Positions 1-64,000 of a stretch of 64,000 nucleotides of DNA are shown here, piece after piece. The stretch is from a bacterium (GTDB lineage Bacteria; Electryoneota; Electryoneia; Electryoneales; Electryoneaceae), in assembly GCA_963669175.1 (NCBI GenBank), contig OY769902.1, forward strand, positions 1,600,001 to 1,664,000, given 5' to 3'. Every line of letters begins with the position of its first letter. The first letter of the stretch is position 1. Both the position numbers and the translations under genes were made by a program. The notes below the pieces were generated by a model that made no database searches, was not told the origin of the DNA, and saw only the letters and a list, made by a program, of their open reading frames with translations.

Positions 1-910
1 ACCATTTAGTCATGATTTCGTCATTCATTTCCACCCAGCACAGAAAAGCGCCGTCTTCGCCATCCGGGACAATATCCACAGAGGAACAACGCTCCGGCGT
101 TTCCAGGGTCAGAAATACATCCGGACCGGGATTCTCACCCCAACGGAAATTGCCATCAGCATCTATACTCTGATACTTCACGATTTCCGGTCGATTTCGG
201 GCTATTTGGTAGGTGAGCCCGCCTTCGGGAGTGCTACATGCGTCGAAGGTGTATGTATATAGGTCTGTCGTGAAAAGCTGCAGACCATAACGGTCTCCCC
301 AAAGATAACCGGCATCCGCATCCAGTTTCTGTGCATAATAGGCACGTTCATTACCGTAACCACTTATTTCCCAGACAACAATGAGGCTACCATCAGGGGA
401 AGGAAAGATATGGTGCAAGAGAACTGTAAGTGTTCCATCGGAATCAATAAGCTCGCATGTCCCATTCGAAAGCGTTGAATTGCCGTTGGTGTCTACCTTC
501 TGCACACACACACAACCTGGTACGCCGAACTCACTGGGTGGTCGATCCTGTTCGGTCCATACGATCCACCAGGTCTCATTTCCGGCGTAAGCAATCTGTA
601 CGTCACCCACGTAGGCATCGCAGTTATCATAATTCAGGGGGATTCCCTCTTCCCAGACTCGGCTGCCATTTGCAGCCAGTTTCTGTAACATGATGGTGCT
701 GCTGCGATAGTCATACTCTATCCAGGAGACTATCATATTCCCATTTTCATCGCTGACTGTAGCGCTCGCCTGGGGAAGAAATGTGATATATCTACCATCA
801 CGAACCGGCACACCACTCAGTGGTTCCCAAACACGGTAGTTCTGGGCTTGCAGAAAGACAGGAAGGAAGAAAAGAAAGCAAATAAACGAAATCAGTCGGC
901 TTCTACTCAT
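1..910 (-). CDS. Secreted hypothetical protein, partial (runs off the window start); possibly beta-propeller/repeat type
   Basis: Not in the ORF track. ATG at 910 with GGAG upstream reads MSRSRLISFICFLFFLPVFLQAQNYRVWEPLSGVPV...VSDENGNMIVSW...IMLQKLAANGSRVWEEGIPL; signal peptide ending in LQA-Q. The frame was read for about the first 120 codons only. Confidence 0.7.
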   Translation of the reverse strand, partial: MSRSRLISFICFLFFLPVFLQAQNYRVWEPLSGVPVRDGRYITFLPQASATVSDENGNMIVSWIEYDYRSSTIMLQKLAANGSRVWEEGIPLNYDNCDAYVGDVQIAYAGNETWWIVWTEQDRPPSEFGVPGCVCVQKVDTNGNSTLSNGTCELIDSDGTLTVLLHHIFPSPDGSLIVVWEISGYGNERAYYAQKLDADAGYLWGDRYGLQLFTTDLYTYTFDACSTPEGGLTYQIARNRPEIVKYQSIDADGNFRWGENPGPDVFLTLETPERCSSVDIVPDGEDGAFLCWVEMNDEIMTKW

Positions 911-1011
911 ATCCGGGCTCCCGGCGTCACAGTATGCAGCATCAACGGTTGTAAATCGCGTTCAATAATATCCTGATTATAGCGAAATTCCGCAATAATC
1001 ATTACCGAAAA

Positions 1012-1047
1012 AAATAAAAAAACCGCCTGACACTACTGTCAGACGGT
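1012..1047 (-). terminator. Intrinsic terminator downstream of gpx
   Basis: Hairpin ACCG(C)CTGACA-CTAC-TGTCAG(A)CGGT preceded on + by an A-run (U-tract on the minus strand). Confidence 0.7.
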
Positions 1048-1071
1048 CACACATCTCAAATTGGAGTATTT

Positions 1072-1662
1072 CTACTGCAAGGCGGATTCCACCGCTTTTG
1101 TAATATCTTCACCCATCGGCGTCTGCTTTGAACCGAAACGATTGATTACCTGTCCCTCACGATTCAACAGGAATTTGTTGAAATTCCATGAAATATCACC
1201 CGTATAAGGTGACTGTGTGGTCAGATATTGGTACAAGGGATGTATGTCTTTACCCTTGACACTGATCTTTGCCATCATGGGGAAAGTGACGCCGTAATTG
1301 GTCTCGCAGAATGTAGCGATTTCATCATTACTGCCTGGTTCCTGCCCCAGGAAATTGTTTGCCGGGAAGCCGATGACTACCAGACCCCGGTCTTTGTACT
1401 TCTCATACAACTCCTGCAATCCGGCGTACTGTTTGGTGAAACCGCATTTACTGGCCGTATTGACCAGCAAAAGGACCTTGCCATGATAATCCGACAGCTT
1501 CACCATGTTACCATCTATGGTTTCCAAGTCCAGATCCAGGTAATCAATCGGCGATTCCGCTGCGATGGCGTTCATTTTCTTTGCACGACACACCTTGTGG
1601 GCCAAAATACCACCTACACCAAGCATCCCGGCAATAAGGGCGAAACTGGTTATGCGCTTCAT
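1072..1662 (-). CDS. gpx: Glutathione peroxidase family protein (Cys-type) with N-terminal signal/anchor
   Basis: Motifs LLVNTASKCGFTKQY, GFPANNFLGQEPG and WNFNKFL; the catalytic codon is TGC (Cys). Confidence 0.93.
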   Translation of the reverse strand: MKRITSFALIAGMLGVGGILAHKVCRAKKMNAIAAESPIDYLDLDLETIDGNMVKLSDYHGKVLLLVNTASKCGFTKQYAGLQELYEKYKDRGLVVIGFPANNFLGQEPGSNDEIATFCETNYGVTFPMMAKISVKGKDIHPLYQYLTTQSPYTGDISWNFNKFLLNREGQVINRFGSKQTPMGEDITKAVESALQ

Positions 1663-1765
1663 CAGGCTCTCCTGTTCTCGTTGTGTTGTTAGGATTGTCT
1701 AATTTATAGGTAGCATGGCTTCTTTTCAACTGATATGTGTGGCAAAGTGTATTCTCTCAAGACGC

Positions 1766-1828
1766 TTGGCCCGACTGCTTGCTGTCGGGACTTGTGTTGA
1801 TAACCCGACAGCAAGCAGTCGGGCCAAA
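1766..1828. repeat. REP-like inverted hairpin pair (CCCGACAGCAAGCAGTCGGG family)
   Basis: TTGGCCCGACTGCTTGCTGTCGGG followed by CCCGACAGCAAGCAGTCGGGCCAA; another copy near 47871. Confidence 0.75.
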
Positions 1829-2017
1829 CGTGTTATTATCCTGACATCCTGGCAAAATAGTAGTTCATCCTTTTTATCCTTGTCATCCTTTGCATTCTGT
1901 ACATTCGTGATGAGCTGGTGTGAAGGGAAGAGAAAACCCGGGTAAAAAACCCGGGTTGGAAGATGTAAAATAATGAAAGTATCTCGTGTATCAAGCCATA
2001 TGCGTTGAACCATCAGG

Positions 2018-3931
2018 TCAGGATACGCGCTGTCCCGGCTTCATCTCACCGTCCGGTGTGAGCAAGCGAAGTGTATCACCATCACGCACTGCCAGCAGCA
2101 TGCCGTGGCTTTCCACCCCACGTATCTTCGCTGGTTGCAGGTTCGCCACCACGACAATCGTCTTACCGATCATCTCTTCCGGTTTGTAATGCTGCGCCAC
2201 ACCTGCGATGAGCTGCCGTTTTTCGGAACCAAGATCAATCTGCAACCGAAGCAGTTTATCTGTCTTGGGTACAACCTCTGCTTCCAGCACTACCGCAGTG
2301 CGCAAATCAACCTGTTTGAACTGGTCGAAGCTGATCAGGCCGTCATCGGATTTCTTTTCGGACTTCGGTGTCTTCTTTTCTGCCGCAGGCTGTTCCTGGT
2401 CCTGTTTCTTTTCCTTCTTGATATCAAGTCTTGGAAAGATGGGGTCGCCATGCTCGATAATCAGTCCTGCCAGGCGATCACCCCAGGCCGCATCATGCCA
2501 GTCGTAGGGCTCTGTTTTGTTCCAGCCGATACGTTCCGCCAGCTCACGAGTCTTACCCGGCATCATTGGGCTGAGCAGCAGGGTTGCAATACGAATGCCT
2601 TCCAACGCTACGGCAAGCACCTGCCCGGTCGCTTCGGGATCGGTTTTACCCAGTTTCCAGGGTTCGGCGGCGGTGAAGTAGCGGTTGATCGCACGGACAA
2701 ACTGAAGCGTTTCCTCAATAGCGGCATGAATTTGCAGGTCTGTGACAAGCTTCTTTACCTGCACTGAAACCTGGTGACCAAGTTCAATAATCTCGTTCTC
2801 ATCCGAGTAATCGATTTCCGGTATCTTGCCGTCGAAGAACTGTACCATCAGCTTGGTAACACGATTGACCAGGTTGCCGAGGTCATTAGCGAGATCTGAA
2901 TTTACCCTGCGCACGAATGCTTCTTCACTGAACGAAGCATCCTGGCCGATGACCATTTCCCGCATCAACACATAGCGGAACCGTTCAGGGCCGTAGATTT
3001 CCAGAAGATCCAACGGACGGACCACATTTCCGGCGCTCTTGGACATCTTGGCGTCGCCATACAACCACCACCCGTGAGCCAGGATATGTTTCGGCGGTTC
3101 CAGCCCGGCAGCGTGCAGCATGGTGGGCCAGTACACCGCATGAGTAGTCAGAATATCCTTGCCGATCAGGTGATAGTCTGCTGGCCATTCCGGGGACTTT
3201 CCTTCTGGTGGAGTGACTGTCGCCGAATAGTAGTTCAGCAGGGCGTCAAACCAGACGTAGGTGACATAATCATCATCCCACGGCAACGGAATTCCCCAGC
3301 TCAGGCGGCTCTTGGGACGACTGATACAGAGGTCATTCAACGGTTGACGCAGGAATCCGAGAACTTCGTTCAGGCGGAATTCCGGAACGACTGCATCACG
3401 GTTGGTCTCGTAATGGTTGATCAGCCATTCCTGGTAATTGGACATCCGGAAGAAATAGTTGACTTCCTTGATCTTCTCAACGGGACGTCCCCCGATGGGA
3501 TCTTTACCGTCAACAAGGTCTTTCTCGGTGAAAAATTGTTCTTCAAATACGGAATACCAGCCTTCGTATTCCTTCTTGTAGATGTCGCCCTTTTCCCAGA
3601 GTAGCTGAAGGATATCGACGACGACTTTTTCGTGACGAGGTTCGGTTGTACGGATAAAATCATCGTACTCGATGCCGAGTTTATCCCAGACATCGACAAA
3701 CCGTTTCGAGGTCTCATCGCAGTGCTCCAGCGGGGTGCGTCCCAGCTTCTTGGCTGCGTCGGCAACCTTCTGGCCGTGCTCGTCGGTTCCGGTCAGGAAA
3801 TGAGTCTGATCGCCGAATAAACGATGATATCGGACAAGGACATCCGCTAAAACAGTCGTGTAAGCGTGCCCGATGTGGGGCTCGTCATTAACGTAGTAAA
3901 GCGGTGTCGTAAGGTAAAACTTGCTGCCCAT
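2018..3931 (-). CDS. metG: Methionine--tRNA ligase with C-terminal tRNA-binding (OB-fold) domain
   Basis: HIGH and KMSKS motifs, TGTDEHGQK, YVWFDAL, C-terminal VVANLQPAKIRGVESHGMLL. Confidence 0.98.
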   Translation of the reverse strand: MGSKFYLTTPLYYVNDEPHIGHAYTTVLADVLVRYHRLFGDQTHFLTGTDEHGQKVADAAKKLGRTPLEHCDETSKRFVDVWDKLGIEYDDFIRTTEPRHEKVVVDILQLLWEKGDIYKKEYEGWYSVFEEQFFTEKDLVDGKDPIGGRPVEKIKEVNYFFRMSNYQEWLINHYETNRDAVVPEFRLNEVLGFLRQPLNDLCISRPKSRLSWGIPLPWDDDYVTYVWFDALLNYYSATVTPPEGKSPEWPADYHLIGKDILTTHAVYWPTMLHAAGLEPPKHILAHGWWLYGDAKMSKSAGNVVRPLDLLEIYGPERFRYVLMREMVIGQDASFSEEAFVRRVNSDLANDLGNLVNRVTKLMVQFFDGKIPEIDYSDENEIIELGHQVSVQVKKLVTDLQIHAAIEETLQFVRAINRYFTAAEPWKLGKTDPEATGQVLAVALEGIRIATLLLSPMMPGKTRELAERIGWNKTEPYDWHDAAWGDRLAGLIIEHGDPIFPRLDIKKEKKQDQEQPAAEKKTPKSEKKSDDGLISFDQFKQVDLRTAVVLEAEVVPKTDKLLRLQIDLGSEKRQLIAGVAQHYKPEEMIGKTIVVVANLQPAKIRGVESHGMLLAVRDGDTLRLLTPDGEMKPGQRVS

Positions 3932-3965
3932 GATCTATCTCTTGGTTGAATGAATCTGCTACCAG

Positions 3966-5372
3966 TTACTCTTTCTTCTCACCCTTGTTCTTCTTGGGTG
4001 CGGTTGAGCGTTTGGGCCCATGGCTGCTGCGTCCCGACAGCTTCTTTCTTCCTGCAGGCGCGGAAGCCGGACGTGGTTTCATCGCCCGTTGTTTTCTGCG
4101 TTGTACAGGCTGGCTCCCGTCCTCTGTTGGCTTGGCATCTGTCGGTTTCTCAGCGCGCGCGCGCCTTGGCGGTTTGTTATGGGCACTGCTCCTGTGCTTG
4201 GGATGTCCCTTTTCCGCAGGTTTGGACGCTGGCTTGTCCGGTTTGACCATTTCCGATGGTTTGCTGATCGGTACAGCTTCCACCAACACAACCGGGGTTG
4301 ACGGCGGAGGTCTATGCCCTTTTTCCATAGCCGGTTTTCCCGGTTTGGACGCCGGTTTGCGCTGGCCATTGCTGACCGGCTTTGACGCTCGCTGGACAAC
4401 AGCTTTTTGAGAACCGGGCTTTGCCGGGCCCGTTTTCAGCTTCTCACCCCTGGCTTCTACATCCGTATCCGGTCCCGATGTGGCTACCAGTACGCTACTG
4501 GTATAATCAGGATCGTCTTTCAACTTCAGTGGCGCCTTCGGCTCGCTTTTCTCCGGGTCCCAGTCGCTTAGCTCACGCAATTGTTCCGGGCTGAACTGAC
4601 TGGCTTTCCCATCTTCCCAGCGGATGCAGGCGGCGCATTTACACATATCGATTTTCTCGATATAGCCCCTGCGATGCGGCGATTGTACTTTCGTGTCCGC
4701 CTTGGGGAGCACCTGGTTGACCATGCGGTACTGCTCGACCTCGTAACGCAGGCAACAACGCAGCCTTCCGCACAAACCGGTGTTCTTCTGCGGATTCAGG
4801 AGCAAACCCTGCTCTTTGACCATGTTGGTGGTTACCGGGTCAAAGGTGCGAATCCAGGATTCGCAGCAGAGCTCACGTCCGCAGATGCCGATTCCACCCA
4901 AGCGCTTTGATTCGTCACGAGCGCCGATTTGACGAAGGTCAATGCGGGTTTTGAAATGCTGCGCGAGTTCCTTGACCAGGGAACGGAAATCAACACGTCC
5001 ATCGGCCGTGAAGTAAAACGTCAGTTTTTTGCAGTCAAGCTGGTACTCAGCATCGACCAGCTTCATGATCAATTCATGACGTTTTACCGCGTCGAGGAAA
5101 AAATCCCTGGCTTCTTTTTCTTTTTGTTTATTTTCACTGCGAAGTTGCAGATCGGCATCGTTGGCGCGGCGCAGGATCGGTTCCGGCTCTTCTTCGCCCA
5201 GTTCCGTAGTCAGCCGTTCTTCCCAATCCGTACCGATCAGACTGACTCGCCCGAGGTCTTCGCCACGGTCTGCGCGCACCACAACCCATTCTTCTCGCTT
5301 CAGGGGAAACTCCTGGGGATTGGTATAAATCCCTTTTCGGTGTCCCTTGAAATCTACTTCTATTAAAGACAT
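3966..5372 (-). CDS. ricT: PSP1-domain regulatory Fe-S protein RicT/YaaT with long K/P/R-rich C-terminal tail
   Basis: FYFTADGRVDFRSLVKELA, RIDLRQIGARDE, GGIGICGRELCC and GLCGRLRCCLRYE; lies in the conserved holB-ricT-metG order. Confidence 0.92.
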   Translation of the reverse strand: MSLIEVDFKGHRKGIYTNPQEFPLKREEWVVVRADRGEDLGRVSLIGTDWEERLTTELGEEEPEPILRRANDADLQLRSENKQKEKEARDFFLDAVKRHELIMKLVDAEYQLDCKKLTFYFTADGRVDFRSLVKELAQHFKTRIDLRQIGARDESKRLGGIGICGRELCCESWIRTFDPVTTNMVKEQGLLLNPQKNTGLCGRLRCCLRYEVEQYRMVNQVLPKADTKVQSPHRRGYIEKIDMCKCAACIRWEDGKASQFSPEQLRELSDWDPEKSEPKAPLKLKDDPDYTSSVLVATSGPDTDVEARGEKLKTGPAKPGSQKAVVQRASKPVSNGQRKPASKPGKPAMEKGHRPPPSTPVVLVEAVPISKPSEMVKPDKPASKPAEKGHPKHRSSAHNKPPRRARAEKPTDAKPTEDGSQPVQRRKQRAMKPRPASAPAGRKKLSGRSSHGPKRSTAPKKNKGEKKE

Positions 5373-5390
5373 GTATTCTCCAAGTCCAGC

Positions 5391-6563
5391 TTACGAGGCG
5401 CTTTGTGGCTGAGTTGTGAAAAGGATTCTTCTCAAATCCTGGAACAGGCCAAACATGACCAGTCCGGGTTGCACACGTCCTTCCAGGTCCAATCGCGCCT
5501 CATCTACGGCCTCCAGGGCCGCAGCAATATCCCGGTCACGACAAAAGGAAGCGAATCGCCGCATGGCGTCACTTGTCGATTCCGGCCATTCGTTTTCGGG
5601 AATCGCATCCAGACGTTGCACATCACGCAGCCAGTGACTCATGAGCACCAGCGTAGCGCCGAGATTCTCCATCTCGGAAGCGGCGGTCAGACGGTCCACT
5701 TCAACATCCAACTTGCCCGGATCACCGGCGACAAGGATACGGAAGAGGATGACAACCTTTTCCTGTTGCGCTGCCGGGTCGCCATACGCCCACTCACGCG
5801 CCTTGTTCCACGACCCGCCTGCGAGACGAGCTGCTGCGGCTGCCTGAGCTGCATCGACCTGCTCACGTCGGACCAGTTCATCACGAACCAACTCGACCGG
5901 TAACGGTGCAAACCGGTACGTCTGGCAACGTGAGACAATCGTCGATAAAAGTCGGGATTCCCGTGAAGAGGTTAATATAAACAATGCTCTCGGCGGTGGC
6001 TCCTCGAGAAGCTTTAAAAAAGAGTTCGCTGCCTCGACTCGCAGCCGGTCCGCCTGGCTGATGATAACCACACGCCAGCGTCCACTAAAGGAAGTCATGC
6101 TGAATTCACGGCGTAGCGCGCGAATGTGCTCCACCATGATCTCCTGACCACCGGTAAGGTCCAGCGGGTGGTAATAGTCGTTCCGTTTCTCAAGCAGCAG
6201 TTCTTCTATCTTTTTCTGCTGCGTGTCGGTATAGCTGACCTGGGCATCCTCGTCGTTGCCTTCCTTCGGCTTGGGCATGGGGAAGAGGACAGTCAGGTTG
6301 GGATGAGCAAGCTTTCTGCTCTGCACACAATTGTCGCATTCTTCGCAGGGCAGCGACCGCTCTGGCCTGGCTTCTTCCCGGGGCATATGGCTGCATAACA
6401 GCGCACGTGCCAGGTCAAAGGCAGCCGCTTCCTTGCCAGTCCCGGACGGGCCAATGAACAAGAGGGCATGAGCCATGCGTCCGGATAACGTAGAACGGCT
6501 TAACGCGTTCAGGATACGTTCCTGACCGATCACATGGGGAAAGTTTATCGTAGACTCACTCAT
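5391..6563 (-). CDS. holB: DNA polymerase III subunit delta'
   Basis: HALLFIGPSGTGK, zinc module CEECDNC, HPN, ANSFLKLLEEPP and TIVSRC. Confidence 0.93.
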   Translation of the reverse strand: MSESTINFPHVIGQERILNALSRSTLSGRMAHALLFIGPSGTGKEAAAFDLARALLCSHMPREEARPERSLPCEECDNCVQSRKLAHPNLTVLFPMPKPKEGNDEDAQVSYTDTQQKKIEELLLEKRNDYYHPLDLTGGQEIMVEHIRALRREFSMTSFSGRWRVVIISQADRLRVEAANSFLKLLEEPPPRALFILTSSRESRLLSTIVSRCQTYRFAPLPVELVRDELVRREQVDAAQAAAAARLAGGSWNKAREWAYGDPAAQQEKVVILFRILVAGDPGKLDVEVDRLTAASEMENLGATLVLMSHWLRDVQRLDAIPENEWPESTSDAMRRFASFCRDRDIAAALEAVDEARLDLEGRVQPGLVMFGLFQDLRRILFTTQPQSAS

Positions 6564-6687
6564 CGTATTTTAAACCTTAATGCGCTTCTCAGTGCGTTCC
6601 AGTATAACTATGCAGTATCGCTTATTATTCGTGCCAAGTCAACCTGTGAAAAAAATGGCATTTCGATTCAAATGTCTCTACAGAACT

Positions 6688-6893
6688 TTGGCCCCGCCGG
6701 CTTGTCCGGCGGTGGTTTATTCTAATCAGGAGATAAGTACCACCTTCAGCAGTAGTCTATTTTCAGAACAGTACTTGAGAATAACACAGCACTACCGATG
6801 GACTGACGGCTTGACTTTAATTATCACTTCCGATGGACTAATCGCTTGACTTTAATTAAAATAGACCACCGCCGGGCAAGCCGGCGGGGCCAA
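6688..6893. mobile_element. REPIN/MITE-like element with ~39-bp terminal inverted repeats
   Basis: Left TTGGCCCCGCCGGCTTGTCCGGCGGTGGTTTATTCTAAT versus right reverse complement TTGGCCCCGCCGGCTTGCCCGGCGGTGGTCTATTTTAAT; internal ~35-bp tandem duplication at ~6790-6859. Confidence 0.7.
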
Positions 6894-7028
6894 TAGATTA
6901 TCTCGTCGAATTCCGAGATCCCCGTTCAAGCCGGGGATGACATATTGTTCAGGCATCCGTCTTCGCTTCTACACGCTTCAAGCTGGCGGGGCCAAATAGA
7001 TTATCGGGAGATCCCTGTAAATAGAACT

Positions 7029-8339
7029 CTACCCGGCCAGCCAGTTCAGGGGATCTTCTTTCTGCCGTTGCCGCCAGACCTGGAAATGGACTCGTGATTG
7101 TCCGGCGAGCCGTTCCGGAGCAACAGCGCCCAGCACACGTCCCGCCTCAACTTCTTCGCCTTCACTAACCATCAGGTCACCTAGGTGAGCGTAAACCGTG
7201 TAGAAGCCATCGCCATGATCAATCAGCATCGTCGTGCCGAACCCACGCAGATAGGTGATCCGGGTACACACGCCCGCCTGCACTGCGATCACTTCCGCGC
7301 CTTCATCGGCGGCAATGTCGATACCCGGATTCTCTGTGACAGTGCCCGTAACCGCATTTGTCTGCATTCCAAAGCGGCTGAGTACCCGACCTTTCACCGG
7401 CCAGGGCAGACGTCCTTTGGCCTGCTCGAATCGTTCAAAGGTCGGCACCCTGTGGACGACTACTTCAGCGGAAGCGTGGGGGCGAACATGGATTTCCTGC
7501 ACCTCGCCGCCGGAGCGTTGACGTTCAAGGCTGGTGATCCATTCTTCCACCTGTTCCAGCGATGCTTTCCGGTCAGCCAGCATCTGGGCGACACTTTCAC
7601 GATCCTGCTGTACATCCTGAAGCATGGCAGATATCTGTTTCCGATCCCCGTTCAACTGCTGCTGTTCCTGCCGTGTCTCCGAAGCCAGTTGTTCGGAACG
7701 CTGCAAGGATTGTCGTTTATTCTCGAGGGCGCGATTCATGTCACGTTCGGTCTGGGCCAGGTCTTTCGCCGCACGGTCCTGCCGTTGACGTGCGTCTCGA
7801 AGACGTTCCAGGTTTTTCTGGTCGTTGTCCTGGATACGGTTGACATAAATTCGCCGCCGAAACAGATCGCCCGGATTATCCGCCGCCATCAGGAAACGTA
7901 ATGACGCACGTGCGCCATGCTTATACACATACACCGCACGCCTGCTGATCAGGTCTTCCAGCCCGGCAACCTCATCGGTTAGCTCGGCCAGTTTTCCCTG
8001 GGCGATGCGTTTACGTCTGCCTGCATCATCCGCTTCACGGCTGTATCGCTGGACGGCGCGTTTCTCTTCAGCTACCTGGGTCTCCAGTTCGCTGATGAGC
8101 TGCAAACGTGTGGCGATCTGCTGGTCGAGGGTGCCGATCCGGTTGTTGAGGTTGCGTTCACTGGCCTGGATCTCTGCCAGCACGGTGGCGAGGCTGTCGA
8201 TTTCACCACGGAGCCGTTGCAGTCGTTCACGCGGGCTTTCTGTCGCATGCACCACAAGAATCGACAGGGCGAGCACTACCAGCAGGGGAAAGCCCTGTAG
8301 TAGAAATCTGCTGCGTATGCCGAACCGTGACCCGATCAC
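7029..8339 (-). CDS. envC: Murein hydrolase activator EnvC family (coiled coil plus degenerate M23 domain)
   Basis: Signal/TM segment, long coiled coil, then KGRLPWPVKG, NPGIDI, IDHGDGFYTVYAHL and VHFQVW; the HxxxD zinc motif is absent, as in EnvC. Confidence 0.85.
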   Translation of the reverse strand: MIGSRFGIRSRFLLQGFPLLVVLALSILVVHATESPRERLQRLRGEIDSLATVLAEIQASERNLNNRIGTLDQQIATRLQLISELETQVAEEKRAVQRYSREADDAGRRKRIAQGKLAELTDEVAGLEDLISRRAVYVYKHGARASLRFLMAADNPGDLFRRRIYVNRIQDNDQKNLERLRDARQRQDRAAKDLAQTERDMNRALENKRQSLQRSEQLASETRQEQQQLNGDRKQISAMLQDVQQDRESVAQMLADRKASLEQVEEWITSLERQRSGGEVQEIHVRPHASAEVVVHRVPTFERFEQAKGRLPWPVKGRVLSRFGMQTNAVTGTVTENPGIDIAADEGAEVIAVQAGVCTRITYLRGFGTTMLIDHGDGFYTVYAHLGDLMVSEGEEVEAGRVLGAVAPERLAGQSRVHFQVWRQRQKEDPLNWLAG

Positions 8340-8545
8340 AACTTCTCCCGTATGATCACCTTTCCTCTACCGAATCCGAAAAGTAGGTGTCCAGATAATT
8401 GACTGCAAGGTGAACCTCCACTTTTTGCGTGTACAAAGCCATTGTATATTAAAAAAAGGGTTGTTCTTGAAGGTGTGGTTCTGCAAAGGAAGTAATACAA
8501 GAACTACCGTGATCTCCCGGAACAGGCAAAGAAGGAGTTGATCCG

Positions 8546-10573
8546 ATGTGGAATTCACAACGCACCATCAGAATCACGCTTCTCATTGCTGGCCTGATGT
8601 TACTTGTGGTCAGGATGGGATTCGCCTGTCCACGTCCTTTCCATTTTGCGGACAATCCGGAATTGACAGCCCATCTCAAGCAATATGCCCGCAAAGCAGC
8701 GCAATTTCAGAATAACGAACTGGATGCCGATACAACTCATTCTTATGATGCCCTGGTCATGGATATTACCCTGATGCCCGATCTGGATGCACGAACCTGC
8801 GCAACAGTGGTAGTGACAAGAGCCCGGTTGCTGGAGGATGTGGATACGATCCCGGTTAATCTGGTTGAGTGCACGGTTCATTCTGTCGAAATCAATGATG
8901 ACGATGTGACATACACCTATGAGGATGGAATTATCAGTGTAGCTATTCCGGAATACATCGTTGTCACCGATACTTTTGAAATGTTAATAGACTATACCAG
9001 CCTGATCCGGAATGATGTTTATTTCGGGGGGATTGTATATAGTCCGGAAACGGATAACCTGTTCACTTTCGGGGAGCCATTTGAAACGCGATACTGGCTG
9101 GCCTGTTATGACTATCCCTGTGACAAACTGGATACCACTCGTGTCACGACTATCATGGATGAAGAGTATTACGTGGTTTCCAATGGCGCCTTCCAGGAAC
9201 GCATAGATCTGGATGATGGTACGTTCGGCACGGTGTGGGAAAACACTTATCCGATAGCAACTTACCTCATCAGTATTTCAGCCCATCCTTACGTGCATGT
9301 TGAAAACGGGACGTATGGCGAGAACGATACCCCGGTGAATTTCTGGTTGTTCAGTGAAGATCAGGATATAACCGAATACGAGTTTGGCCGAACCGGTGAG
9401 ATGATCGAACTGCTTGAAGACCTGCTGCAAACTCCCTATCCATTTTCCAAGTATGATCAGGCCATGTCTTCAATCTTTGCCGGTTGGGGGGCGATGGAAC
9501 ACCAGTCGGCGACCACATACGGTTACCGTCTGGCCCAGTATGGCAACCGTAGGTTTGAGGATATTGTCATCCATGAACTGGGGCATCAGTGGTTCGGAGA
9601 TTATGTGTCACCGTTGACCTTCGCCAACATGTGGTTGAACGAGGGCTGGGCGTCCTACACAGAAGCGCTCTGGCATGAATACCTCGACGATGGACAAATG
9701 GCCAGTGTACTGACTGCTTTTCGAACTGCTTATTTCTCAGAAGATTCACAATTCCGCTATGCCATGTATGACCCGCCTATCGATTATATCTTCGGGAATG
9801 TGGTCTATGATAAAGCTGCCCTGGTGCTACATATGCTGCGGAATGTGATCGGTGATGACGCGTTTTGGGAAGGAACACGGACCTACCTGCAGGAATACGC
9901 CTACGGAAACGTGGTAACCGACGAGCTGAAAGAACACATGGAAGCGGCCAGCGGTGAAGATCTCGACTGGTATTTTGACCAATGGGTCTATTCTGCCGGA
10001 CACCCGGAATTCATGGTGGGCAACCTCCAGACTGAAAGCGAAGGGAACGGTACTTTCTCAGCCAGTATTGACGTCGAGCAGTTGCAGACCAATGCGCCCC
10101 TGTTCCGGATGCCGGTCGAAGTACGTTTCCGTCTCGGCGCTACAGATACCCTGGTGACGATAGATGTGCTGGCTGAAGCGGAACAGACTGTGATCACTAC
10201 CGGGCTGGAATTTGAACCGACCACATTTTATTTCGATCCCTACCAGGCTGTTGTCTGCGAGGTTCATTACAACGGAGTGTATGAGGACGGTTGCGAAGCG
10301 TTACCCACGGCATTCACCCTGTCGGAACCCTGGCCGAACCCGTTTAATAACAGTGTGAAGATGGAACTGGGCATTCTCACCCATGACCATGTCCGGGTTA
10401 CGGTGTATGATATGCTGGGGCGTGAAGTGGAGCGTCTGGTCGATCATGAGATGTACCGTGGCACACGCACCCTGGTCTGGATGCCGGATGATCATGTGGC
10501 CAGCGGGAGCTACCTCGTCGTGGCGGAAACAGGTGAAGCGCGCATCTCACGCAGGTTGACGCTGTTGAAATAG
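8546..10573 (+). CDS. Secreted M1-family aminopeptidase with C-terminal T9SS-type/FlgD-like sorting domain
   Basis: GAMEH, HELGHQWFG, WLNEG and VYDK motifs; C-terminal PWPNPFN...VYDMLGREV...ASGSYLV...LTLLK. Confidence 0.9.
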   Translation: MWNSQRTIRITLLIAGLMLLVVRMGFACPRPFHFADNPELTAHLKQYARKAAQFQNNELDADTTHSYDALVMDITLMPDLDARTCATVVVTRARLLEDVDTIPVNLVECTVHSVEINDDDVTYTYEDGIISVAIPEYIVVTDTFEMLIDYTSLIRNDVYFGGIVYSPETDNLFTFGEPFETRYWLACYDYPCDKLDTTRVTTIMDEEYYVVSNGAFQERIDLDDGTFGTVWENTYPIATYLISISAHPYVHVENGTYGENDTPVNFWLFSEDQDITEYEFGRTGEMIELLEDLLQTPYPFSKYDQAMSSIFAGWGAMEHQSATTYGYRLAQYGNRRFEDIVIHELGHQWFGDYVSPLTFANMWLNEGWASYTEALWHEYLDDGQMASVLTAFRTAYFSEDSQFRYAMYDPPIDYIFGNVVYDKAALVLHMLRNVIGDDAFWEGTRTYLQEYAYGNVVTDELKEHMEAASGEDLDWYFDQWVYSAGHPEFMVGNLQTESEGNGTFSASIDVEQLQTNAPLFRMPVEVRFRLGATDTLVTIDVLAEAEQTVITTGLEFEPTTFYFDPYQAVVCEVHYNGVYEDGCEALPTAFTLSEPWPNPFNNSVKMELGILTHDHVRVTVYDMLGREVERLVDHEMYRGTRTLVWMPDDHVASGSYLVVAETGEARISRRLTLLK

Positions 10574-10588
10574 AGAAAATGTTCGGTG

Positions 10589-10870
10589 TTATAATAATCC
10601 ACAATCTTTCAATTGCTGATATACTTCCTTTCGGTCGCTGATCCGAAGAATCAGGATAAAAATTTCCTTTTTCATTACGACATAGGCAATTCGATAATCA
10701 CCGACACGAACTCGATAGGCGTCTTTAGTTCTCGATTTCAGCTTCTTCCCCGCTTTAAAGGGATCTTCAGCAATTTCATTGATTGCCTTCTCAACACGTA
10801 CCTTGGTCGCCTTGTCCAGTGCATCGAACTGCTTCTTCGCCACCCTGTGTATCATTATACGGAAAGCCAT
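10589..10870 (-). CDS. RelE/ParE family type II toxin
   Basis: AKKQFDAL, GKKLK, YRVRVGDYRIAY and RKEVY; start at ATG 10870 or GTG 10879. Confidence 0.9.
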   Translation of the reverse strand: MAFRIMIHRVAKKQFDALDKATKVRVEKAINEIAEDPFKAGKKLKSRTKDAYRVRVGDYRIAYVVMKKEIFILILRISDRKEVYQQLKDCGLL

Positions 10871-10887
10871 AGGGATCACCCCAACGC

Positions 10888-11139
10888 TTATCTATTGTTG
10901 TCTTTCCATGGAATGAGATCGCTGTCCTGAAGATTATCCATCATGGTGTCCACACTCTTCGCATCGATGCGGTCTTCGATTTCTTCCAACAGCTTCAAAT
11001 CCTCGATCGGGATAATCGCAGCAACCGCTTTATTGTGTTTGTTGACAGTAATACGCTCGCCTGTGTACTGCACCCTATTGACAATATCACCGATCTGGTT
11101 CCTCAAGGCTACCAGCCCGACTCCCTCTATCGTAGACAT
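10888..11139 (-). CDS. Phd/YefM family antitoxin
   Basis: LRNQIGDIVNRV...ERITVNKHNKAVAAIIPIED with an acidic C-terminus; directly upstream of the RelE-like gene. Confidence 0.9.
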   Translation of the reverse strand: MSTIEGVGLVALRNQIGDIVNRVQYTGERITVNKHNKAVAAIIPIEDLKLLEEIEDRIDAKSVDTMMDNLQDSDLIPWKDNNR

Positions 11140-11162
11140 ACTACCTCCTGCGCGGTTAGAAA

Positions 11163-11215
11163 TCTGTACATAATATAAAATATGTATAGAATGTACACAA
11201 TTATAACTATGTACT
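11163..11215 (-). promoter_or_regulatory. Probable TA autoregulatory operator/promoter
   Basis: TGTACA at 11165 and 11192, and imperfect palindrome TCTGTACATA...TATGTATAGA, in AT-rich DNA just upstream of the antitoxin; TGTACA is the known YefM-YoeB operator core. Confidence 0.55.
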
Positions 11216-11377
11216 CATAGAGCAGAGATACTTGAACGGGTGCCCCGATCCGCGCGTGATGCGACTTCCACAATCGCTTCAGCAGAAATACTCTCACTTC
11301 ATTTGGGATACAAGTCAACTCTTTAAAGCGCATCGGGACAAGGTTGTGTGTGTATTTGGAAAGAGCTCGAAATTCAG

Positions 11378-11680
11378 CACAGTCCCGACGCACTCATAGT
11401 TGCGTCATGGATCGAAACAGCATCACAGTACCCATCTTGATACTGGAGCGCCAAATTCCTCACGTGTGAGTCGGGCCACCCAGGCTCTTTCAAACCCCCA
11501 CTACAAACTTATAGGACCATCCGTCTGCATGAGTCGGGATAATGTTTTGTGCTGTTGTCAAGAACGTGAAAGTTGTCATAGTCCCGACTCACTCATGTTG
11601 CGTCATGGATCGAAACCGCATCACAGTATCCATCTTGAGACAAAAGCGTCAAATTCCTCACGCGTGAGTCGGGCCACCCA
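11378..11680. repeat. Two ~100-bp direct-repeat units, each bounded by CCCGAC...GTCGGG inverted ends
   Basis: ~11381-11482 and ~11580-11680 share GTCCCGAC.CACTCAT.GTTGCGTCATGGATCGAAAC.GCATCACAGTA.CCATCTTGA...AAATTCCTCACG.GTGAGTCGGGCCACCCA. Confidence 0.8.
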
Positions 11681-11763
11681 TCAAATGTTGACTTTTTCAA
11701 AGAAAAACCACCACTTCCAGCGCAGGAAATCGTGGTTCCAATGACTTCTATCATGAACAACTA

Positions 11764-12438
11764 CTACTGATGGCTTTGTGTCTGCACTTTTGGCTTGATC
11801 CAGGTCAGGAAAGCGTCCGCGCTACGGGTTTGCATCCAGATCCGGCCGGGCCCGTAATAATCACACACCAGCCCTTCACCGCTGAGCAGGGTGGATTTCA
11901 GGCCACCGACCTGGCGCACGTTAAACCGAACACTGGCGTCGAACGCGACAATATGTCCTGTATCGACGACATACTGCTCACCTTCACGAAGTTCGATCTC
12001 GTGAATCGCGCCGAAGCTGGACAGGAACAGGGTGCCGGCGCCGCTCATCTTCAGCAGGAACAGTCCTTCACGGGAGAAGAAGGTCTTCGCGCCGGTGAAT
12101 TTCGTGTCTACGTCAATCGATGATTCACTTGCCAGGAACGCGCCGGACTGGGCGTACATCTCGCCGTTAAGATGCATGGCGTTGATATCGCCGGGAAGAG
12201 GCGGCGCAAAGGTGATTTCGCCGGGTGTCTGGGCGGTAAAGGTGTTGGTGAAAAAGGATTCGCCACCTAGCACACTCTTCTTCAGAGCGCCGAACAGACC
12301 ACCCTTCAGGCCGGTTTCGATGCTGATCCCCGGTGAATGGCTGACCATCGCTCCCGCTTCGGCGATCATGCTTTCGCCCGGGTTCAGATTCACCTTGGCC
12401 AGGGAATAGGATGGACGGTAAAGAATATCGTACTGCAT
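11764..12438 (-). CDS. TIGR00266/AIM24 family protein
   Basis: AEAGAMV, GGESFFTNTF, GEGLV and VVDTGHIVAF; start more likely ATG 12438 (MQYDILYRPSYS) than 12480. Confidence 0.9.
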   Translation of the reverse strand: MQYDILYRPSYSLAKVNLNPGESMIAEAGAMVSHSPGISIETGLKGGLFGALKKSVLGGESFFTNTFTAQTPGEITFAPPLPGDINAMHLNGEMYAQSGAFLASESSIDVDTKFTGAKTFFSREGLFLLKMSGAGTLFLSSFGAIHEIELREGEQYVVDTGHIVAFDASVRFNVRQVGGLKSTLLSGEGLVCDYYGPGRIWMQTRSADAFLTWIKPKVQTQSHQ

Positions 12439-12492
12439 TTTGGCTCCTGTTTTTATGTCGTGTTCGAATGTTTGCTGCAAATTGAAGGAACA

Positions 12493-12776
12493 GAACCGTC
12501 AGGTCACACGCATGAAAACATATGCGCAAGACCTGACGGAACCAGTGGGTCACACGCATGGAAAAGATATGCGCAAGACCTGACGGAACCAGTGGGTCAC
12601 ACGCATGGAAACATATGCGCAAGACCTGACGGAACCAGTGGGTCACACGCATGGAAAGCGTATGCGCAAGACCTGACGGAACCAGTGGGTCACACGCATG
12701 GAAAGCGTATGCGCAAGACCTGACGGAACCAGTGGGTCACACGCATGGAAAGCGTATGCGCAAGACCTGACGGAAC
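12493..12776. repeat. Tandem array of six 46-47-bp units (not CRISPR)
   Basis: Unit GAACCAGTGGGTCACACGCATGGAAA(GCG/CA/AGA)TATGCGCAAGACCTGACG repeated head to tail with no unique spacers. Confidence 0.95.
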
Positions 12777-12831
12777 TGGTTGTGTCGGAATATACACCAC
12801 GAATCAGGGTGTGATCAGACACTCGAATATC

Positions 12832-13575
12832 TTATGAATCGGAACCGTTTTGCTTCTCGGCTTCCACAATGGCCGGATGTTCCTTGCGGGCTTCCTGTCG
12901 TTTGTCCGAATGGATCTGGCCGTCCAGCAGACGCACCACTCGTTTCGAATAGGCGGCAATATCCTCTTCATGGGTGACGAGAACGATGGTGTTTTCGCCC
13001 TCATGCAGTTCGGCGAACAAGTCCATGATTTCGTAACTGGTCCGGCTGTCCAGGTTACCGGTCGGTTCGTCGGCCAGCAGGATATCCGGGTTGTTTACCA
13101 GCGCACGTGCAATCGCGACACGTTGGCGCTGGCCACCGGACAACTCGTTCGGCTTGTGCTTCATTCGTTCCGCCAGGCCAACTTTGCCCAATGCTGCCGC
13201 TGTACGGTCACGTCGCTCAGCGCGTGGCATGCCTGAATAGATCAACGGCAGCTCGACATTATGGAAAGCGTCGGCGCGAGGCAGCAGGTTGAAGGTCTGG
13301 AAAACAAACCCGATCCTGCGGTTACGGATATCGGCCAACTGGTTGTCCTGCATGGTGTCAACACGTTCTCCAGCCAGCTTGTACACTCCGTCGGACGGGG
13401 TGTCCAGGCAGCCGATGATGTTCATGAGGGTTGATTTGCCCGAGCCGGACGGTCCCATGATGGCGACATACTCACTCTGGTCAATCGCCAGGTTAACCCC
13501 GTTGAGGGCGCGAACCTCGATCTCACCGATCTGATAGATCTTGTATAGTTGTTCCAAATCTATGAGGGGTGCCAT
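12832..13575 (-). CDS. ABC transporter ATP-binding protein (MacB/LolD/YknY type)
   Basis: [45 protein letters not shown] and VTHE. Confidence 0.95.
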
Positions 13576-13645
13576 CTTTACTCCGTTTCACACTCTTCCT
13601 GGTTGAACTCAATATAACCAGAATTTCTTATGCAGTTGACCTGGA

Positions 13646-14977
13646 TTATTCAGATGCCTGCTCGGTGACTTCCTGCTTATTTGGCTTGTCAGTCTTTGGC
13701 TTCTTATAGGTAATACGCTGGCCGCTGCTGAGTTCACGTGACAAGGTACGATAGGGGCCGGTGACAACCGTATCGCCCGGTTCCAGTCCGCTCAGGATTT
13801 CAAACATGGTGTCGGAATAGATGCCCAGCTTGACCGGACGCACCCATGCGGAATCATTGTTTACCACGTATACAACTTCCACCAGCTTCTCTTCGTCACG
13901 GCTGCTGCTGGATTCGCTGTCGTCGTCCTTCTTGTCACCGCCCTTGTTTCCCGTACCTTTACGAGCCATGTCTTCCTTGTTCTTCTCTTTCTCGAGGGAA
14001 CGGACAACCACGGCTTCCTGCGGAATGACGACTGTCTCATCACGGCTTTCGGTGGCGATTTCAACCGTCGCGCTCATGCCGGGACGCAAGCTGGGAACAT
14101 GGTCCAGTACAGCGATCTTCACTTCGAAGTTGGTGACTTCTTCGGCTGTTCCGGCGCTGCGGACAATGCCGGAATGTGCGATCTCTGTTACGATACCATC
14201 AAATGCCGTATCGGGAAGTGCGAACACCTCGATACTCACCTGGTCGCCGATTTCTATCAGCACAACGTCGTTTTCGTTGACTTCCGCATTGACTTCCATG
14301 CGGTCCAACTGGGACACAACCATGATGATGTCTTCGGTGAATGTGGCGCCGATAGCCATTTCACCCACTTCCTTGTTCAGGGAGGAGACAACACCACCAA
14401 TGGGCGCATAAATCTGTGTCTTATCCAGGTCGTCCTGGGCCTGGTTGACATTGGCGCGGGCGCGATCCACTTCGGCTTCCGCCTTCTTGACAGTCGCCTG
14501 CATGGCTTCCAGCTCGGCGTCAGAGGCCAGCTTGGAGGCATGAAGCTCAGTGACACGTTTTAATTGGCTCTGGGCTTCTTCCAGTCCGGCTTCGGCGCTG
14601 GCCAGCATGAATTTGTACTGGTCAAGCATGGCAACATACTGCTCATCTTCAATACGAACCAGCAGTTTACCACGTTCTACCGATTCCCCTTCCTTAGCGC
14701 CAAGGTAGAGAATACGACCGGAAACATTTGCGGAAATGTTTACGTCAACTTCAGGCTGGATTTTTCCCGATGCGGTCACAGTCTGCACCAGGCTGTCCAG
14801 CTCGACAATTTCCACATCCACATTGGTGCCCTTGGGTTTGCGTTTTTGCAGCACATTGGCGACAACCAACGCTGCAATCACAACAACTACACCCAGGATG
14901 ATCCATACTTTTTTTCGGCTCTTTTTCTTCTTGGAAAGGACCATAGTAGAGCCACTGCCGTTCTGTTCAGTGGTCAC
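13646..14977 (-). CDS. Efflux periplasmic adaptor (MacA/HlyD family MFP)
   Basis: N-terminal TM, TVTASGKIQP, IYAPIGGVV, LRPGMSATVEI and LSGLEPGDTVVTG. Confidence 0.92.
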   Translation of the reverse strand: MTTEQNGSGSTMVLSKKKKSRKKVWIILGVVVVIAALVVANVLQKRKPKGTNVDVEIVELDSLVQTVTASGKIQPEVDVNISANVSGRILYLGAKEGESVERGKLLVRIEDEQYVAMLDQYKFMLASAEAGLEEAQSQLKRVTELHASKLASDAELEAMQATVKKAEAEVDRARANVNQAQDDLDKTQIYAPIGGVVSSLNKEVGEMAIGATFTEDIIMVVSQLDRMEVNAEVNENDVVLIEIGDQVSIEVFALPDTAFDGIVTEIAHSGIVRSAGTAEEVTNFEVKIAVLDHVPSLRPGMSATVEIATESRDETVVIPQEAVVVRSLEKEKNKEDMARKGTGNKGGDKKDDDSESSSSRDEEKLVEVVYVVNNDSAWVRPVKLGIYSDTMFEILSGLEPGDTVVTGPYRTLSRELSSGQRITYKKPKTDKPNKQEVTEQASE

Positions 14978-16365
14978 GGTTGAACCTCCTCAAGCGAAAC
15001 TCCCAGTGTATTCTCGAGTTCCGCCTTGGTCGTCTGGAATGTTACAACTTTCTGGATATAATCAGTTTCGGCCTGGATGAAGGTCACCTGGCTGCTTCGC
15101 AGGTTGAGCTGCGACGAAGCGCCAAGACGGTAGCGTTCCTGCTCAAGTTCCAGTTGCCGACGTGCCAGTTCACGGTTTCTCTCAAGGACATCAATCTGGT
15201 CACCCAACCGTTCCAGGGTACGCCATTTGGCACGGATGTCCGAAGCGATCTGCAAATGTCTGCTGCGTTCGTTCCACTCTGCGTTGCGACGATTCACCAC
15301 AGCCTGCTGACGGTAAATTTCACGCTGGAAACGGTCGAACAGGTTCCAGCTCAGGTTTACCGACATGTTCATGTAGGTGTCGTTCGGAACCAGTATCCAC
15401 TTGTTGTACGCTTCACCGCTTTCACTACGGGAATATCCGCCATTCAGAGTGACGGTCGGAAAATAGCCGGATGTCTGCATCTTGACATCCTGCTTATAAA
15501 TGCTCACTGTGTTGGCCAGGATTTTATATTCCGGATTGCTGCGTTCCGCATACCGAATCAGCACATCGGGATCTAATGCCGGTAGAGTCGGGGCCAGATT
15601 CTCGTCAATCGGGAAACGGCTGGAAAGGTCAATACCCATGGCAACATTCAGAATCTCACGGGTGTTTTCCAGGTTCTGGTCGGCAAACAGCAAGTCATTT
15701 TTTGCGTTGCCCAGGTCAATCTCTGCCTGCATCACATCCAGCTCAATTACTTCGCCGGTTTCGTGACGTGTCCTTGCATAACGCAGGGTTTCCTCGCGCA
15801 AGTCAACGACTTCCTTCGCCAACTCAAGGTTTTCCTGTGCCGACAGCACGTTGTATACCTGGAGTTTGACATTATAGATGAGCGCATTGCGTGCCTGGGC
15901 TACACTCAAATTGCCGTTTTCCAGTTGCAGCTTGGCCTGTTTCAGGCCATACCAGCGTTGGAAGCCGGTGAAGATCTGCTCGGAAGCGCTCAACCCCACA
16001 TAAGAATCGCTACTCTTGGCAACCAGGGTGCTTGAAGGAATTGAAACACCATTCAAGTAGTAGACACCGCTCTCGCGCTCTGAGCGTGCATTGGAGTATT
16101 GCGCACTGGCGGAAAGGGAAGGAAGAAACGAGCCCCATGCTCCACGCATGGCGTAGTAGTTGAAATCACGTGATTCCAATGCGGTCTGGTAGTCGCCGGC
16201 GTTGTCCAGCGCGATATCCACCAACTCGTCAACTGACATCGGAGTTTCAGATATCACCAGTTGCAGATCGCCGACTACTTGAGCAAATGCAGGCACAACA
16301 CTACTACCGAACAGGATGACTACCGCCAGTCCCAATAGTGAAATCAGCTTGAAACATCGTAACAT
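14974..16365 (-). CDS. TolC family outer membrane efflux protein
   Basis: Signal peptide; two TolC-type repeats (FLPSLSAS / YFPTVTL; RHETGE / ERYRLG); overlaps the MFP start. Confidence 0.9.
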   Translation of the reverse strand: MLRCFKLISLLGLAVVILFGSSVVPAFAQVVGDLQLVISETPMSVDELVDIALDNAGDYQTALESRDFNYYAMRGAWGSFLPSLSASAQYSNARSERESGVYYLNGVSIPSSTLVAKSSDSYVGLSASEQIFTGFQRWYGLKQAKLQLENGNLSVAQARNALIYNVKLQVYNVLSAQENLELAKEVVDLREETLRYARTRHETGEVIELDVMQAEIDLGNAKNDLLFADQNLENTREILNVAMGIDLSSRFPIDENLAPTLPALDPDVLIRYAERSNPEYKILANTVSIYKQDVKMQTSGYFPTVTLNGGYSRSESGEAYNKWILVPNDTYMNMSVNLSWNLFDRFQREIYRQQAVVNRRNAEWNERSRHLQIASDIRAKWRTLERLGDQIDVLERNRELARRQLELEQERYRLGASSQLNLRSSQVTFIQAETDYIQKVVTFQTTKAELENTLGVSLEEVQP

Positions 16366-16451
16366 GGCTGATCCTTCCTTTTCCCTCTGGATTTTACTGC
16401 TTACAAGACCGTCCTCTGGTCTTGCAGGTTACATCTCACCGAGCTTTTCTA

Positions 16452-17273
16452 TCAGAAAATAATTGCCGGCAGGGCAGAAAGTGCTCCAAAGACAATTCCG
16501 CTGCCAACATATAGTATCAGACTCCAGGTAATGCCTTTGCCCCTGGTAGAATTTGTCAGGACAGCCAGCCCTATACCAACGACAATAGCGGCCCAGATCG
16601 CAAACAGGTCAACCTGCTGCGAGATCATAAACGGGATCGATTTCATTGACGGCTCAAGGAACAGACCCAAACCGAACTGAGCGCCGAATATATCGTCTTT
16701 CATCATGATCATGGCGCCCTTGATCAAAGATCCCAGAGTAGTGATAAGCGATGAATAAATAGCCCAGGTCCAGTATTGTTTGAATGATGCTGAACCACCC
16801 ATAAAGACATTGCCGATCAGAAGCAGCAGGGCGGACGTGACAAGGAAGATGATAGGGGCGAAGATCAGAATGCCGACAATTGAAAAAACACGTTGCAGGC
16901 TCGCCGGCATTTTATTCATACCTTCGATCGCTTCCTGTGCCTGTTCCGCAGAAAGTTGTCCTTTGTCCTGCATTTTCATGATACGGTCTGCGCCGGCCTG
17001 CTTCTGCATTGCCTGCTGAGCGTCGAACATCATCATGTTACCGGCTATCATCAAGGCTATGACAATCAGCAAAGGAATCAGCCAACTTGCCTTCTTCTTG
17101 ATCCCGGCCGCTGTCTCTGCCGGGTTCATAAAGACACCCAACAGCATACTCATAAGCGAGGGAGAAGGTTCGTTGAGAACCTGCTCAGGTTCAACTTGTT
17201 CTTGTAAAGCCTGGGTTTCCGGCTGTTCCTGTTCTGGAACGGACTGGTTGGTTTCCGGATGGTTCTGATCCAT
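16452..17273 (-). CDS. Yip1-domain membrane protein (YknW-like)
   Basis: GVFMNPAET...SWLIPL, GGSASFKQ and DLFAIWAAIVVGIGL; several TM helices; first gene of the efflux operon. Confidence 0.85.
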   Translation of the reverse strand: MDQNHPETNQSVPEQEQPETQALQEQVEPEQVLNEPSPSLMSMLLGVFMNPAETAAGIKKKASWLIPLLIVIALMIAGNMMMFDAQQAMQKQAGADRIMKMQDKGQLSAEQAQEAIEGMNKMPASLQRVFSIVGILIFAPIIFLVTSALLLLIGNVFMGGSASFKQYWTWAIYSSLITTLGSLIKGAMIMMKDDIFGAQFGLGLFLEPSMKSIPFMISQQVDLFAIWAAIVVGIGLAVLTNSTRGKGITWSLILYVGSGIVFGALSALPAIIF

Positions 17274-17901
17274 CGAAGTATCCTCCCCTTATGAGTGCGT
17301 CACAACAATGTTGCGGAACCGGGCTCACCCCGTAGCAAGCAAGCAACATGCCGATTTTGAATTCTGCTATCCAGTAGCAGCTAACTGATTAAAATACAGC
17401 AATTCTTGCGAAAATACACTAGCTGTCGCACTGTTGCTGCGTAGCAACACGCTACTCAACATGTTGGGAATTGTCAACAAATGGGAAGGCAGAATGTGAA
17501 ATAGTAGGGGTATCATTGTCTCATGCAGATATGGACTTTGAGCCACAGTCACCAAAGGTGCATTTACGGATTCGTCCCTATTGAATGGCGACAATTTATC
17601 TTAAAGAGGAGACAGTTAGCTGGCCTTTAAAGTTCTGATTAAAGTTATATAAGAATAATAATATAACTATGTGTACACTCTGGGATGTGTTCGCTAAAAC
17701 TGTGATTTCCTTAATATTATTATTACGAAGAACAATCTCGAGGACAAGCAATAGAAAACGAATTTTCAAATACCTATTCAACTTATCAATACCTCTTCAA
17801 TACAAAATAATTATTGTCCCGCTCCTGCTTTTCTGCTATTCTTGTACTCCATGTTTGATATTGTTATATTTATATTGGGGTTGGGAAAAAACGGGAGAAT
17901 C

Positions 17902-18474
17902 ATGCAGGAAAACATATGTTCGCAACCGCTGGATGTTTTTGGCTATCACGGAACATCGCAAGACCATGCAAGTGACATAATGGAGGCAAACGAGTTTAGA
18001 CCAAGTAGAAATGTGGATGACTGGTTGGGACACGGGATATACTTTTTTCAAGACGCACCTACGCGCGCTAGGGAATGGAGTGCGAAAAGAGATGATGAGC
18101 AAGTTGTTGTAATTAAAGCTCGAATTTCACTGGAAGATTGTCTCGATTTCCTTGACATCACTTGGGAACAGGAACTACATTCGCTCGTAAGACGTTTTAA
18201 CAAGCAGCTTGAGAAGGGCACTTACGCAGAAGAACGCAGAAAGCAGATAGCGGGGCGTGAGACTTTTCACCCTTTGGATTGCAGGTTCATGAACTGGCTT
18301 ATTGGAATACTGCTTGAGAGAATTGATGCACCATGTAAATCAATTCGGGCAGCGTTTCAGGAAGGAGATCCCATCTTCGAGGACGCAAAGATATTTGACA
18401 GATCTCATGTGCAAATTAATGTGTTAGATCAAAGTATTATTCGAGATTTGGCTGTTTGCGAGAAGGAGGTGTAA
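17902..18474 (+). CDS. ADP-ribosyltransferase-fold toxin-like protein (CmdT-like, tentative)
   Basis: GYHGTS...FRPS...WLGHGIYFF...AREW...HVQINV; ATG 17902 has a GGGAGA RBS; surrounding DNA is AT-rich. Confidence 0.65.
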   Translation: MQENICSQPLDVFGYHGTSQDHASDIMEANEFRPSRNVDDWLGHGIYFFQDAPTRAREWSAKRDDEQVVVIKARISLEDCLDFLDITWEQELHSLVRRFNKQLEKGTYAEERRKQIAGRETFHPLDCRFMNWLIGILLERIDAPCKSIRAAFQEGDPIFEDAKIFDRSHVQINVLDQSIIRDLAVCEKEV

Positions 18475-18475
18475 A

Positions 18476-18766
18476 ATGGATACCAAGAAAATATTGCAGC
18501 GTGCACTTGCTTATACAGAATCTCTTTCCGACGAGGATTGGGAAAAAGATTTCAGAGAGTTCTGTCCGGAGGTTGTCCCGCAGGAAGAAAGAAGTTCGCG
18601 TAGTCTTCGAAATGGAGTAAACCGGGTAAAAAGAGGTAAAACGAGAAATTCAAAGATTTCGAAAACCGGAAAAGGCCGATCAACATCAAGACACCTACAC
18701 GGATCTCCCGGAATCAGCGCCACGAATACAGCACATAAAACTCCGAAACGAAAAGCGACAGCATAA
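18476..18766 (+). CDS. Small hypothetical protein, putative antitoxin partner
   Basis: Starts 1 nt after the previous stop with an AGGAGG RBS; acidic helical N-terminus and basic disordered tail. Confidence 0.6.
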   Translation: MDTKKILQRALAYTESLSDEDWEKDFREFCPEVVPQEERSSRSLRNGVNRVKRGKTRNSKISKTGKGRSTSRHLHGSPGISATNTAHKTPKRKATA

Positions 18767-18794
18767 ATTTCGTCTCCAAAGGTTCATGGTTAAT

Positions 18795-18834
18795 AAAAAG
18801 AAAGACAGACGTATTCTCGCGTCTGTCTTTCTTT
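18795..18834. terminator. Bidirectional intrinsic terminator
   Basis: AAAGAAAGACAGACG...CGTCTGTCTTTCTTT between convergent genes. Confidence 0.8.
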
Positions 18835-18849
18835 CTCGTTCTGTTTCTT

Positions 18850-20706
18850 TCAGAGATTCTTTTCAAGTTCATCCACCAGAGTAGACAGCGCATCTGGCAC
18901 AGCGCGAATCACTTCCGGTTTTTCCAGATTCACACCGGCCTGTCGCAACTGTTCCATCGGATGATCACTGCCGCCGGAACCCAGTAACGTCAACACATCT
19001 TCTGCCGTCTTCTTGCGCTCGCCTGCGTCCTGCGATAGCAGACGCTGGTGCAATACCTGGCTGGAGGCGAAGCAGGTGGCGTACTGGTAAACATAATAGG
19101 GCGACCCGAAGAAATGCGGGATACGCGCCCAGGTAATCCGGTACAGGTCATCCAGTTCCAGCGCATCGCCGTAGTACTCCTGCAATAGCCCGAAATACAC
19201 TTCGCTCAAGGTATCCGCAGTAATCGGTATTCCCTCTTCGGCCAGCTTGTGTGCGCGTAACTCGTAATCCGCGAACATCACCTGCGTGAAGAACGTCCCG
19301 GTGATATTGTCAATCGCCTGTTGCAGCAGGACAATTTTCTCTTTCGAATCGGTCGAACGTGCCAGCATCAGGTCCAGCAACAGGGCTTCATTCAGGGTTG
19401 AGGCTACTTCCGCGACAAAGATGGTGTAGCTGTGGGTGGCGTAGGGCTGCTTTTCACCGGACAGCAAAGTGTGCATGCTGTGGCCCATCTCATGCGCCAC
19501 GGTAAACACATTGTCCAGGGTGTCGTTATAATTCAGCAGCATATAAGGATGCACGCCATATACGCCCGCCGAATACGCTCCGCTTCGTTTCCCTGTGTTC
19601 TCGTATACATCCACCCAGCCGCCGCCAAATGCTTTCCGCAGGCGTTTCTGGTAAGCCGTCCCCAACGGAGCAACCGACTCGATGATCATGTCCGAGATGG
19701 TATCATAGGGGTATTCTTTATCAAATTCGACCAACGGCAGGCTGCCGTCATACAGGTGGTATTCATCCAGTCCCATCAGTTTTTTACGCAGTTTCATGTA
19801 GCGCTGAACCGGGGCCGTATTTTTCCGTGTGGTCTTGATCAGGTTCTCATACACCCCGACCGGGATGTTGTTGCCATGCAACTTTGCTTCAAGGGTACTA
19901 CCGAAATTCCGTGCCTGCGCACTGGCCCAGTCACGCTGGCACACACCGTTGTAGATATTGGCAAACGTGTTCAGGCTTTTCTTAAACGAGGCAAAATGCG
20001 CTTCAAATGCTTTCCGGCGATCTTCCTGCTTTTTCAGGGTACGTAGCAGTTTGGTGTACTGAGCATACGAAACCGCGACCTTATCTCCAGTGGACAGCTC
20101 AGCGGTTTCGAACTTCATGTCGGCCGTGGAAAGCGCCTGGTAGATCTGAGAAGGCGTGGCCTTGAGCTGGCTGTAGTAGGATAGCAGACGTTCGCCGGTT
20201 TCATCCAGCACATGTTCACGGCTGCGATAGAGCTCACGGATCGGGAAAGCGTACGGTTCAAGTTCCGGGGTTTGCGCCAGCCACCATTCCATCTGGTCCT
20301 GCTTGATGGTCAAGAGTTCGGGATCGAACCACGCCGTCGCGGTGGAGAATCGAGCGAACAGGATTTGCACCTGCTGCATGCGAGCGTTGATGCTGTTGTC
20401 ACGCTGGTCGGTGTCATAGGTCAGGTGCGCATAGCTGAACACCTTGTCCGCCAGCATGCCCAGCTCATCACTGAGTTTGAAGGCTTCGAGGATTACTGAC
20501 GGCCCGGAGTCCAGTGCGCCACGGTACTGCTGGAACTTCTCCATCAGCTCTTCGATCTTCTTCAGGTCTGCATCCCATTCTTCCCAGCCGGGATAAATGT
20601 GGTCGAGCTTCCACTTGTAGCGTTTATCTATCTCTGCGCGTTCTTTGGTGTCGCCAGTGGCGGAATCTGTATCGAAAAAGGTTCTGTTCGCTGGTTCGAA
20701 TCGCAT
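18850..20706 (-). CDS. pepF: Oligoendopeptidase F (peptidase M3B)
   Basis: YKWKLDHIY, GKRSGAYS, HPYMLLNY, AHEMGHSMH, AEVAST, WARIPHF and YVYQYAT. Confidence 0.96.
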   Translation of the reverse strand: MRFEPANRTFFDTDSATGDTKERAEIDKRYKWKLDHIYPGWEEWDADLKKIEELMEKFQQYRGALDSGPSVILEAFKLSDELGMLADKVFSYAHLTYDTDQRDNSINARMQQVQILFARFSTATAWFDPELLTIKQDQMEWWLAQTPELEPYAFPIRELYRSREHVLDETGERLLSYYSQLKATPSQIYQALSTADMKFETAELSTGDKVAVSYAQYTKLLRTLKKQEDRRKAFEAHFASFKKSLNTFANIYNGVCQRDWASAQARNFGSTLEAKLHGNNIPVGVYENLIKTTRKNTAPVQRYMKLRKKLMGLDEYHLYDGSLPLVEFDKEYPYDTISDMIIESVAPLGTAYQKRLRKAFGGGWVDVYENTGKRSGAYSAGVYGVHPYMLLNYNDTLDNVFTVAHEMGHSMHTLLSGEKQPYATHSYTIFVAEVASTLNEALLLDLMLARSTDSKEKIVLLQQAIDNITGTFFTQVMFADYELRAHKLAEEGIPITADTLSEVYFGLLQEYYGDALELDDLYRITWARIPHFFGSPYYVYQYATCFASSQVLHQRLLSQDAGERKKTAEDVLTLLGSGGSDHPMEQLRQAGVNLEKPEVIRAVPDALSTLVDELEKNL

Positions 20707-20846
20707 CTGTTGTTCCTTCTGGTTCAGGTTGACGATTCAAAGTATCTGCCTCCCCGTCGTCGGGCAAGGGATATCTCTATTGACAGGAGAGCGGCCTGTT
20801 TCGGACATTGCAACAAACCCGGTCACCTGACTTGGAGCTGTTCCGG

Positions 20847-21626
20847 ATGTTACAGTCGAAGCGTACTGTCCTCATCATACTCGTTGCCCTGCTGCAGATG
20901 TTCCTGTTCATGCAGGTTTCTGTCGCCCAGGAGGCGCCTGCGACTGTACCTGGACAGCCCGCCACTCCGCAAACGCTTACCCCTGCGCCACTGGTACAGT
21001 GGATTTTACAGGGACGCACCCGTTTGATCCAGCAACGTCTGCAGATGAACCGTTGGCCAATCGGTACCCCGGAACGCAGTCTCGCGCAGGCCGTTCTCGA
21101 ACCTGACGGTAACAAGGCCTTTTCCCAGTTCAAAGCGTTGTCACGTTCACCGTCTGTCAGTGATTCCATTGTGACTGTCGCCTGGTTTCATTTGTATGGC
21201 TATTATCGTTTGAAGGGTGACGCCGCCGGGCAGACCAATGCGCTGGAGATGATGCGTGAAAATCTGCCACTTGCCCAGGCTTTGTTTCAGGGACCGTTGC
21301 CGCCACCTCCCTCAACCGACCCGCTCGACTTCCTGATGCACGAAGACGAGAGTACAATACAACCCGACCCCGATGCGGGCCGAGATCCCAACGGCGTCTA
21401 CAGCCTTCAACTGGGAGCGTTCAGCAGTCAGGCCAATGCGGAACGGTTCGCCTCTTCCAGACGTTCCCTCGGGATAGAGGTCTTTGTCCATCCTGTTCCA
21501 CGAGGTTCCTCAACCCTCTACACTGTCCGTGCCGGGCACTTCACCACGGAATCCCAGGCGTTGGAGTTCGGTACCAGGCGAATCGGTACCGCGGGAAAGG
21601 ATTTTTCGGTGGTAAGAAATCATTGA
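20847..21626 (+). CDS. SPOR-domain exported protein
   Basis: Signal peptide from ATG 20847; C-terminal YSLQLGAFSSQANAE...LYTVRAGHF. Confidence 0.85.
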   Translation: MLQSKRTVLIILVALLQMFLFMQVSVAQEAPATVPGQPATPQTLTPAPLVQWILQGRTRLIQQRLQMNRWPIGTPERSLAQAVLEPDGNKAFSQFKALSRSPSVSDSIVTVAWFHLYGYYRLKGDAAGQTNALEMMRENLPLAQALFQGPLPPPPSTDPLDFLMHEDESTIQPDPDAGRDPNGVYSLQLGAFSSQANAERFASSRRSLGIEVFVHPVPRGSSTLYTVRAGHFTTESQALEFGTRRIGTAGKDFSVVRNH

Positions 21627-21717
21627 TACTTCCACTATTCCTCTTGATTCATTCCTCTCGTAATACATAGTTTGAAATAGTGTATCCTGTTATATACTTC
21701 GCAAAATGGGGGTAATC

Positions 21718-22323
21718 ATGTCACGCATGCGTTTACTGCTTGCCACAGCGCTATTCCTTTTCCTGTCTCTTATCCTTGCCGGTTGTGACGGCGATGACGA
21801 CGTTCAGGAAATTTACATCGACCCCTTCCAGGCACAGGTGGGTTCTTCCTGGACCTATGAGATCAACAGGGATTCCGAGACCCATCGCATAAGGCCGCTG
21901 ATCCAGGTGGCGGAGGTTGAGTATGCGGACGGGATCAAAGTTTATCATTATGACACTTCAGGCGAATATGTAAACTACTGGGATGAAGAGGGTCTGCACG
22001 AATCGATCACTCCCCCGGATTCCACTCCCGATGTCGATGGCGGTTGGGCGAACTGGTTTTTCAAATACCCGGTAGAAGCTGGGGAGACCTGGGAATGCTT
22101 CAGCGATCCCGGCCCCTACAACACGACCTGTGTCTCGGCGGGTACATCGGTGACAGTTCCCTACGGAACTGTCGAGAATTGCCTGCTTTACCGTATTGAT
22201 AGCCGCAATTCTTATGAAGAGTATGTCTGGATTAAACCGGATATCGGCATTATCAAGCGTGCCTTTTACAGCAGCGACGGTGAGAATACGACAAATATGA
22301 GCCTGGTTTCTTTTTCGTTATAA
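21718..22323 (+). CDS. Hypothetical lipoprotein
   Basis: Lipobox LAGC; VGSSWTY...SVTVPYGT...WIKPDIGIIK; paralogue of the next locus. Confidence 0.85.
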   Translation: MSRMRLLLATALFLFLSLILAGCDGDDDVQEIYIDPFQAQVGSSWTYEINRDSETHRIRPLIQVAEVEYADGIKVYHYDTSGEYVNYWDEEGLHESITPPDSTPDVDGGWANWFFKYPVEAGETWECFSDPGPYNTTCVSAGTSVTVPYGTVENCLLYRIDSRNSYEEYVWIKPDIGIIKRAFYSSDGENTTNMSLVSFSL

Positions 22324-22396
22324 CGAGGTGTGTTGATGAAAACGGGACAGACCACTTGCAGGTCTGTCGCTGTTTTACACTAAAAAGGGGGTAATT

Positions 22397-23007
22397 ATAC
22401 CACACAATCGTCTGCTGCCTGTCGGAATTATCCTGCTTCTCCTCATCTTGGCCGGATGTGATAATTCCACAGATTCTTCTGATTCTATTGAGTATGTGAG
22501 CCGTTTGATGCCCGGGTGGGGGCGTATTGGACCTACGAAATCAGCCCGGATATTCCCCTCGATGCGCGTATTCACCCTACGGTTAAAGTTGAATCCATTG
22601 TCTATCGTGGTGATACCAAGTATTACCACTATGACACTGCCGGACGGTACTGGAATTGCTGGGATGGAGAAGGCTTACAGGAAAATATTTCGCCACCGGA
22701 CTCTTTGGAAGAGATTGTAGTGGGAGGGTGGAAGAACTGGTATTTCAAGTACCCGACCGAAGAAGGCGAAAGCTGGGAAGGATTCGGATATGGTGGCCCA
22801 TACGACATCGGTTGTATCGCTGCTGATGTTTCAGTAACAGTTCCCTACGGTACTATCGATCATTGTTTCGTGTACCGGTCCCTTCACTCTGGTCAATACG
22901 TGGAAGATGTCTGGATTCAGCCAGCGATCGGAATCGTCAAACGCCATATGGTTTTCCGTGATAGCGACCTGGTTGTTGACGTGAAGTTGGTGGATTATGC
23001 GTTGTGA
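22397..23007 (+). pseudogene. Frameshifted lipoprotein paralogue
   Basis: The start position reads ATA where the paralogue has ATG. The LILAGCDNS frame joins the EPFDARVGAYWTY frame only by restoring one base near 22497; the remainder aligns with 21718-22323. Confidence 0.75.
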
Positions 23008-23195
23008 GGCCGGAAATCTGACGTGAAGGATGTGCCTGGTATTATTGTATCAACCGCAGTGAAATATCATGACGAGCAGGTTCCGGACAACACCAGGCGA
23101 CATCGTTTCCGGGATGAAATAGCTACTCTTGAAAATTAACCGTCATGAGATAATCCAATGAACGATTCATAAGTGATAGGGGAGGAGCATATGGA

Positions 23196-23383
23196 AAAAT
23201 GGGACAGTTTCCTTTCCCTGGGATCAAGTCGTTCCGCTGTATTTATAGTTCGGGAAAGGTGACTGTACCCTTTTTCTTGAGAGCAGGCAGGAAGTACACG
23301 GAAAAGGTGACAGTTTCCTTTTCCAGGAATACTTCACGAATATTCTGCATAAGCGCGAGGAAAAGGATCCCGTCCCCTTTTCC
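23196..23383. repeat. REP-like cluster (AAAAGGTGACTGTACC / GGGACAG family)
   Basis: AAAATGGGACAGTTTCCTTTCCC, GGGAAAGGTGACTGTACCCTTTT, AAAAGGTGACAGTTTCCTTTTCC and GGAAAAGGATCCCGTCCCCTTTTCC; family recurs at ~26780-27020, 28687, 29648, 41370-41450, 63093 and 63930-64000. Confidence 0.7.
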
Positions 23384-23465
23384 CGGCCAGCTCAGTTATG
23401 ACGGAATAAAATCGAGAACAGCTAAATAACGCCCCATTCTTTTTCTTCCGGAAACATTCTCACTC

Positions 23466-23494
23466 TTGACCTCTACAGGTAAAATAGATAGAAT
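23466..23494 (+). promoter_or_regulatory. Sigma70-type promoter
   Basis: TTGACC-N17-TAGAAT upstream of the RecQ-like gene. Confidence 0.6.
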
Positions 23495-23540
23495 TGAAGT
23501 ATTCTGAATGTTGTTGGATGAGTGATACTCGTATCAGGAG

Positions 23541-25625
23541 GTGGTAATGAGCGTCCCTGTTTCTGAGGCAGACGCTTTACAGCTTCTCAGAAGATCTCTT
23601 GAAAATCCCACCGCATCCTTCCGGCAGGGCCAACGGGAAAGTATCCAGGCACTGTTGCAGGGCAAACGTCTCCTCGTCGTCCAGCGTACCGGCTGGGGGA
23701 AAAGCATGGTCTATTTTCTGGCAACCCGTCTGCTCCGTGATCGTAACTCTGGTCCCACTCTGTTAATATCTCCCCTCTTGTCCCTGATGCGTAACCAGAT
23801 TCAGGCGGCAGAACGTATTGGTATCCGTGCCGCTTCTATCAACTCCAATAACAATGACGACTGGCAGGAGATCACCGATGAACTGTTGGGAAATCACATT
23901 GATATTCTGTTGATCTCGCCCGAACGACTGGCAAACGAGAAATTCCGGCAAACGGTATTGCAGGCAATCGCAAACAAAATCGGTCTCTTTGTTGTGGATG
24001 AAGCGCACTGTATCAGTGATTGGGGACATGATTTTCGTCCCGACTACAAGCGTATTGTGCGTGTTCTGCAAATCCTCCCAGATACAATTCCTGTACTTGC
24101 GACAACAGCCACTGCCAACAATCGTGTTGTGGAAGATGTAGCCCGTCAATTGGGCAACCTCGACGTCATTCGAGGGCCGTTGATCCGTGAGAGCCTGCGT
24201 CTTCAAAATATCATGATGCCGAATAAGGCTGCACGGATGGCCTGGCTGGCGGAAGTCCTGCCACAAGTTGAGGGAAGCGGTATTGTATATACCCTGACTA
24301 TCCGCGATGCGGAACGAGTCGCTGAGTGGCTGCGGTTAAATGACATCAATGCCGTGGCTTATCATTCAAAAAGCCTGGAAGACCGGGAAGAGCTTGAGCA
24401 GAGATTACTTCGAAATGATATCAAAGTCCTGGTCGCTACTGTGGCGCTGGGAATGGGGTTTGACAAGCCTGACCTGTCTTTTGTTATTCATTTTCAGCGC
24501 CCTGGCTCAGTTGTCCATTATTATCAGCAGGTTGGACGTGCGGGGCGAGCTGTTGATCACGCTTTCGGGATACTCCTGGGCGGCGAAGAGGATCAGGAGA
24601 TTACGGACTATTTCATTAAAAACGCGTTTCCTCCCCAGGTTCATGTGGAGAAGATCTTGAAAGCTCTGGATAGTGCCGAAGATGGATTATCCATAAATGA
24701 AATGCAGCAACACATGAATCTGTCATTCGGGCAAATAAACAAAGTCCTGTCCCTGCTGGTTGTGGAGGAGGTGTCTCCTGTATACAAAGATGGACACAAA
24801 TGGTATCGTACCCCAACAGAATATCAATTGAATACTCAACAGATTGAAGCGCTGACCGAGTTGCGTCATGCCGAGCAACATCAAATGCAGCAGTACATGG
24901 AATGTCCAACATGCCTGATGCGATTCATGGCCAGCGCTCTTGACGATCCTTATGCTTCAACCTGCGGAAAATGTGAACCTTGCATGGGGCACCCGTTATT
25001 GCCACTGGATGCCGACGAGCGTTTAACCAATCGCGCCACCATATTCCTGAAGCGTAGCCACCAGGTCATTCAGCCACGCCAGCGATGGTTGTACAAGTTC
25101 AGCAGGCATGACTGGAAAGGCACAATTCCGGAGGAGCTGCGTGCAGAACCTGGCATGGCGTTATCCCTGTGGGGGGATGCCGGGTGGGGAACCCACGTTC
25201 GCAACGGTAAGTACCGGGACAACAGGTTCAGCGATCTGCTCGTGGATGCTTGTGTTGAAATGATTCAGAAATGGAGTCCTAAACCTTTCCCCGGATGGGT
25301 CACCTGCGTTCCTTCATTATTGCACCCGGAACTGGTGCCTGATTGTGCCAGGCGACTTGCGGCAAAATTGAACTTGCCCTTCCTTCCCTGTGTGCAGAAA
25401 AAGGCTGTGAATGCTCCCCAGAAACAGATGGTAAACAGCTTTCAACAGGCGAAAAATCTTGATGGCGTGTTTGACGTGCAGGGACTTGTCCCCGATGGGA
25501 GCGTCTTTCTCTTCGATGATATGGTAGATTCGGGGTGGACAATGACCGTGATATCCGCTTTATTACGTGAAAGTGGAAGCGGACCTGTTTTCCCGCTTGC
25601 GTTGGCTTTGGATTCCCAAACATGA
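23541..25625 (+). CDS. rqlH: RecQ-family helicase with C-terminal ComF/PRTase-like domain (PsyrT/RqlH type)
   Basis: QRTGWGKS, VVDEAHCISDWGHDFRPDY, GMGFDKPD, YYQQVGRAGR, zinc module C..CGKCEPC and C-terminal FLFDDMVDSGWT. Confidence 0.88.
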   Translation: MVMSVPVSEADALQLLRRSLENPTASFRQGQRESIQALLQGKRLLVVQRTGWGKSMVYFLATRLLRDRNSGPTLLISPLLSLMRNQIQAAERIGIRAASINSNNNDDWQEITDELLGNHIDILLISPERLANEKFRQTVLQAIANKIGLFVVDEAHCISDWGHDFRPDYKRIVRVLQILPDTIPVLATTATANNRVVEDVARQLGNLDVIRGPLIRESLRLQNIMMPNKAARMAWLAEVLPQVEGSGIVYTLTIRDAERVAEWLRLNDINAVAYHSKSLEDREELEQRLLRNDIKVLVATVALGMGFDKPDLSFVIHFQRPGSVVHYYQQVGRAGRAVDHAFGILLGGEEDQEITDYFIKNAFPPQVHVEKILKALDSAEDGLSINEMQQHMNLSFGQINKVLSLLVVEEVSPVYKDGHKWYRTPTEYQLNTQQIEALTELRHAEQHQMQQYMECPTCLMRFMASALDDPYASTCGKCEPCMGHPLLPLDADERLTNRATIFLKRSHQVIQPRQRWLYKFSRHDWKGTIPEELRAEPGMALSLWGDAGWGTHVRNGKYRDNRFSDLLVDACVEMIQKWSPKPFPGWVTCVPSLLHPELVPDCARRLAAKLNLPFLPCVQKKAVNAPQKQMVNSFQQAKNLDGVFDVQGLVPDGSVFLFDDMVDSGWTMTVISALLRESGSGPVFPLALALDSQT

Positions 25626-26629
25626 ATGGAAGGTGGATGAGCACAACAGCGTTGACCAAAGACAGTAAAGCCATTCTTCTGTTATGCGGCGTGTTTGGCG
25701 GCAAGAGTGACCGTGATGGCAGCAAACCGCTCACGAACACAGAATACAACAAAGTTGCCGCTTTGCTGGTGTCACATCAACTTTCACCGAAAGACCTGCT
25801 GGATACGGGAACGCTTGAAGACTTGCAGCTAGATCTGGATCGTTCAGTAGGATACTCCCGAATTGTGGATTTACTTGCTCGTGGTGCAACCCTTGCTTTC
25901 GCGCTTGAGACCTGGATGAATAAGGGAATCTGGATTCTTACCCGAAGCGATTCCGCCTATCCCGAAGCTTTAAGGACACGTTTGGGCAATGCCAGCCCGC
26001 CTATTCTCTATGGTGTTGGGGATCTGGCCTTGATCAATCAGGAAGGATTGGCCGTTGTCGGCTCTCGAAATGTGGATGAGGCAGGCGAACAGTACACGGC
26101 GGAAATAGGACAATTCTGCGCAAGCCGCGATGTTTCCATCATTTCCGGTGGGGCTCGTGGTGTAGATCAGGTTGCCATGCTGGCGGCTCTGAACAGTCGG
26201 GGGACTGCTGTAGGCGTAGTGGCTGACAGTCTGCTGAAAACAGCCGTGGCAGGGAAATTTCGAGATGCCATCATGGATAAACGGCTCTTGTTGCTTTCAC
26301 CTTACAACCCGGATGCGCGCTTTACAGTCGGCAACGCGATGGGGCGGAATAGATACATTTATGCGCTGTCCCAATTTGCTCTGATCATCAGCGCTGAGAA
26401 GAACAGCGGTGGCACATGGGCCGGCGCTTCAGAAGAATTAAAACGCCCCAACGGGATTAGCGTCTTTGTTCGATCTGAAGGGAAAATGCCTAACGGGAAC
26501 GATGCTCTGATTGCACTGGGGGCGTATCCATTCCCCGCACGTCCCTGGGATGACTCGCTGTTCTCCACGCTCAAGAACATGAATAATGATCGCGGAAACA
26601 AATTTGAACAAACCTCCCTGTTTGATTAA
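25622..26629 (+). CDS. rqlI: DprA/Smf-family protein (PsyrA/RqlI type)
   Basis: YP...PPILYGVG, AVVGSR, SGGARGVD, AMGRNRYIYALS and GGTWAGA; ATGA overlap with the helicase stop. Confidence 0.88.
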   Translation: MNGRWMSTTALTKDSKAILLLCGVFGGKSDRDGSKPLTNTEYNKVAALLVSHQLSPKDLLDTGTLEDLQLDLDRSVGYSRIVDLLARGATLAFALETWMNKGIWILTRSDSAYPEALRTRLGNASPPILYGVGDLALINQEGLAVVGSRNVDEAGEQYTAEIGQFCASRDVSIISGGARGVDQVAMLAALNSRGTAVGVVADSLLKTAVAGKFRDAIMDKRLLLLSPYNPDARFTVGNAMGRNRYIYALSQFALIISAEKNSGGTWAGASEELKRPNGISVFVRSEGKMPNGNDALIALGAYPFPARPWDDSLFSTLKNMNNDRGNKFEQTSLFD

Positions 26630-26779
26630 TCCTCATATCTCGCAAATCTCGTAGTTGGGCAACCCGCTGCCGGATTGATTAGGAGGAAAGCTTTTCCTGT
26701 CGTGTTCTCAAAATGCACACTGAACCTGCATGGTTAGCGCCCCTTCGTGTGTGTGGAGGAGTATCTACGGAGTGGCGGC

Positions 26780-27021
26780 GAAAAATGGGACTGCTACCTT
26801 TTCATCTTTGTCAAATCAGGATGTTGAATAGTGCGTTTCCGAAAAGGTAGCTGTACCGGATTTTTCGCCAGCTTGTTGTTCGATATCCGCAGGAAAATCC
26901 TGGGACAGCTACCTTTTCTGCCATTCTCTTGCCAGAAGAACGGTAATCATATTTATAAGCGGGCATTGACCTTGTTCTCAAGGAACTCTCTTGCAGAAAA
27001 GTGTAGCAGTCCCGATTTTCC
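26780..27021. repeat. REP-like cluster (GGGACAG family), two inverted pairs
   Basis: AAAAATGGGACTGCTACCTTTTC, GAAAAGGTAGCTGTACC, GGGACAGCTACCTTTTC and GAAAAGTGTAGCAGTCCCGATTTT. Confidence 0.7.
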
Positions 27022-27104
27022 GACGGATTTGGCCGCGTAGTTCAATCCATTCAGGGACGGTAATGACATAATGCGGCGCTGTTCATTTTGTATTCGGGCA
27101 GGGC

Positions 27105-27146
27105 AAAAAAGCCCCATCCGGACACTGAACATACCGGATGGGACTT
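27105..27146 (-). terminator. Intrinsic terminator of rsgA
   Basis: A6 followed by the CCCATCCGG...CCGGATGGG hairpin on +. Confidence 0.75.
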
Positions 27147-27189
27147 AGTGTTTACCAGGAACGAATGATGAATCAAGATTACTGCGAAA

Positions 27190-28263
27190 TTATCTTGACC
27201 TCTTCATTCGCCGGATCAGCTCACCCTCTTTTTTCAACTGTCCCCACACCTTTTCAGACTGTTTCCGCAAGTGTGCGTCATGGCGGATTTCAAAGGCGCG
27301 GGATTCATGCTGAAGCTTCAGATAGTTGTCCAGTCGTTCGGGATCGAGATCTCCATTGTCTACCGCAGTACGCACGGCGCAGCCCGGTTCGGATTCGTGG
27401 GAACAATCAGCAAACCGACACTTCACCGCCAGTTTTTCGATATCAGGAAACGCCGACTCGATTCCGGCTTCTTCCATGAGTTGCAGTTCACGCATGCCCG
27501 GAGTGTCAATCACCATTCCGCCATCGGGCAGGACAAACAGCTCACGGTGTGTCGTGGTATGGCGACCTTTCTGATCGCCTTCACGAACAGCGTTGGTTGC
27601 CAGACGCTGCTCACCGATAAGAGCGTTGATCATGGTGGACTTGCCGACACCCGAAGAACCGACAAAACAGGCGGTTTGACCGGACGGTATACGTGATCGT
27701 ATCGTCGCAATATCATCCTGATTCAAGGCGCTGACCAGCAACGCCTCCACACCGGGATTGCGCAGTTCAATGTCATACTGCTTTTCCGGACCGTCTTCAC
27801 ATTGATCCGCCTTGTTCAGCAACACCACCGGAGTTGCGCCACTGCTCCATACCATGGACAGGTAGCGTTCTATCCGGTTCAGACTGAAATCGGCATCCAG
27901 TGAAGTTGTGATGAAAACGGTGTCGATATTGGCCGCGATGACCTGGCTCCGGGTTTCATGACCACTGGCGCCACGCCGTAATACGGTTCTGCGCTCCAGG
28001 ATACGTTCAATCCGAACAGGATTGCCAGCCTCCAGCGAAGCAGCCAGCACAACCCAGTCCCCGACCTTCGGCAGGAGTTCATCGTTGCCGACGGTGGCTG
28101 TTTTTGACGGGAACAAGACCGGGCCTGTTCCTTCTTCTGAAATGCCGACACAACGGTCGCGGTGAACGGCTATGATACGCGCAATACGTGAACCGGTGAA
28201 ATCTTCCTCGTTTAACTGTATACTGAAAAACGCACTAAAACCCAAATCCTGAAGAGAATTCAT
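27190..28263 (-). CDS. rsgA: Ribosome small subunit-dependent GTPase A (RsgA family, long accessory-type paralogue)
   Basis: VGDWV, AANID, LNKAD, GSSGVGKST, GRHTTT, DTPGMRE and CRFADCSHESEPGC. Confidence 0.95.
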   Translation of the reverse strand: MNSLQDLGFSAFFSIQLNEEDFTGSRIARIIAVHRDRCVGISEEGTGPVLFPSKTATVGNDELLPKVGDWVVLAASLEAGNPVRIERILERRTVLRRGASGHETRSQVIAANIDTVFITTSLDADFSLNRIERYLSMVWSSGATPVVLLNKADQCEDGPEKQYDIELRNPGVEALLVSALNQDDIATIRSRIPSGQTACFVGSSGVGKSTMINALIGEQRLATNAVREGDQKGRHTTTHRELFVLPDGGMVIDTPGMRELQLMEEAGIESAFPDIEKLAVKCRFADCSHESEPGCAVRTAVDNGDLDPERLDNYLKLQHESRAFEIRHDAHLRKQSEKVWGQLKKEGELIRRMKRSR

Positions 28264-28455
28264 GGTTGGGATTCCTCATCTTTACAAAAATCTACACAAA
28301 AATGAACAACAAGAAACGTTCCGCCGAAACTCTCCGGCAGAATTTTTAACAGGGTGACTGAGGATCAACAACTATTGCGCCGGAAATCAGTATTCCCGGC
28401 CTGAAGACTGACCTTCAGCCTTACTTGTGAGGAACAACCAGCATGCAGCCTTTCT
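28264..28455 (-). promoter_or_regulatory. Putative translational attenuator with leader peptide MLVVPHK (28421-28444)
   Basis: AGAAAGG-N4-ATG 7-codon uORF, two hairpins after its stop, and GTTG..TCCTCA segments complementary to the rsgA RBS region TGAGGAATCCCAAC. Confidence 0.45.
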
Positions 28456-28529
28456 GGGTTTGTGTTTCAACTATCGCAAAAATAATATGCCGGCTTGATT
28501 GATTGCAATGATAATCGTACTCCTGAGCC

Positions 28530-28622
28530 ATGTGCGCTCCCTTCGGGAGCGGAGGGAAGGGAGCATTTGTTTCCCCCGGCGCTTACGCACCACGCTTTTC
28601 ATGTGTCACCTCTTCGAGGTGG
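28530..28622. repeat. REP-like UUCG hairpins
   Basis: CGCTCCC-TTC-GGGAGCG and CACCTC-TTC-GAGGTG. Confidence 0.55.
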
Positions 28623-28758
28623 ATGGGATTAAACTGCAATTGTAAAGCTATTCTCAATTATGTTCCGTCATAATGGAGATTGCGAGGAAAAGGGGACGGG
28701 ATCCTTTTCCTCGCGCTTGTCAGAATATCCCTGAAGTATTTCTGGAAAAGGAAACTGT

Positions 28759-29066
28759 TATAATGCATAAGTAGAAGCAGCCAACCTCGACGCAGCACAC
28801 ATGTCGGGCTAACTTGTGTTAAAGGCGTAACACGAGGTTACCCGTAGTACTTACACGAGGAGGTTGGCATGCAGGCAGTATACTACATCGGTCTGGACGT
28901 ACACAAGAAGAAGATTGCGTATTGTATTCAAACGTCGGCAGGTAAGATAGTTGACCAGGGCATGGTTGCATCCACCCGTCCTGCTCTTTCAAACTGGGTT
29001 GCGAAGTTACCGACTCCCTGGGCGGCGGCGATGGAAGCGACGTTGTTTACAGGCTGGATTTATGAT
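28759..29066 (+). mobile_element. IS110-family remnant: left end plus truncated DEDD recombinase (ORF from 28869)
   Basis: YYIGLDVHKK...AAMEATLFTGWIYD is the IS110 N-terminal RuvC-like signature; the frame then runs into unrelated MITE sequence; TATAAT sits at the left junction. Confidence 0.85.
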
Positions 29067-29068
29067 TT

Positions 29069-29375
29069 GGGCAATGTTGTGGCAGGTCTTGACGCGACAT
29101 TTCGTCTTCGACTTTTGCTGTGTTTTCCAGAATGCACAATGATACTGAAACCATCTCGCGCCCTGTTATTGTCGCGTTGTGACCTGCCACCTGATTCAAC
29201 ATTCTCGCTGTCGTCAGGTCACAACGTGATGCCTGATGACGATCCATCAAGCGAAATAGCATGTGTGAAGTCGGACAGGTGTCTGAAATTGCGGAGAAGA
29301 ACGCGAAAACGGCATCACGTCAAGACCTGACGAAACGTACTCGTATATAATACGCACAAATTCCTGTGAGCAGCC
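29069..29375. mobile_element. MITE, left-truncated copy of 52981-53313
   Basis: Colinear with 53007-53313 (GGGCAATGTTGTGGCAGGTCTTGACGCGAC ... GCACAAATTC.TGT.AGCAGCC). Confidence 0.8.
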
Positions 29376-29732
29376 GTATATTTTTCACCAGCATGTTGTT
29401 TGAAATCAGCCGAAAATCTTGGGAAAGCAACGCAGTCATGGGGTAAAGCGCGCGCTCCTTTCGGGCTTGTTTTTGATGGCCGATTTCTGCGTTAGTTTCA
29501 CTCAGAATAGAACTACTATGATTTCGTGAAACTGTCTTGAACTCGACTCATCAAAAACAAGCAGAACAACTCATATCAGGTGCAATAGACCACCAGTATT
29601 CATCTGTATGCCCCTTCATTAGCTTTGTGTTTAAGTGATTTATCTTGCAGAAAAGTGTAGCAGTCCCGATTTCCCTTGAAATAGCGAAACACCTGATTGT
29701 TTTTCACAAGATGAATATACAGGCGTGATGCT

Positions 29733-30350
29733 TCATTCAACCCGAACATTCACAACATCTATCATCCCTGAAATTGTTGTGCCGTAGACAGCATTGGTCC
29801 ACATGATTGCAATACGAAGATTTCGATAACTACTGCAGTAATGGCTGATGTCAATCGAGATCTCGTGCCAATCCATGTTTGTGATGGTTTCTTCCCAGAT
29901 GAATTCCGTATGCAAGTGATCAACCTGAATAAAAGCTCGCAGTGTATTGCCTTCGACCAGGGAATCTGTAGCTGTTTTCAGCCAGAAGTTCAGGGTGCCG
30001 GAACTGAAGATATACAGGTCAAATTCCTGGTTGATGATAGCGGTACCGAAATGTCCCCCAACTTCCGGGATATCATTGGTATAGTCAAACCCGATACAAT
30101 AACGTCCGGAATAGGCCTGGGCAGTATCATCAATAATATTCCAGCTCAGTAACTTCCAGTCTTCTCTTGCATTTGAGAACGAGTCATATAGAAGTGACAG
30201 CGGGGGACCGTCATAGCTGCCGGGGCCACCCTCATTGTTATATCCAGTCGGAGAGGAGCCGTTATCACCACCGCCACACCCCTGGATAAAGAGGAGTAAT
30301 AGCAGGGAGATCGCAATCGGTATTGACGAGTGTAGTGTTCGTGCTGACAT
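29733..30350 (-). CDS. Hypothetical lipoprotein with possible carbohydrate-binding-like beta-sandwich
   Basis: Lipobox IQGC, G/S/P linker, then AYSGRY...LNFW...WHEISIDIS. Confidence 0.75.
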   Translation of the reverse strand: MSARTLHSSIPIAISLLLLLFIQGCGGGDNGSSPTGYNNEGGPGSYDGPPLSLLYDSFSNAREDWKLLSWNIIDDTAQAYSGRYCIGFDYTNDIPEVGGHFGTAIINQEFDLYIFSSGTLNFWLKTATDSLVEGNTLRAFIQVDHLHTEFIWEETITNMDWHEISIDISHYCSSYRNLRIAIMWTNAVYGTTISGMIDVVNVRVE

Positions 30351-30551
30351 GGCACTCTACTCCAAACCAGATGCTGCTCACGGCATGAATTGCCTGTTGT
30401 CGCTTCATTGCAAACGTACCAATCGCCAGAAATCCTCTCCTTTCCTCCCTAAGGAACTGCTGAGGTAGCTACGACGGTAACGCCAGGGCCATTATCCCTG
30501 GCAAGAAGCAATATTTTTATCATCTTTTGTTAATTTAATACCCGCAAATAC

Positions 30552-30587
30552 AAAAAAAACGATTCCCTGCAAAAAAAGCAGGGAATC
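30552..30587 (-). terminator. Intrinsic terminator of gadB
   Basis: A8 followed by GATTCCCTGC-A7-GCAGGGAATC. Confidence 0.8.
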
Positions 30588-30660
30588 ACGAGGCAATATC
30601 CTGAATAATAAACAATTTAGTTGACTTTTAGATCATCAATAAGTATCCTGAATCATCAAC

Positions 30661-32073
30661 TTAACAAATCCCGCGAGTCGGTCCTGCGCCACTTTCAAGC
30701 AATCCTTCCGCTAACGCAGGTTTCGTCTTGTCCAGGTAGTCAAGAGTGCGTTTCAGATCTTCGATCAGCATTTCCGCCAGATCATGGGAGAAACCTTCCC
30801 GTACCACAATTCTCAACACAGCTTCCTCGGTCACATTGTCCGGGAGTGTGTACGCCGGGACAATCCAGCCACGTTCACGCAGCTTTTCTGAAACGTGGAA
30901 CACGGTAAACTTCGAGGTGTCCTTTAACTGGAACACGCAAACCGGGAGAGAACGGTTATCGCTCAGCAGGATAAACCGGTCCATCTCGAGAATTCGTTTG
31001 TCGAGCCAGTCGGTGACATTCATCAGGTTTTTCATGATCCGCATGTACCCTTCATGCCCCAGGCGCAGGAAGTTGTAGTACTGTGCGATGACATGACTGG
31101 CGCCACGGGAGAAATTCAGGTTAAATGTGGGCAGGTCACCACCCAGGTAGTTCACATGAAAAACCAGGTCTTCCGGCAAGTCCTGCTCTTCACGCCACAG
31201 CACCCAGCCGATACCGGGATAGACCAGTCCGAACTTGTGACCGGAGACGTTGATGGATTTGACCCGTTCATTACGGAAATCCCATGCTATTTCCGGTTCG
31301 ACAAACGGCGCAACAAAACCGCCACTGGCCGCATCAACATGAACCGGGATGTTCCACCCCGTTTCCGCCTGTACTTCGTCGAGCGCCTTGCAGATTTCTT
31401 TCACCGGTTCATATTCGCCGGTAAAGGTCGAGCCGAGAATGGCGACCACAGCAATGGTATTCTCATCGACGTATTCTTTTACCTCTTCCGGGGTGATCGT
31501 GTACTTGCCATGTTCCATCGGGATCAGGCGGGGCTCCACTTCGAAATAACGTGCGAACTTGTCCCAGACCACCTGTACATCAATTCCCATGACAATGTTG
31601 GGCTTGTCTGTCGGTTTGCCTTCTGCTTTCCGACGGGACTTCCAGTTCCATTTGGCCGCCAGTCCTCCCAGCATAATTGCTTCTGACGAACCGATTGCGG
31701 CTGTTCCGACCGCTGCGGAATCGGATGGCGCGTTGAACAATTTCGCCAGCATGGAGACACAACGGTCCTGGATAACCATGGTCTGGGGATATTCTTCCTG
31801 GTCCACGAAATTTTTATTCAGGCTCTCAACAATCAGCTTCTCCGCTTCGGGTTCCATCCAGGTGGTAACAAAGCTGGCAAGGTTCAGCGATGGATTCCCG
31901 TCCAGGTTCAATTCATCATGGATAAGCTGATAAGCCACCTTTGCCGGCATGGATTTTTCCGGCAGCTTGAACTTGGGGACCTCTTCGGTAAAGTAGCGTG
32001 CGCTATAGGTGGAACCACTGTGATTGCTACGTTCAGGGTGAACATCGCCATGCCTTTTCTCCCTGGAAATCAT
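30661..32073 (-). CDS. gadB: Glutamate decarboxylase
   Basis: LDGNPSLNLASFVTTWMEPEA, GSSEAIMLGG, HVDAASGGF and PLP lysine in NVSGHKFGLVYPG; ATG 32073 has an AGGAG RBS. Confidence 0.95.
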   Translation of the reverse strand: MISREKRHGDVHPERSNHSGSTYSARYFTEEVPKFKLPEKSMPAKVAYQLIHDELNLDGNPSLNLASFVTTWMEPEAEKLIVESLNKNFVDQEEYPQTMVIQDRCVSMLAKLFNAPSDSAAVGTAAIGSSEAIMLGGLAAKWNWKSRRKAEGKPTDKPNIVMGIDVQVVWDKFARYFEVEPRLIPMEHGKYTITPEEVKEYVDENTIAVVAILGSTFTGEYEPVKEICKALDEVQAETGWNIPVHVDAASGGFVAPFVEPEIAWDFRNERVKSINVSGHKFGLVYPGIGWVLWREEQDLPEDLVFHVNYLGGDLPTFNLNFSRGASHVIAQYYNFLRLGHEGYMRIMKNLMNVTDWLDKRILEMDRFILLSDNRSLPVCVFQLKDTSKFTVFHVSEKLRERGWIVPAYTLPDNVTEEAVLRIVVREGFSHDLAEMLIEDLKRTLDYLDKTKPALAEGLLESGAGPTRGIC

Positions 32074-32197
32074 GTTGAGTCTCCTGAGTTGGTGGTAGGT
32101 TGACGTACCGTGTAAAAAAGTGTACGATATTACAAGTGGGCTGTTCAAATCAGATGGGGGAAATAGTTTTTCTCCATAGAGTCACGAGGATAGAAAG

Positions 32198-33037
32198 ATG
32201 AAGAGATTTGCCTGGGTGCTGCTGATTCTTGTTTTTGCAGCATTCGCAACCGGATGCGACTGGTTCGCCGGTGGTGACGACGAAGATACGGAAGCCCTGA
32301 TCCTCCCGTTCAGCACACTTTTTGAAGATTGCCACATTGTTTCCGGGTACTCTGTGGATTCGGGTACTTCCGGATATTACTACGTGTATTTCGATGATCC
32401 TTTCGATTATTACACGTTTATCGCCGGTGATATTATCTACCTCATTTCCGGCGATGATGTCTACCCGTTTTATTTCTACGCCACCCTGGTGAATTCGGAT
32501 GATGAGACTGTGGTCGGTATCACCGGAATCCCGTACGGTTGGGATGGTGACGAAATCGAAGGCGGCACCATCATCTGGAAGGAACTTGATTCCTGGGCCA
32601 TGTATTCCCCGAACCTGAGTGCCAGCTATCCCAGTACCATTTACGATGATATGGACCGGATCGGCTCGGAAAACTGGGGCACGGATGTAGATACGGATAC
32701 ACTTGACTTCGTTATCCTGGGCGGCAATGACGACGCCCTGTTTGTCTGGCTGGCCGAACCGCCGGATGCTGACATCTCTGACGACGATGACTTTGACAGG
32801 GACTGGGAAACCATTCAATGCGGTCCGGTGCTTTATCTCGACGGGGAGTATGCACTGGAACGCACCTTTGAAGTCGAAGGCGGAATCGACTATACAACCA
32901 TCAATTGCGTTGATTTCAGCGCTGATGGCCTCCCGAACCTCGTCAGTTTCCAGTTGCTGGGCGAGGATGCGCCGGTATACGCATACGCTCGTGCCCCGGA
33001 AAACCTGGTCTGGTATTGGGTGGGGCAGATTAACTGA
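32198..33037 (+). CDS. Acidic hypothetical lipoprotein
   Basis: MKR..., hydrophobic stretch, lipobox ATGC; very D/E/Y-rich. Confidence 0.8.
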   Translation: MKRFAWVLLILVFAAFATGCDWFAGGDDEDTEALILPFSTLFEDCHIVSGYSVDSGTSGYYYVYFDDPFDYYTFIAGDIIYLISGDDVYPFYFYATLVNSDDETVVGITGIPYGWDGDEIEGGTIIWKELDSWAMYSPNLSASYPSTIYDDMDRIGSENWGTDVDTDTLDFVILGGNDDALFVWLAEPPDADISDDDDFDRDWETIQCGPVLYLDGEYALERTFEVEGGIDYTTINCVDFSADGLPNLVSFQLLGEDAPVYAYARAPENLVWYWVGQIN

Positions 33038-33052
33038 CAGGATGCATTCAAT

Positions 33053-33907
33053 ATGTCCCTCCAGGGATTCATTGATCTGCATTGTCATACGACCGCTTCT
33101 GACGGGAGTCTGACTCCGTCTGAGCTGGTACGTGAAGCAGCTTCTCTGGGCCTGGATGCCATTGCCATCACTGACCATGATACGATTGACGGCATCCCGG
33201 AAGGATTAGAAGCTGCCCGGGAGATGAACATCCAGATCGTTCCGGGTGTGGAAATCTCCGCCCAGGTTGGCCCCTGGACCCCACATTTGCTTGGCTACTT
33301 TATTGATTATCGGTCTACGGTATTGCGTGATTCCCTGGCCTGGATGGTCGACGCCAGGGAAAATCGCAACCCACGTTTACTCGCCCGGCTGAACGAACTT
33401 GGTATTCCGGTGACCATGAAACAGGTCCGTCATCAGGCCGGGAGCGACCTGATCGGACGTCCCCATTTCGCCCGCGCGCTGGTGGAGATCGGAGCGGTAA
33501 CAACGGTACAAGAAGCTTTCGATAGTTACCTCGGATCGAATGGGAAAGCGCATATCCCCAAAGCCCGCATGGATGCGGAACGTGCAATCCGGACCATCCG
33601 GGAAAGTGGTGGAGTCGCAGTTCTGGCACACCCGGTTACGTTGACTCGAGTGGGCGCTGAACTGGAATCTGTACTTGCACAACTGATGGACTACGGGTTG
33701 CAGGGACTCGAGGTCTTTTATTCTGAACACACTTCCGATGAAACAAATATCTACGAAGCGTTAGCAGATAAGTTGGGGTTGGTAAAGACCGGTGGCAGCG
33801 ACTATCACGGTGCAGCAAAGCCCGATATCAAAATCGGGACAGGACTTGGTAAACTCAGGGTCGAAAGTACAATTCTTAGCCGGTTGGAAGCAGCTTCCCG
33901 GAAGTAA
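33053..33907 (+). CDS. PHP-domain phosphoesterase (TrpH/YciV family)
   Basis: DLHCHTTASDG, AITDHD, PGVEIS, GRPH, LAHP and TGGSDYHG. Confidence 0.93.
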   Translation: MSLQGFIDLHCHTTASDGSLTPSELVREAASLGLDAIAITDHDTIDGIPEGLEAAREMNIQIVPGVEISAQVGPWTPHLLGYFIDYRSTVLRDSLAWMVDARENRNPRLLARLNELGIPVTMKQVRHQAGSDLIGRPHFARALVEIGAVTTVQEAFDSYLGSNGKAHIPKARMDAERAIRTIRESGGVAVLAHPVTLTRVGAELESVLAQLMDYGLQGLEVFYSEHTSDETNIYEALADKLGLVKTGGSDYHGAAKPDIKIGTGLGKLRVESTILSRLEAASRK

Positions 33908-33908
33908 C

Positions 33909-34172
33909 TCAATTCCTGAAGAACATGATCATCATACCTATGATAAACACCATGACGAAAACCTCAGCCCCCAGGCGCAATGTGTCAATTTTCACCAGGG
34001 CGCCCAGTTCTTCCCCCTGCGCGATAGGCGGATTGAAAATGGGGTGGTAACCTGCGGAATCAGCTTCCTTCCCTAACGGATTGTCCCAGACATACAGCCA
34101 GGGGGGGAAGTAGAGGACAACAGCAACCAGGGCCAAGCCGACCCATACGAATATCTTCTGTTGGTTGTTCAT
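33909..34172 (-). CDS. Small two-TM membrane protein
   Basis: MNNQQKIFVWVG...FPPW...GYHPIFNPP...IDTLRL pattern with two hydrophobic helices. Confidence 0.7.
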   Translation of the reverse strand: MNNQQKIFVWVGLALVAVVLYFPPWLYVWDNPLGKEADSAGYHPIFNPPIAQGEELGALVKIDTLRLGAEVFVMVFIIGMMIMFFRN

Positions 34173-34279
34173 GTGTACCAGCGTTCTGAAGTTTGAATGT
34201 TACTGTTGTTAATATAACTTTTTATTCTATGCGTCTCAACCACTTGCTCACCAAAGAAAACGGGGGGAAACAAAGAAGA

Positions 34280-35392
34280 ATGCGGTATATCATTAACACA
34301 TCGGCTGAATTACAGGATTGGGCTGAACCGGTTGACAGAGCTCCAATGAACTTTCACAACCGTCTGCCTGAATATAAACCGTCAGCATTGCATTCCTTGC
34401 CCGGTCTGGCAGCTACACTCGGAATTAAAGACCTGTATGTGAAAGATGAATCCTATCGCCTGACTTTACCGGCATTTAAAATCCTCGGCGCTTCCTGGGC
34501 GGTGTATCGCTGGTTGCAGGGGAAGCTCAAGTCTGATCTTGAGCCCTGGGTTTCTGTTGCCGATTTACGTGACCGAATCCGTCCCTTCCTCCCGCTCACG
34601 CTGGTGACCGCAACCGACGGAAACCACGGTCGTGGTGTCGCCTGCATGGCCAAATGGCTGGGGCTCAACGCGGAAGTCTATATGCCACGCGGCACAGTGC
34701 CTGCGCGTATTCATGCGATCGAGAGTGAAGGCGCTATCGTTACCATGATTGACGGTTCCTATGATGAGGCGGTAAAACTGGCAGCTTCCCGTGAGGATGA
34801 ACGTTACCTCCTGCTGCAGGACACTGCCTGGCCCGGCTACGAAACCATTCCGGCGTGGATCGTAGAAGGTTACGCCACTCTTCTATGGGAAATCGAGGAC
34901 GCGTTGGCCGGACAGGAACCGCCGGATCTTGTTTTTGTGCCTGTTGGTGTCGGTTCACTGGCCGCGGCCATGGTCCGTCACTATCGGCGACATGGTCTGA
35001 AGCAGCCTCCTCACATTATCAGCGTAGAACCGGTAGGCGCTGCCTGCCTGCTGGAATCAGTAAAGGCCAACGCCAGTGTGACTGTTCCGGAAGGGCTGGG
35101 GACCATTATGGCCGGATTAAACTGCGGAACCCTGTCCACCATTGCCTGGCCCATCCTGAAACGTGGTGTGAATATCGCCTTGGAAATCGAAGATCACTGG
35201 GCAGAAAATGCGATGGAGATGTTTAAGGAGAATGGTATCACCAGTGGAGAAAGTGGCGCCTCCAGTATGGCGGGCCTCCTGGCTCTCCTGCAAGACGAGA
35301 GCACTCAACCGTGTCGAGAATACTTGGGTTTGAACGATGAAACCCGAGTTTTACTTATTTCAACCGAAGGTATGACAAATCCTGAGCGATGA
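34280..35392 (+). CDS. dpaL: Diaminopropionate ammonia-lyase (PLP)
   Basis: YVKDESYRLTLPAFKILGASWA, TATDGNHGRGVA, QDTAWPGY, GVGSLA, TIMAGLNCG and STEG. Confidence 0.92.
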   Translation: MRYIINTSAELQDWAEPVDRAPMNFHNRLPEYKPSALHSLPGLAATLGIKDLYVKDESYRLTLPAFKILGASWAVYRWLQGKLKSDLEPWVSVADLRDRIRPFLPLTLVTATDGNHGRGVACMAKWLGLNAEVYMPRGTVPARIHAIESEGAIVTMIDGSYDEAVKLAASREDERYLLLQDTAWPGYETIPAWIVEGYATLLWEIEDALAGQEPPDLVFVPVGVGSLAAAMVRHYRRHGLKQPPHIISVEPVGAACLLESVKANASVTVPEGLGTIMAGLNCGTLSTIAWPILKRGVNIALEIEDHWAENAMEMFKENGITSGESGASSMAGLLALLQDESTQPCREYLGLNDETRVLLISTEGMTNPER

Positions 35393-35714
35393 TGTAAAAT
35401 GTTGTTTATTAAATGGTTGTTTAATTATGTCCTGGTCAGTACCATTTCTATTGCCTTCTTCTGTCACAAGAAAGAAGTCGCGCAGTAGCCGTAACGCACA
35501 TTAGCAAAACCTTACTCCGATATTTCTTCTCTACAGTTTCTATTGTCAGAAATTTAAGAGAATCCTTATTATACTTGGGTCTGATCGGGTGAGTGGCATC
35601 ACTTTGTTTCAATTGTATACATTGCAGTGTAGAGATGCAGACTCATCAAAGTGGTTTGGGGGTTCTACGATAGCCTGGTTTACTATAGACCGTCATGGTC
35701 GGAAAGGAGGCGGT

Positions 35715-37772
35715 ATGCACAGGCGCTTAACCGCCCTGCTGTTACTGCTGACACTGGCTGGCGCTGCTTTCTGGATGCAAGCTTGCAGCGATGCGGAAGA
35801 TTTTGTTGCTCCGTCGCACTATGAGGGACTGAACAACATTGATGTCCCCGAGGACTTCGATTATGAAACGACGAAGTCACTGCATATGGATATTACTGTC
35901 CAGAATGTTGACGGCTCACCGGCGCAAAACTGTATTGTCACAGTATTCCATGGCGATCCACAGGACACCCTGATTGAAATTCTCCGCATCGGACGCGGAG
36001 TGACCAATCAGAGCGGAAGGATGCTGCTGGATGTCAACATCCCGACGTACATGACGGAAGTGTATATCACCGCCAATGTTCTTGGTGTGCCGAACCAGGG
36101 ATACTTCACCGCAGAAACAGGCAGCATTACTCATGTATTCGGTCCCAACACCACCATGAGTGTGTCCAGCCATCGTGGCCCGGTCAACAAACCACAATCC
36201 GGACGCAATACCTGGTCGCACGACTGGCAGTACCTTGGTACCTGGGATGATGACGGAGTGCCGGATTACCTGGCGGATTACACGATTACATATTCCCAGG
36301 ATTTCTACGATGGCGTTGGTGATGTTTTTCAGGAATACATCAACCTTACGGGAACGCATCCGGAATACTTCGGCCATGATGTAGAAAATAACCTGAACTT
36401 TACCTGTGACATCGATTCGGTTGTTGTGACTTTCATTCACGATGGCGCTTCATACCAGAACGCGATCGGTTTTTATCCTTACCCTTGGAACCAGCCGCCT
36501 CCGGGAATCACTCAGCTTCAACCCAAGCTGGTGATTTTCCCGAACGCATCGTTTACCGGTCAGGGGGGCAACCTGGCGAATGGCGCAACAGTCGTTCTGC
36601 AACGTGAAGAGTTCAACCAGAACTATTCCATGGGTTTCTTTATCGTTGGCGATGGTTGGACCGACAATCCCGATATGGTTGGCCAGGGTCTCTGGACCAA
36701 CTGGTCGGTAGATCGCTATAATCCACGGGATCTGCGTCATTTTGTCCTGCTGCATGACAGCGCCAACGAGCAGTTCATCGTTGGCATCGAGGACTGGAAA
36801 CGTAACCAGCATCGTTCAGACAGCGATTTTAACGATGTCATCATGGTCGTCAAGCCTTATCCCTTCTGTGTTGATACAACCAACATCCCCAATATCGACC
36901 TTCCGTCACAGGGCGGTCCAGATACGGATGGTGATGGGGTAGAAGACGATTACGATGATTACCCGGATGATCCGGATAAAGCCTTCGACAACCAATACCA
37001 GAGCGTTGTCGCGTTTGAAGACTTGTGGCCTTCATCCGGAAACTATGACATGAACGACCTGGTGATGTTGTGCGAGATCAACCAGATCACCAACGGTGAC
37101 AACCTGGTTGCCTTCATCGAAGCGGACTTCACCATCAAGGCGGTAGGTGCGGATTACGACAACGGTTTCGCGATAGAGATTCCGATTGCGCCGTCCGATA
37201 TCCTGTCCTTTACCGGTAGCGATTGTAACGGAACCGTATTCAACTATTCGGATGGACAACCGGAAGCGGGGCAGGAGTACGCTGTGATCCCCGTGTTCGA
37301 CCGTACCAAAGACCTGATCGAGCCGGAAGGAAACTGGGCGTACATCAATACCGAATATGGCGCTCCGGTACAGGCATCGCCGACCACGCATATCGTGCTT
37401 GAAATTACACCGACGTCGCCGGAAGTACTTGGCGCGCCACCGTATAATCCGTTTATCGTGGTAAACGGGGATCGCACCAAAGAGGTCCACCTCGCAGGGT
37501 ACGAACCTACGACACTGGCAGATCCGAACTGGTTCGGGCAGGATGATGACACCTCCAGCCCGGCAACGGAACGGTATTACAAAGACAGTGATAACCTGCC
37601 CTGGGCGGTAGTAGTACCGACCGACTGGCAACACATGATGGCGGGGGAAGAAATCACTGCCGGCTACCTGTATTTCCGTACCTGGGCAGAATCTGGCGGT
37701 ACGGTCTACATGGATTGGTACGAAGATATTCCCGGGTACCAGGATGATTCGGTACTCTGGGATAGTGAATAG
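35715..37772 (+). CDS. LruC-domain (DUF4842-type) lipoprotein with DUF4114-like region and a Ca-binding DxDxDG repeat
   Basis: Lipobox MQAC after an AGGAGG RBS; GIED...SDSDFND, DTDGDGVEDDYDDYPDDP, AFEDLWPSSGNYDMNDLV, PYNPFI, EVHL, LPWA and WAESGG...DWY. Confidence 0.85.
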   Translation: MHRRLTALLLLLTLAGAAFWMQACSDAEDFVAPSHYEGLNNIDVPEDFDYETTKSLHMDITVQNVDGSPAQNCIVTVFHGDPQDTLIEILRIGRGVTNQSGRMLLDVNIPTYMTEVYITANVLGVPNQGYFTAETGSITHVFGPNTTMSVSSHRGPVNKPQSGRNTWSHDWQYLGTWDDDGVPDYLADYTITYSQDFYDGVGDVFQEYINLTGTHPEYFGHDVENNLNFTCDIDSVVVTFIHDGASYQNAIGFYPYPWNQPPPGITQLQPKLVIFPNASFTGQGGNLANGATVVLQREEFNQNYSMGFFIVGDGWTDNPDMVGQGLWTNWSVDRYNPRDLRHFVLLHDSANEQFIVGIEDWKRNQHRSDSDFNDVIMVVKPYPFCVDTTNIPNIDLPSQGGPDTDGDGVEDDYDDYPDDPDKAFDNQYQSVVAFEDLWPSSGNYDMNDLVMLCEINQITNGDNLVAFIEADFTIKAVGADYDNGFAIEIPIAPSDILSFTGSDCNGTVFNYSDGQPEAGQEYAVIPVFDRTKDLIEPEGNWAYINTEYGAPVQASPTTHIVLEITPTSPEVLGAPPYNPFIVVNGDRTKEVHLAGYEPTTLADPNWFGQDDDTSSPATERYYKDSDNLPWAVVVPTDWQHMMAGEEITAGYLYFRTWAESGGTVYMDWYEDIPGYQDDSVLWDSE

Positions 37773-37804
37773 AGTGGCATGGTTGGGTTGATTCTATGCT
37801 GACA

Positions 37805-37838
37805 GAACAGGGCTGATGCGAAGGCATCAGCCCTGTTC
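37805..37838. terminator. Hairpin/terminator between convergent genes
   Basis: GAACAGGGCTGATGC-GAAG-GCATCAGCCCTGTTC, a perfect 15-bp stem. Confidence 0.75.
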
Positions 37839-37869
37839 TCACTAAAATTTTCTCGAAGCCTATCCGATC

Positions 37870-38517
37870 TTAGGCGCAGGACAGGATTTTGTCTTTGAAA
37901 TAGTTAAAGCTTGGTGATGTATTATGATCAATATTCATACGGGGCGTTATTTCTTTAGCCCACTCAGATTTCTTCATACCAATAGCCTGATACCCCTCAG
38001 ATTTCAGCTTGACTGCGCCTCCCGGATATACTGCATCCGCTAGTTTCTCCCACGTACCGCAAATGCTGTCATTGGTATATGAAGTTAATACTGTATCTTT
38101 TGCCTTTGGATATGCAGCACGTATTGCATTCAAATCGCCAAGAAACCAAGCCTCACCTTCTTCAACTGCAAAGCAGAAACGCGTCTCAGGTTCTGGATTA
38201 CAGGCGCGTAAGATATTATTCAATTCTTCCTTAAATGCTTTCATGCACTTATCGTCCAAATCACATATCACGAAAACAACTGCTTGATAATTACCAGCGC
38301 CTGTGTAAGTTCGTCCGTATCCTTTCAATAGCTTGGGCAGATTTTCCAATAATATTCTATTGGAAGCATTTTCAGTATCACGCATGTCCTTTGGAATTCT
38401 GCCGATGCCTTTATATGAAATTATCTTGTATGTATTCGGCTTGTCAAGTAGTTTCGGAACGAGTATTTCAAGCATTGTTTTGCCAGATTGATCCTCTACT
38501 AGAATTTCAAAATGCAC
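37870..38517 (-). CDS. DUF4276-family TOPRIM-like protein
   Basis: ILVEDQS, ICDLDD, AVEEGEAWFLGD and NTSPSF. Confidence 0.8.
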   Translation of the reverse strand: MHFEILVEDQSGKTMLEILVPKLLDKPNTYKIISYKGIGRIPKDMRDTENASNRILLENLPKLLKGYGRTYTGAGNYQAVVFVICDLDDKCMKAFKEELNNILRACNPEPETRFCFAVEEGEAWFLGDLNAIRAAYPKAKDTVLTSYTNDSICGTWEKLADAVYPGGAVKLKSEGYQAIGMKKSEWAKEITPRMNIDHNTSPSFNYFKDKILSCA

Positions 38518-38520
38518 ACA

Positions 38521-39813
38521 TCACCTCGCATCCAGATATTCACTATACCATAAGCCTCCCAAAGGGAGTCCTTCTTCTACCATATTTTTTACAATAGTAT
38601 CGTCACTCGCCCTACGGATCGTAGAGAAACCATCGTTACCTTTATCCAGAATCCATACTTCTTCAGTAGTTAATGCATCAACAAAATAGGGTTGATGTGT
38701 TGTGACAAATATCTGTGAACCTCTTTTTGATCCTGTAGCATGTGCCCTCAGTTCATAAGCTAAACTTTCCAACAATTTATGATATAAGCCGTTTTCTGGT
38801 TCTTCAATACATATGAAAGGCGGTGGAGATGGATCTTCCAGCAAAAGAAGATATGCAAAAACCTTCAAGGTTCCATCTGACATTTGTTGTGCATAAAAAG
38901 GATCATCAAAACCTTTATCATTAAACCTTAGCAATAATCTACCATCTGCTGTTTTATCTGTGTCAATATCTTCGATTCCAGGAATTTTACCTGCTATGCG
39001 TTTCAGTATATTTCTAAATTTCTCTGGCTTTTCACGCTCCATAAATTGAACTACATTACCGAGGTTGTCTCCATGAACGCTTAGATGCCTTTGCGGACCA
39101 GCTAATGGTAAACTACGTGCAGCATCGGGCATAAAATAGCTCAGATACCAGCCTTCGATGAACCTCCTGAATGCAGAGATTCGTGGATGTTGCTTAAGTG
39201 ATCCCAGAGTTGCTATACCAAGCTTTCGTGGATCATCTAACTCTACAATTTCAGTCTCTCTGCTTTCTTCCTTCTCGGTATCCTCAACAGATCTGATGAG
39301 TTCCAGAATGTCAAATTGTTGACTAGTCTCATTTATTTGACGACCTTCCAATTCACCTTTCCACGCAACTCCTTTGCCATCATTCAAGATCAGGAAGGAG
39401 AAGGGCCACCCGTATTTTTGCCTTTTTCGACGTTGTCTTAAACGTTCTCGTTGAACAAAAGGGCGTCCCTTACCGTCCTTGTTTATTGCTAGTTCATAAG
39501 TAATGGGCCGTGCATTTCCTTCCTCCTTATAGTACACTTCAAATTCTATTGCGTCATGCTGGCCTTGAGACCTGATCCTCTCAAAACCACCACGTCCTCG
39601 AGAATCACAGGCTTCTTCTACACCAGATTTAAGACAATCAGCAAGAAATCCAAAAGCATCAAAAAGAGAACTTTTGCCGACACCATTTTTACCAATAACA
39701 GCCGTTAATGGAGTTAGCGGTCTTGCAGCCTGTAAATTCCACAATTTGCCTAGCGTAATGTCGCGTAGCACGCCATAGTTTTTTATTCGGATTCCTTCTA
39801 TTCGTGCCATCAC
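38521..39813 (-). CDS. ABC-type ATPase (AAA_21/AAA_15 family)
   Basis: IGKNGVGKSSLFD, MSDGT, ICIEEPENGL and IFVTTHQP. Confidence 0.9.
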   Translation of the reverse strand: MMARIEGIRIKNYGVLRDITLGKLWNLQAARPLTPLTAVIGKNGVGKSSLFDAFGFLADCLKSGVEEACDSRGRGGFERIRSQGQHDAIEFEVYYKEEGNARPITYELAINKDGKGRPFVQRERLRQRRKRQKYGWPFSFLILNDGKGVAWKGELEGRQINETSQQFDILELIRSVEDTEKEESRETEIVELDDPRKLGIATLGSLKQHPRISAFRRFIEGWYLSYFMPDAARSLPLAGPQRHLSVHGDNLGNVVQFMEREKPEKFRNILKRIAGKIPGIEDIDTDKTADGRLLLRFNDKGFDDPFYAQQMSDGTLKVFAYLLLLEDPSPPPFICIEEPENGLYHKLLESLAYELRAHATGSKRGSQIFVTTHQPYFVDALTTEEVWILDKGNDGFSTIRRASDDTIVKNMVEEGLPLGGLWYSEYLDAR

Positions 39814-40113
39814 AACCTCCGTCTAACTACAATATTTTTCAAGTCCTAAAATGAATGAGAATCCCATCCATTTTTTCTTGTTATGACAGTGATGCCGAAA
39901 AAGATTCTACACAATTCCAAGTGATTATGCAATAACATTGTTTCCATAAAATATCTACGGATATAGGTTTCTCATTGCAAAGAATCAGGACGTAACAACC
40001 TCCCAATCCGTTGAACCCGTTGAAATTGAGTTGTACTTTGCGGAACAGTGCGGCCAAAGGTCGTGCATTTACAGGTTCATGACGTTTCATTTTTCCATAC
40101 GTGAGGTACTGCC

Positions 40114-41316
40114 ATGGCAGGCATGAAGATTAAGGCCGCGGAACGGACAGAGGGGATCAAATATGCTGTCCGTGATATCGTAGTCCTGGCCAAGCAGGCT
40201 GAAAAAGCCGGCAAAGAACTGTTGTATTTGAACATTGGTGATCCGAACCAGTTTGATTTTCGGACCCCGGACCATATCGTTCAGGCCACTCACAAGGCTA
40301 TGCAGGACAATTTCTGCGGCTATTCACCGTCTTCCGGTATTCAGGACGCGCGTGATGCGATCGGACGGTATGCCGAGAGCAAAGGCATCAAGAATATCCA
40401 TGATATTTTCGTAACCACCGGTGGAAGCGAAGCCATTGAAATCTGCCTGACCGCACTGGTCAACGAAGGCGATAATGTCCTCACCCCGGCGCCTGGATAC
40501 CCGTTGTATACGGCTGTCCTGAGCAAGCTGCGTGCAGTCGAGAATCCCTATTTCCTCGATGAAAGCAATGGCTGGCAGCCAGATGTGGAAGACATCCGTG
40601 GCAAGATTAACGACAAAACCCGAGCCATTGTCATCATCAACCCGAACAATCCGACCGGCTCCAACACCAGCGAAGAAACCCTGCGTGAATTGCTGAAACT
40701 GGCGAAGGAAAACGATATCGTTGTCTTCGCCGACGAGATCTACGACAAGCAGCTTTTCGACGGGGTGAAACATATCTCCATCGCCTCGCTGGACGCCGAT
40801 GCTCCGGTGATCACCTTTAATGGCCTGTCGAAAAACTACCTCGGCCCGGGCCTGCGTATCGGTTGGGGTGTCATCAGTGGCAATTTACAGCAGCTTGACG
40901 ATTACATCGAAGGCATCAACAAGATCCTGCGCGCTCGTCTCTGTGCCAATCATCCGCTGCAACATGCCATTCAGCCGGCGCTTGAAGGTGATCATTCCCA
41001 TATCCAGGAAATGATTGCGAAGTTGACCAAACGTCGTGATCTGACTGTGGAACGTATGAACGCTATTGACGGCATCAGTTGTGTCAAGCCGGGCGGTGCG
41101 TTTTACGTCTTCCCGCAATTGCACATCGATGGCACGGATGAGGACTGGGTAAAGGGCCTGATCAGTGAAACGGGTGTAGTCGTCGTTCCCGGTAGTGGCT
41201 TCGGACAGGTTCCCGGAACGAAACACTTCCGGATTGTGTACCTGCCGCCGGAAGATATCCTTGAACGCGCCTACACTGCGATTGAAGAATACATGGACAA
41301 GTACCGGAATCGCTAA
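40114..41316 (+). CDS. Class I PLP aminotransferase (AlaA-like)
   Basis: LNIGDP, PGYPLY, INPNNPTG, ADEIYD, NGLSKNY..PGLRIGW, GAFYVFP and PGSGFG. Confidence 0.92.
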   Translation: MAGMKIKAAERTEGIKYAVRDIVVLAKQAEKAGKELLYLNIGDPNQFDFRTPDHIVQATHKAMQDNFCGYSPSSGIQDARDAIGRYAESKGIKNIHDIFVTTGGSEAIEICLTALVNEGDNVLTPAPGYPLYTAVLSKLRAVENPYFLDESNGWQPDVEDIRGKINDKTRAIVIINPNNPTGSNTSEETLRELLKLAKENDIVVFADEIYDKQLFDGVKHISIASLDADAPVITFNGLSKNYLGPGLRIGWGVISGNLQQLDDYIEGINKILRARLCANHPLQHAIQPALEGDHSHIQEMIAKLTKRRDLTVERMNAIDGISCVKPGGAFYVFPQLHIDGTDEDWVKGLISETGVVVVPGSGFGQVPGTKHFRIVYLPPEDILERAYTAIEEYMDKYRNR

Positions 41317-41489
41317 ATTTCCTGGTTACGATACCATACTTTATATTTGGAATGACAGGGTGACAGCGAAAAATGGGACTGTCACCCTTTCATTTTCGCA
41401 AATATATGATAACAAATTCAGGACTGATGAAAAGGTGACTGTACCAGATTTTTCGCTTGCTCGTTGTTCAGGATTATCAGGAAAATCCG

Positions 41490-41871
41490 GGACAGTTTGC
41501 TCCGGTATCCCTTTGCGTGTCTATTCCCTGTTTAGCTGGCATACTGAGATTGAGTTTCTGAAACCGCCCCGGCAGGGGCAACCTGTATTAGCCCCGGGCA
41601 GCCGCCGTCAGTTTGGCGACTACCCAGGGAGATGAATCCCAACACTTATTACTCCGCTAGGAGTAACCTGAATATTATTATGGATATATAGTTTAATTTC
41701 TTAGGCAACCCGCTGCCGGGGTTGGCAAGGAGAGCTCATCCATCTCCCACCGTGAGCGCCAAACAGACGGCGCTGGACGGTGGGCTAATTCAGGGAACCA
41801 CTGCCGTGGTTCTTATCCTGCCCGTTTCATCAAGTATCACATGTAAAGGTGCCATCCGGGTAGTATTTGTA
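41490..41871. mobile_element. Hairpin-rich MITE-like element (inverted copy at ~57599-58019)
   Basis: Shared blocks CCGCCCCGGCAGGGGCAACCTGTATTAGCCCCGGG, TACTCC..TAGGAGTAACCT, CCCACCGTGAGCGCCAAACAGACGGCGCTGGACGGTGGG and GAACCACTGCCGTGGTTC; boundaries approximate. Confidence 0.75.
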
Positions 41872-41891
41872 CAATCCCTTTTTCGACCAGA

Positions 41892-41921
41892 AAAAAGGCT
41901 GCCCATTTGATGGACAGCCTT
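41892..41921 (-). terminator. Intrinsic terminator
   Basis: A-run followed by AGGCTG(C)CCAT-TTG-ATGG(A)CAGCCT. Confidence 0.65.
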
Positions 41922-41944
41922 GGAATAACTCGTATACGTATGCT

Positions 41945-43066
41945 TTACTTCCGCAGGTTCTCAGGGTTCAAGCCGACAAATGACGGGTGGACGAACAGGC
42001 CATCCTTACGGATGAGCTCGCCGTCGATCTCGATCTGGCCGCCGCCGTATTCCGGGGTCTGGATGCAGACCAGGTCCCAGTGGACCGCGCTACGGTTGCC
42101 ATTGTCGGTATCGTCGTAAGCGTTACCCGGGGTGAAGTGGAAGGAGCCGCCGATTTTTTCGTCGAACAGGATCTCGTCCATCGCGAAATTGATTTCCGGG
42201 TTGCATCCCAGGGCGAATTCGCCGACATAACGTGCGCCTTCATCCGTATCGAAGACTTCATTGACACGCTTGGTATCGCTGGCTATGGCTTCCACGATCT
42301 TCCCATTCTCAAAGCGCAGTTTGACGTCTTTGAACGTGAAGCCGTGATAGCTTGACGGCGTGTTATAGCTGATGGTGCCGTTAACCGAATCACGAACCGG
42401 GCAGGAATAGACTTCACCGTCCGGAATATTGCGCTGGCCATCGCACTTCACCGCGCCGATATCCTTGATCGAGAAAGCCAGGTCCGTTCCGGGGCCGGTG
42501 ATATGGACACGGTCCGCTTTACGCAGGAAATCCGCTGCCGGGTCCATCGCGTCGGACATCTTCTTGTAATCCACACCGGCAGTCACCTTGAAATAGTAAT
42601 CTTCAAAGGCTTCGGTTGACATGTTGGACATCTGCGCCATCTGCGGGGTCGGCCAGCGAAGAACAACCCACTTGGTGTTGGGCACACGGATGTTCATATG
42701 AACCGGCTGCATCCATTCGGTGCCATAAAGCTGGTTCTTGTCGCCGGGCACATCGCTCATTTCCTTGGCGTTGTAGTAGCCACGGCAACCGATGTACGCG
42801 TCCATGTTCTTCATGCGATGCATTTCGGCTTCCGCGATCGCATTCAGGCTCTCCCTGGAAGCGCCACGCAGCAGGGTGCGCATCAGACGTTGAAATTTCA
42901 GTTCCAGTACGGGATAACCTTTTGCTTCGTATACGGCTTTGATCAACTGGTCCACGAACTCAATAGGGGTATCGTAACACTCGATCAGAACCTTTTCGCC
43001 CGGCTTCACTTCACAGGAATAGTTGACCAGCAGTTTCGCCAGATCGGCATGACGTGGGTCGTTCAC
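41945..43066 (-). CDS. Aminopeptidase, M29 (AmpS/AmpT) family
   Basis: LAKLLVNYS, NIPDGEVY, GARYVGEFALG, LFDEKIGGSFH and NRSAVHWDL; GTG start at 43066 with an AGGAG RBS. Confidence 0.93.
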   Translation of the reverse strand: MNDPRHADLAKLLVNYSCEVKPGEKVLIECYDTPIEFVDQLIKAVYEAKGYPVLELKFQRLMRTLLRGASRESLNAIAEAEMHRMKNMDAYIGCRGYYNAKEMSDVPGDKNQLYGTEWMQPVHMNIRVPNTKWVVLRWPTPQMAQMSNMSTEAFEDYYFKVTAGVDYKKMSDAMDPAADFLRKADRVHITGPGTDLAFSIKDIGAVKCDGQRNIPDGEVYSCPVRDSVNGTISYNTPSSYHGFTFKDVKLRFENGKIVEAIASDTKRVNEVFDTDEGARYVGEFALGCNPEINFAMDEILFDEKIGGSFHFTPGNAYDDTDNGNRSAVHWDLVCIQTPEYGGGQIEIDGELIRKDGLFVHPSFVGLNPENLRK

Positions 43067-43097
43067 GGTTCTCCTCGCTTGTTGATGAAACAAATAG

Positions 43098-43122
43098 CAA
43101 AGACCCGCTGTTGCGGGTCTTT
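43098..43122 (-). terminator. Hairpin downstream of the STAS gene
   Basis: CAAAGACCCGC-TGTT-GCGGGTCTTTG. Confidence 0.6.
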
Positions 43123-43149
43123 GTATATACAAAAAAATGAAAGGTATCG

Positions 43150-43494
43150 CTACTTGTCTTCAAGGTGTTTTTGCGCATCCGCCAACGTCTTGGTGATGGT
43201 GAAGAGATGGTCCAGGCTGGCAACTTTCAGGATTTTCAGCACAGCCTCGGTCGGCTCGGCGAGCACAACCTCGCCCTCCTTGCCAATCGCCTCGCGGCGC
43301 AATTTCAGAAAGGTTCTCAAACCTGAGGATGAAACGAACTCCAGGTCTTTCAGATTGAGAATCAAGTGTTTTGCCTGCGAGGCCGCGTGAGTCATTGCCT
43401 TGTCCATCTCGTCAGCATTTGTCCCGTGAATCCGTCCCTCCAGAGTCACGGTAATGACATCACCCTGCTGTTCGAAGCTAACACGGTTCGGCAT
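43150..43494 (-). CDS. STAS-domain anti-sigma factor antagonist
   Basis: LEGRI, LILNLKDLEFVSSSGLR and VLKILKVASLDHLF. Confidence 0.9.
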   Translation of the reverse strand: MPNRVSFEQQGDVITVTLEGRIHGTNADEMDKAMTHAASQAKHLILNLKDLEFVSSSGLRTFLKLRREAIGKEGEVVLAEPTEAVLKILKVASLDHLFTITKTLADAQKHLEDK

Positions 43495-43576
43495 AGTACC
43501 TCCGGTGCCAGTTTAGTACGCCCAGAAAGCCGATCCCAGTTCAGAAATCGAGTACAATCAATATACCATGGAATCC

Positions 43577-45259
43577 CTACTCGTCCAACTTGGAATTCAC
43601 TTTCTCAAGAATCTCTCGTACGCGCTGATCGGCTTCGGCCGTCATCTTCTTTACGCCTTCGCGCATTCTGGCTTTGAATTCTTCATCTTTGATGCCCGGC
43701 AGGTTAATGCGCACGTTTAACGCGGCGCCATGAACCGCCGTATGGGCGCATAACGCTCCCACACCTGCGTCAGAAATGCTGTTCGGGTTGCCACGATCCG
43801 CCACAACATCCAGCAGATCGAATACTGCCAGGGACTTCTCTACCACAGTGTAGGGGATTAATGTCGCGTTCTTGTTTGCCTCGTCCATCGCTCTGGCACG
43901 CGCCTGCTTTTCTTCCTTTGTACCCTTGGGAAGACGCATGGCGTCCATAACGGCGTTGAAGGCGTTGGTGTCGGCATCAATCGCATACAGCAGCTCATCC
44001 TTCAGCTTCTGACCTGCGACGCCAACCTCTTCCATCTCTTCCCAGAGGTAGTAATACTCCGGCTTGCCATAGGTCAGGTTGCTGACCATGGCCGCCAGGG
44101 ACGCTGCCAAGCTTCCGGCCAACGCTGCCACACTACCGCCGCCAGGAGCGGGGGATTCGCTGGCCAGCTCATTGTCAAAACCGGTAATGGTCAGGTCAAC
44201 CAGCTTCGCGCTTTTGTCGTTGGCTGCGATGGTGTATTCAACGATTTTCTTTTCTGGTTCGAATGGCGCTACATCCCGCAGGTTCATGGATTCAATCGCC
44301 ACTCGGATCAGCTCATCGTTGTCCACCGCCGTGCTGCGGTTCTGCTTCTGGAGGAAGTAGCGGCCCGCTTCCAGCATCGGCTGCAACGGAATCAAGCCGA
44401 CAATCTCGCTGCCTGTGACACGAACACCCAATTCTGCGGCCAGATCGCATACCGTGTCAAACACGATATGCGGCGAGGTGACATCCATGTCGGTCAAATT
44501 CATGGTTACCTGGCACTGCTGAATCTGGTCCAGGTACCAGCCACCCGCCTTGCAGTAATCGAACAGGCCGGGAATCATCTTGCGGTTGCCGTTGGGCCAG
44601 TATACGTAGTTGCCATCCTCATCTTCCCAAAGGGTGCCCTTTTCACGGATAGCCTTGGCAAGACGACCAGCAATCTTCGCGTCTTTCGTGTTCAGGTTGA
44701 TATTGTAGGCGATGAGGAATTTACGTGCGCTGATATGAACCGCGCCAAATTTGGGACGGAATTCATGAGGACCGAAATCCGGTTTCCATTCCGGATCCTG
44801 CATTTTCTTAGGCAAGGCTTCATATTCACCCTTGCGAACCACGGCGAGGTTGCGCCATTCTTCTCTGGTAGCGGCGAACTCATAGAGGTATACCGGGACA
44901 TCGAGTTCTTTGCCGACTCGTTCGCCCAAGCGTTTTGCCAGTTCCACACACTCGTCCATGGTCATGTTGGCGACCGGAACGAAGGGGCAGACATCGGTCG
45001 CGCCGGCACGAGGATGCTCACCTTTGTGCTTGCGCATGTCGATCAACCGATGAGACGCTGCAATCAGTTGAAACGCGCCTTCAAGAACCGCTTCCGGATC
45101 ACCGGCCAGGGTAATAACCGTACGGTTGGTATCTGCGCCCGGATCTACGTCCAGTAATTCACATCCATCCACCTGTGCTGCCGCATTGGCACAGGCGTCT
45201 ATAATGGCACGATCTTGTCCTTCGGAAATGTTGGGTACGCACTCGACAATCTTCTTCAT
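43577..45259 (-). CDS. ftcD: Glutamate formimidoyltransferase / formiminotetrahydrofolate cyclodeaminase (bifunctional)
   Basis: VECVPNISEG, HKGEHPRAGATDVCPFVP, GSEIVGLIP, SPAPGGGSVAA, GNPNSISDAGV and NVRINL. Confidence 0.95.
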   Translation of the reverse strand: MKKIVECVPNISEGQDRAIIDACANAAAQVDGCELLDVDPGADTNRTVITLAGDPEAVLEGAFQLIAASHRLIDMRKHKGEHPRAGATDVCPFVPVANMTMDECVELAKRLGERVGKELDVPVYLYEFAATREEWRNLAVVRKGEYEALPKKMQDPEWKPDFGPHEFRPKFGAVHISARKFLIAYNINLNTKDAKIAGRLAKAIREKGTLWEDEDGNYVYWPNGNRKMIPGLFDYCKAGGWYLDQIQQCQVTMNLTDMDVTSPHIVFDTVCDLAAELGVRVTGSEIVGLIPLQPMLEAGRYFLQKQNRSTAVDNDELIRVAIESMNLRDVAPFEPEKKIVEYTIAANDKSAKLVDLTITGFDNELASESPAPGGGSVAALAGSLAASLAAMVSNLTYGKPEYYYLWEEMEEVGVAGQKLKDELLYAIDADTNAFNAVMDAMRLPKGTKEEKQARARAMDEANKNATLIPYTVVEKSLAVFDLLDVVADRGNPNSISDAGVGALCAHTAVHGAALNVRINLPGIKDEEFKARMREGVKKMTAEADQRVREILEKVNSKLDE

Positions 45260-45387
45260 CTCCCCCGGCCTTTCTCTATGGTTGTTCCATGGTATGAACC
45301 ATGCTGTTCAGCAATAATGTATGACAAAAACAATGTTCGAAACGTAGTCTGCAAAATAGGTCTGTGCCTGAAAACGGGCAAGTCACC

Positions 45388-45837
45388 CTACCTGACCTCC
45401 GGTTCGGGAGGTGGCGCTTCGGTTACGGATCGGTAAACAACGGTCGAACCATAGCGGCCTTCTGCGATAAGGTCAAAGGATTGACCATCCACTGCCACCT
45501 CAATCGTATATCGGGCATTCACATTCGAAATGGAAGTCGGACTGCCGCCTTGATCATCAACCATGCCCAGGCGGACAAAATCAAGATCCTGCCATCCGCG
45601 CCGTTGCGCTCCTCCCACTACGCTTGAAGAACGATACCAGCGCTGCGCGGCAGAGATTATACTACGGCAGTCCTGCACGATAGCGTCAATGTTCTCCCGA
45701 TGTCCTTCAGGTTGTAAAAACTGGACATATACTGTAGACACACCCAACACCAGGAATGCCCCCAGAACAATAAGCAGAATACGATCAGACAGTTTTTTGG
45801 GTAATTGTCGCTTCTCGCCTTTTTCCCTGGCGGTCAT
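45388..45837 (-). CDS. Hypothetical single-TM protein, pilin-like (tentative)
   Basis: Hydrophobic N-terminal helix, then DAIVQDC..I.SAAQRWY....VGG and a short beta-rich C-terminus. Confidence 0.6.
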   Translation of the reverse strand: MTAREKGEKRQLPKKLSDRILLIVLGAFLVLGVSTVYVQFLQPEGHRENIDAIVQDCRSIISAAQRWYRSSSVVGGAQRRGWQDLDFVRLGMVDDQGGSPTSISNVNARYTIEVAVDGQSFDLIAEGRYGSTVVYRSVTEAPPPEPEVR

Positions 45838-46130
45838 GATTTGCCTCCTGTAAGCGCTTCCTGTGCAATCTGTTTGACCCGTAATACCAATCCCCTGACC
45901 TCGTCAGGCGACAAGGTCTCAATTTCCTTTTCCAGTCTTCGCCCGAGTTCACTGATTTCCGGGAGGCCAAACATACCACCACTACCGGTCAGACGATGCC
46001 CCCATTCCTTTACCAGGGATAGTTCAGGCAGTTCCGGTAGATAAGTTTCGACAGAGTTCAAAATGTCCTGAAGGAACTCAATTTTCAGTTCCAGAATCTC
46101 GTCCACCTGATCCAGTTTGTCATGTTCCAT
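45834..46130 (-). CDS. Hpt (histidine phosphotransfer) domain protein
   Basis: WGHRLTGSGGMFGLPEISELGRRLE matches the HxLKGSxxxxG pattern; start at ATG 46130 with a GAGGG RBS. Confidence 0.8.
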   Translation of the reverse strand: MEHDKLDQVDEILELKIEFLQDILNSVETYLPELPELSLVKEWGHRLTGSGGMFGLPEISELGRRLEKEIETLSPDEVRGLVLRVKQIAQEALTGGKS

Positions 46131-46395
46131 CCACCCTCGCCCCATGTATTTTTGTTGGTGGGACAACAGCAATTCACACAATCTGTAAACTTACAACAAC
46201 AAACTTCCATCCCCAAGCCATATCCCTTCTATCAGGTTGTCCAACTCGTGGAGGAAGACTCCGGTTTACAAACACTCTCGGAGATCGTACTTTCCACTTC
46301 GCTATGTGAGCTCCAAATTAGGAACTCCAAACAGGGTAGCGAGTAGCACAATCGAGCGTGACAGAAGCGCCGTTCGAAGATCATGGAGGTCCAGC

Positions 46396-47430
46396 GTGGA
46401 CGAGAAGCAAGCGTTTGAACTGCTGAAGCAGGTTAAATACCCCGGATTCAGCCGGGATATCGTATCTTTCGGGATTGTAAAAGGGATTCACATTGACGGG
46501 GAAAATGCCACAGTAGACCTGGAGTTTTCCACTTCAAAAGAAGAGATCATTGGTGAAGTAACCGAAAAGGTAGCCAAGATTCTCAGCGACAACGGCATTG
46601 TTGAAGTTGACGTCAATGTCAGCAAGATGGATCCGAAAGCTGAAGAGAAGAAGAAAGAAAAGCCGGACCTGGTACCGGGCGTGAAGCATATCATTGCCGT
46701 GGCTTCGGGCAAGGGTGGTGTAGGCAAGTCCACGATCGCCGCGAACCTGGCCATCGGACTCAGCCGTATCGGCCTGAAGGTCGGGCTGATGGATGCCGAC
46801 ATTTACGGTCCATCCGTGCAGATGCTGCTCGGTCTTAATGATGAGCCGGAACCGGTTGAAGGCGAAAAGAAGATCTACCCGATGGAAGCGTATGGCATCA
46901 AGGCCATGAGCATGGGTGTGCTGATTGACACGGATACCGCGCTTGTCTGGCGTGGCCCGATGGTGTCCAGCGCTGTGGAGCAACTCCTGCGTGATGTCAA
47001 ATGGGGTGAGCTTGACGTGTTGGTTCTGGATATGCCTCCGGGAACCGGCGACATCCAGTTGACCGTAGCCCAGAAGCTGAACCTGTCCGGAGCGGTAATC
47101 GTGACCACCCCGCAGAACCTGGCGCTCCTGGATGCACGCAAAGGCACCTCCATGTTCCAGAAGGTGGAAGTCCCGGTATTGGGGCTCGTGGAGAACATGA
47201 GTTACTTCCTGTGCCCGCACTGCGGTGAACGGACTGACGTATTCTCTACCGGCGGCGCAAAGCAGGAAGCGCTACGCTTGCGTGTACCGTTACTGGGCGA
47301 AGTTCCGCTGGTACCGGAAATCCGTGAAAGCAGCGACTCCGGCAAACCACCGGCAGCCGGTGACGGCGAACTGGCCAACGTCTTCCAGCAAATCGCGGAA
47401 AGAGTCTGGGCGAGTGTGGAAACAAAATAG
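46396..47430 (+). CDS. mrp: Mrp/NBP35 (ApbC) Fe-S cluster carrier ATPase with N-terminal DUF59 domain
   Basis: VASGKGGVGKST, DADIYGPS, WRGPM, DMPPGTGD, VTTPQ and ENMSYFLCPHC; GTG 46396 with a GGAGG RBS. Confidence 0.95.
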   Translation: MDEKQAFELLKQVKYPGFSRDIVSFGIVKGIHIDGENATVDLEFSTSKEEIIGEVTEKVAKILSDNGIVEVDVNVSKMDPKAEEKKKEKPDLVPGVKHIIAVASGKGGVGKSTIAANLAIGLSRIGLKVGLMDADIYGPSVQMLLGLNDEPEPVEGEKKIYPMEAYGIKAMSMGVLIDTDTALVWRGPMVSSAVEQLLRDVKWGELDVLVLDMPPGTGDIQLTVAQKLNLSGAVIVTTPQNLALLDARKGTSMFQKVEVPVLGLVENMSYFLCPHCGERTDVFSTGGAKQEALRLRVPLLGEVPLVPEIRESSDSGKPPAAGDGELANVFQQIAERVWASVETK

Positions 47431-47745
47431 TCTGAAAGTTCAAAAGTTATAAAGTTGTAGCGAATCGTATTGTATGTAGCGTATTTGTCTTTTTCGGCAA
47501 GTATTTACAGGATGTACAGGATATGAAGGATGGTTAGAATGAAATTTACTGAAACTGCATGGTATACGTGATTTTGAAGATAAAACGGGTGAATTCTATT
47601 TATAAGGTATGATGCATGTTTGCGAAGATAGAACGGGTGATATTTTTGATATTGTATGGTATTGATGATTTCGAGGATAATATAGATGATATTTACTGAG
47701 ACTGAATGGTATTGAAGACAAAAAGGAAGAAACTGTACTGAAGTC

Positions 47746-47840
47746 TTAGCCTGCTTCAGCAGGCTCTTCTTAGCACCCGGCTTCAGCCGGGGTGGATAAT
47801 GGAGCAAAGTAGTTGAGCGCGCTTCAGCGTGCTTTCCGGC
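47746..47840. repeat. REP/REPIN half-element (CCCGGCTTCAGCCGGG family)
   Basis: AGCCTGC-TTCA-GCAGGCT, CCCGGC-TTCA-GCCGGG and AGCGCGC-TTCA-GCGTGCT; matches ~63169-63262. Confidence 0.8.
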
Positions 47841-47992
47841 TGTCGATGTGCATTGGCTTCGAGGATGAATCCCGACAGCAAGCAGTCGGGCCAGACAGCT
47901 TGAAACAGTAGTGCCTAAGACGCCGGGTTGGACAAAAGAGGTACAGCAGCAACAAACGATTGCATTACGATAGCAAGAAAGGCAGAACCGAG

Positions 47993-48301
47993 ATGGCAGC
48001 AGTTACCGAAGAACAGATCATGGATGCCCTGCATACCGTGATTGACCCGGAAATTCACATTGATATCGTTGAATTGGGCCTGATTTACAACGTCTCCATC
48101 AACGAAGCCAACGAAGCTCATGTCCTGATGACCGTGACCACGCCGGGATGTCCGCTGGTCAACAAGCTGGCGCAGGATGCGGAGACAGCGGTTATGAATC
48201 TGGAAGGTGTCAAGGACGTCCTGATCGAGGTCACCTTTGAGCCGCCGTGGAATGTGAACATGATGAGTGACTACGCCAAGGAAAAGCTGGGCGTTGGCTG
48301 A
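47993..48301 (+). CDS. Metal-sulfur cluster assembly factor (SufT/DUF59)
   Basis: VIDPEIHIDIVELGLIY, MTVTTPGCP and FEPPWNVNMMSD. Confidence 0.93.
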   Translation: MAAVTEEQIMDALHTVIDPEIHIDIVELGLIYNVSINEANEAHVLMTVTTPGCPLVNKLAQDAETAVMNLEGVKDVLIEVTFEPPWNVNMMSDYAKEKLGVG

Positions 48302-48414
48302 TCAGTCATGCGCAACCCATGTTACGGTCGCGCATCCAAAAGTGTAGCGTATCCTGTACCCGGACTTTTGTCCGGGTTTGTTGTAGCAACCATGTTGTCT
48401 ATTCAGAGGTAATC

Positions 48415-48717
48415 ATGTCCGATCCACTGGCTGCCCTGTTGAATCATGATGATGATCCCTACGGCGCGAAGAAAGCACATGCTCTGCTTTCGAAGCTCTA
48501 TGATTCGCACAAGCGTGAGTTCTTTCTCGAATCGGTGGAGAACCTGATGCAGCGTATCGTCACGCTTGAAATGTACCTGGAAGAAGAAAAAGGGATGGAA
48601 ATCTCCGCCGACGAACTGAAAAAATTCCGTGAGGCTCACCTGCCACGAATCCATCAGGAAGTGGAACGTTTCGGGCAGATTCTGTTCGGCTCGGTGGCGC
48701 ATAAAGAGGGCGGATGA
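48415..48717 (+). CDS. Small helical hypothetical protein
   Basis: ATG 48415 with a GAGG RBS; host-like codon usage; follows the sufT-like gene. Confidence 0.7.
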   Translation: MSDPLAALLNHDDDPYGAKKAHALLSKLYDSHKREFFLESVENLMQRIVTLEMYLEEEKGMEISADELKKFREAHLPRIHQEVERFGQILFGSVAHKEGG

Positions 48718-49040
48718 TTAAAGTTATAAAGTTTTAAAGTTGAAAAGTTATAAAGTTGGAACGTTCCAAAGCTATTTTTTTATTGGGTTCCCTGCCGGCT
48801 TGAACACTACACACTTGGCCTCGCCGGCTTGTACTCTACGCAATTGGCCCCGCCGGCTTGAAGCACGCCGAAGCGAAGCGAAGGCGGCTGCTCGGCGGTG
48901 GTCTATTCTTATTCAAATCAAGAGAAATCAGTCCACTTGTCTGAAATCCCGACTTTGCCTGTCCGCTTCAGATGTGGGATAAAGCTCTGCTTCCATATCA
49001 AGTGCGGCAAAGGTATCACCATCAACACAGGGCGAAATCG

Positions 49041-49436
49041 CTGTCTCATACCCACATCTTCTGAAAGCTGTATCAGTAAAAGAGTTGTGGACATAGCATT
49101 TTTAGAATCCCGGCGGGATTCCCTATTTTAGCATAGTGTACAGGCCGTCTGTTTGGCCTGTACACTATGTCAGGTATTCTAACGAATAATCAACCCTGGA
49201 AGGGTTGCATAATACGCGATTCATATTAGTACGTTCAATAAATACAGGAAATAACGCATTTAATATTCTATACAAACCAATTGGGTGTAAATTATACGTT
49301 ATGCAACCCTTCCAGGGTTGAGATAAGGTTTGATCTTTTTCGTAGGGTAGACGCTAAACAGACAGCGTCAACCCTACGCTAAAATATACCACCCCCTCTG
49401 GGGTGGCAGAAACACGAAGATGTGAGCAAGAGACAG
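49041..49436. mobile_element. IS50/Tn5-like MITE, copy 1
   Basis: Ends CTGTCTCATACCCACATCT / AGATGTGAGCAAGAGACAG; 10-bp direct repeat GGCGAAATCG on both flanks. Confidence 0.9.
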
Positions 49437-49690
49437 GGCGAAATCGGGCTACCCATTAGTAGTCTACAGTTTGACAATTCCAAAGTGGTTGCATTTGATT
49501 ATTTTTATCCTGCAAATCCTTCTCCATCCTGTGAATCTTGTGAATTGGGAGATTTCTGACAACTTCGCATTGCCTCCCTTCAACTGCGAAGATCTGATTT
49601 TGTAACTTCTTACTCTTGCTTGGAGAGCGTGAGGTATGTACGTTCCCAGAGGAACGGGGTTACGGCAATGAAAAGCGTTCGCGAGGGGAG

Positions 49691-51763
49691 ATGAAAGTAC
49701 TGTTAACCGGTGGAGGAAGTGGTGGGCATGTGTCGCCCATGCTGGCGGTCGCGGACGCCCTGCGCTCACTGAAGCCTGATCTTCAATTCCTTTACGTTGG
49801 CGTTCCCCAGGGTCTTGAAGCGACTATCCTGCCACGAACCAATATTCCCATTGAATTCGCTCCTTCCATTGGTATGCCCGGTGGGAAACTGTCCCCCGCG
49901 ATGCTACGCTTCCTTTTGACTTTCATGGCCGGTGTGTTCAAAGCCATGCTGATCCTGATGAAGTACAAACCGGATGTGATTGTCGCATCGGGCGGATTCG
50001 CATCTGCGCCATCGGTGTTCGCGGCTGGAGTATGGCGAGCCCTCACTTTCGGAATGTGGAAGCTTCCGGTATACCTGCATGAACAAAACGCGGTTCCGGG
50101 TCGAATGAACCTGGCGGCAGCACGCATTGCCAACAAGATTGGTCTTGCGCATGAAGCCGGGAAACGCTGGTTCCCGGCGGGAAAAGCCGAAACAGTCGGC
50201 TACCCGGTACGCGGTTCGGTGCATGAGGTAACTCGTGAGCAGGCGCGTGAAGAGCTGAACCTGGGTGAAGACGAACGCTATATCGTCGTGTTCGGTGGCA
50301 GCCAGGGCGCACGTACCATCAACCGTTCCGTTGTGGATGCGCTGCCGTTCCTGTCCACACGCAACGACATCCGTATCATCCACGCTTCCGGAACTATCAA
50401 AGGCAGCGAATACGATTCGGCGCGCGATACAGAAGAGCGCTTGAAAGAGCTGGGGCGTGTGCCCGAGTGGTATCAGCGTGTGGATTACCTGCATGATATG
50501 CCGAAACACCTGGCGGCGGCAGACCTGGCGGTGATCCGTGCCGGGGCGGGGGCGTTGCTGGAAGTATGTGCGCTCGGAATTCCTTCTATCGTGATCCCGA
50601 AAGCCAATCTTCCCGGAGACAGCCAGGTAGCCAACGCTCGTCAACTGGCTGCAGTCGGTGCGATTGACCTGGTTTACGAAGAACCCTCCCTGACCGAATC
50701 CGGGCTGATTGAGGAAGTGCCGGGCGAGAAGCTGGCGGAACGAATCCACGCCTTGTTGGACGGCCCCTCACGACGCGGTGAATTGGCTCATTGCGCAAAG
50801 CAGAGTTATGATCCCCAGGCTGCGCTTCGAGTTGCTGTACAGGTTCTCCAATTTGGCGGGGTTGCTGATGTACAGGTCGATGACCTGAAGCCGGTGTTGA
50901 ACGGAAATGGAAAGACCCAGATCACGTATGAAACGCCGACGCAGCTTCGTCGTGGCGTGGAGAAACGGTTGGGCTTCATCTTCGAAAAGGCGTATTCACA
51001 TGGCCGGATTGAAGATGATGAAATAACACGTCTTGAGGATCTTGATTATTTGCGCTATCGTGGGGCGGCGTTGCTGGTGCATGGGGCCTGGCAGGTTCGC
51101 AATGAAGGGATCAAGCTGCTCGGATTGACCCGGCATGAAGATCGTTTGATGTTGTTACTCCATGTTTTGACAGATCGTACCCCAGCGCCCAAACTGCACC
51201 GTTATTTGGGTGGCGACTGGAAATACGTCGGTTTTGAACGCCGGAATGTGCTCTCATCGCTGGCCTTTATTGGTGTGTGGAATACACGGGTTCGTGATGC
51301 GGTGGTTTTGTCGCTGGATGATCCGTATTACGAAGTACGTTCGGCAACCTTGAAGCTGTTGCGTACTCTTCAGCGGGATCGTGTCGGGGTGATGGATCCG
51401 GAAATTCGTCCCATCAAGTTTGACGATGAGATCCCTGCCAAAGTGCGACATCTTTGTCGTGACAACAGCCTTGAAGTACGGGTAGAAGCGTTGCATACCT
51501 TCGGCTGGGTGGGAGCGCCAAACGACGTTCTGGATGTCTGCCTGCCTCTGTTGCAACACCAGAAAGTGCTGGTTCGCGAGGGGGTGCTGAAAGCGTTTCA
51601 CGCCCTGTTGAACCGATATGGCTCCGAACGTGACTGGATTGATCGTCTGCATGGCGAGCTGGATCAGTTCCTGATCACCAGTGTTGCCGTTCATCCGTAT
51701 TTCCCGCTCAAGGAACAATATGCCATGCTCCAGAAACGGCTGCTGCCGGGAGGTGAAGCGTGA
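49691..51763 (+). CDS. murG: MurG glycosyltransferase fused to a C-terminal HEAT/ARM-like helical domain
   Basis: TGGGSGGH, HEQNAVPG, FGGSQGA, RAGA and QVANA; ~300-aa extension with WQVRNEGIKLLG, DPYYEVRSATL, DNSLEVRVEAL and VLVREGVL repeats. Confidence 0.9.
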   Translation: MKVLLTGGGSGGHVSPMLAVADALRSLKPDLQFLYVGVPQGLEATILPRTNIPIEFAPSIGMPGGKLSPAMLRFLLTFMAGVFKAMLILMKYKPDVIVASGGFASAPSVFAAGVWRALTFGMWKLPVYLHEQNAVPGRMNLAAARIANKIGLAHEAGKRWFPAGKAETVGYPVRGSVHEVTREQAREELNLGEDERYIVVFGGSQGARTINRSVVDALPFLSTRNDIRIIHASGTIKGSEYDSARDTEERLKELGRVPEWYQRVDYLHDMPKHLAAADLAVIRAGAGALLEVCALGIPSIVIPKANLPGDSQVANARQLAAVGAIDLVYEEPSLTESGLIEEVPGEKLAERIHALLDGPSRRGELAHCAKQSYDPQAALRVAVQVLQFGGVADVQVDDLKPVLNGNGKTQITYETPTQLRRGVEKRLGFIFEKAYSHGRIEDDEITRLEDLDYLRYRGAALLVHGAWQVRNEGIKLLGLTRHEDRLMLLLHVLTDRTPAPKLHRYLGGDWKYVGFERRNVLSSLAFIGVWNTRVRDAVVLSLDDPYYEVRSATLKLLRTLQRDRVGVMDPEIRPIKFDDEIPAKVRHLCRDNSLEVRVEALHTFGWVGAPNDVLDVCLPLLQHQKVLVREGVLKAFHALLNRYGSERDWIDRLHGELDQFLITSVAVHPYFPLKEQYAMLQKRLLPGGEA

Positions 51764-52884
51764 TAGGGTTGATCGCACGCTGGCTGGCCGGGTTTGGTGA
51801 TCCCTGGGACGCCTTCCGAGTACTGGATTATGTATCTGTCCGGGGCATCGGCGCCGCCATCACCACCCTGCTGTTCATGCTGCTGCTGACTCCCCCGATG
51901 ATTCGCAAACTCTTCCTCGCCGGGCAACGGGATACGCAAAGAGACTTTGATCCACAGTTGGCACGTTCCAAGCGTGGCACGCCAACGATGGGCGGCATGA
52001 TTGTGCTGCTTTCCCTGTTTGCCAGCATGTTCCTGTGGATGAATCCCCTGAGTGCGTATACCTGGGTGTTGGGAAGCGCATTGTTGGTGTTCGGGATGCT
52101 GGGGGCGGTGGATGATGTGAACAAGGTGCGTGGCGGTAAGGCGGACGCTGGATTGTCTCGTCCAGCCAAGCTGATTGTTCAGACCGGGTACGGGCTGGCA
52201 TTGGGCATGTTCCTGTACAGTAACGCCACAACCCCATTCCCGGAGCAGATTTCTGATACGATTGGGGTGTTATTCCTCAAACCAAGCATTTACGGTGGCC
52301 TGGATGTTCACCTTGGCTGGTTTTACATCGTATTTGTCGCGTTTGTCGTGGTCGCCATTGCCAACGCGGTGAATTTGATTGACGGTCTGGATGGCCTGGC
52401 TGCAGGAACTACCATTCCTCCGGTGATGGTATTCGGCGTATTTGCGTATATCCTGGGCAACTTCCGCTTGTGCGACTACCTGCTGTACAACAACCTGCCC
52501 GGTGTACACGAGGTGACGGTTTTCGCGGCGGCGCTGATTGGAGCGTTGGTCGGGTTCCTCTGGTATAATGGTTACCCGGCGGAAGTGTTCATGGGCGATA
52601 CCGGCAGCCTGTCGCTCGGCGGGGCGCTGGCGGCGATGGTGGTGCTGACCAAGCAGGAATTCCTGTTCATTATCGCAGGCGGGCTTTTCATCTTCGTCAA
52701 TGTCACCCATGTGATCGGAGATCGTATCGGGATCTCACTGCTGGGCAAACGTATCTTCTATCGTACCCCGATTCACCATTCCTATGAATTCCTTGGCCTT
52801 GCAGAAACGAAGGTCTCGCTACGCTTTGCCATTGTCGCGTTTGTGCTGGCCATGATGGCGCTGGCGACAGTGAAAATCAGGTAA
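51760..52884 (+). CDS. mraY: Phospho-N-acetylmuramoyl-pentapeptide transferase
   Basis: KRGTPTMGG, GAVDD, NAVNLIDGLDGL, YNGYPAEVFMGDTGS and PIHH; GTGA overlap with murG. Confidence 0.95.
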   Translation: MIGLIARWLAGFGDPWDAFRVLDYVSVRGIGAAITTLLFMLLLTPPMIRKLFLAGQRDTQRDFDPQLARSKRGTPTMGGMIVLLSLFASMFLWMNPLSAYTWVLGSALLVFGMLGAVDDVNKVRGGKADAGLSRPAKLIVQTGYGLALGMFLYSNATTPFPEQISDTIGVLFLKPSIYGGLDVHLGWFYIVFVAFVVVAIANAVNLIDGLDGLAAGTTIPPVMVFGVFAYILGNFRLCDYLLYNNLPGVHEVTVFAAALIGALVGFLWYNGYPAEVFMGDTGSLSLGGALAAMVVLTKQEFLFIIAGGLFIFVNVTHVIGDRIGISLLGKRIFYRTPIHHSYEFLGLAETKVSLRFAIVAFVLAMMALATVKIR

Positions 52885-52980
52885 AAAAGGTATAGAAGGT
52901 AAAGGAAGATTGTAGTTTGAAGACATAGATTGTGCTGACTGCCCCTGCTTGCTTGCAAGCAGGGTTTATATTGATTTTTT

Positions 52981-53313
52981 GGTTCCACACAAGAATTTGT
53001 GCAACCGGGCAATGTTGTGGCAGGTCTTGACGCGACGGTCCGTTTTCGGCTTTCGCGATGTTTTCCCGAATACACGATGATACTGAAACCACCTCTCGTC
53101 CTGTTATTGTCGCGTTGTGACCTGCCACCGGTATCTGCACTCTCGCTGTCGTCAGGTCACAACGTGATGCCTGATGATGATCTATCATGCGAAATAGCAG
53201 CTGTGAAGTCGGACAGGTGTCTGAAATTGCGGAGAAGAACAAGAAAAAGGCATCACGTCAAGACCTGACGAAACGTGCTCGTCGGTAATATGCACAAATT
53301 CTTGTAAGCAGCC
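52981..53313. mobile_element. MITE with terminal inverted repeats
   Basis: Left GGTTCCACACAAGAATTTGTGCA versus right reverse complement GGCTGCTTACAAGAATTTGTGCA; internal CAGGTCTTGACG/CGTCAAGACCTG inverted pair; second copy at 29069. Confidence 0.8.
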
Positions 53314-53403
53314 ATTCTGTTGTTATCTCGCCAATTCGTGTGCGTAGGCTTATCCGTATAACGACAACAAGATAGACCAGATCACTTTTCATCTCCACCA
53401 GGC

Positions 53404-53490
53404 TGTCCAGCACGCCCCCACTTTGCGCCTCAAACAGCTCGATGAATTCAAGGGATTCCGTGGCATTATCACATCCGGCAAGAATGAGGG
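53404..53490 (-). pseudogene. Fragment of a third copy of the 21718/22397 lipoprotein family
   Basis: Minus strand reads LILAGCDNATESLEFIELFEAQ, then with a one-base shift VGACWT, matching LILAGCDNS...EPFDARVGAYWT. Confidence 0.6.
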
Positions 53491-53619
53491 AAAGCTAGAT
53501 GGAATATGGTGATTGTAGCGTCCTCGAGTTGGTCTGTACGCCCGGTTTGCGTATCTTACTCACGGAATGCAACGCTGGAGAGTGCGTTATCTAGCCCGGA
53601 TATTTCATGAGTACGTGGT

Positions 53620-53771
53620 ATTCATTCTCACGAAGGTGGGAATCCAGTCATGTTTGATATTCTGACACGCTGGATACCATCGAGGAACGTGGTACATTAG
53701 AAAATTAGTATTAGTACGTAACTTTATGTCTTATAGCTACTTGCCTAGATCCCCACCTTCGTGGGGATGAA
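53620..53771. repeat. Inverted pair of CATTCCC..GAAG..GGGAATC-type hairpin repeats
   Basis: TTCATTCTCACGAAGGTGGGAATC and GATCCCCACCTTCGTGGGGATGAA. Confidence 0.65.
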
Positions 53772-53976
53772 TGGTTCGTGGAAAATGAGTTAGATAGTAG
53801 CAGAATGATCACCGGTACGAACTATCTCTTGATAAAATAAGTAGAAGTCCTTTCTAATACATTGATATTATAGGCTATATAATTATCTTCTATGTTACAC
53901 TCGTGAAGTATTCGGGCCACTAGGCGTTACTGGTAATCATTCAAGAAATGTCAGAGTCACCGGGGTTACTTGCAGT

Positions 53977-55230
53977 ATGGCTCAACCTCATCCCGATTCA
54001 CCGCTGCCCCCAGCGAGTTCATTGCCATCCGTGCTGATCGTGGATGACGTGATGAAGAACATTCAACTTCTCTTCTCCATCCTTGCCGATGAGGGTTTCG
54101 ATATCCATTTTGCCACCAACGGGAAAGCTGCGCTGAAGCACCTGGAAGAACGCTCGGTGGATATCATTTTGCTCGATATTATGATGCCTGAGATGGATGG
54201 TTTTACCGTCTGTAAAAAACTGAAAGAGAATGAGCGGACCCGGCATATTCCTGTCATTTTTCTGACAGCAAAGACAGATGCTGAAGATAAAGTGCGAGGT
54301 CTGTCGCTTGGTGCAGTGGATTATATGACAAAACCTTTCCATGGGCCGGAAGTGCTGGCACGTATTCGCAATCAGCTCAAAATCATAGATCAACAGAAAA
54401 CAATACAGGTTTACAATGAGAAGCTGGCGCAGATGCTGGAGGAACGCACCCGTGAACTGATTCGCACGGAACGTCAGGCGGTATTCGGGCAGTTGGTGCA
54501 GGGGATTGTTCACAACCTGAAGAACCCCCTGGCATCCGCAATGATGAGCGCTCAGATGATTACAGACAGTTTTGAAAAAGTGCTCGACCCGGATCTTTCC
54601 CAGGAAGACAAGCTGGCGATGTTCATGAAAATGAAAGATCGTGTGGAAAACGCGGTTGATTTTATCTCATTGTCCCATGAAACCCTGGATAAAATGATCA
54701 GCTCCCTGTTGGTGAAAAGCCGCATGGACAGCACGGAAAAAGAGGTTGTATTTGATCTGAATGAACTGGTGAAGCGTGAGCTGGAATTCCTGCAAGCGGA
54801 TCTTGAATTCAAGCATAACGTGGAAAAGGTTGTAGAGATGACCCCGCTACCCGCTACTATTCAAATGGCGCCGGGGAATATGAGCCAGGTCTTGCAGAAC
54901 CTGATCCGAAACGCTCTTGATGCCATGTATGCAACCAAGGAAGCACGTATTCGCATTGAGACCAGGCGCATTCATGAACATATTCAGCTGAAAATTTCCG
55001 ATAACGGTCCCGGTATCGATCAGGCTATTATTGACCAGATATTCGACCCCTTCTTCACAACCAAACCATTGGCGACCGAGTCATCTGATGATGAAGATAC
55101 CCCACGCGGCACCGGATTGGGACTGTGGATCTGTAAACAGATGATTACTACCGCCGGAGGCAATATCACCGTTCTCAGTGAGCCAGGCCAGGGAACAACC
55201 TTTACCATCACTCTGCCCCTGGCGCGATAG
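53977..55230 (+). CDS. Hybrid response regulator / sensor histidine kinase (REC-HisKA-HATPase)
   Basis: LIVDD, LLDIMMPEMDG, TKPF, HNLKNPL, NLIRNALDA, DNGPGI, FDPFFTTK and GTGLGL. Confidence 0.95.
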   Translation: MAQPHPDSPLPPASSLPSVLIVDDVMKNIQLLFSILADEGFDIHFATNGKAALKHLEERSVDIILLDIMMPEMDGFTVCKKLKENERTRHIPVIFLTAKTDAEDKVRGLSLGAVDYMTKPFHGPEVLARIRNQLKIIDQQKTIQVYNEKLAQMLEERTRELIRTERQAVFGQLVQGIVHNLKNPLASAMMSAQMITDSFEKVLDPDLSQEDKLAMFMKMKDRVENAVDFISLSHETLDKMISSLLVKSRMDSTEKEVVFDLNELVKRELEFLQADLEFKHNVEKVVEMTPLPATIQMAPGNMSQVLQNLIRNALDAMYATKEARIRIETRRIHEHIQLKISDNGPGIDQAIIDQIFDPFFTTKPLATESSDDEDTPRGTGLGLWICKQMITTAGGNITVLSEPGQGTTFTITLPLAR

Positions 55231-55575
55231 AACAACAAGGTTATGCAACAAAAGGGATTGTTTCTTGTCGCCGTTGTGTGCTGATCAGTCCCGATGCGCT
55301 CAGAGCATAGCGGTGTAAACTGCCTGTTCAAGAATATTCCTGCTGCACAATATGTTTAAAATCAGATACTTGCGGATCGGCCACCCCAGGTTCCCCTAAT
55401 CCCGACTTGCTCATCATCCGCATCACAAGACGACGCCCCACAAATGTTGTCAACATTTCGAGAGTATCATGCTACACTTCCGGCAAATCGGGCCATGCAT
55501 TCCTGTGCAGAACTGCTGGAAACGTACAGAGTCACCCAATCTTTCGTGTAAAACCCCGAGATCCCCGTTCGAGCC

Positions 55576-55971
55576 CTGTCTCTTACCCACATCTTCTGAA
55601 AGCTGTATCAGTAAAAGAGTTGTGGACATAGCATTTTTAGAATCCCGGCGGGATTCCCTATTTTAGCATAGTGTACAGGCCGTCTGTTTGGCCTGTACAC
55701 TATGTCAGGTATTCTAACGAATAATCAACCCTGGAAGGGTTGCATAATACGCGATTCATATTAGTACGTTCAATAAATACAGGGAATAACGCATTTTATA
55801 TTCTATACAAACCAATTGGGTGTAAGTTATACGTTATGCAACCCTTCCAGGGTTGAGATAAGGTTTGATCTTTTTCGTAGGGTAGACGCTAAACAGACAG
55901 CGTCAACCCTACGCTAAAATATACCACCCCCTCTGGGGTGGCAGAAACACGAAGATGTGAGCAAGAGACAG
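55576..55971. mobile_element. IS50/Tn5-like MITE, copy 2
   Basis: Ends CTGTCTCTTACCCACATCT / AGATGTGAGCAAGAGACAG; flanks GTTCGAGCC and GTTCAAGCC; nearly identical to copy 1. Confidence 0.9.
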
Positions 55972-55973
55972 GT

Positions 55974-56222
55974 TCAAGCCGGGGATGACACAAGGTCAAG
56001 CCGGGGATGACATAAAGTCGAGCCGGGGATGATCTTGACCGCATGGCCCGACTTGCAGGTTTCAAGGATGCCGTTCGAATCATACTGACAACAAATATAA
56101 ATCGTAGTCCTGGGATAATGATAATGAGCAAGTCGGGAATTGCGAAAAGTTGCAATATTATACCAGCATTTGCCTGTCAACTCAGGTCTCGGGGATGACA
56201 TAAGGTCAAGCCGGGGATGACA
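55974..56222. repeat. Cluster of TCAAGCCGGGGATGACA repeats
   Basis: Copies at ~55974, 55997, 56018, 56187 (partial) and 56206; also at ~6926. Confidence 0.8.
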
Positions 56223-57507
56223 TGGAGGCCTCAATCTGATCAATTCTGTCCTGGTAGCTTTTCGCGGCTGCCGGGTTCAGTTCCAGCGCACGTTTTTCCG
56301 ACATGATCGCTTCCTCATGCATGCCCTTTTTCCAGTAGACCATGGACAACGTATCCCAGATGTTGTCATCCTCCGGGGCAAACTCAACCGCTTTACGTGC
56401 CGCGTTGAGTGCGTTGTCCAGGTTCGCGCCCTGCAACGCCCAGAACCAGGAATAGGCATTCAGACCATTCGCGTCTTTCGCATTGATCAGTCCCTGGGCA
56501 TACTCGGGCCCATACGCCTGCATTGCCTTTTCTTCGTCACCGGAGGCGGTGAAAATGGCGGCCAATGCTTCCAGGTCATCCGGTGCGAGCTGATCCTTGA
56601 ACCGTTCAAACAGGATGGTAGCCTGTTTTATCCCGGCAGCCTGGCCCTTCTCTTTGTCCTCGGGATTCAGACTGGCGTAAAATCGGACAACCCACGCGAA
56701 AACGGAATAATTGTCCGGATGTGACTTTTGCAGGTCAGAGAAAATGTCCAGGATGTGCGGACGTTTTTCTTCGTTACGAAGCTGACGGGCCAACAGACTT
56801 CCCACCTCATTAAACATCACACTCTGCGGGAAATCATCAAGGAAAGCGGTCGTCTTGTCCGGCGCATTGTATACTTGGAGCGCACGTGCATATTCATACA
56901 CCGAGACATCTTCACCATTAGGACCAAAGGCTCCTTTTACGGCGCTGGCAGCGTCTTCATCTGCTACGATAGCGTCAACATATACCACCATGCTGTCAAA
57001 CATATACTTGTCCTGAAACCATCCGGCGAGTTGGGCTGCGATTTCAGGATTGGAAGGATCGGCGCTATACGCGCTTTTCATGCTCAGCAGGGTATTTTCA
57101 CCACGGAGCATGCGTTCGAGCTTCGCCTGCACCTTTTCAGGATGGGCGCCGTAACCGACGAAACGATCTACCTCTGCGCCATCAGACTGAACGACGATGA
57201 CCTGGGGAGTGCCACGTACGGCGAATCGCTCGAAAACAGCTTTGCCAGCGTCTGACGTCCTGTCAGTATGAAAGGCGACGAAATTGGACGAAATGAAATC
57301 TTCGAATTCAGGGTTGTTGAAGAACTGCTGATCCAGCAGTTTGCAGGGGGTTCACGTAGGCGAGTAGAAATCGATTACAATATGCTTGCCCTGCGCTTTC
57401 GCCTGTGCCAGGGCCGCTTCAAAATCACCCTGGAACCAGATCGACTGCTGCCTTGAGCAACCGGTCAGGAAAACCAGCAAGGCCATCATGGCCAATGTTC
57501 TCTTCAT
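56206..57507 (-). CDS. Thioredoxin-fold plus TPR lipoprotein, candidate selenoprotein (UxxC; UGA at 57352-57354)
   Basis: ATG 57507 with a GGAG RBS: MKRTLAMMALLVFLTGC...WFQGDFEAALAQAKAQGKHIVIDFYSPT-UGA-TPCKLL...FAVRGTPQVIVVQSDGAEVDRFVGY, continuing in frame into the tracked ORF 56206-57132 (LNAYSW, IWDTL, ALELNP TPR motifs). Confidence 0.85.
57323..57341 (-). promoter_or_regulatory. Candidate bacterial SECIS element
   Basis: mRNA hairpin AACUGCUG-GAU-CAGCAGUU begins at the 11th nt after the UGA and has G in the apical loop. Confidence 0.7.
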
Positions 57508-57598
57508 GCACTACTCCAAATGGTTCTATGTTCTCGTAAAGACTTACTCTTGTCGCAGCAACCTTCCCGTGAAGGGAACAAGATAAGGTTTCAGTCCG

Positions 57599-58019
57599 TA
57601 GAGTGCTAACCCGGATATTGCACGACTGGCACTTGCACATATGATCCTTGATGGAAATGCCAGGGCAAGAATCCTCGATGGAAAGGGCAGGAGGAGAACC
57701 ACGGCAGTGGTTCTCGGTATTAGCCCACCGTCCAGCGCCGTCTGTTTGGCGCTCACGGTGGGAAATGAATGCTCTCCTCATGAACAACCCCGGTAGCGGG
57801 TTGCCTAACCATTCATGTTGTATATCTTTATTAATCTTTAGGTTACTCCTACCGGAGTAAATATATGGTGGGAATCATCTCCCCGGGTAGCCGCCAAACA
57901 AACGGCGGCTACCCGGGGCTAATACAGGTTGCCCCTGCCGGGGCGGTTTCCGAAACCCAGCCTCATTTTGCCAGCGAAACGGGAATAGCCACGCAATGGG
58001 ATACCGTAGCAATTTGTAC
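57599..58019. mobile_element. Hairpin-rich MITE-like element (inverted copy of ~41490-41871)
   Basis: Reverse-complement colinearity of several hairpin blocks; boundaries approximate. Confidence 0.75.
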
Positions 58020-58108
58020 CCTGAATAATGCTGAATGATTCAGTTGTATTGTGCTGATATGAACTGTGTTAAGATTATTCTCCATGTTTCGTTCATGAAG
58101 TATTCGGG

Positions 58109-58939
58109 CTAGGTGAATAGAGGATTTCCGACACAGTAGTTCAGAAATTCCGTATGCGCCTTATCGCCTCTCAGGATCAAGTCAACTGCCTGGTCCAGTT
58201 TGTCCAGTTCTTCCCTGTCAAGATTGGCGTATTTCTTTTCGGAAAGCTGAAAATCGGTCCAGGGCAAGACTTCATCCTGCATCAGATCATGGATGTCGCA
58301 AAGCAGTGCAGAAAGGACGAACTCCCAGCCGCCTTCCCACCCATCTCCCATGATACCAAAAGCATTGGTGTTCAGCTTGCGCTTCCGGCATTGCAGCCAT
58401 ACCTCAGCGCCTGACATGAATCCTGCTGAAGACACATCCAGAGCATCAATCTGAAATCGTTCCCTGGCCAGCAACGGATTCATCTCCGTGTCAATCCGTG
58501 TCCATTGCTGACTGTTTTCATTCCAGTATTCACAAATAGAATGATCTTCGTGCTGTTCTGGATGCATATACATTTCGAATCCGTGCCGCACTCGTGCCGG
58601 TATCCCGGAGTGCCGAAGCAGTGCGCAGGTGAGAACGGCGTGGTGAGTGCAAATGCCGATAAGACGGTGTTCAGGTGGGCGGAAATGAGATATAGGTCTT
58701 TCATCCATCCGTAACACTATTGGTACAAGTTGTGATACTTCCAGGGTGTTGATTTCACGTTGAAGATCACGATCGGTAAAGGAAGCGACGTATTGCGATA
58801 CCATATCAACGGGAAGCACCAATCCTTTCACTATGGAAAAGATGGCTTCCGGATCGGGTTCAATCATACCGAACCACTCTTTCGTGTCGCCAGGATCGGT
58901 GACAACACTATGGATACTGTAGTACTCTTGAGGTGACAT
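58109..58939 (-). CDS. Transglutaminase-like superfamily protein
   Basis: GICTHHAVLTCALLRHSGIPARVRHGF...HEDHSICEYW...WTRID gives a Cys-His-Asp triad. Confidence 0.88.
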   Translation of the reverse strand: MSPQEYYSIHSVVTDPGDTKEWFGMIEPDPEAIFSIVKGLVLPVDMVSQYVASFTDRDLQREINTLEVSQLVPIVLRMDERPISHFRPPEHRLIGICTHHAVLTCALLRHSGIPARVRHGFEMYMHPEQHEDHSICEYWNENSQQWTRIDTEMNPLLARERFQIDALDVSSAGFMSGAEVWLQCRKRKLNTNAFGIMGDGWEGGWEFVLSALLCDIHDLMQDEVLPWTDFQLSEKKYANLDREELDKLDQAVDLILRGDKAHTEFLNYCVGNPLFT

Positions 58940-59157
58940 GGTAAGATTTCTCCCAGTCTTTTAGGGGCAATTCTCATGAACAATGTAAGAAAATGAGAAA
59001 AGTTCGCTATTCAAGTGCTCCACCTTCGGTGGACATGAAAAGTGATCTGGTCTAACCTGTTGTCGTTATACGGATACGCCTACCCACACGAAGTAGCGAG
59101 GCGCCAAGATACGAAGAGTCTGGCTCTAAAAACGTAATCAGCCACATCCAATCAGTG

Positions 59158-59190
59158 AAAAAACGGCTCACTTCATCGGAAGTGAGCCGT
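59158..59190 (-). terminator. Intrinsic terminator of the ankyrin gene
   Basis: A-run followed by ACGGCTCACTTC-ATCG-GAAGTGAGCCGT. Confidence 0.8.
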
Positions 59191-59222
59191 CCAAAGTTCA
59201 AACAAAATGAATCGCCACTACC

Positions 59223-61439
59223 CTATTTCCCATCCTGTTTTTCCTGCTGTGTTTCAGGTGCAGGGGCGGCGTCTGCCGGGGGCGCCGGTTTTTCCATTTC
59301 GACAGCGCCGTGTGCGACCAGGTAATCACGCATTTCCGCGGTCTGGGCGCGTGGGATCGGGGATTGCAGGCTGACCATCAGCGGGGTGTTGCCGAGTTGG
59401 TCAACACGGTTGACATCGGCGCCATGTTCCACCAGCAGTTGCACCACATTAAACGAATTCCGCCATGCCGCAAGGTGTAATGCGGTTGCTTTGTAGCTGT
59501 CTTCTACCTCGATATTCAGGCCGCCATCGAGCAGGGCTTCCGCGGCTGGACGGGCGTCGGTCCAGGCGGCGTAATGCAGCGGGCTGGCATGGTTCGAGTT
59601 GAAGACCTCCAGCTTTGCGCCATGTTGGGTCAGCCAGCGAATTGCGCCCGGTTTATTCTCCCAGGCGGCGTAGTGAATGGGACGTTCCATCCGACGGTCC
59701 GCGGCATTCACATTCGCGCCTTTATCTACCAACTGTTCCAGGATTCCCATATCGCCGATCTTGGCGGCAAGGTGGATGGGCGTATCGCCTTCCTTGTCAG
59801 GAACATTGGGATCTGCGCCATGCTCGAGCAGATAGGTTACCTGTTCACGTTTGACCTCGGTGATCGCATGATGCAGCGCGGTCATGCCATCCTTGTCGGC
59901 AGCATTGATATCCGCGCCATGTTCCAGGAAGAAGTTTGTCATCTCAAAGCCCTCGTTCTGCAGGGAGAGGGAGATGACGTTGCGACCGTATTTGTCCTTG
60001 GCTTTGATATCCGCCCCACGTTCCAGCAGCAGCGTCGCGACATCCATCGACTTGTCGCTGGTGGCATAGAGCAGGGGAGTGGCTTCAAACTTGTTCCGCG
60101 CTTCAATCTCCGCGCCCTTGTCCAGCAGGAAAGTGGTCATTTCCAGGTCGTTTTCCATGACCGTCTGATGCAACGGAGTAAACTGGTTCCGGTCCGGGAT
60201 ATTGATGTTTGCGCCCTTCTTGATAAGCAGCTCCGCCATGTCGGTATGCTTGTCCTTGATGGCGATCATCAACGGGGTTTCAGCGGCGTTGTTGTGAGCG
60301 TTCACATTGGCGCCCTTTTTCAACAACAACTTGGCAATATCAATACTGTTGTGGTAGGCGGCAGCATGAAGCGGCGTTTCATCTTTTTCGCTGGTAGAAT
60401 CAATCTTCGCGCCACGCTTAATGAGCAGCTTTGCTACATCCATCGATCCGGTACGAGCGGCGTCGTGCAGCGGAGTCTCACCCTGGTAACCGCTGACGAT
60501 ATTGACATCCACTCCGGCATCGAGCAGCAGTTTGGCGACTTTCTTCGAGTTGGTGCGTGCGGCAAGATGCAGCGGGGTAAAGCCCTGAAAATTCATCTCG
60601 GTCAGGTCCGCGCCGTGCTCGATGAATTCTTTTGCCAGGGAAGCGTCATCCGTTTCACATGCATCGAAGAAAGTCTTGATATTCAGATCAGCGCCTGCTT
60701 CCATCAGCAGTTCACGCATTTCTGTCAGGTCACGATTTTCATCGCTCCGTGCCTTTCGCAAGGGAGTTTCGCCTTCGTTGTCCTGGGCATTGACATTTGC
60801 GCCGTGCGCCAGGAGCAGTTTGGCGGAGTCTATAGCGCCATACCCGGCAGCCAGGTGCAGGGCTGTAGCGCCGTAGTTGGTCACAGCGTTCACATCCGCA
60901 CCGTTGTCCAGCAGAACAGCTACGACATCGGCTTTATCATCTGCGGCGAAATAATGCAGGGGCGTATACCCCAGTTCATCAACTGCATTGATATCCGCGC
61001 CCAGCTTGATCAGGTGTTCGCAGGTGGCCGGGTTTGTGGCCATGTGAATGGGACGTGAGCCGACGCTGTTGATCGCAGTAATATCGGCGCCATATTCAAT
61101 CAGCAGGTCGATAAACTCAGGTGATCCGCCCCAGGCGGCAATGTGGATCGGTTGATTGCCGACAATGCCCTCTTCGGCGTCTACTTTTGCGCCGTTCTCC
61201 AGCAGCAGACGAGCGACTTCCACGGCATTGTGGCGCGCCGCAGTGTGCAATGGCGTATCGTTGATGCCATCCTGTTTTTTCTTAACACTGGCGCCTTCAT
61301 CGATCAGTTTCTGCACAGCTTCGACATCATTGTCTTCAACTGCCTTGAACAGGTCCGGTGTCTCCCCGGCAACCACGCCCCCGGCGAGTACCGCGACAAG
61401 CAGTATCAACAGGCTGTAATGGAATACAGAACGCTGCAC
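59223..61439 (-). CDS. Exported ankyrin-repeat protein (about 20 repeats)
   Basis: Signal peptide followed by repeated TPLHxAA...LLxxGADVNA units. Confidence 0.95.
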   Translation of the reverse strand: MQRSVFHYSLLILLVAVLAGGVVAGETPDLFKAVEDNDVEAVQKLIDEGASVKKKQDGINDTPLHTAARHNAVEVARLLLENGAKVDAEEGIVGNQPIHIAAWGGSPEFIDLLIEYGADITAINSVGSRPIHMATNPATCEHLIKLGADINAVDELGYTPLHYFAADDKADVVAVLLDNGADVNAVTNYGATALHLAAGYGAIDSAKLLLAHGANVNAQDNEGETPLRKARSDENRDLTEMRELLMEAGADLNIKTFFDACETDDASLAKEFIEHGADLTEMNFQGFTPLHLAARTNSKKVAKLLLDAGVDVNIVSGYQGETPLHDAARTGSMDVAKLLIKRGAKIDSTSEKDETPLHAAAYHNSIDIAKLLLKKGANVNAHNNAAETPLMIAIKDKHTDMAELLIKKGANINIPDRNQFTPLHQTVMENDLEMTTFLLDKGAEIEARNKFEATPLLYATSDKSMDVATLLLERGADIKAKDKYGRNVISLSLQNEGFEMTNFFLEHGADINAADKDGMTALHHAITEVKREQVTYLLEHGADPNVPDKEGDTPIHLAAKIGDMGILEQLVDKGANVNAADRRMERPIHYAAWENKPGAIRWLTQHGAKLEVFNSNHASPLHYAAWTDARPAAEALLDGGLNIEVEDSYKATALHLAAWRNSFNVVQLLVEHGADVNRVDQLGNTPLMVSLQSPIPRAQTAEMRDYLVAHGAVEMEKPAPPADAAPAPETQQEKQDGK

Positions 61440-61628
61440 CCGGCTATCCTCCCGTCAGATTTGTTGTGTGATGGTAAGTGAGCGTCGAAAATAGTGCCCT
61501 ATCAGCATGGGACATTTCTTTCGAGAGCCACTGTAGTTCTCACCAAAACAAGAGTGTACGGTATACACCCGGTTCCTGACAAGAGGTTCCAGAATGCAAA
61601 CTATATTGGTCAGACTCAGGGAGAATGA

Positions 61629-62975
61629 TCAGGAAAGCTTTACAGCAGCGCCGGTCTGGATGTTGTCGCCATCAATGGAAAGCTCCAGCCTTGCCGAACG
61701 CTCCAGTTTTTGAGCCTGTTTCTGCAACGGTGGAAGGATGGATTTCCAGTGGGGTATATCCTCGCTGAACACATGTGCCAGCGGCAACAGTGGCAATACC
61801 AGGTGCGAGACATCCATCAGGTTCTTCTTCGTAATCTGTTGCAGATCACGCTTTACAGTGCGCCATGAGGTCGAGATTTCGTAGGCTGCGTGGAACCGGT
61901 CGAGCCAACCGGCCTGGGCGCGCTGGAACGGTCCGGTTACGAGGACAACTGCACCCCCTCGCGCTCGATAGCTTCGCTTGCCACTCTCGCTGGCGAGTGA
62001 GGGCAGCGTGACCTCAAAACGGTTGGTAGTATCCACTGCCTGAATCGCTTCAGACAACTGCCGCCAGGGATAAAAACTGTCGAGGTTGCCAGACGGATCT
62101 TCTGCAAGGTCTCCTACCGGACACAGCCGGTGCATATCCAGGGGCAGGTGAACCGCGGGGATATACATTTCGGAAAGTGTGTTCAGCAGATGAAACAGCA
62201 ACGGAGCTGTCACAACGGTATGCGGCGCCGTAAGGCTGACGAAGATGGGGCGTTCATTCAAACGAATACCATTCAATACACCTGCGATTTTCTCTCCCAA
62301 CTCACGCAGCGGATCGAACAAGTCCAGCAAATCACGTATATCGCCAACCCAGGTTGAGGTGCCTTCCAGCTCTTTCCGGTTGCCGTACCCGTACAGCGCT
62401 CCTACCGAGGGAATGCCACACTTTTTGGCGGCATCCACATCGTAATAACGGTCACCGACCATCACCGCCGGACTGCCGAGTGTGGTGATAACTTCCTTCA
62501 GCATGTCCGCTTTGGTGGCGCCTTCCCTGTCCCCGATGCAGGCGGCCATGTCCAGACGATCACGGAGATTCTGGGTATTGATGACATCATCGAGATATTC
62601 ACGATTGCAATTGGATACCAGGCCCAGTTTGTAGCCACGGCGGCGCAGTTCGTCGAGTACGGTAGTCGTGCCCGGGAACATAATGCGATGATTCTGCAGG
62701 TAGCTGCGTTCATGCACTGCAGCAAGTTTATGAAATTCAGGCCATTCGTCCTTGAGATGATCCGGCAACATGGAACGATAAAAATCGTTTACCGGAGCGC
62801 CCAGCCAGGATTTCAGGTCGTCTTCAGTGAAGGACGGAGGATCAAGGTTTCGCTTGCCGAAAAAATCCGCCAATGCTCCACGCAGTGATTCCACGGCCAT
62901 CTTTCCACTACGAACCAGGGTGCCATCCATGTCAAACACGATGGTTCTGACACCGAACAAATCCGGATGTATCAT
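61629..62975 (-). CDS. HAD-family hydrolase fused to a degenerate nucleoside-kinase-like domain
   Basis: IVFDMDGTL, LVSN, K and VMVGDRYYD motifs, followed by a ~220-aa C-terminal extension; start probably ATG 62975. Confidence 0.85.
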   Translation of the reverse strand: MIHPDLFGVRTIVFDMDGTLVRSGKMAVESLRGALADFFGKRNLDPPSFTEDDLKSWLGAPVNDFYRSMLPDHLKDEWPEFHKLAAVHERSYLQNHRIMFPGTTTVLDELRRRGYKLGLVSNCNREYLDDVINTQNLRDRLDMAACIGDREGATKADMLKEVITTLGSPAVMVGDRYYDVDAAKKCGIPSVGALYGYGNRKELEGTSTWVGDIRDLLDLFDPLRELGEKIAGVLNGIRLNERPIFVSLTAPHTVVTAPLLFHLLNTLSEMYIPAVHLPLDMHRLCPVGDLAEDPSGNLDSFYPWRQLSEAIQAVDTTNRFEVTLPSLASESGKRSYRARGGAVVLVTGPFQRAQAGWLDRFHAAYEISTSWRTVKRDLQQITKKNLMDVSHLVLPLLPLAHVFSEDIPHWKSILPPLQKQAQKLERSARLELSIDGDNIQTGAAVKLS

Positions 62976-63168
62976 CTCTTCGCCTCGTTTTTTGCCTACG
63001 GCACAATACAGTGACAATGTAAGGATTCCATGAAGGGAGAGAAGGCCTTTCCACATGTCGGCAATGCAACTCGAAGAGTGGATAGGCAAGCGAAAAATGG
63101 GGCTGTTACCTTCTCGTGTCTCAAAACTTATAATCGTTCCCGAAGGTTTTTGCTGATTCGATAGTTAT

Positions 63169-63779
63169 CAGCCTGCTTCAGCAGGCTCTTTTCAGCACCC
63201 GGCTTCAGCCGGGGTGTTCGTGGTGTAAAAGAAGTGGTGAGCGCCCTTCAGGGTGCTTTCCGGAATCAGGATTTATACCCGGCAAGTACGCTAAAGCGCG
63301 CTCAAGATGATTATTGGCATCTTTTCACCCCGGCTGAAGCCCTGTCTCTTACCCACATCCTCTGAAAGCTTTATCAGCAAAAGGATTGTGGACATCGCAT
63401 TTTTAGAATCCCGGCGGGATTCCCTATTTTAGCATAGTGTACAGACCGTCTGTTTGGCCTGTACACTATGTCAGGATTTCTAACGAACAATCAACCCTGG
63501 AAGGGTTGCATAATGAGCAGTCAATATTAGTTTATTCAATTATTGCAGGTAATAACTTAATTTATATCCTTTATAAATCAATTGGGTATCAATTATACTT
63601 TATGCAACCCTTTCAGGGTTGATATGAGGTTTGATCTTTTTCGTAGGGTAGGCGCTAAACAGACAGCGCCTACCCTACGCTAAAATATCCCACCCCCACG
63701 GGGTGGCAGAAACACGAAGATGTGAGTAAGAGACAGGGCTGAAGCCGGGTGCTAAGAAGAGCAGGCTAAAGCCTGCTAA
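63169..63779. repeat. Symmetric REPIN (CCCGGCTTCAGCCGGG family) interrupted by MITE copy 3
   Basis: Left arm has three TTCA-loop hairpins; the right arm mirrors them with TAAA/TGAA loops. Confidence 0.75.
63342..63736. mobile_element. IS50/Tn5-like MITE, copy 3 (diverged)
   Basis: Ends CTGTCTCTTACCCACATC / AGATGTGAGTAAGAGACAG; 10-bp direct repeat GGCTGAAGCC on both flanks. Confidence 0.9.
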
Positions 63780-64000
63780 AACAACAAAATATGTTTTCAA
63801 AAGAGGGCAATCAGAGAGAATCAAATACTATACAAGACAGTTGTTTTGTGCCTGAAAGTAACTACCGCTAACCTGGAACGGAATAGACTTTCGTGAACGA
63901 CTATAAGGACACTCAAATTATTGTTGATAAATAGGTAACTGTACCAGATTTTTCGCCTGCTTTACATTCGAGATTGGCCGAAAATCTGGGATAGCTACCA

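Follow-up and report, generated by a model that had tools for sequence, protein, structure and literature searches.

The gene and its in-frame TGA codon

The locus is on the minus strand of the window, the 64,000-nucleotide stretch of contig OY769902.1 that was analyzed. An open reading frame begins with an ATG at positions 57507–57505 and ends with a TGA stop codon at positions 56208–56206, and its translated sequence has a chain length of 433 residues (Table 1). It is interrupted by a single in-frame TGA at codon 52 (57354–57352), in the sequence context DFYSPT-U-TPCK. This is the position at which thioredoxin folds have the first Cys of the CxxC motif. An earlier note on this DNA had extended a shorter frame upstream through this one TGA to the ATG at 57507, and had pointed to an RGTP cis-Pro loop after the UGA; both are present, the latter at residues 98–101.

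Two sequencing runs of one sample, each assembled on its own, gave contigs that are identical from 56206 to 57507 (depths 17.6 and 32.1) and show TGA at 57352–57354. The sample behind both contig sets may itself be the source of the assembly, thus the identity of the contigs excludes an assembly slip only.

Table 1. Positions of the gene and its features in the window
Feature	Position	Strand	Basis
Ribosome-binding site GGAG, 6 nt upstream of the ATG	57514–57517	minus	sequence reading
Full coding sequence, 433 codons, UGA52 read as selenocysteine (predicted)	56209–57507	minus	orthologs align over the entire length
Signal peptide with lipobox LTGC, residues 14–17; Cys17 is the predicted lipidation site	57457–57507	minus	pattern match only
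Thioredoxin-fold domain, residues 25–128, including putative cis-Pro T100-P101 (57205–57210)	57124–57435	minus	Pfam, model, PDB profile
UGA codon 52, predicted selenocysteine, first position of U-T-P-C	57352–57354	minus	sequence, TGA column in homologs, contigs
Redox motif UTPC, residues 52–55	57343–57354	minus	C52 (=U) and C55 invariant in 33 sequences
Putative SECIS hairpin: 8-bp stem (57341–57334 with 57330–57323), loop GAU (57333–57331)	57323–57341	minus	folding, conservation, covariation
All-helical TPR-like superhelix, residues ~140–430	56218–57090	minus	TPR_8, AlphaFold, Foldseek
Truncated open reading frame, 308 aa from GTG (table-11 listing)	56206–57132	minus	database entry of 301 aa
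True stop codon, likewise TGA	56206–56208	minus	sequence reading
Terminator-like hairpin, ~260 nt past the stop codon	55922–55943	minus	consensus match only

Domain structure and export signal

The best Pfam match of the protein is Thioredoxin_2 (PF13098, 52.3 bits), followed by Thioredoxin_7 (PF13899, 51.6 bits; cut-off 27 for each), and a TPR_8 repeat is found near the C-terminal end (27.9 bits, cut-off 25.7). No NCBIfam model reaches its cut-off for the protein; the highest partial scores are for the DsbD-gamma-like ends of TsoB and DsbD. A sequence profile search matches the thioredoxin part best to 2kuc (E-value 2.9e-20) and to the gamma domain of DsbD, 2fwe (E-value 2e-9, residues 33–131). 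The putative cis-Pro residue P101 is invariant in both an alignment of the six genomic sequences and an alignment of 33 family members; T100 is invariant in the former and nearly so in the latter.

An AlphaFold model made with 33 sequences of the family (pLDDT 93.3, pTM 0.85) predicts a thioredoxin fold joined to about 16 helices, with a helix at residues 53–63 that would open immediately after U52. Foldseek comparison of the model with the PDB places TPR superhelices at the top (E-value 1e-6; OGT 1w3b and consensus TPR proteins). The lipoprotein LbcA and the DsbH-domain protein 7tkv are also found, and E. coli YbbN (3qou) appears at rank 18.

All 33 aligned members display a signal-peptide-like N-terminus, with a basic start followed by a hydrophobic run of 9–18 residues. 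In the window's protein the lipobox LTGC, recognized earlier ahead of the UGA, fits the pattern [LVI][ASTVI][GAS]C. A lipobox-like Cys is found in 8 of the 33 members (3 strict, 5 loose), all of which belong to the window's subclade, and the other members have ordinary signal peptides. Of the earlier description of a membrane-anchored extracytoplasmic protein, the export signal is shared by all 33 aligned members, and the predicted lipid anchor by the window's subclade only. Judging from the N-terminal sequences, export is predicted to be conserved across the family and lipid anchoring to be a local feature.

Conservation of the TGA codon in homologs

Orthologs were sought in 61 genomes (the window's genome and 60 relatives), and a later profile search covered 79 genomes of the phylum. 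Full-length matches are present in the window's genome and in G001, G009, G033, G036 and G048, at 33–53% identity and with one TGA each; the match in G048 ends at a contig end. The profile search returned the same six, thus six of the phylum's 79 genomes have the gene. The TGA is in one column in 6/6 genomes, the motifs being U-TPC, U-GPC, U-GPC, U-SSC, U-SAC and U-SEC. The nearest ortholog, that of G001, has UGPC.

A profile-guided scan of metagenome contigs gave 65 loci, a number that includes near-duplicates. These had been fished with two patterns, one in the TPR part and the other on the peptide encoded by the hairpin described below, which could favor selenocysteine (Sec) forms. A tblastn search with residues 1–140 gave 65 matches to these loci. 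Every one of the 61 matches that cover column 52 has TGA there, and the other four begin past this column, at contig ends. The motif is UxxC in 59 of the 61 and U-GSSA-C in two (L092 and L094). One locus, L079, has a second stop codon and may be broken.

Conservation also extends to the N-terminal side of the TGA. Residues Q20, W24, G27, F29, A32, A36 and K41 are invariant in the six-genome alignment; in the 33-sequence alignment G27 and A32 are invariant and Q20, W24, A36 and K41 nearly so. The 51 codons upstream of the TGA are thus conserved as protein.

A scan of genome contigs with the single protein gave only a distant DsbD-like match. In the phylum of the matching genome no family members were found (0/93 at E ≤ 1e-25), in a set without a positive control.

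The stem loop downstream of the TGA codon

The sequence AACUGCUG-GAU-CAGCAGUU at positions 57341–57323 of the minus strand forms a hairpin whose stem opens at the 11th nucleotide past the UGA. The 8-bp stem and G-led loop had been described before at this distance; they are present, and comparison of homologs shows them to be conserved with covariation. The DNA of the hairpin encodes part of the peptide K-L-L-D-Q-Q-F.

As a background, TGA triplets of the genome were scored for a stem of at least 7 bp with at most one G-U pair, a G-led loop of 3–5 nt, and a start 9–14 nt after the TGA. Such a hairpin follows 431 of 221,272 TGA triplets (0.19%); among the 1,833 TGAs that close an open frame of 200 codons or longer, one has it. 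The hairpin at UGA52 is therefore more than expected by chance. The 71-nt fold alone is unremarkable in stability (z = -1.41), thus the weight of the hairpin rests on its position and conservation and not on its stability.

The hairpin alignment comprises 48 nt from the TGA in 52 of 54 distinct sequences; L092 and L094 were left out because two extra codons shift their hairpin 6 nt further downstream. When the sequences are laid on the 8-pair structure, the two bases pair in 88.7% of cells, versus 16%–65% when the partner is slid by 1–3 columns. The covariation score is 0.185 versus 0.121 in shuffled alignments, and none of 500 shuffles reaches 0.185. Pair 16–30 is C-G in 31 of the 52 sequences, U-A in 19, U-G in one and unpaired in one, and the changes are synonymous at both sites (the first base of a Leu codon and the third base of a Gln codon). 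Double changes at this pair separate sister sequences in the tree (e.g. L048 from L046; L063 and L068 from L070; L044 from the window), hence they arose several times. Pair 21–25 is G-C in 33 sequences and C-G in 5; in the other 14 it is open, and a 5-nt loop results. The outermost pair, 14–32, is weak, with 29/52 unpaired. Unguided RNAalifold analysis returns the same core stem (6 bp, 5-nt loop), and the first loop base is G in every aligned hairpin. A search of Rfam gave no meaningful match around the UGA.

The peptide encoded by the hairpin, LL[DGV][QE]Q, is itself conserved, and part of the conservation of the hairpin could reflect constraint on the protein. L58 and Q61 are invariant among the Sec forms. 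By contrast, the peptide that follows the motif is variable in Cys forms, e.g. KVLDDSTY, KRLDKAVF and DLLSRQFF. The invariance on the Sec side fits an RNA constraint on these codons.

A SECIS element of the E. coli fdhF type lies inside the reading frame, some 11 nt past the UGA, and its apical loop opens with G. In these general features the hairpin at UGA52 is similar. Unlike the fdhF-type element it is shorter, has a loop of 3–5 nt (G-R/U-Y) and displays no bulged U. The loop of E. coli fdhF is longer than 3 nt, which is the loop length in the window's hairpin if the G-C closing pair forms.

Cysteine relatives and truncated database entries

When 1.84 billion protein representatives were searched with a profile, 331 of them matched at E ≤ 1e-30. 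Among the best 150 of these, 109 start past the Sec column, many of them exactly 3–4 residues after it, and the called starts vary between homologs. The 41 that cover the column have Cys (36, all as CxxC), Trp (4) or Ser (1). The entries with Trp may derive from TGA codons for which the source pipeline used a different genetic code. No full-length entry with U occurs among the best 150 of the 331. Of the two states that the earlier note proposed to look for in homologs at this position, TGA is found in 5/5 genome orthologs and 61/61 metagenome matches, and Cys in 36/41 covering representatives of the best 150 of 331. The database entry for the window's gene is 301 aa in length, and the prediction that standard annotation would truncate the protein is borne out by this entry and by the 109 above. 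The family is sizeable and is present in databases only as truncated fragments.

The closest Cys form among the best 150 of the 331 matches is P0027, a protein of 509 aa with the motif CQGC, which one source labels a TPR repeat protein. A quick maximum-likelihood tree, unrooted, was made from 54 sequences: 33 Sec forms, 18 of the 36 Cys forms and 3 of the 4 Trp forms. Multi-domain or fragmentary Cys sequences, P0045 (Trp) and the Ser fragment were left out. The tree separates a Sec clade (the 33 Sec forms with P0027) from a Cys clade (17 Cys and 3 Trp forms) with an SH-aLRT value of 99. P0027 is nested inside the Sec clade.

Selenocysteine machinery of the genome

The window's genome is assembled as one contig of 5.45 Mb. 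The four sel genes that the earlier note proposed to look for are all found in it: selA (539 bits), selB (348 bits), selD (356 bits) and selC, the tRNA-Sec gene (64.7 bits), each above its curated cut-off. ARAGORN gives the anticodon of the tRNA as tca. The selD gene itself has one in-frame TGA, followed 12 nt downstream by an 8-bp stem with the loop GGU. This is the same design as at UGA52 and constitutes a positive control in the same genome. Within the phylum, 74 of 79 genomes have selA, and the six carriers of the gene described here are all among them.

Gene neighborhood

In the window the gene stands alone, with a 600-nt gap upstream. The adjacent genes are transglutaminase-like, ankyrin-repeat and convergent hybrid sensor kinase genes, and no redox partner is encoded beside it. 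The comparison of flanks took in the window, four of the genome orthologs and 22 metagenome loci out of the 65; in these flanks no neighbor is conserved across the family.

In five of the 22 loci (L057, L066, L067, L072 and L077) the gene comes directly after selA (541 bits) and selD (377 bits); L058, which duplicates L057, was outside the comparison. A gene for a small exported protein is located 15–92 nt downstream in four of the five, and in L066 a homolog is found about 2.2 kb further on. This protein matches DsbD_N weakly, at 24.1 bits (cut-off 25), and its motif YQxCDxxxCxxP does not vary. The window's genome has no match to this DsbD-alpha-like neighbor at E ≤ 0.01; its own DsbD, complete at 594 aa, is encoded elsewhere.

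The selA-selD order raises the question of whether the product is a selenoprotein that handles selenium outside the cytoplasm, by capturing or reducing selenium species, instead of serving general thiol-disulfide exchange of proteins. This is improbable. The gene order that suggests it is confined to one subclade; in other loci the neighbors are unrelated (protease, glycosyltransferases, surface proteins), as they are in the window. Moreover, the gene that comes next in the selA-selD subclade encodes the DsbD-alpha-like protein with its Cys pair, which points to a protein disulfide relay.

Interpretation of the TGA codon

Readthrough of the UGA with insertion of a residue other than Sec (e.g. 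Trp, Cys or Gly, by a suppressor or near-cognate tRNA) is very improbable. The four entries with Trp and the one with Ser among the best 150 of 331 matches would accord with it, but the former may come from the translation code that was applied. In this genome TGA serves as a stop codon for 1,833 frames of at least 200 codons and for the gene itself, and neither selA nor selB has a TGA within its frame. In relatives the column is occupied by the nucleophilic Cys of CxxC. The positioned and covarying hairpin after the UGA, similar to that of selD, and the full Sec machinery likewise argue against a non-Sec residue.

That the TGA is a real stop codon, in a pseudogene or between two genes (a 51-residue lipopeptide and a TPR protein from an internal start, e.g. 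GTG 57132), is the reading chosen by gene callers and embodied in the 109 truncated representatives of the best 150 of 331, but it is scarcely credible since a nonsense mutation is not expected in one column of 6/6 genomes and 61/61 metagenome matches at 25–53% identity, since the stretch from the TGA to the called starts is conserved as protein and makes one thioredoxin fold with the residues before the TGA, and since the called starts differ from homolog to homolog.

The locus is thus very probably a functional selenoprotein gene. None of the findings by which the earlier note would have rejected its own reading occurred. What is observed is how the gene is built, a UGA conserved among homologs, a hairpin after it that is conserved with covariation, the machinery for Sec, the fold and a signal for export; from these features we infer Sec insertion at codon 52.

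Comparison with known families

Sec-containing thioredoxins similar to DsbD gamma are already known. The “thiol:disulfide interchange” or “Trx-like 2” thioredoxins with Sec were reportedly first described by Kryukov and Gladyshev in 2004. The domain family cd02953, with which one source describes them, is presumably the DsbD-gamma family. A Sec “thiol:disulfide interchange protein” family with PF13098 and a UxxC motif is listed in Table 1 of PMC13188914. The “thiol:disulfide interchange”/“Trx-like 2” family with PF13098 and UxxC is also found in the tables of PMC9312934, and the same family with cd02953 in Table 2 of PMC2398784. The window's protein is similar in having UxxC on a thioredoxin fold and PF13098 as its best Pfam match; among curated proteins and solved structures, DsbD gamma domains are closest to it.

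It may belong to this family; its fusion to TPR repeats would, to judge by published descriptions, set it apart. The terms “TPR” and “tetratricopeptide” are absent from PMC13188914, and its table of 119 families names no TPR-fused family. They are also absent from the searched texts of PMC9312934, PMC2398784 and PMC1794560, and the text of the deep-Sep paper (PMC12013277) has no mention of such a TPR-fused Sec thioredoxin. The literature search, which covered main texts, found no TPR-fused Sec thioredoxin; supplements may list such genes. By published descriptions, then, the TPR-fused exported form is new among the Sec-containing DsbD-gamma-like thioredoxins.

As in the gamma domain of DsbD (the C-terminal thioredoxin domain of E. 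coli DsbD, 2fwe and 1uc7), the thioredoxin-fold domain is extracytoplasmic. Unlike DsbD, the window's protein has neither a membrane domain nor an alpha domain, has a predicted Sec in place of Cys, and carries the TPR region. The NCBIfam DsbD model (NF001419) aligns through its last 105 positions only, i.e. the gamma part, and at 40.9 bits against a cut-off of 330 the protein is not a DsbD.

In the “chaperedoxin” CnoX/YbbN of E. coli (3qou), too, a thioredoxin fold at the N-terminus precedes a TPR domain. The two structures match weakly (TMq 0.20, rmsd 21 Å, Foldseek rank 18). CnoX is cytoplasmic. The window's protein has a signal peptide and a much longer TPR part.

Two other selenoprotein families, the Trx7/PDZ (seleno)protein NF041199 and TsoB (NF045694), resemble the window's protein in that a Thioredoxin_7/DsbD-gamma-like domain is joined to another domain. 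The partner domains are different, PDZ in NF041199 and rhodanese plus a membrane domain in TsoB, and the Sec motifs are CxxU and UxxxxU, respectively (PMC13188914, Table 1). Membership in either family is ruled out by the scores, 22.9 against a cut-off of 300 for NF041199 and 51.6 against 805 for TsoB, the latter at the DsbD-gamma-like end only.

Proposed function and significance

SelB with Sec-tRNA(Sec) would bind the hairpin 11 nt past UGA52, and selenocysteine would be inserted. By recoding at UGA52 the ribosome would make the 433-residue protein with no stop. The signal peptide would export the protein, and in the window's organism a lipid anchor at Cys17 is probable. Outside the cytoplasm the DsbD-gamma-type thioredoxin domain would carry out thiol-disulfide exchange by a U52-x-x-C55 selenenylsulfide/selenol-thiol couple, with Sec as the attacking residue. 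The reducing motif of thioredoxin is CGPC, and UGPC, present in G001 and many other relatives, resembles it; this may indicate the direction of electron flow. The DsbD of the genome is a candidate electron source. The TPR superhelix would hold a partner or a client protein, the latter as proposed in the earlier note.

A broader reading of the data may be offered tentatively, as possible though doubtful in its entirety. The locus would represent an uncatalogued selenoprotein family in which Sec is all but fixed (33 Sec forms and one nested reversion to Cys), and whose SECIS lies inside, and constrains, the LL-x-[QE]-Q peptide. The protein would act as a stand-alone, Sec-based counterpart of DsbD's periplasmic half, its TPR arm would catch clients, and in one lineage the gene would be clustered with selA, selD and a DsbD-alpha-like partner. 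If this is true, an electron relay of the cell envelope would be tied directly to selenium supply.

The finding corrects a systematic annotation error, by which 109 of the best 150 of 331 matches are cut at the N-terminal end, and the family is named by no NCBIfam model. The group of Sec-containing thioredoxins gains a two-domain exported member, and the hairpin and its peptide provide a clean natural case in which a recoding signal in RNA evolves together with a peptide motif. In a phylum with selA in 74 of its 79 genomes, the gene also makes the chemistry of selenols outside the cytoplasm open to experiment.

Variant and duplicated members
Two metagenome members of the selenoprotein gene (L092 and L094) display a U-GSSA-C variant in which four residues separate Sec from Cys, and the hairpin is shifted 6 nt farther from the UGA. 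Tandem paralogues are found in L059/L060, L069, L096 and L098, with as many as three consecutively in L098, and each copy has its own TGA and its own hairpin. The L079 member displays a second in-frame stop codon, TAA, 27 codons past the Sec codon; this copy may be defective, or the stop may reflect an error in sequencing.

Among the database protein relatives, the Sec column is occupied by Trp in four (P0123, P0130, P0143 and P0045) and by Ser in one (P0109). The two with the sequence SDG-W-GGC, P0123 and P0130, are placed within the Cys clade. They may represent independent Sec forms that the source translated under a code where TGA is Trp.

Neighboring genes and Sec machinery
In five metagenome loci where the gene order is selA-selD followed by the selenoprotein gene, there is also a gene for a small exported protein. 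This is directly downstream of the selenoprotein gene in four of the loci, and is about 2.2 kb farther from it in L066. The YQxCDxxxCxxP motif is invariant in all five proteins, and the similarity to DsbD_N is below threshold. In one family of the phylum (f5), all nine genomes have two selA matches above the cut-off.

Two genes upstream of the window's selenoprotein gene is an open reading frame whose protein displays ankyrin repeats over nearly its entire length.

Repeated element and further SECIS-like hairpins
An element of about 100 nt, centered on the palindromic hairpin TTACTCC-N4-GGAGTAA, is repeated in the genome, and one copy is upstream of the selenoprotein gene, within the 600-nt gap that precedes it. 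The 96 strand matches found genome-wide correspond to about 48 places. A miniature mobile element is one possible identity for it, a structured RNA another.

A crude screen of the window's own genome (G000) for TGAs with a SECIS-like hairpin and a read-through frame open for at least 120 codons gave 28 TGAs, which include those of selD and the window's selenoprotein gene. The remaining TGAs may represent additional selenoprotein genes, or chance occurrences.

Locations of the features described
Feature	Location	Strand	Remarks
U-GSSA-C members	L092:3088-3135; L094:3157-3204		metagenome
Member with second stop	L079:157-246		
Small exported protein gene	L067:4531-5109; L057:4479-5042; L072:4526-5098; L077:4524-5096; L066:6713-7279		
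Ankyrin-repeat protein	window 59223-61439	-	738 residues; Ank_2 499.7 bits
Palindromic hairpin element	window 57843-57860; 41649-41666		also genome-wide
Screened TGAs (examples)	G000:C1 348061; 1176744; 2477126; 4640638	+	
Screened TGAs (examples)	G000:C1 360773; 4800204	-
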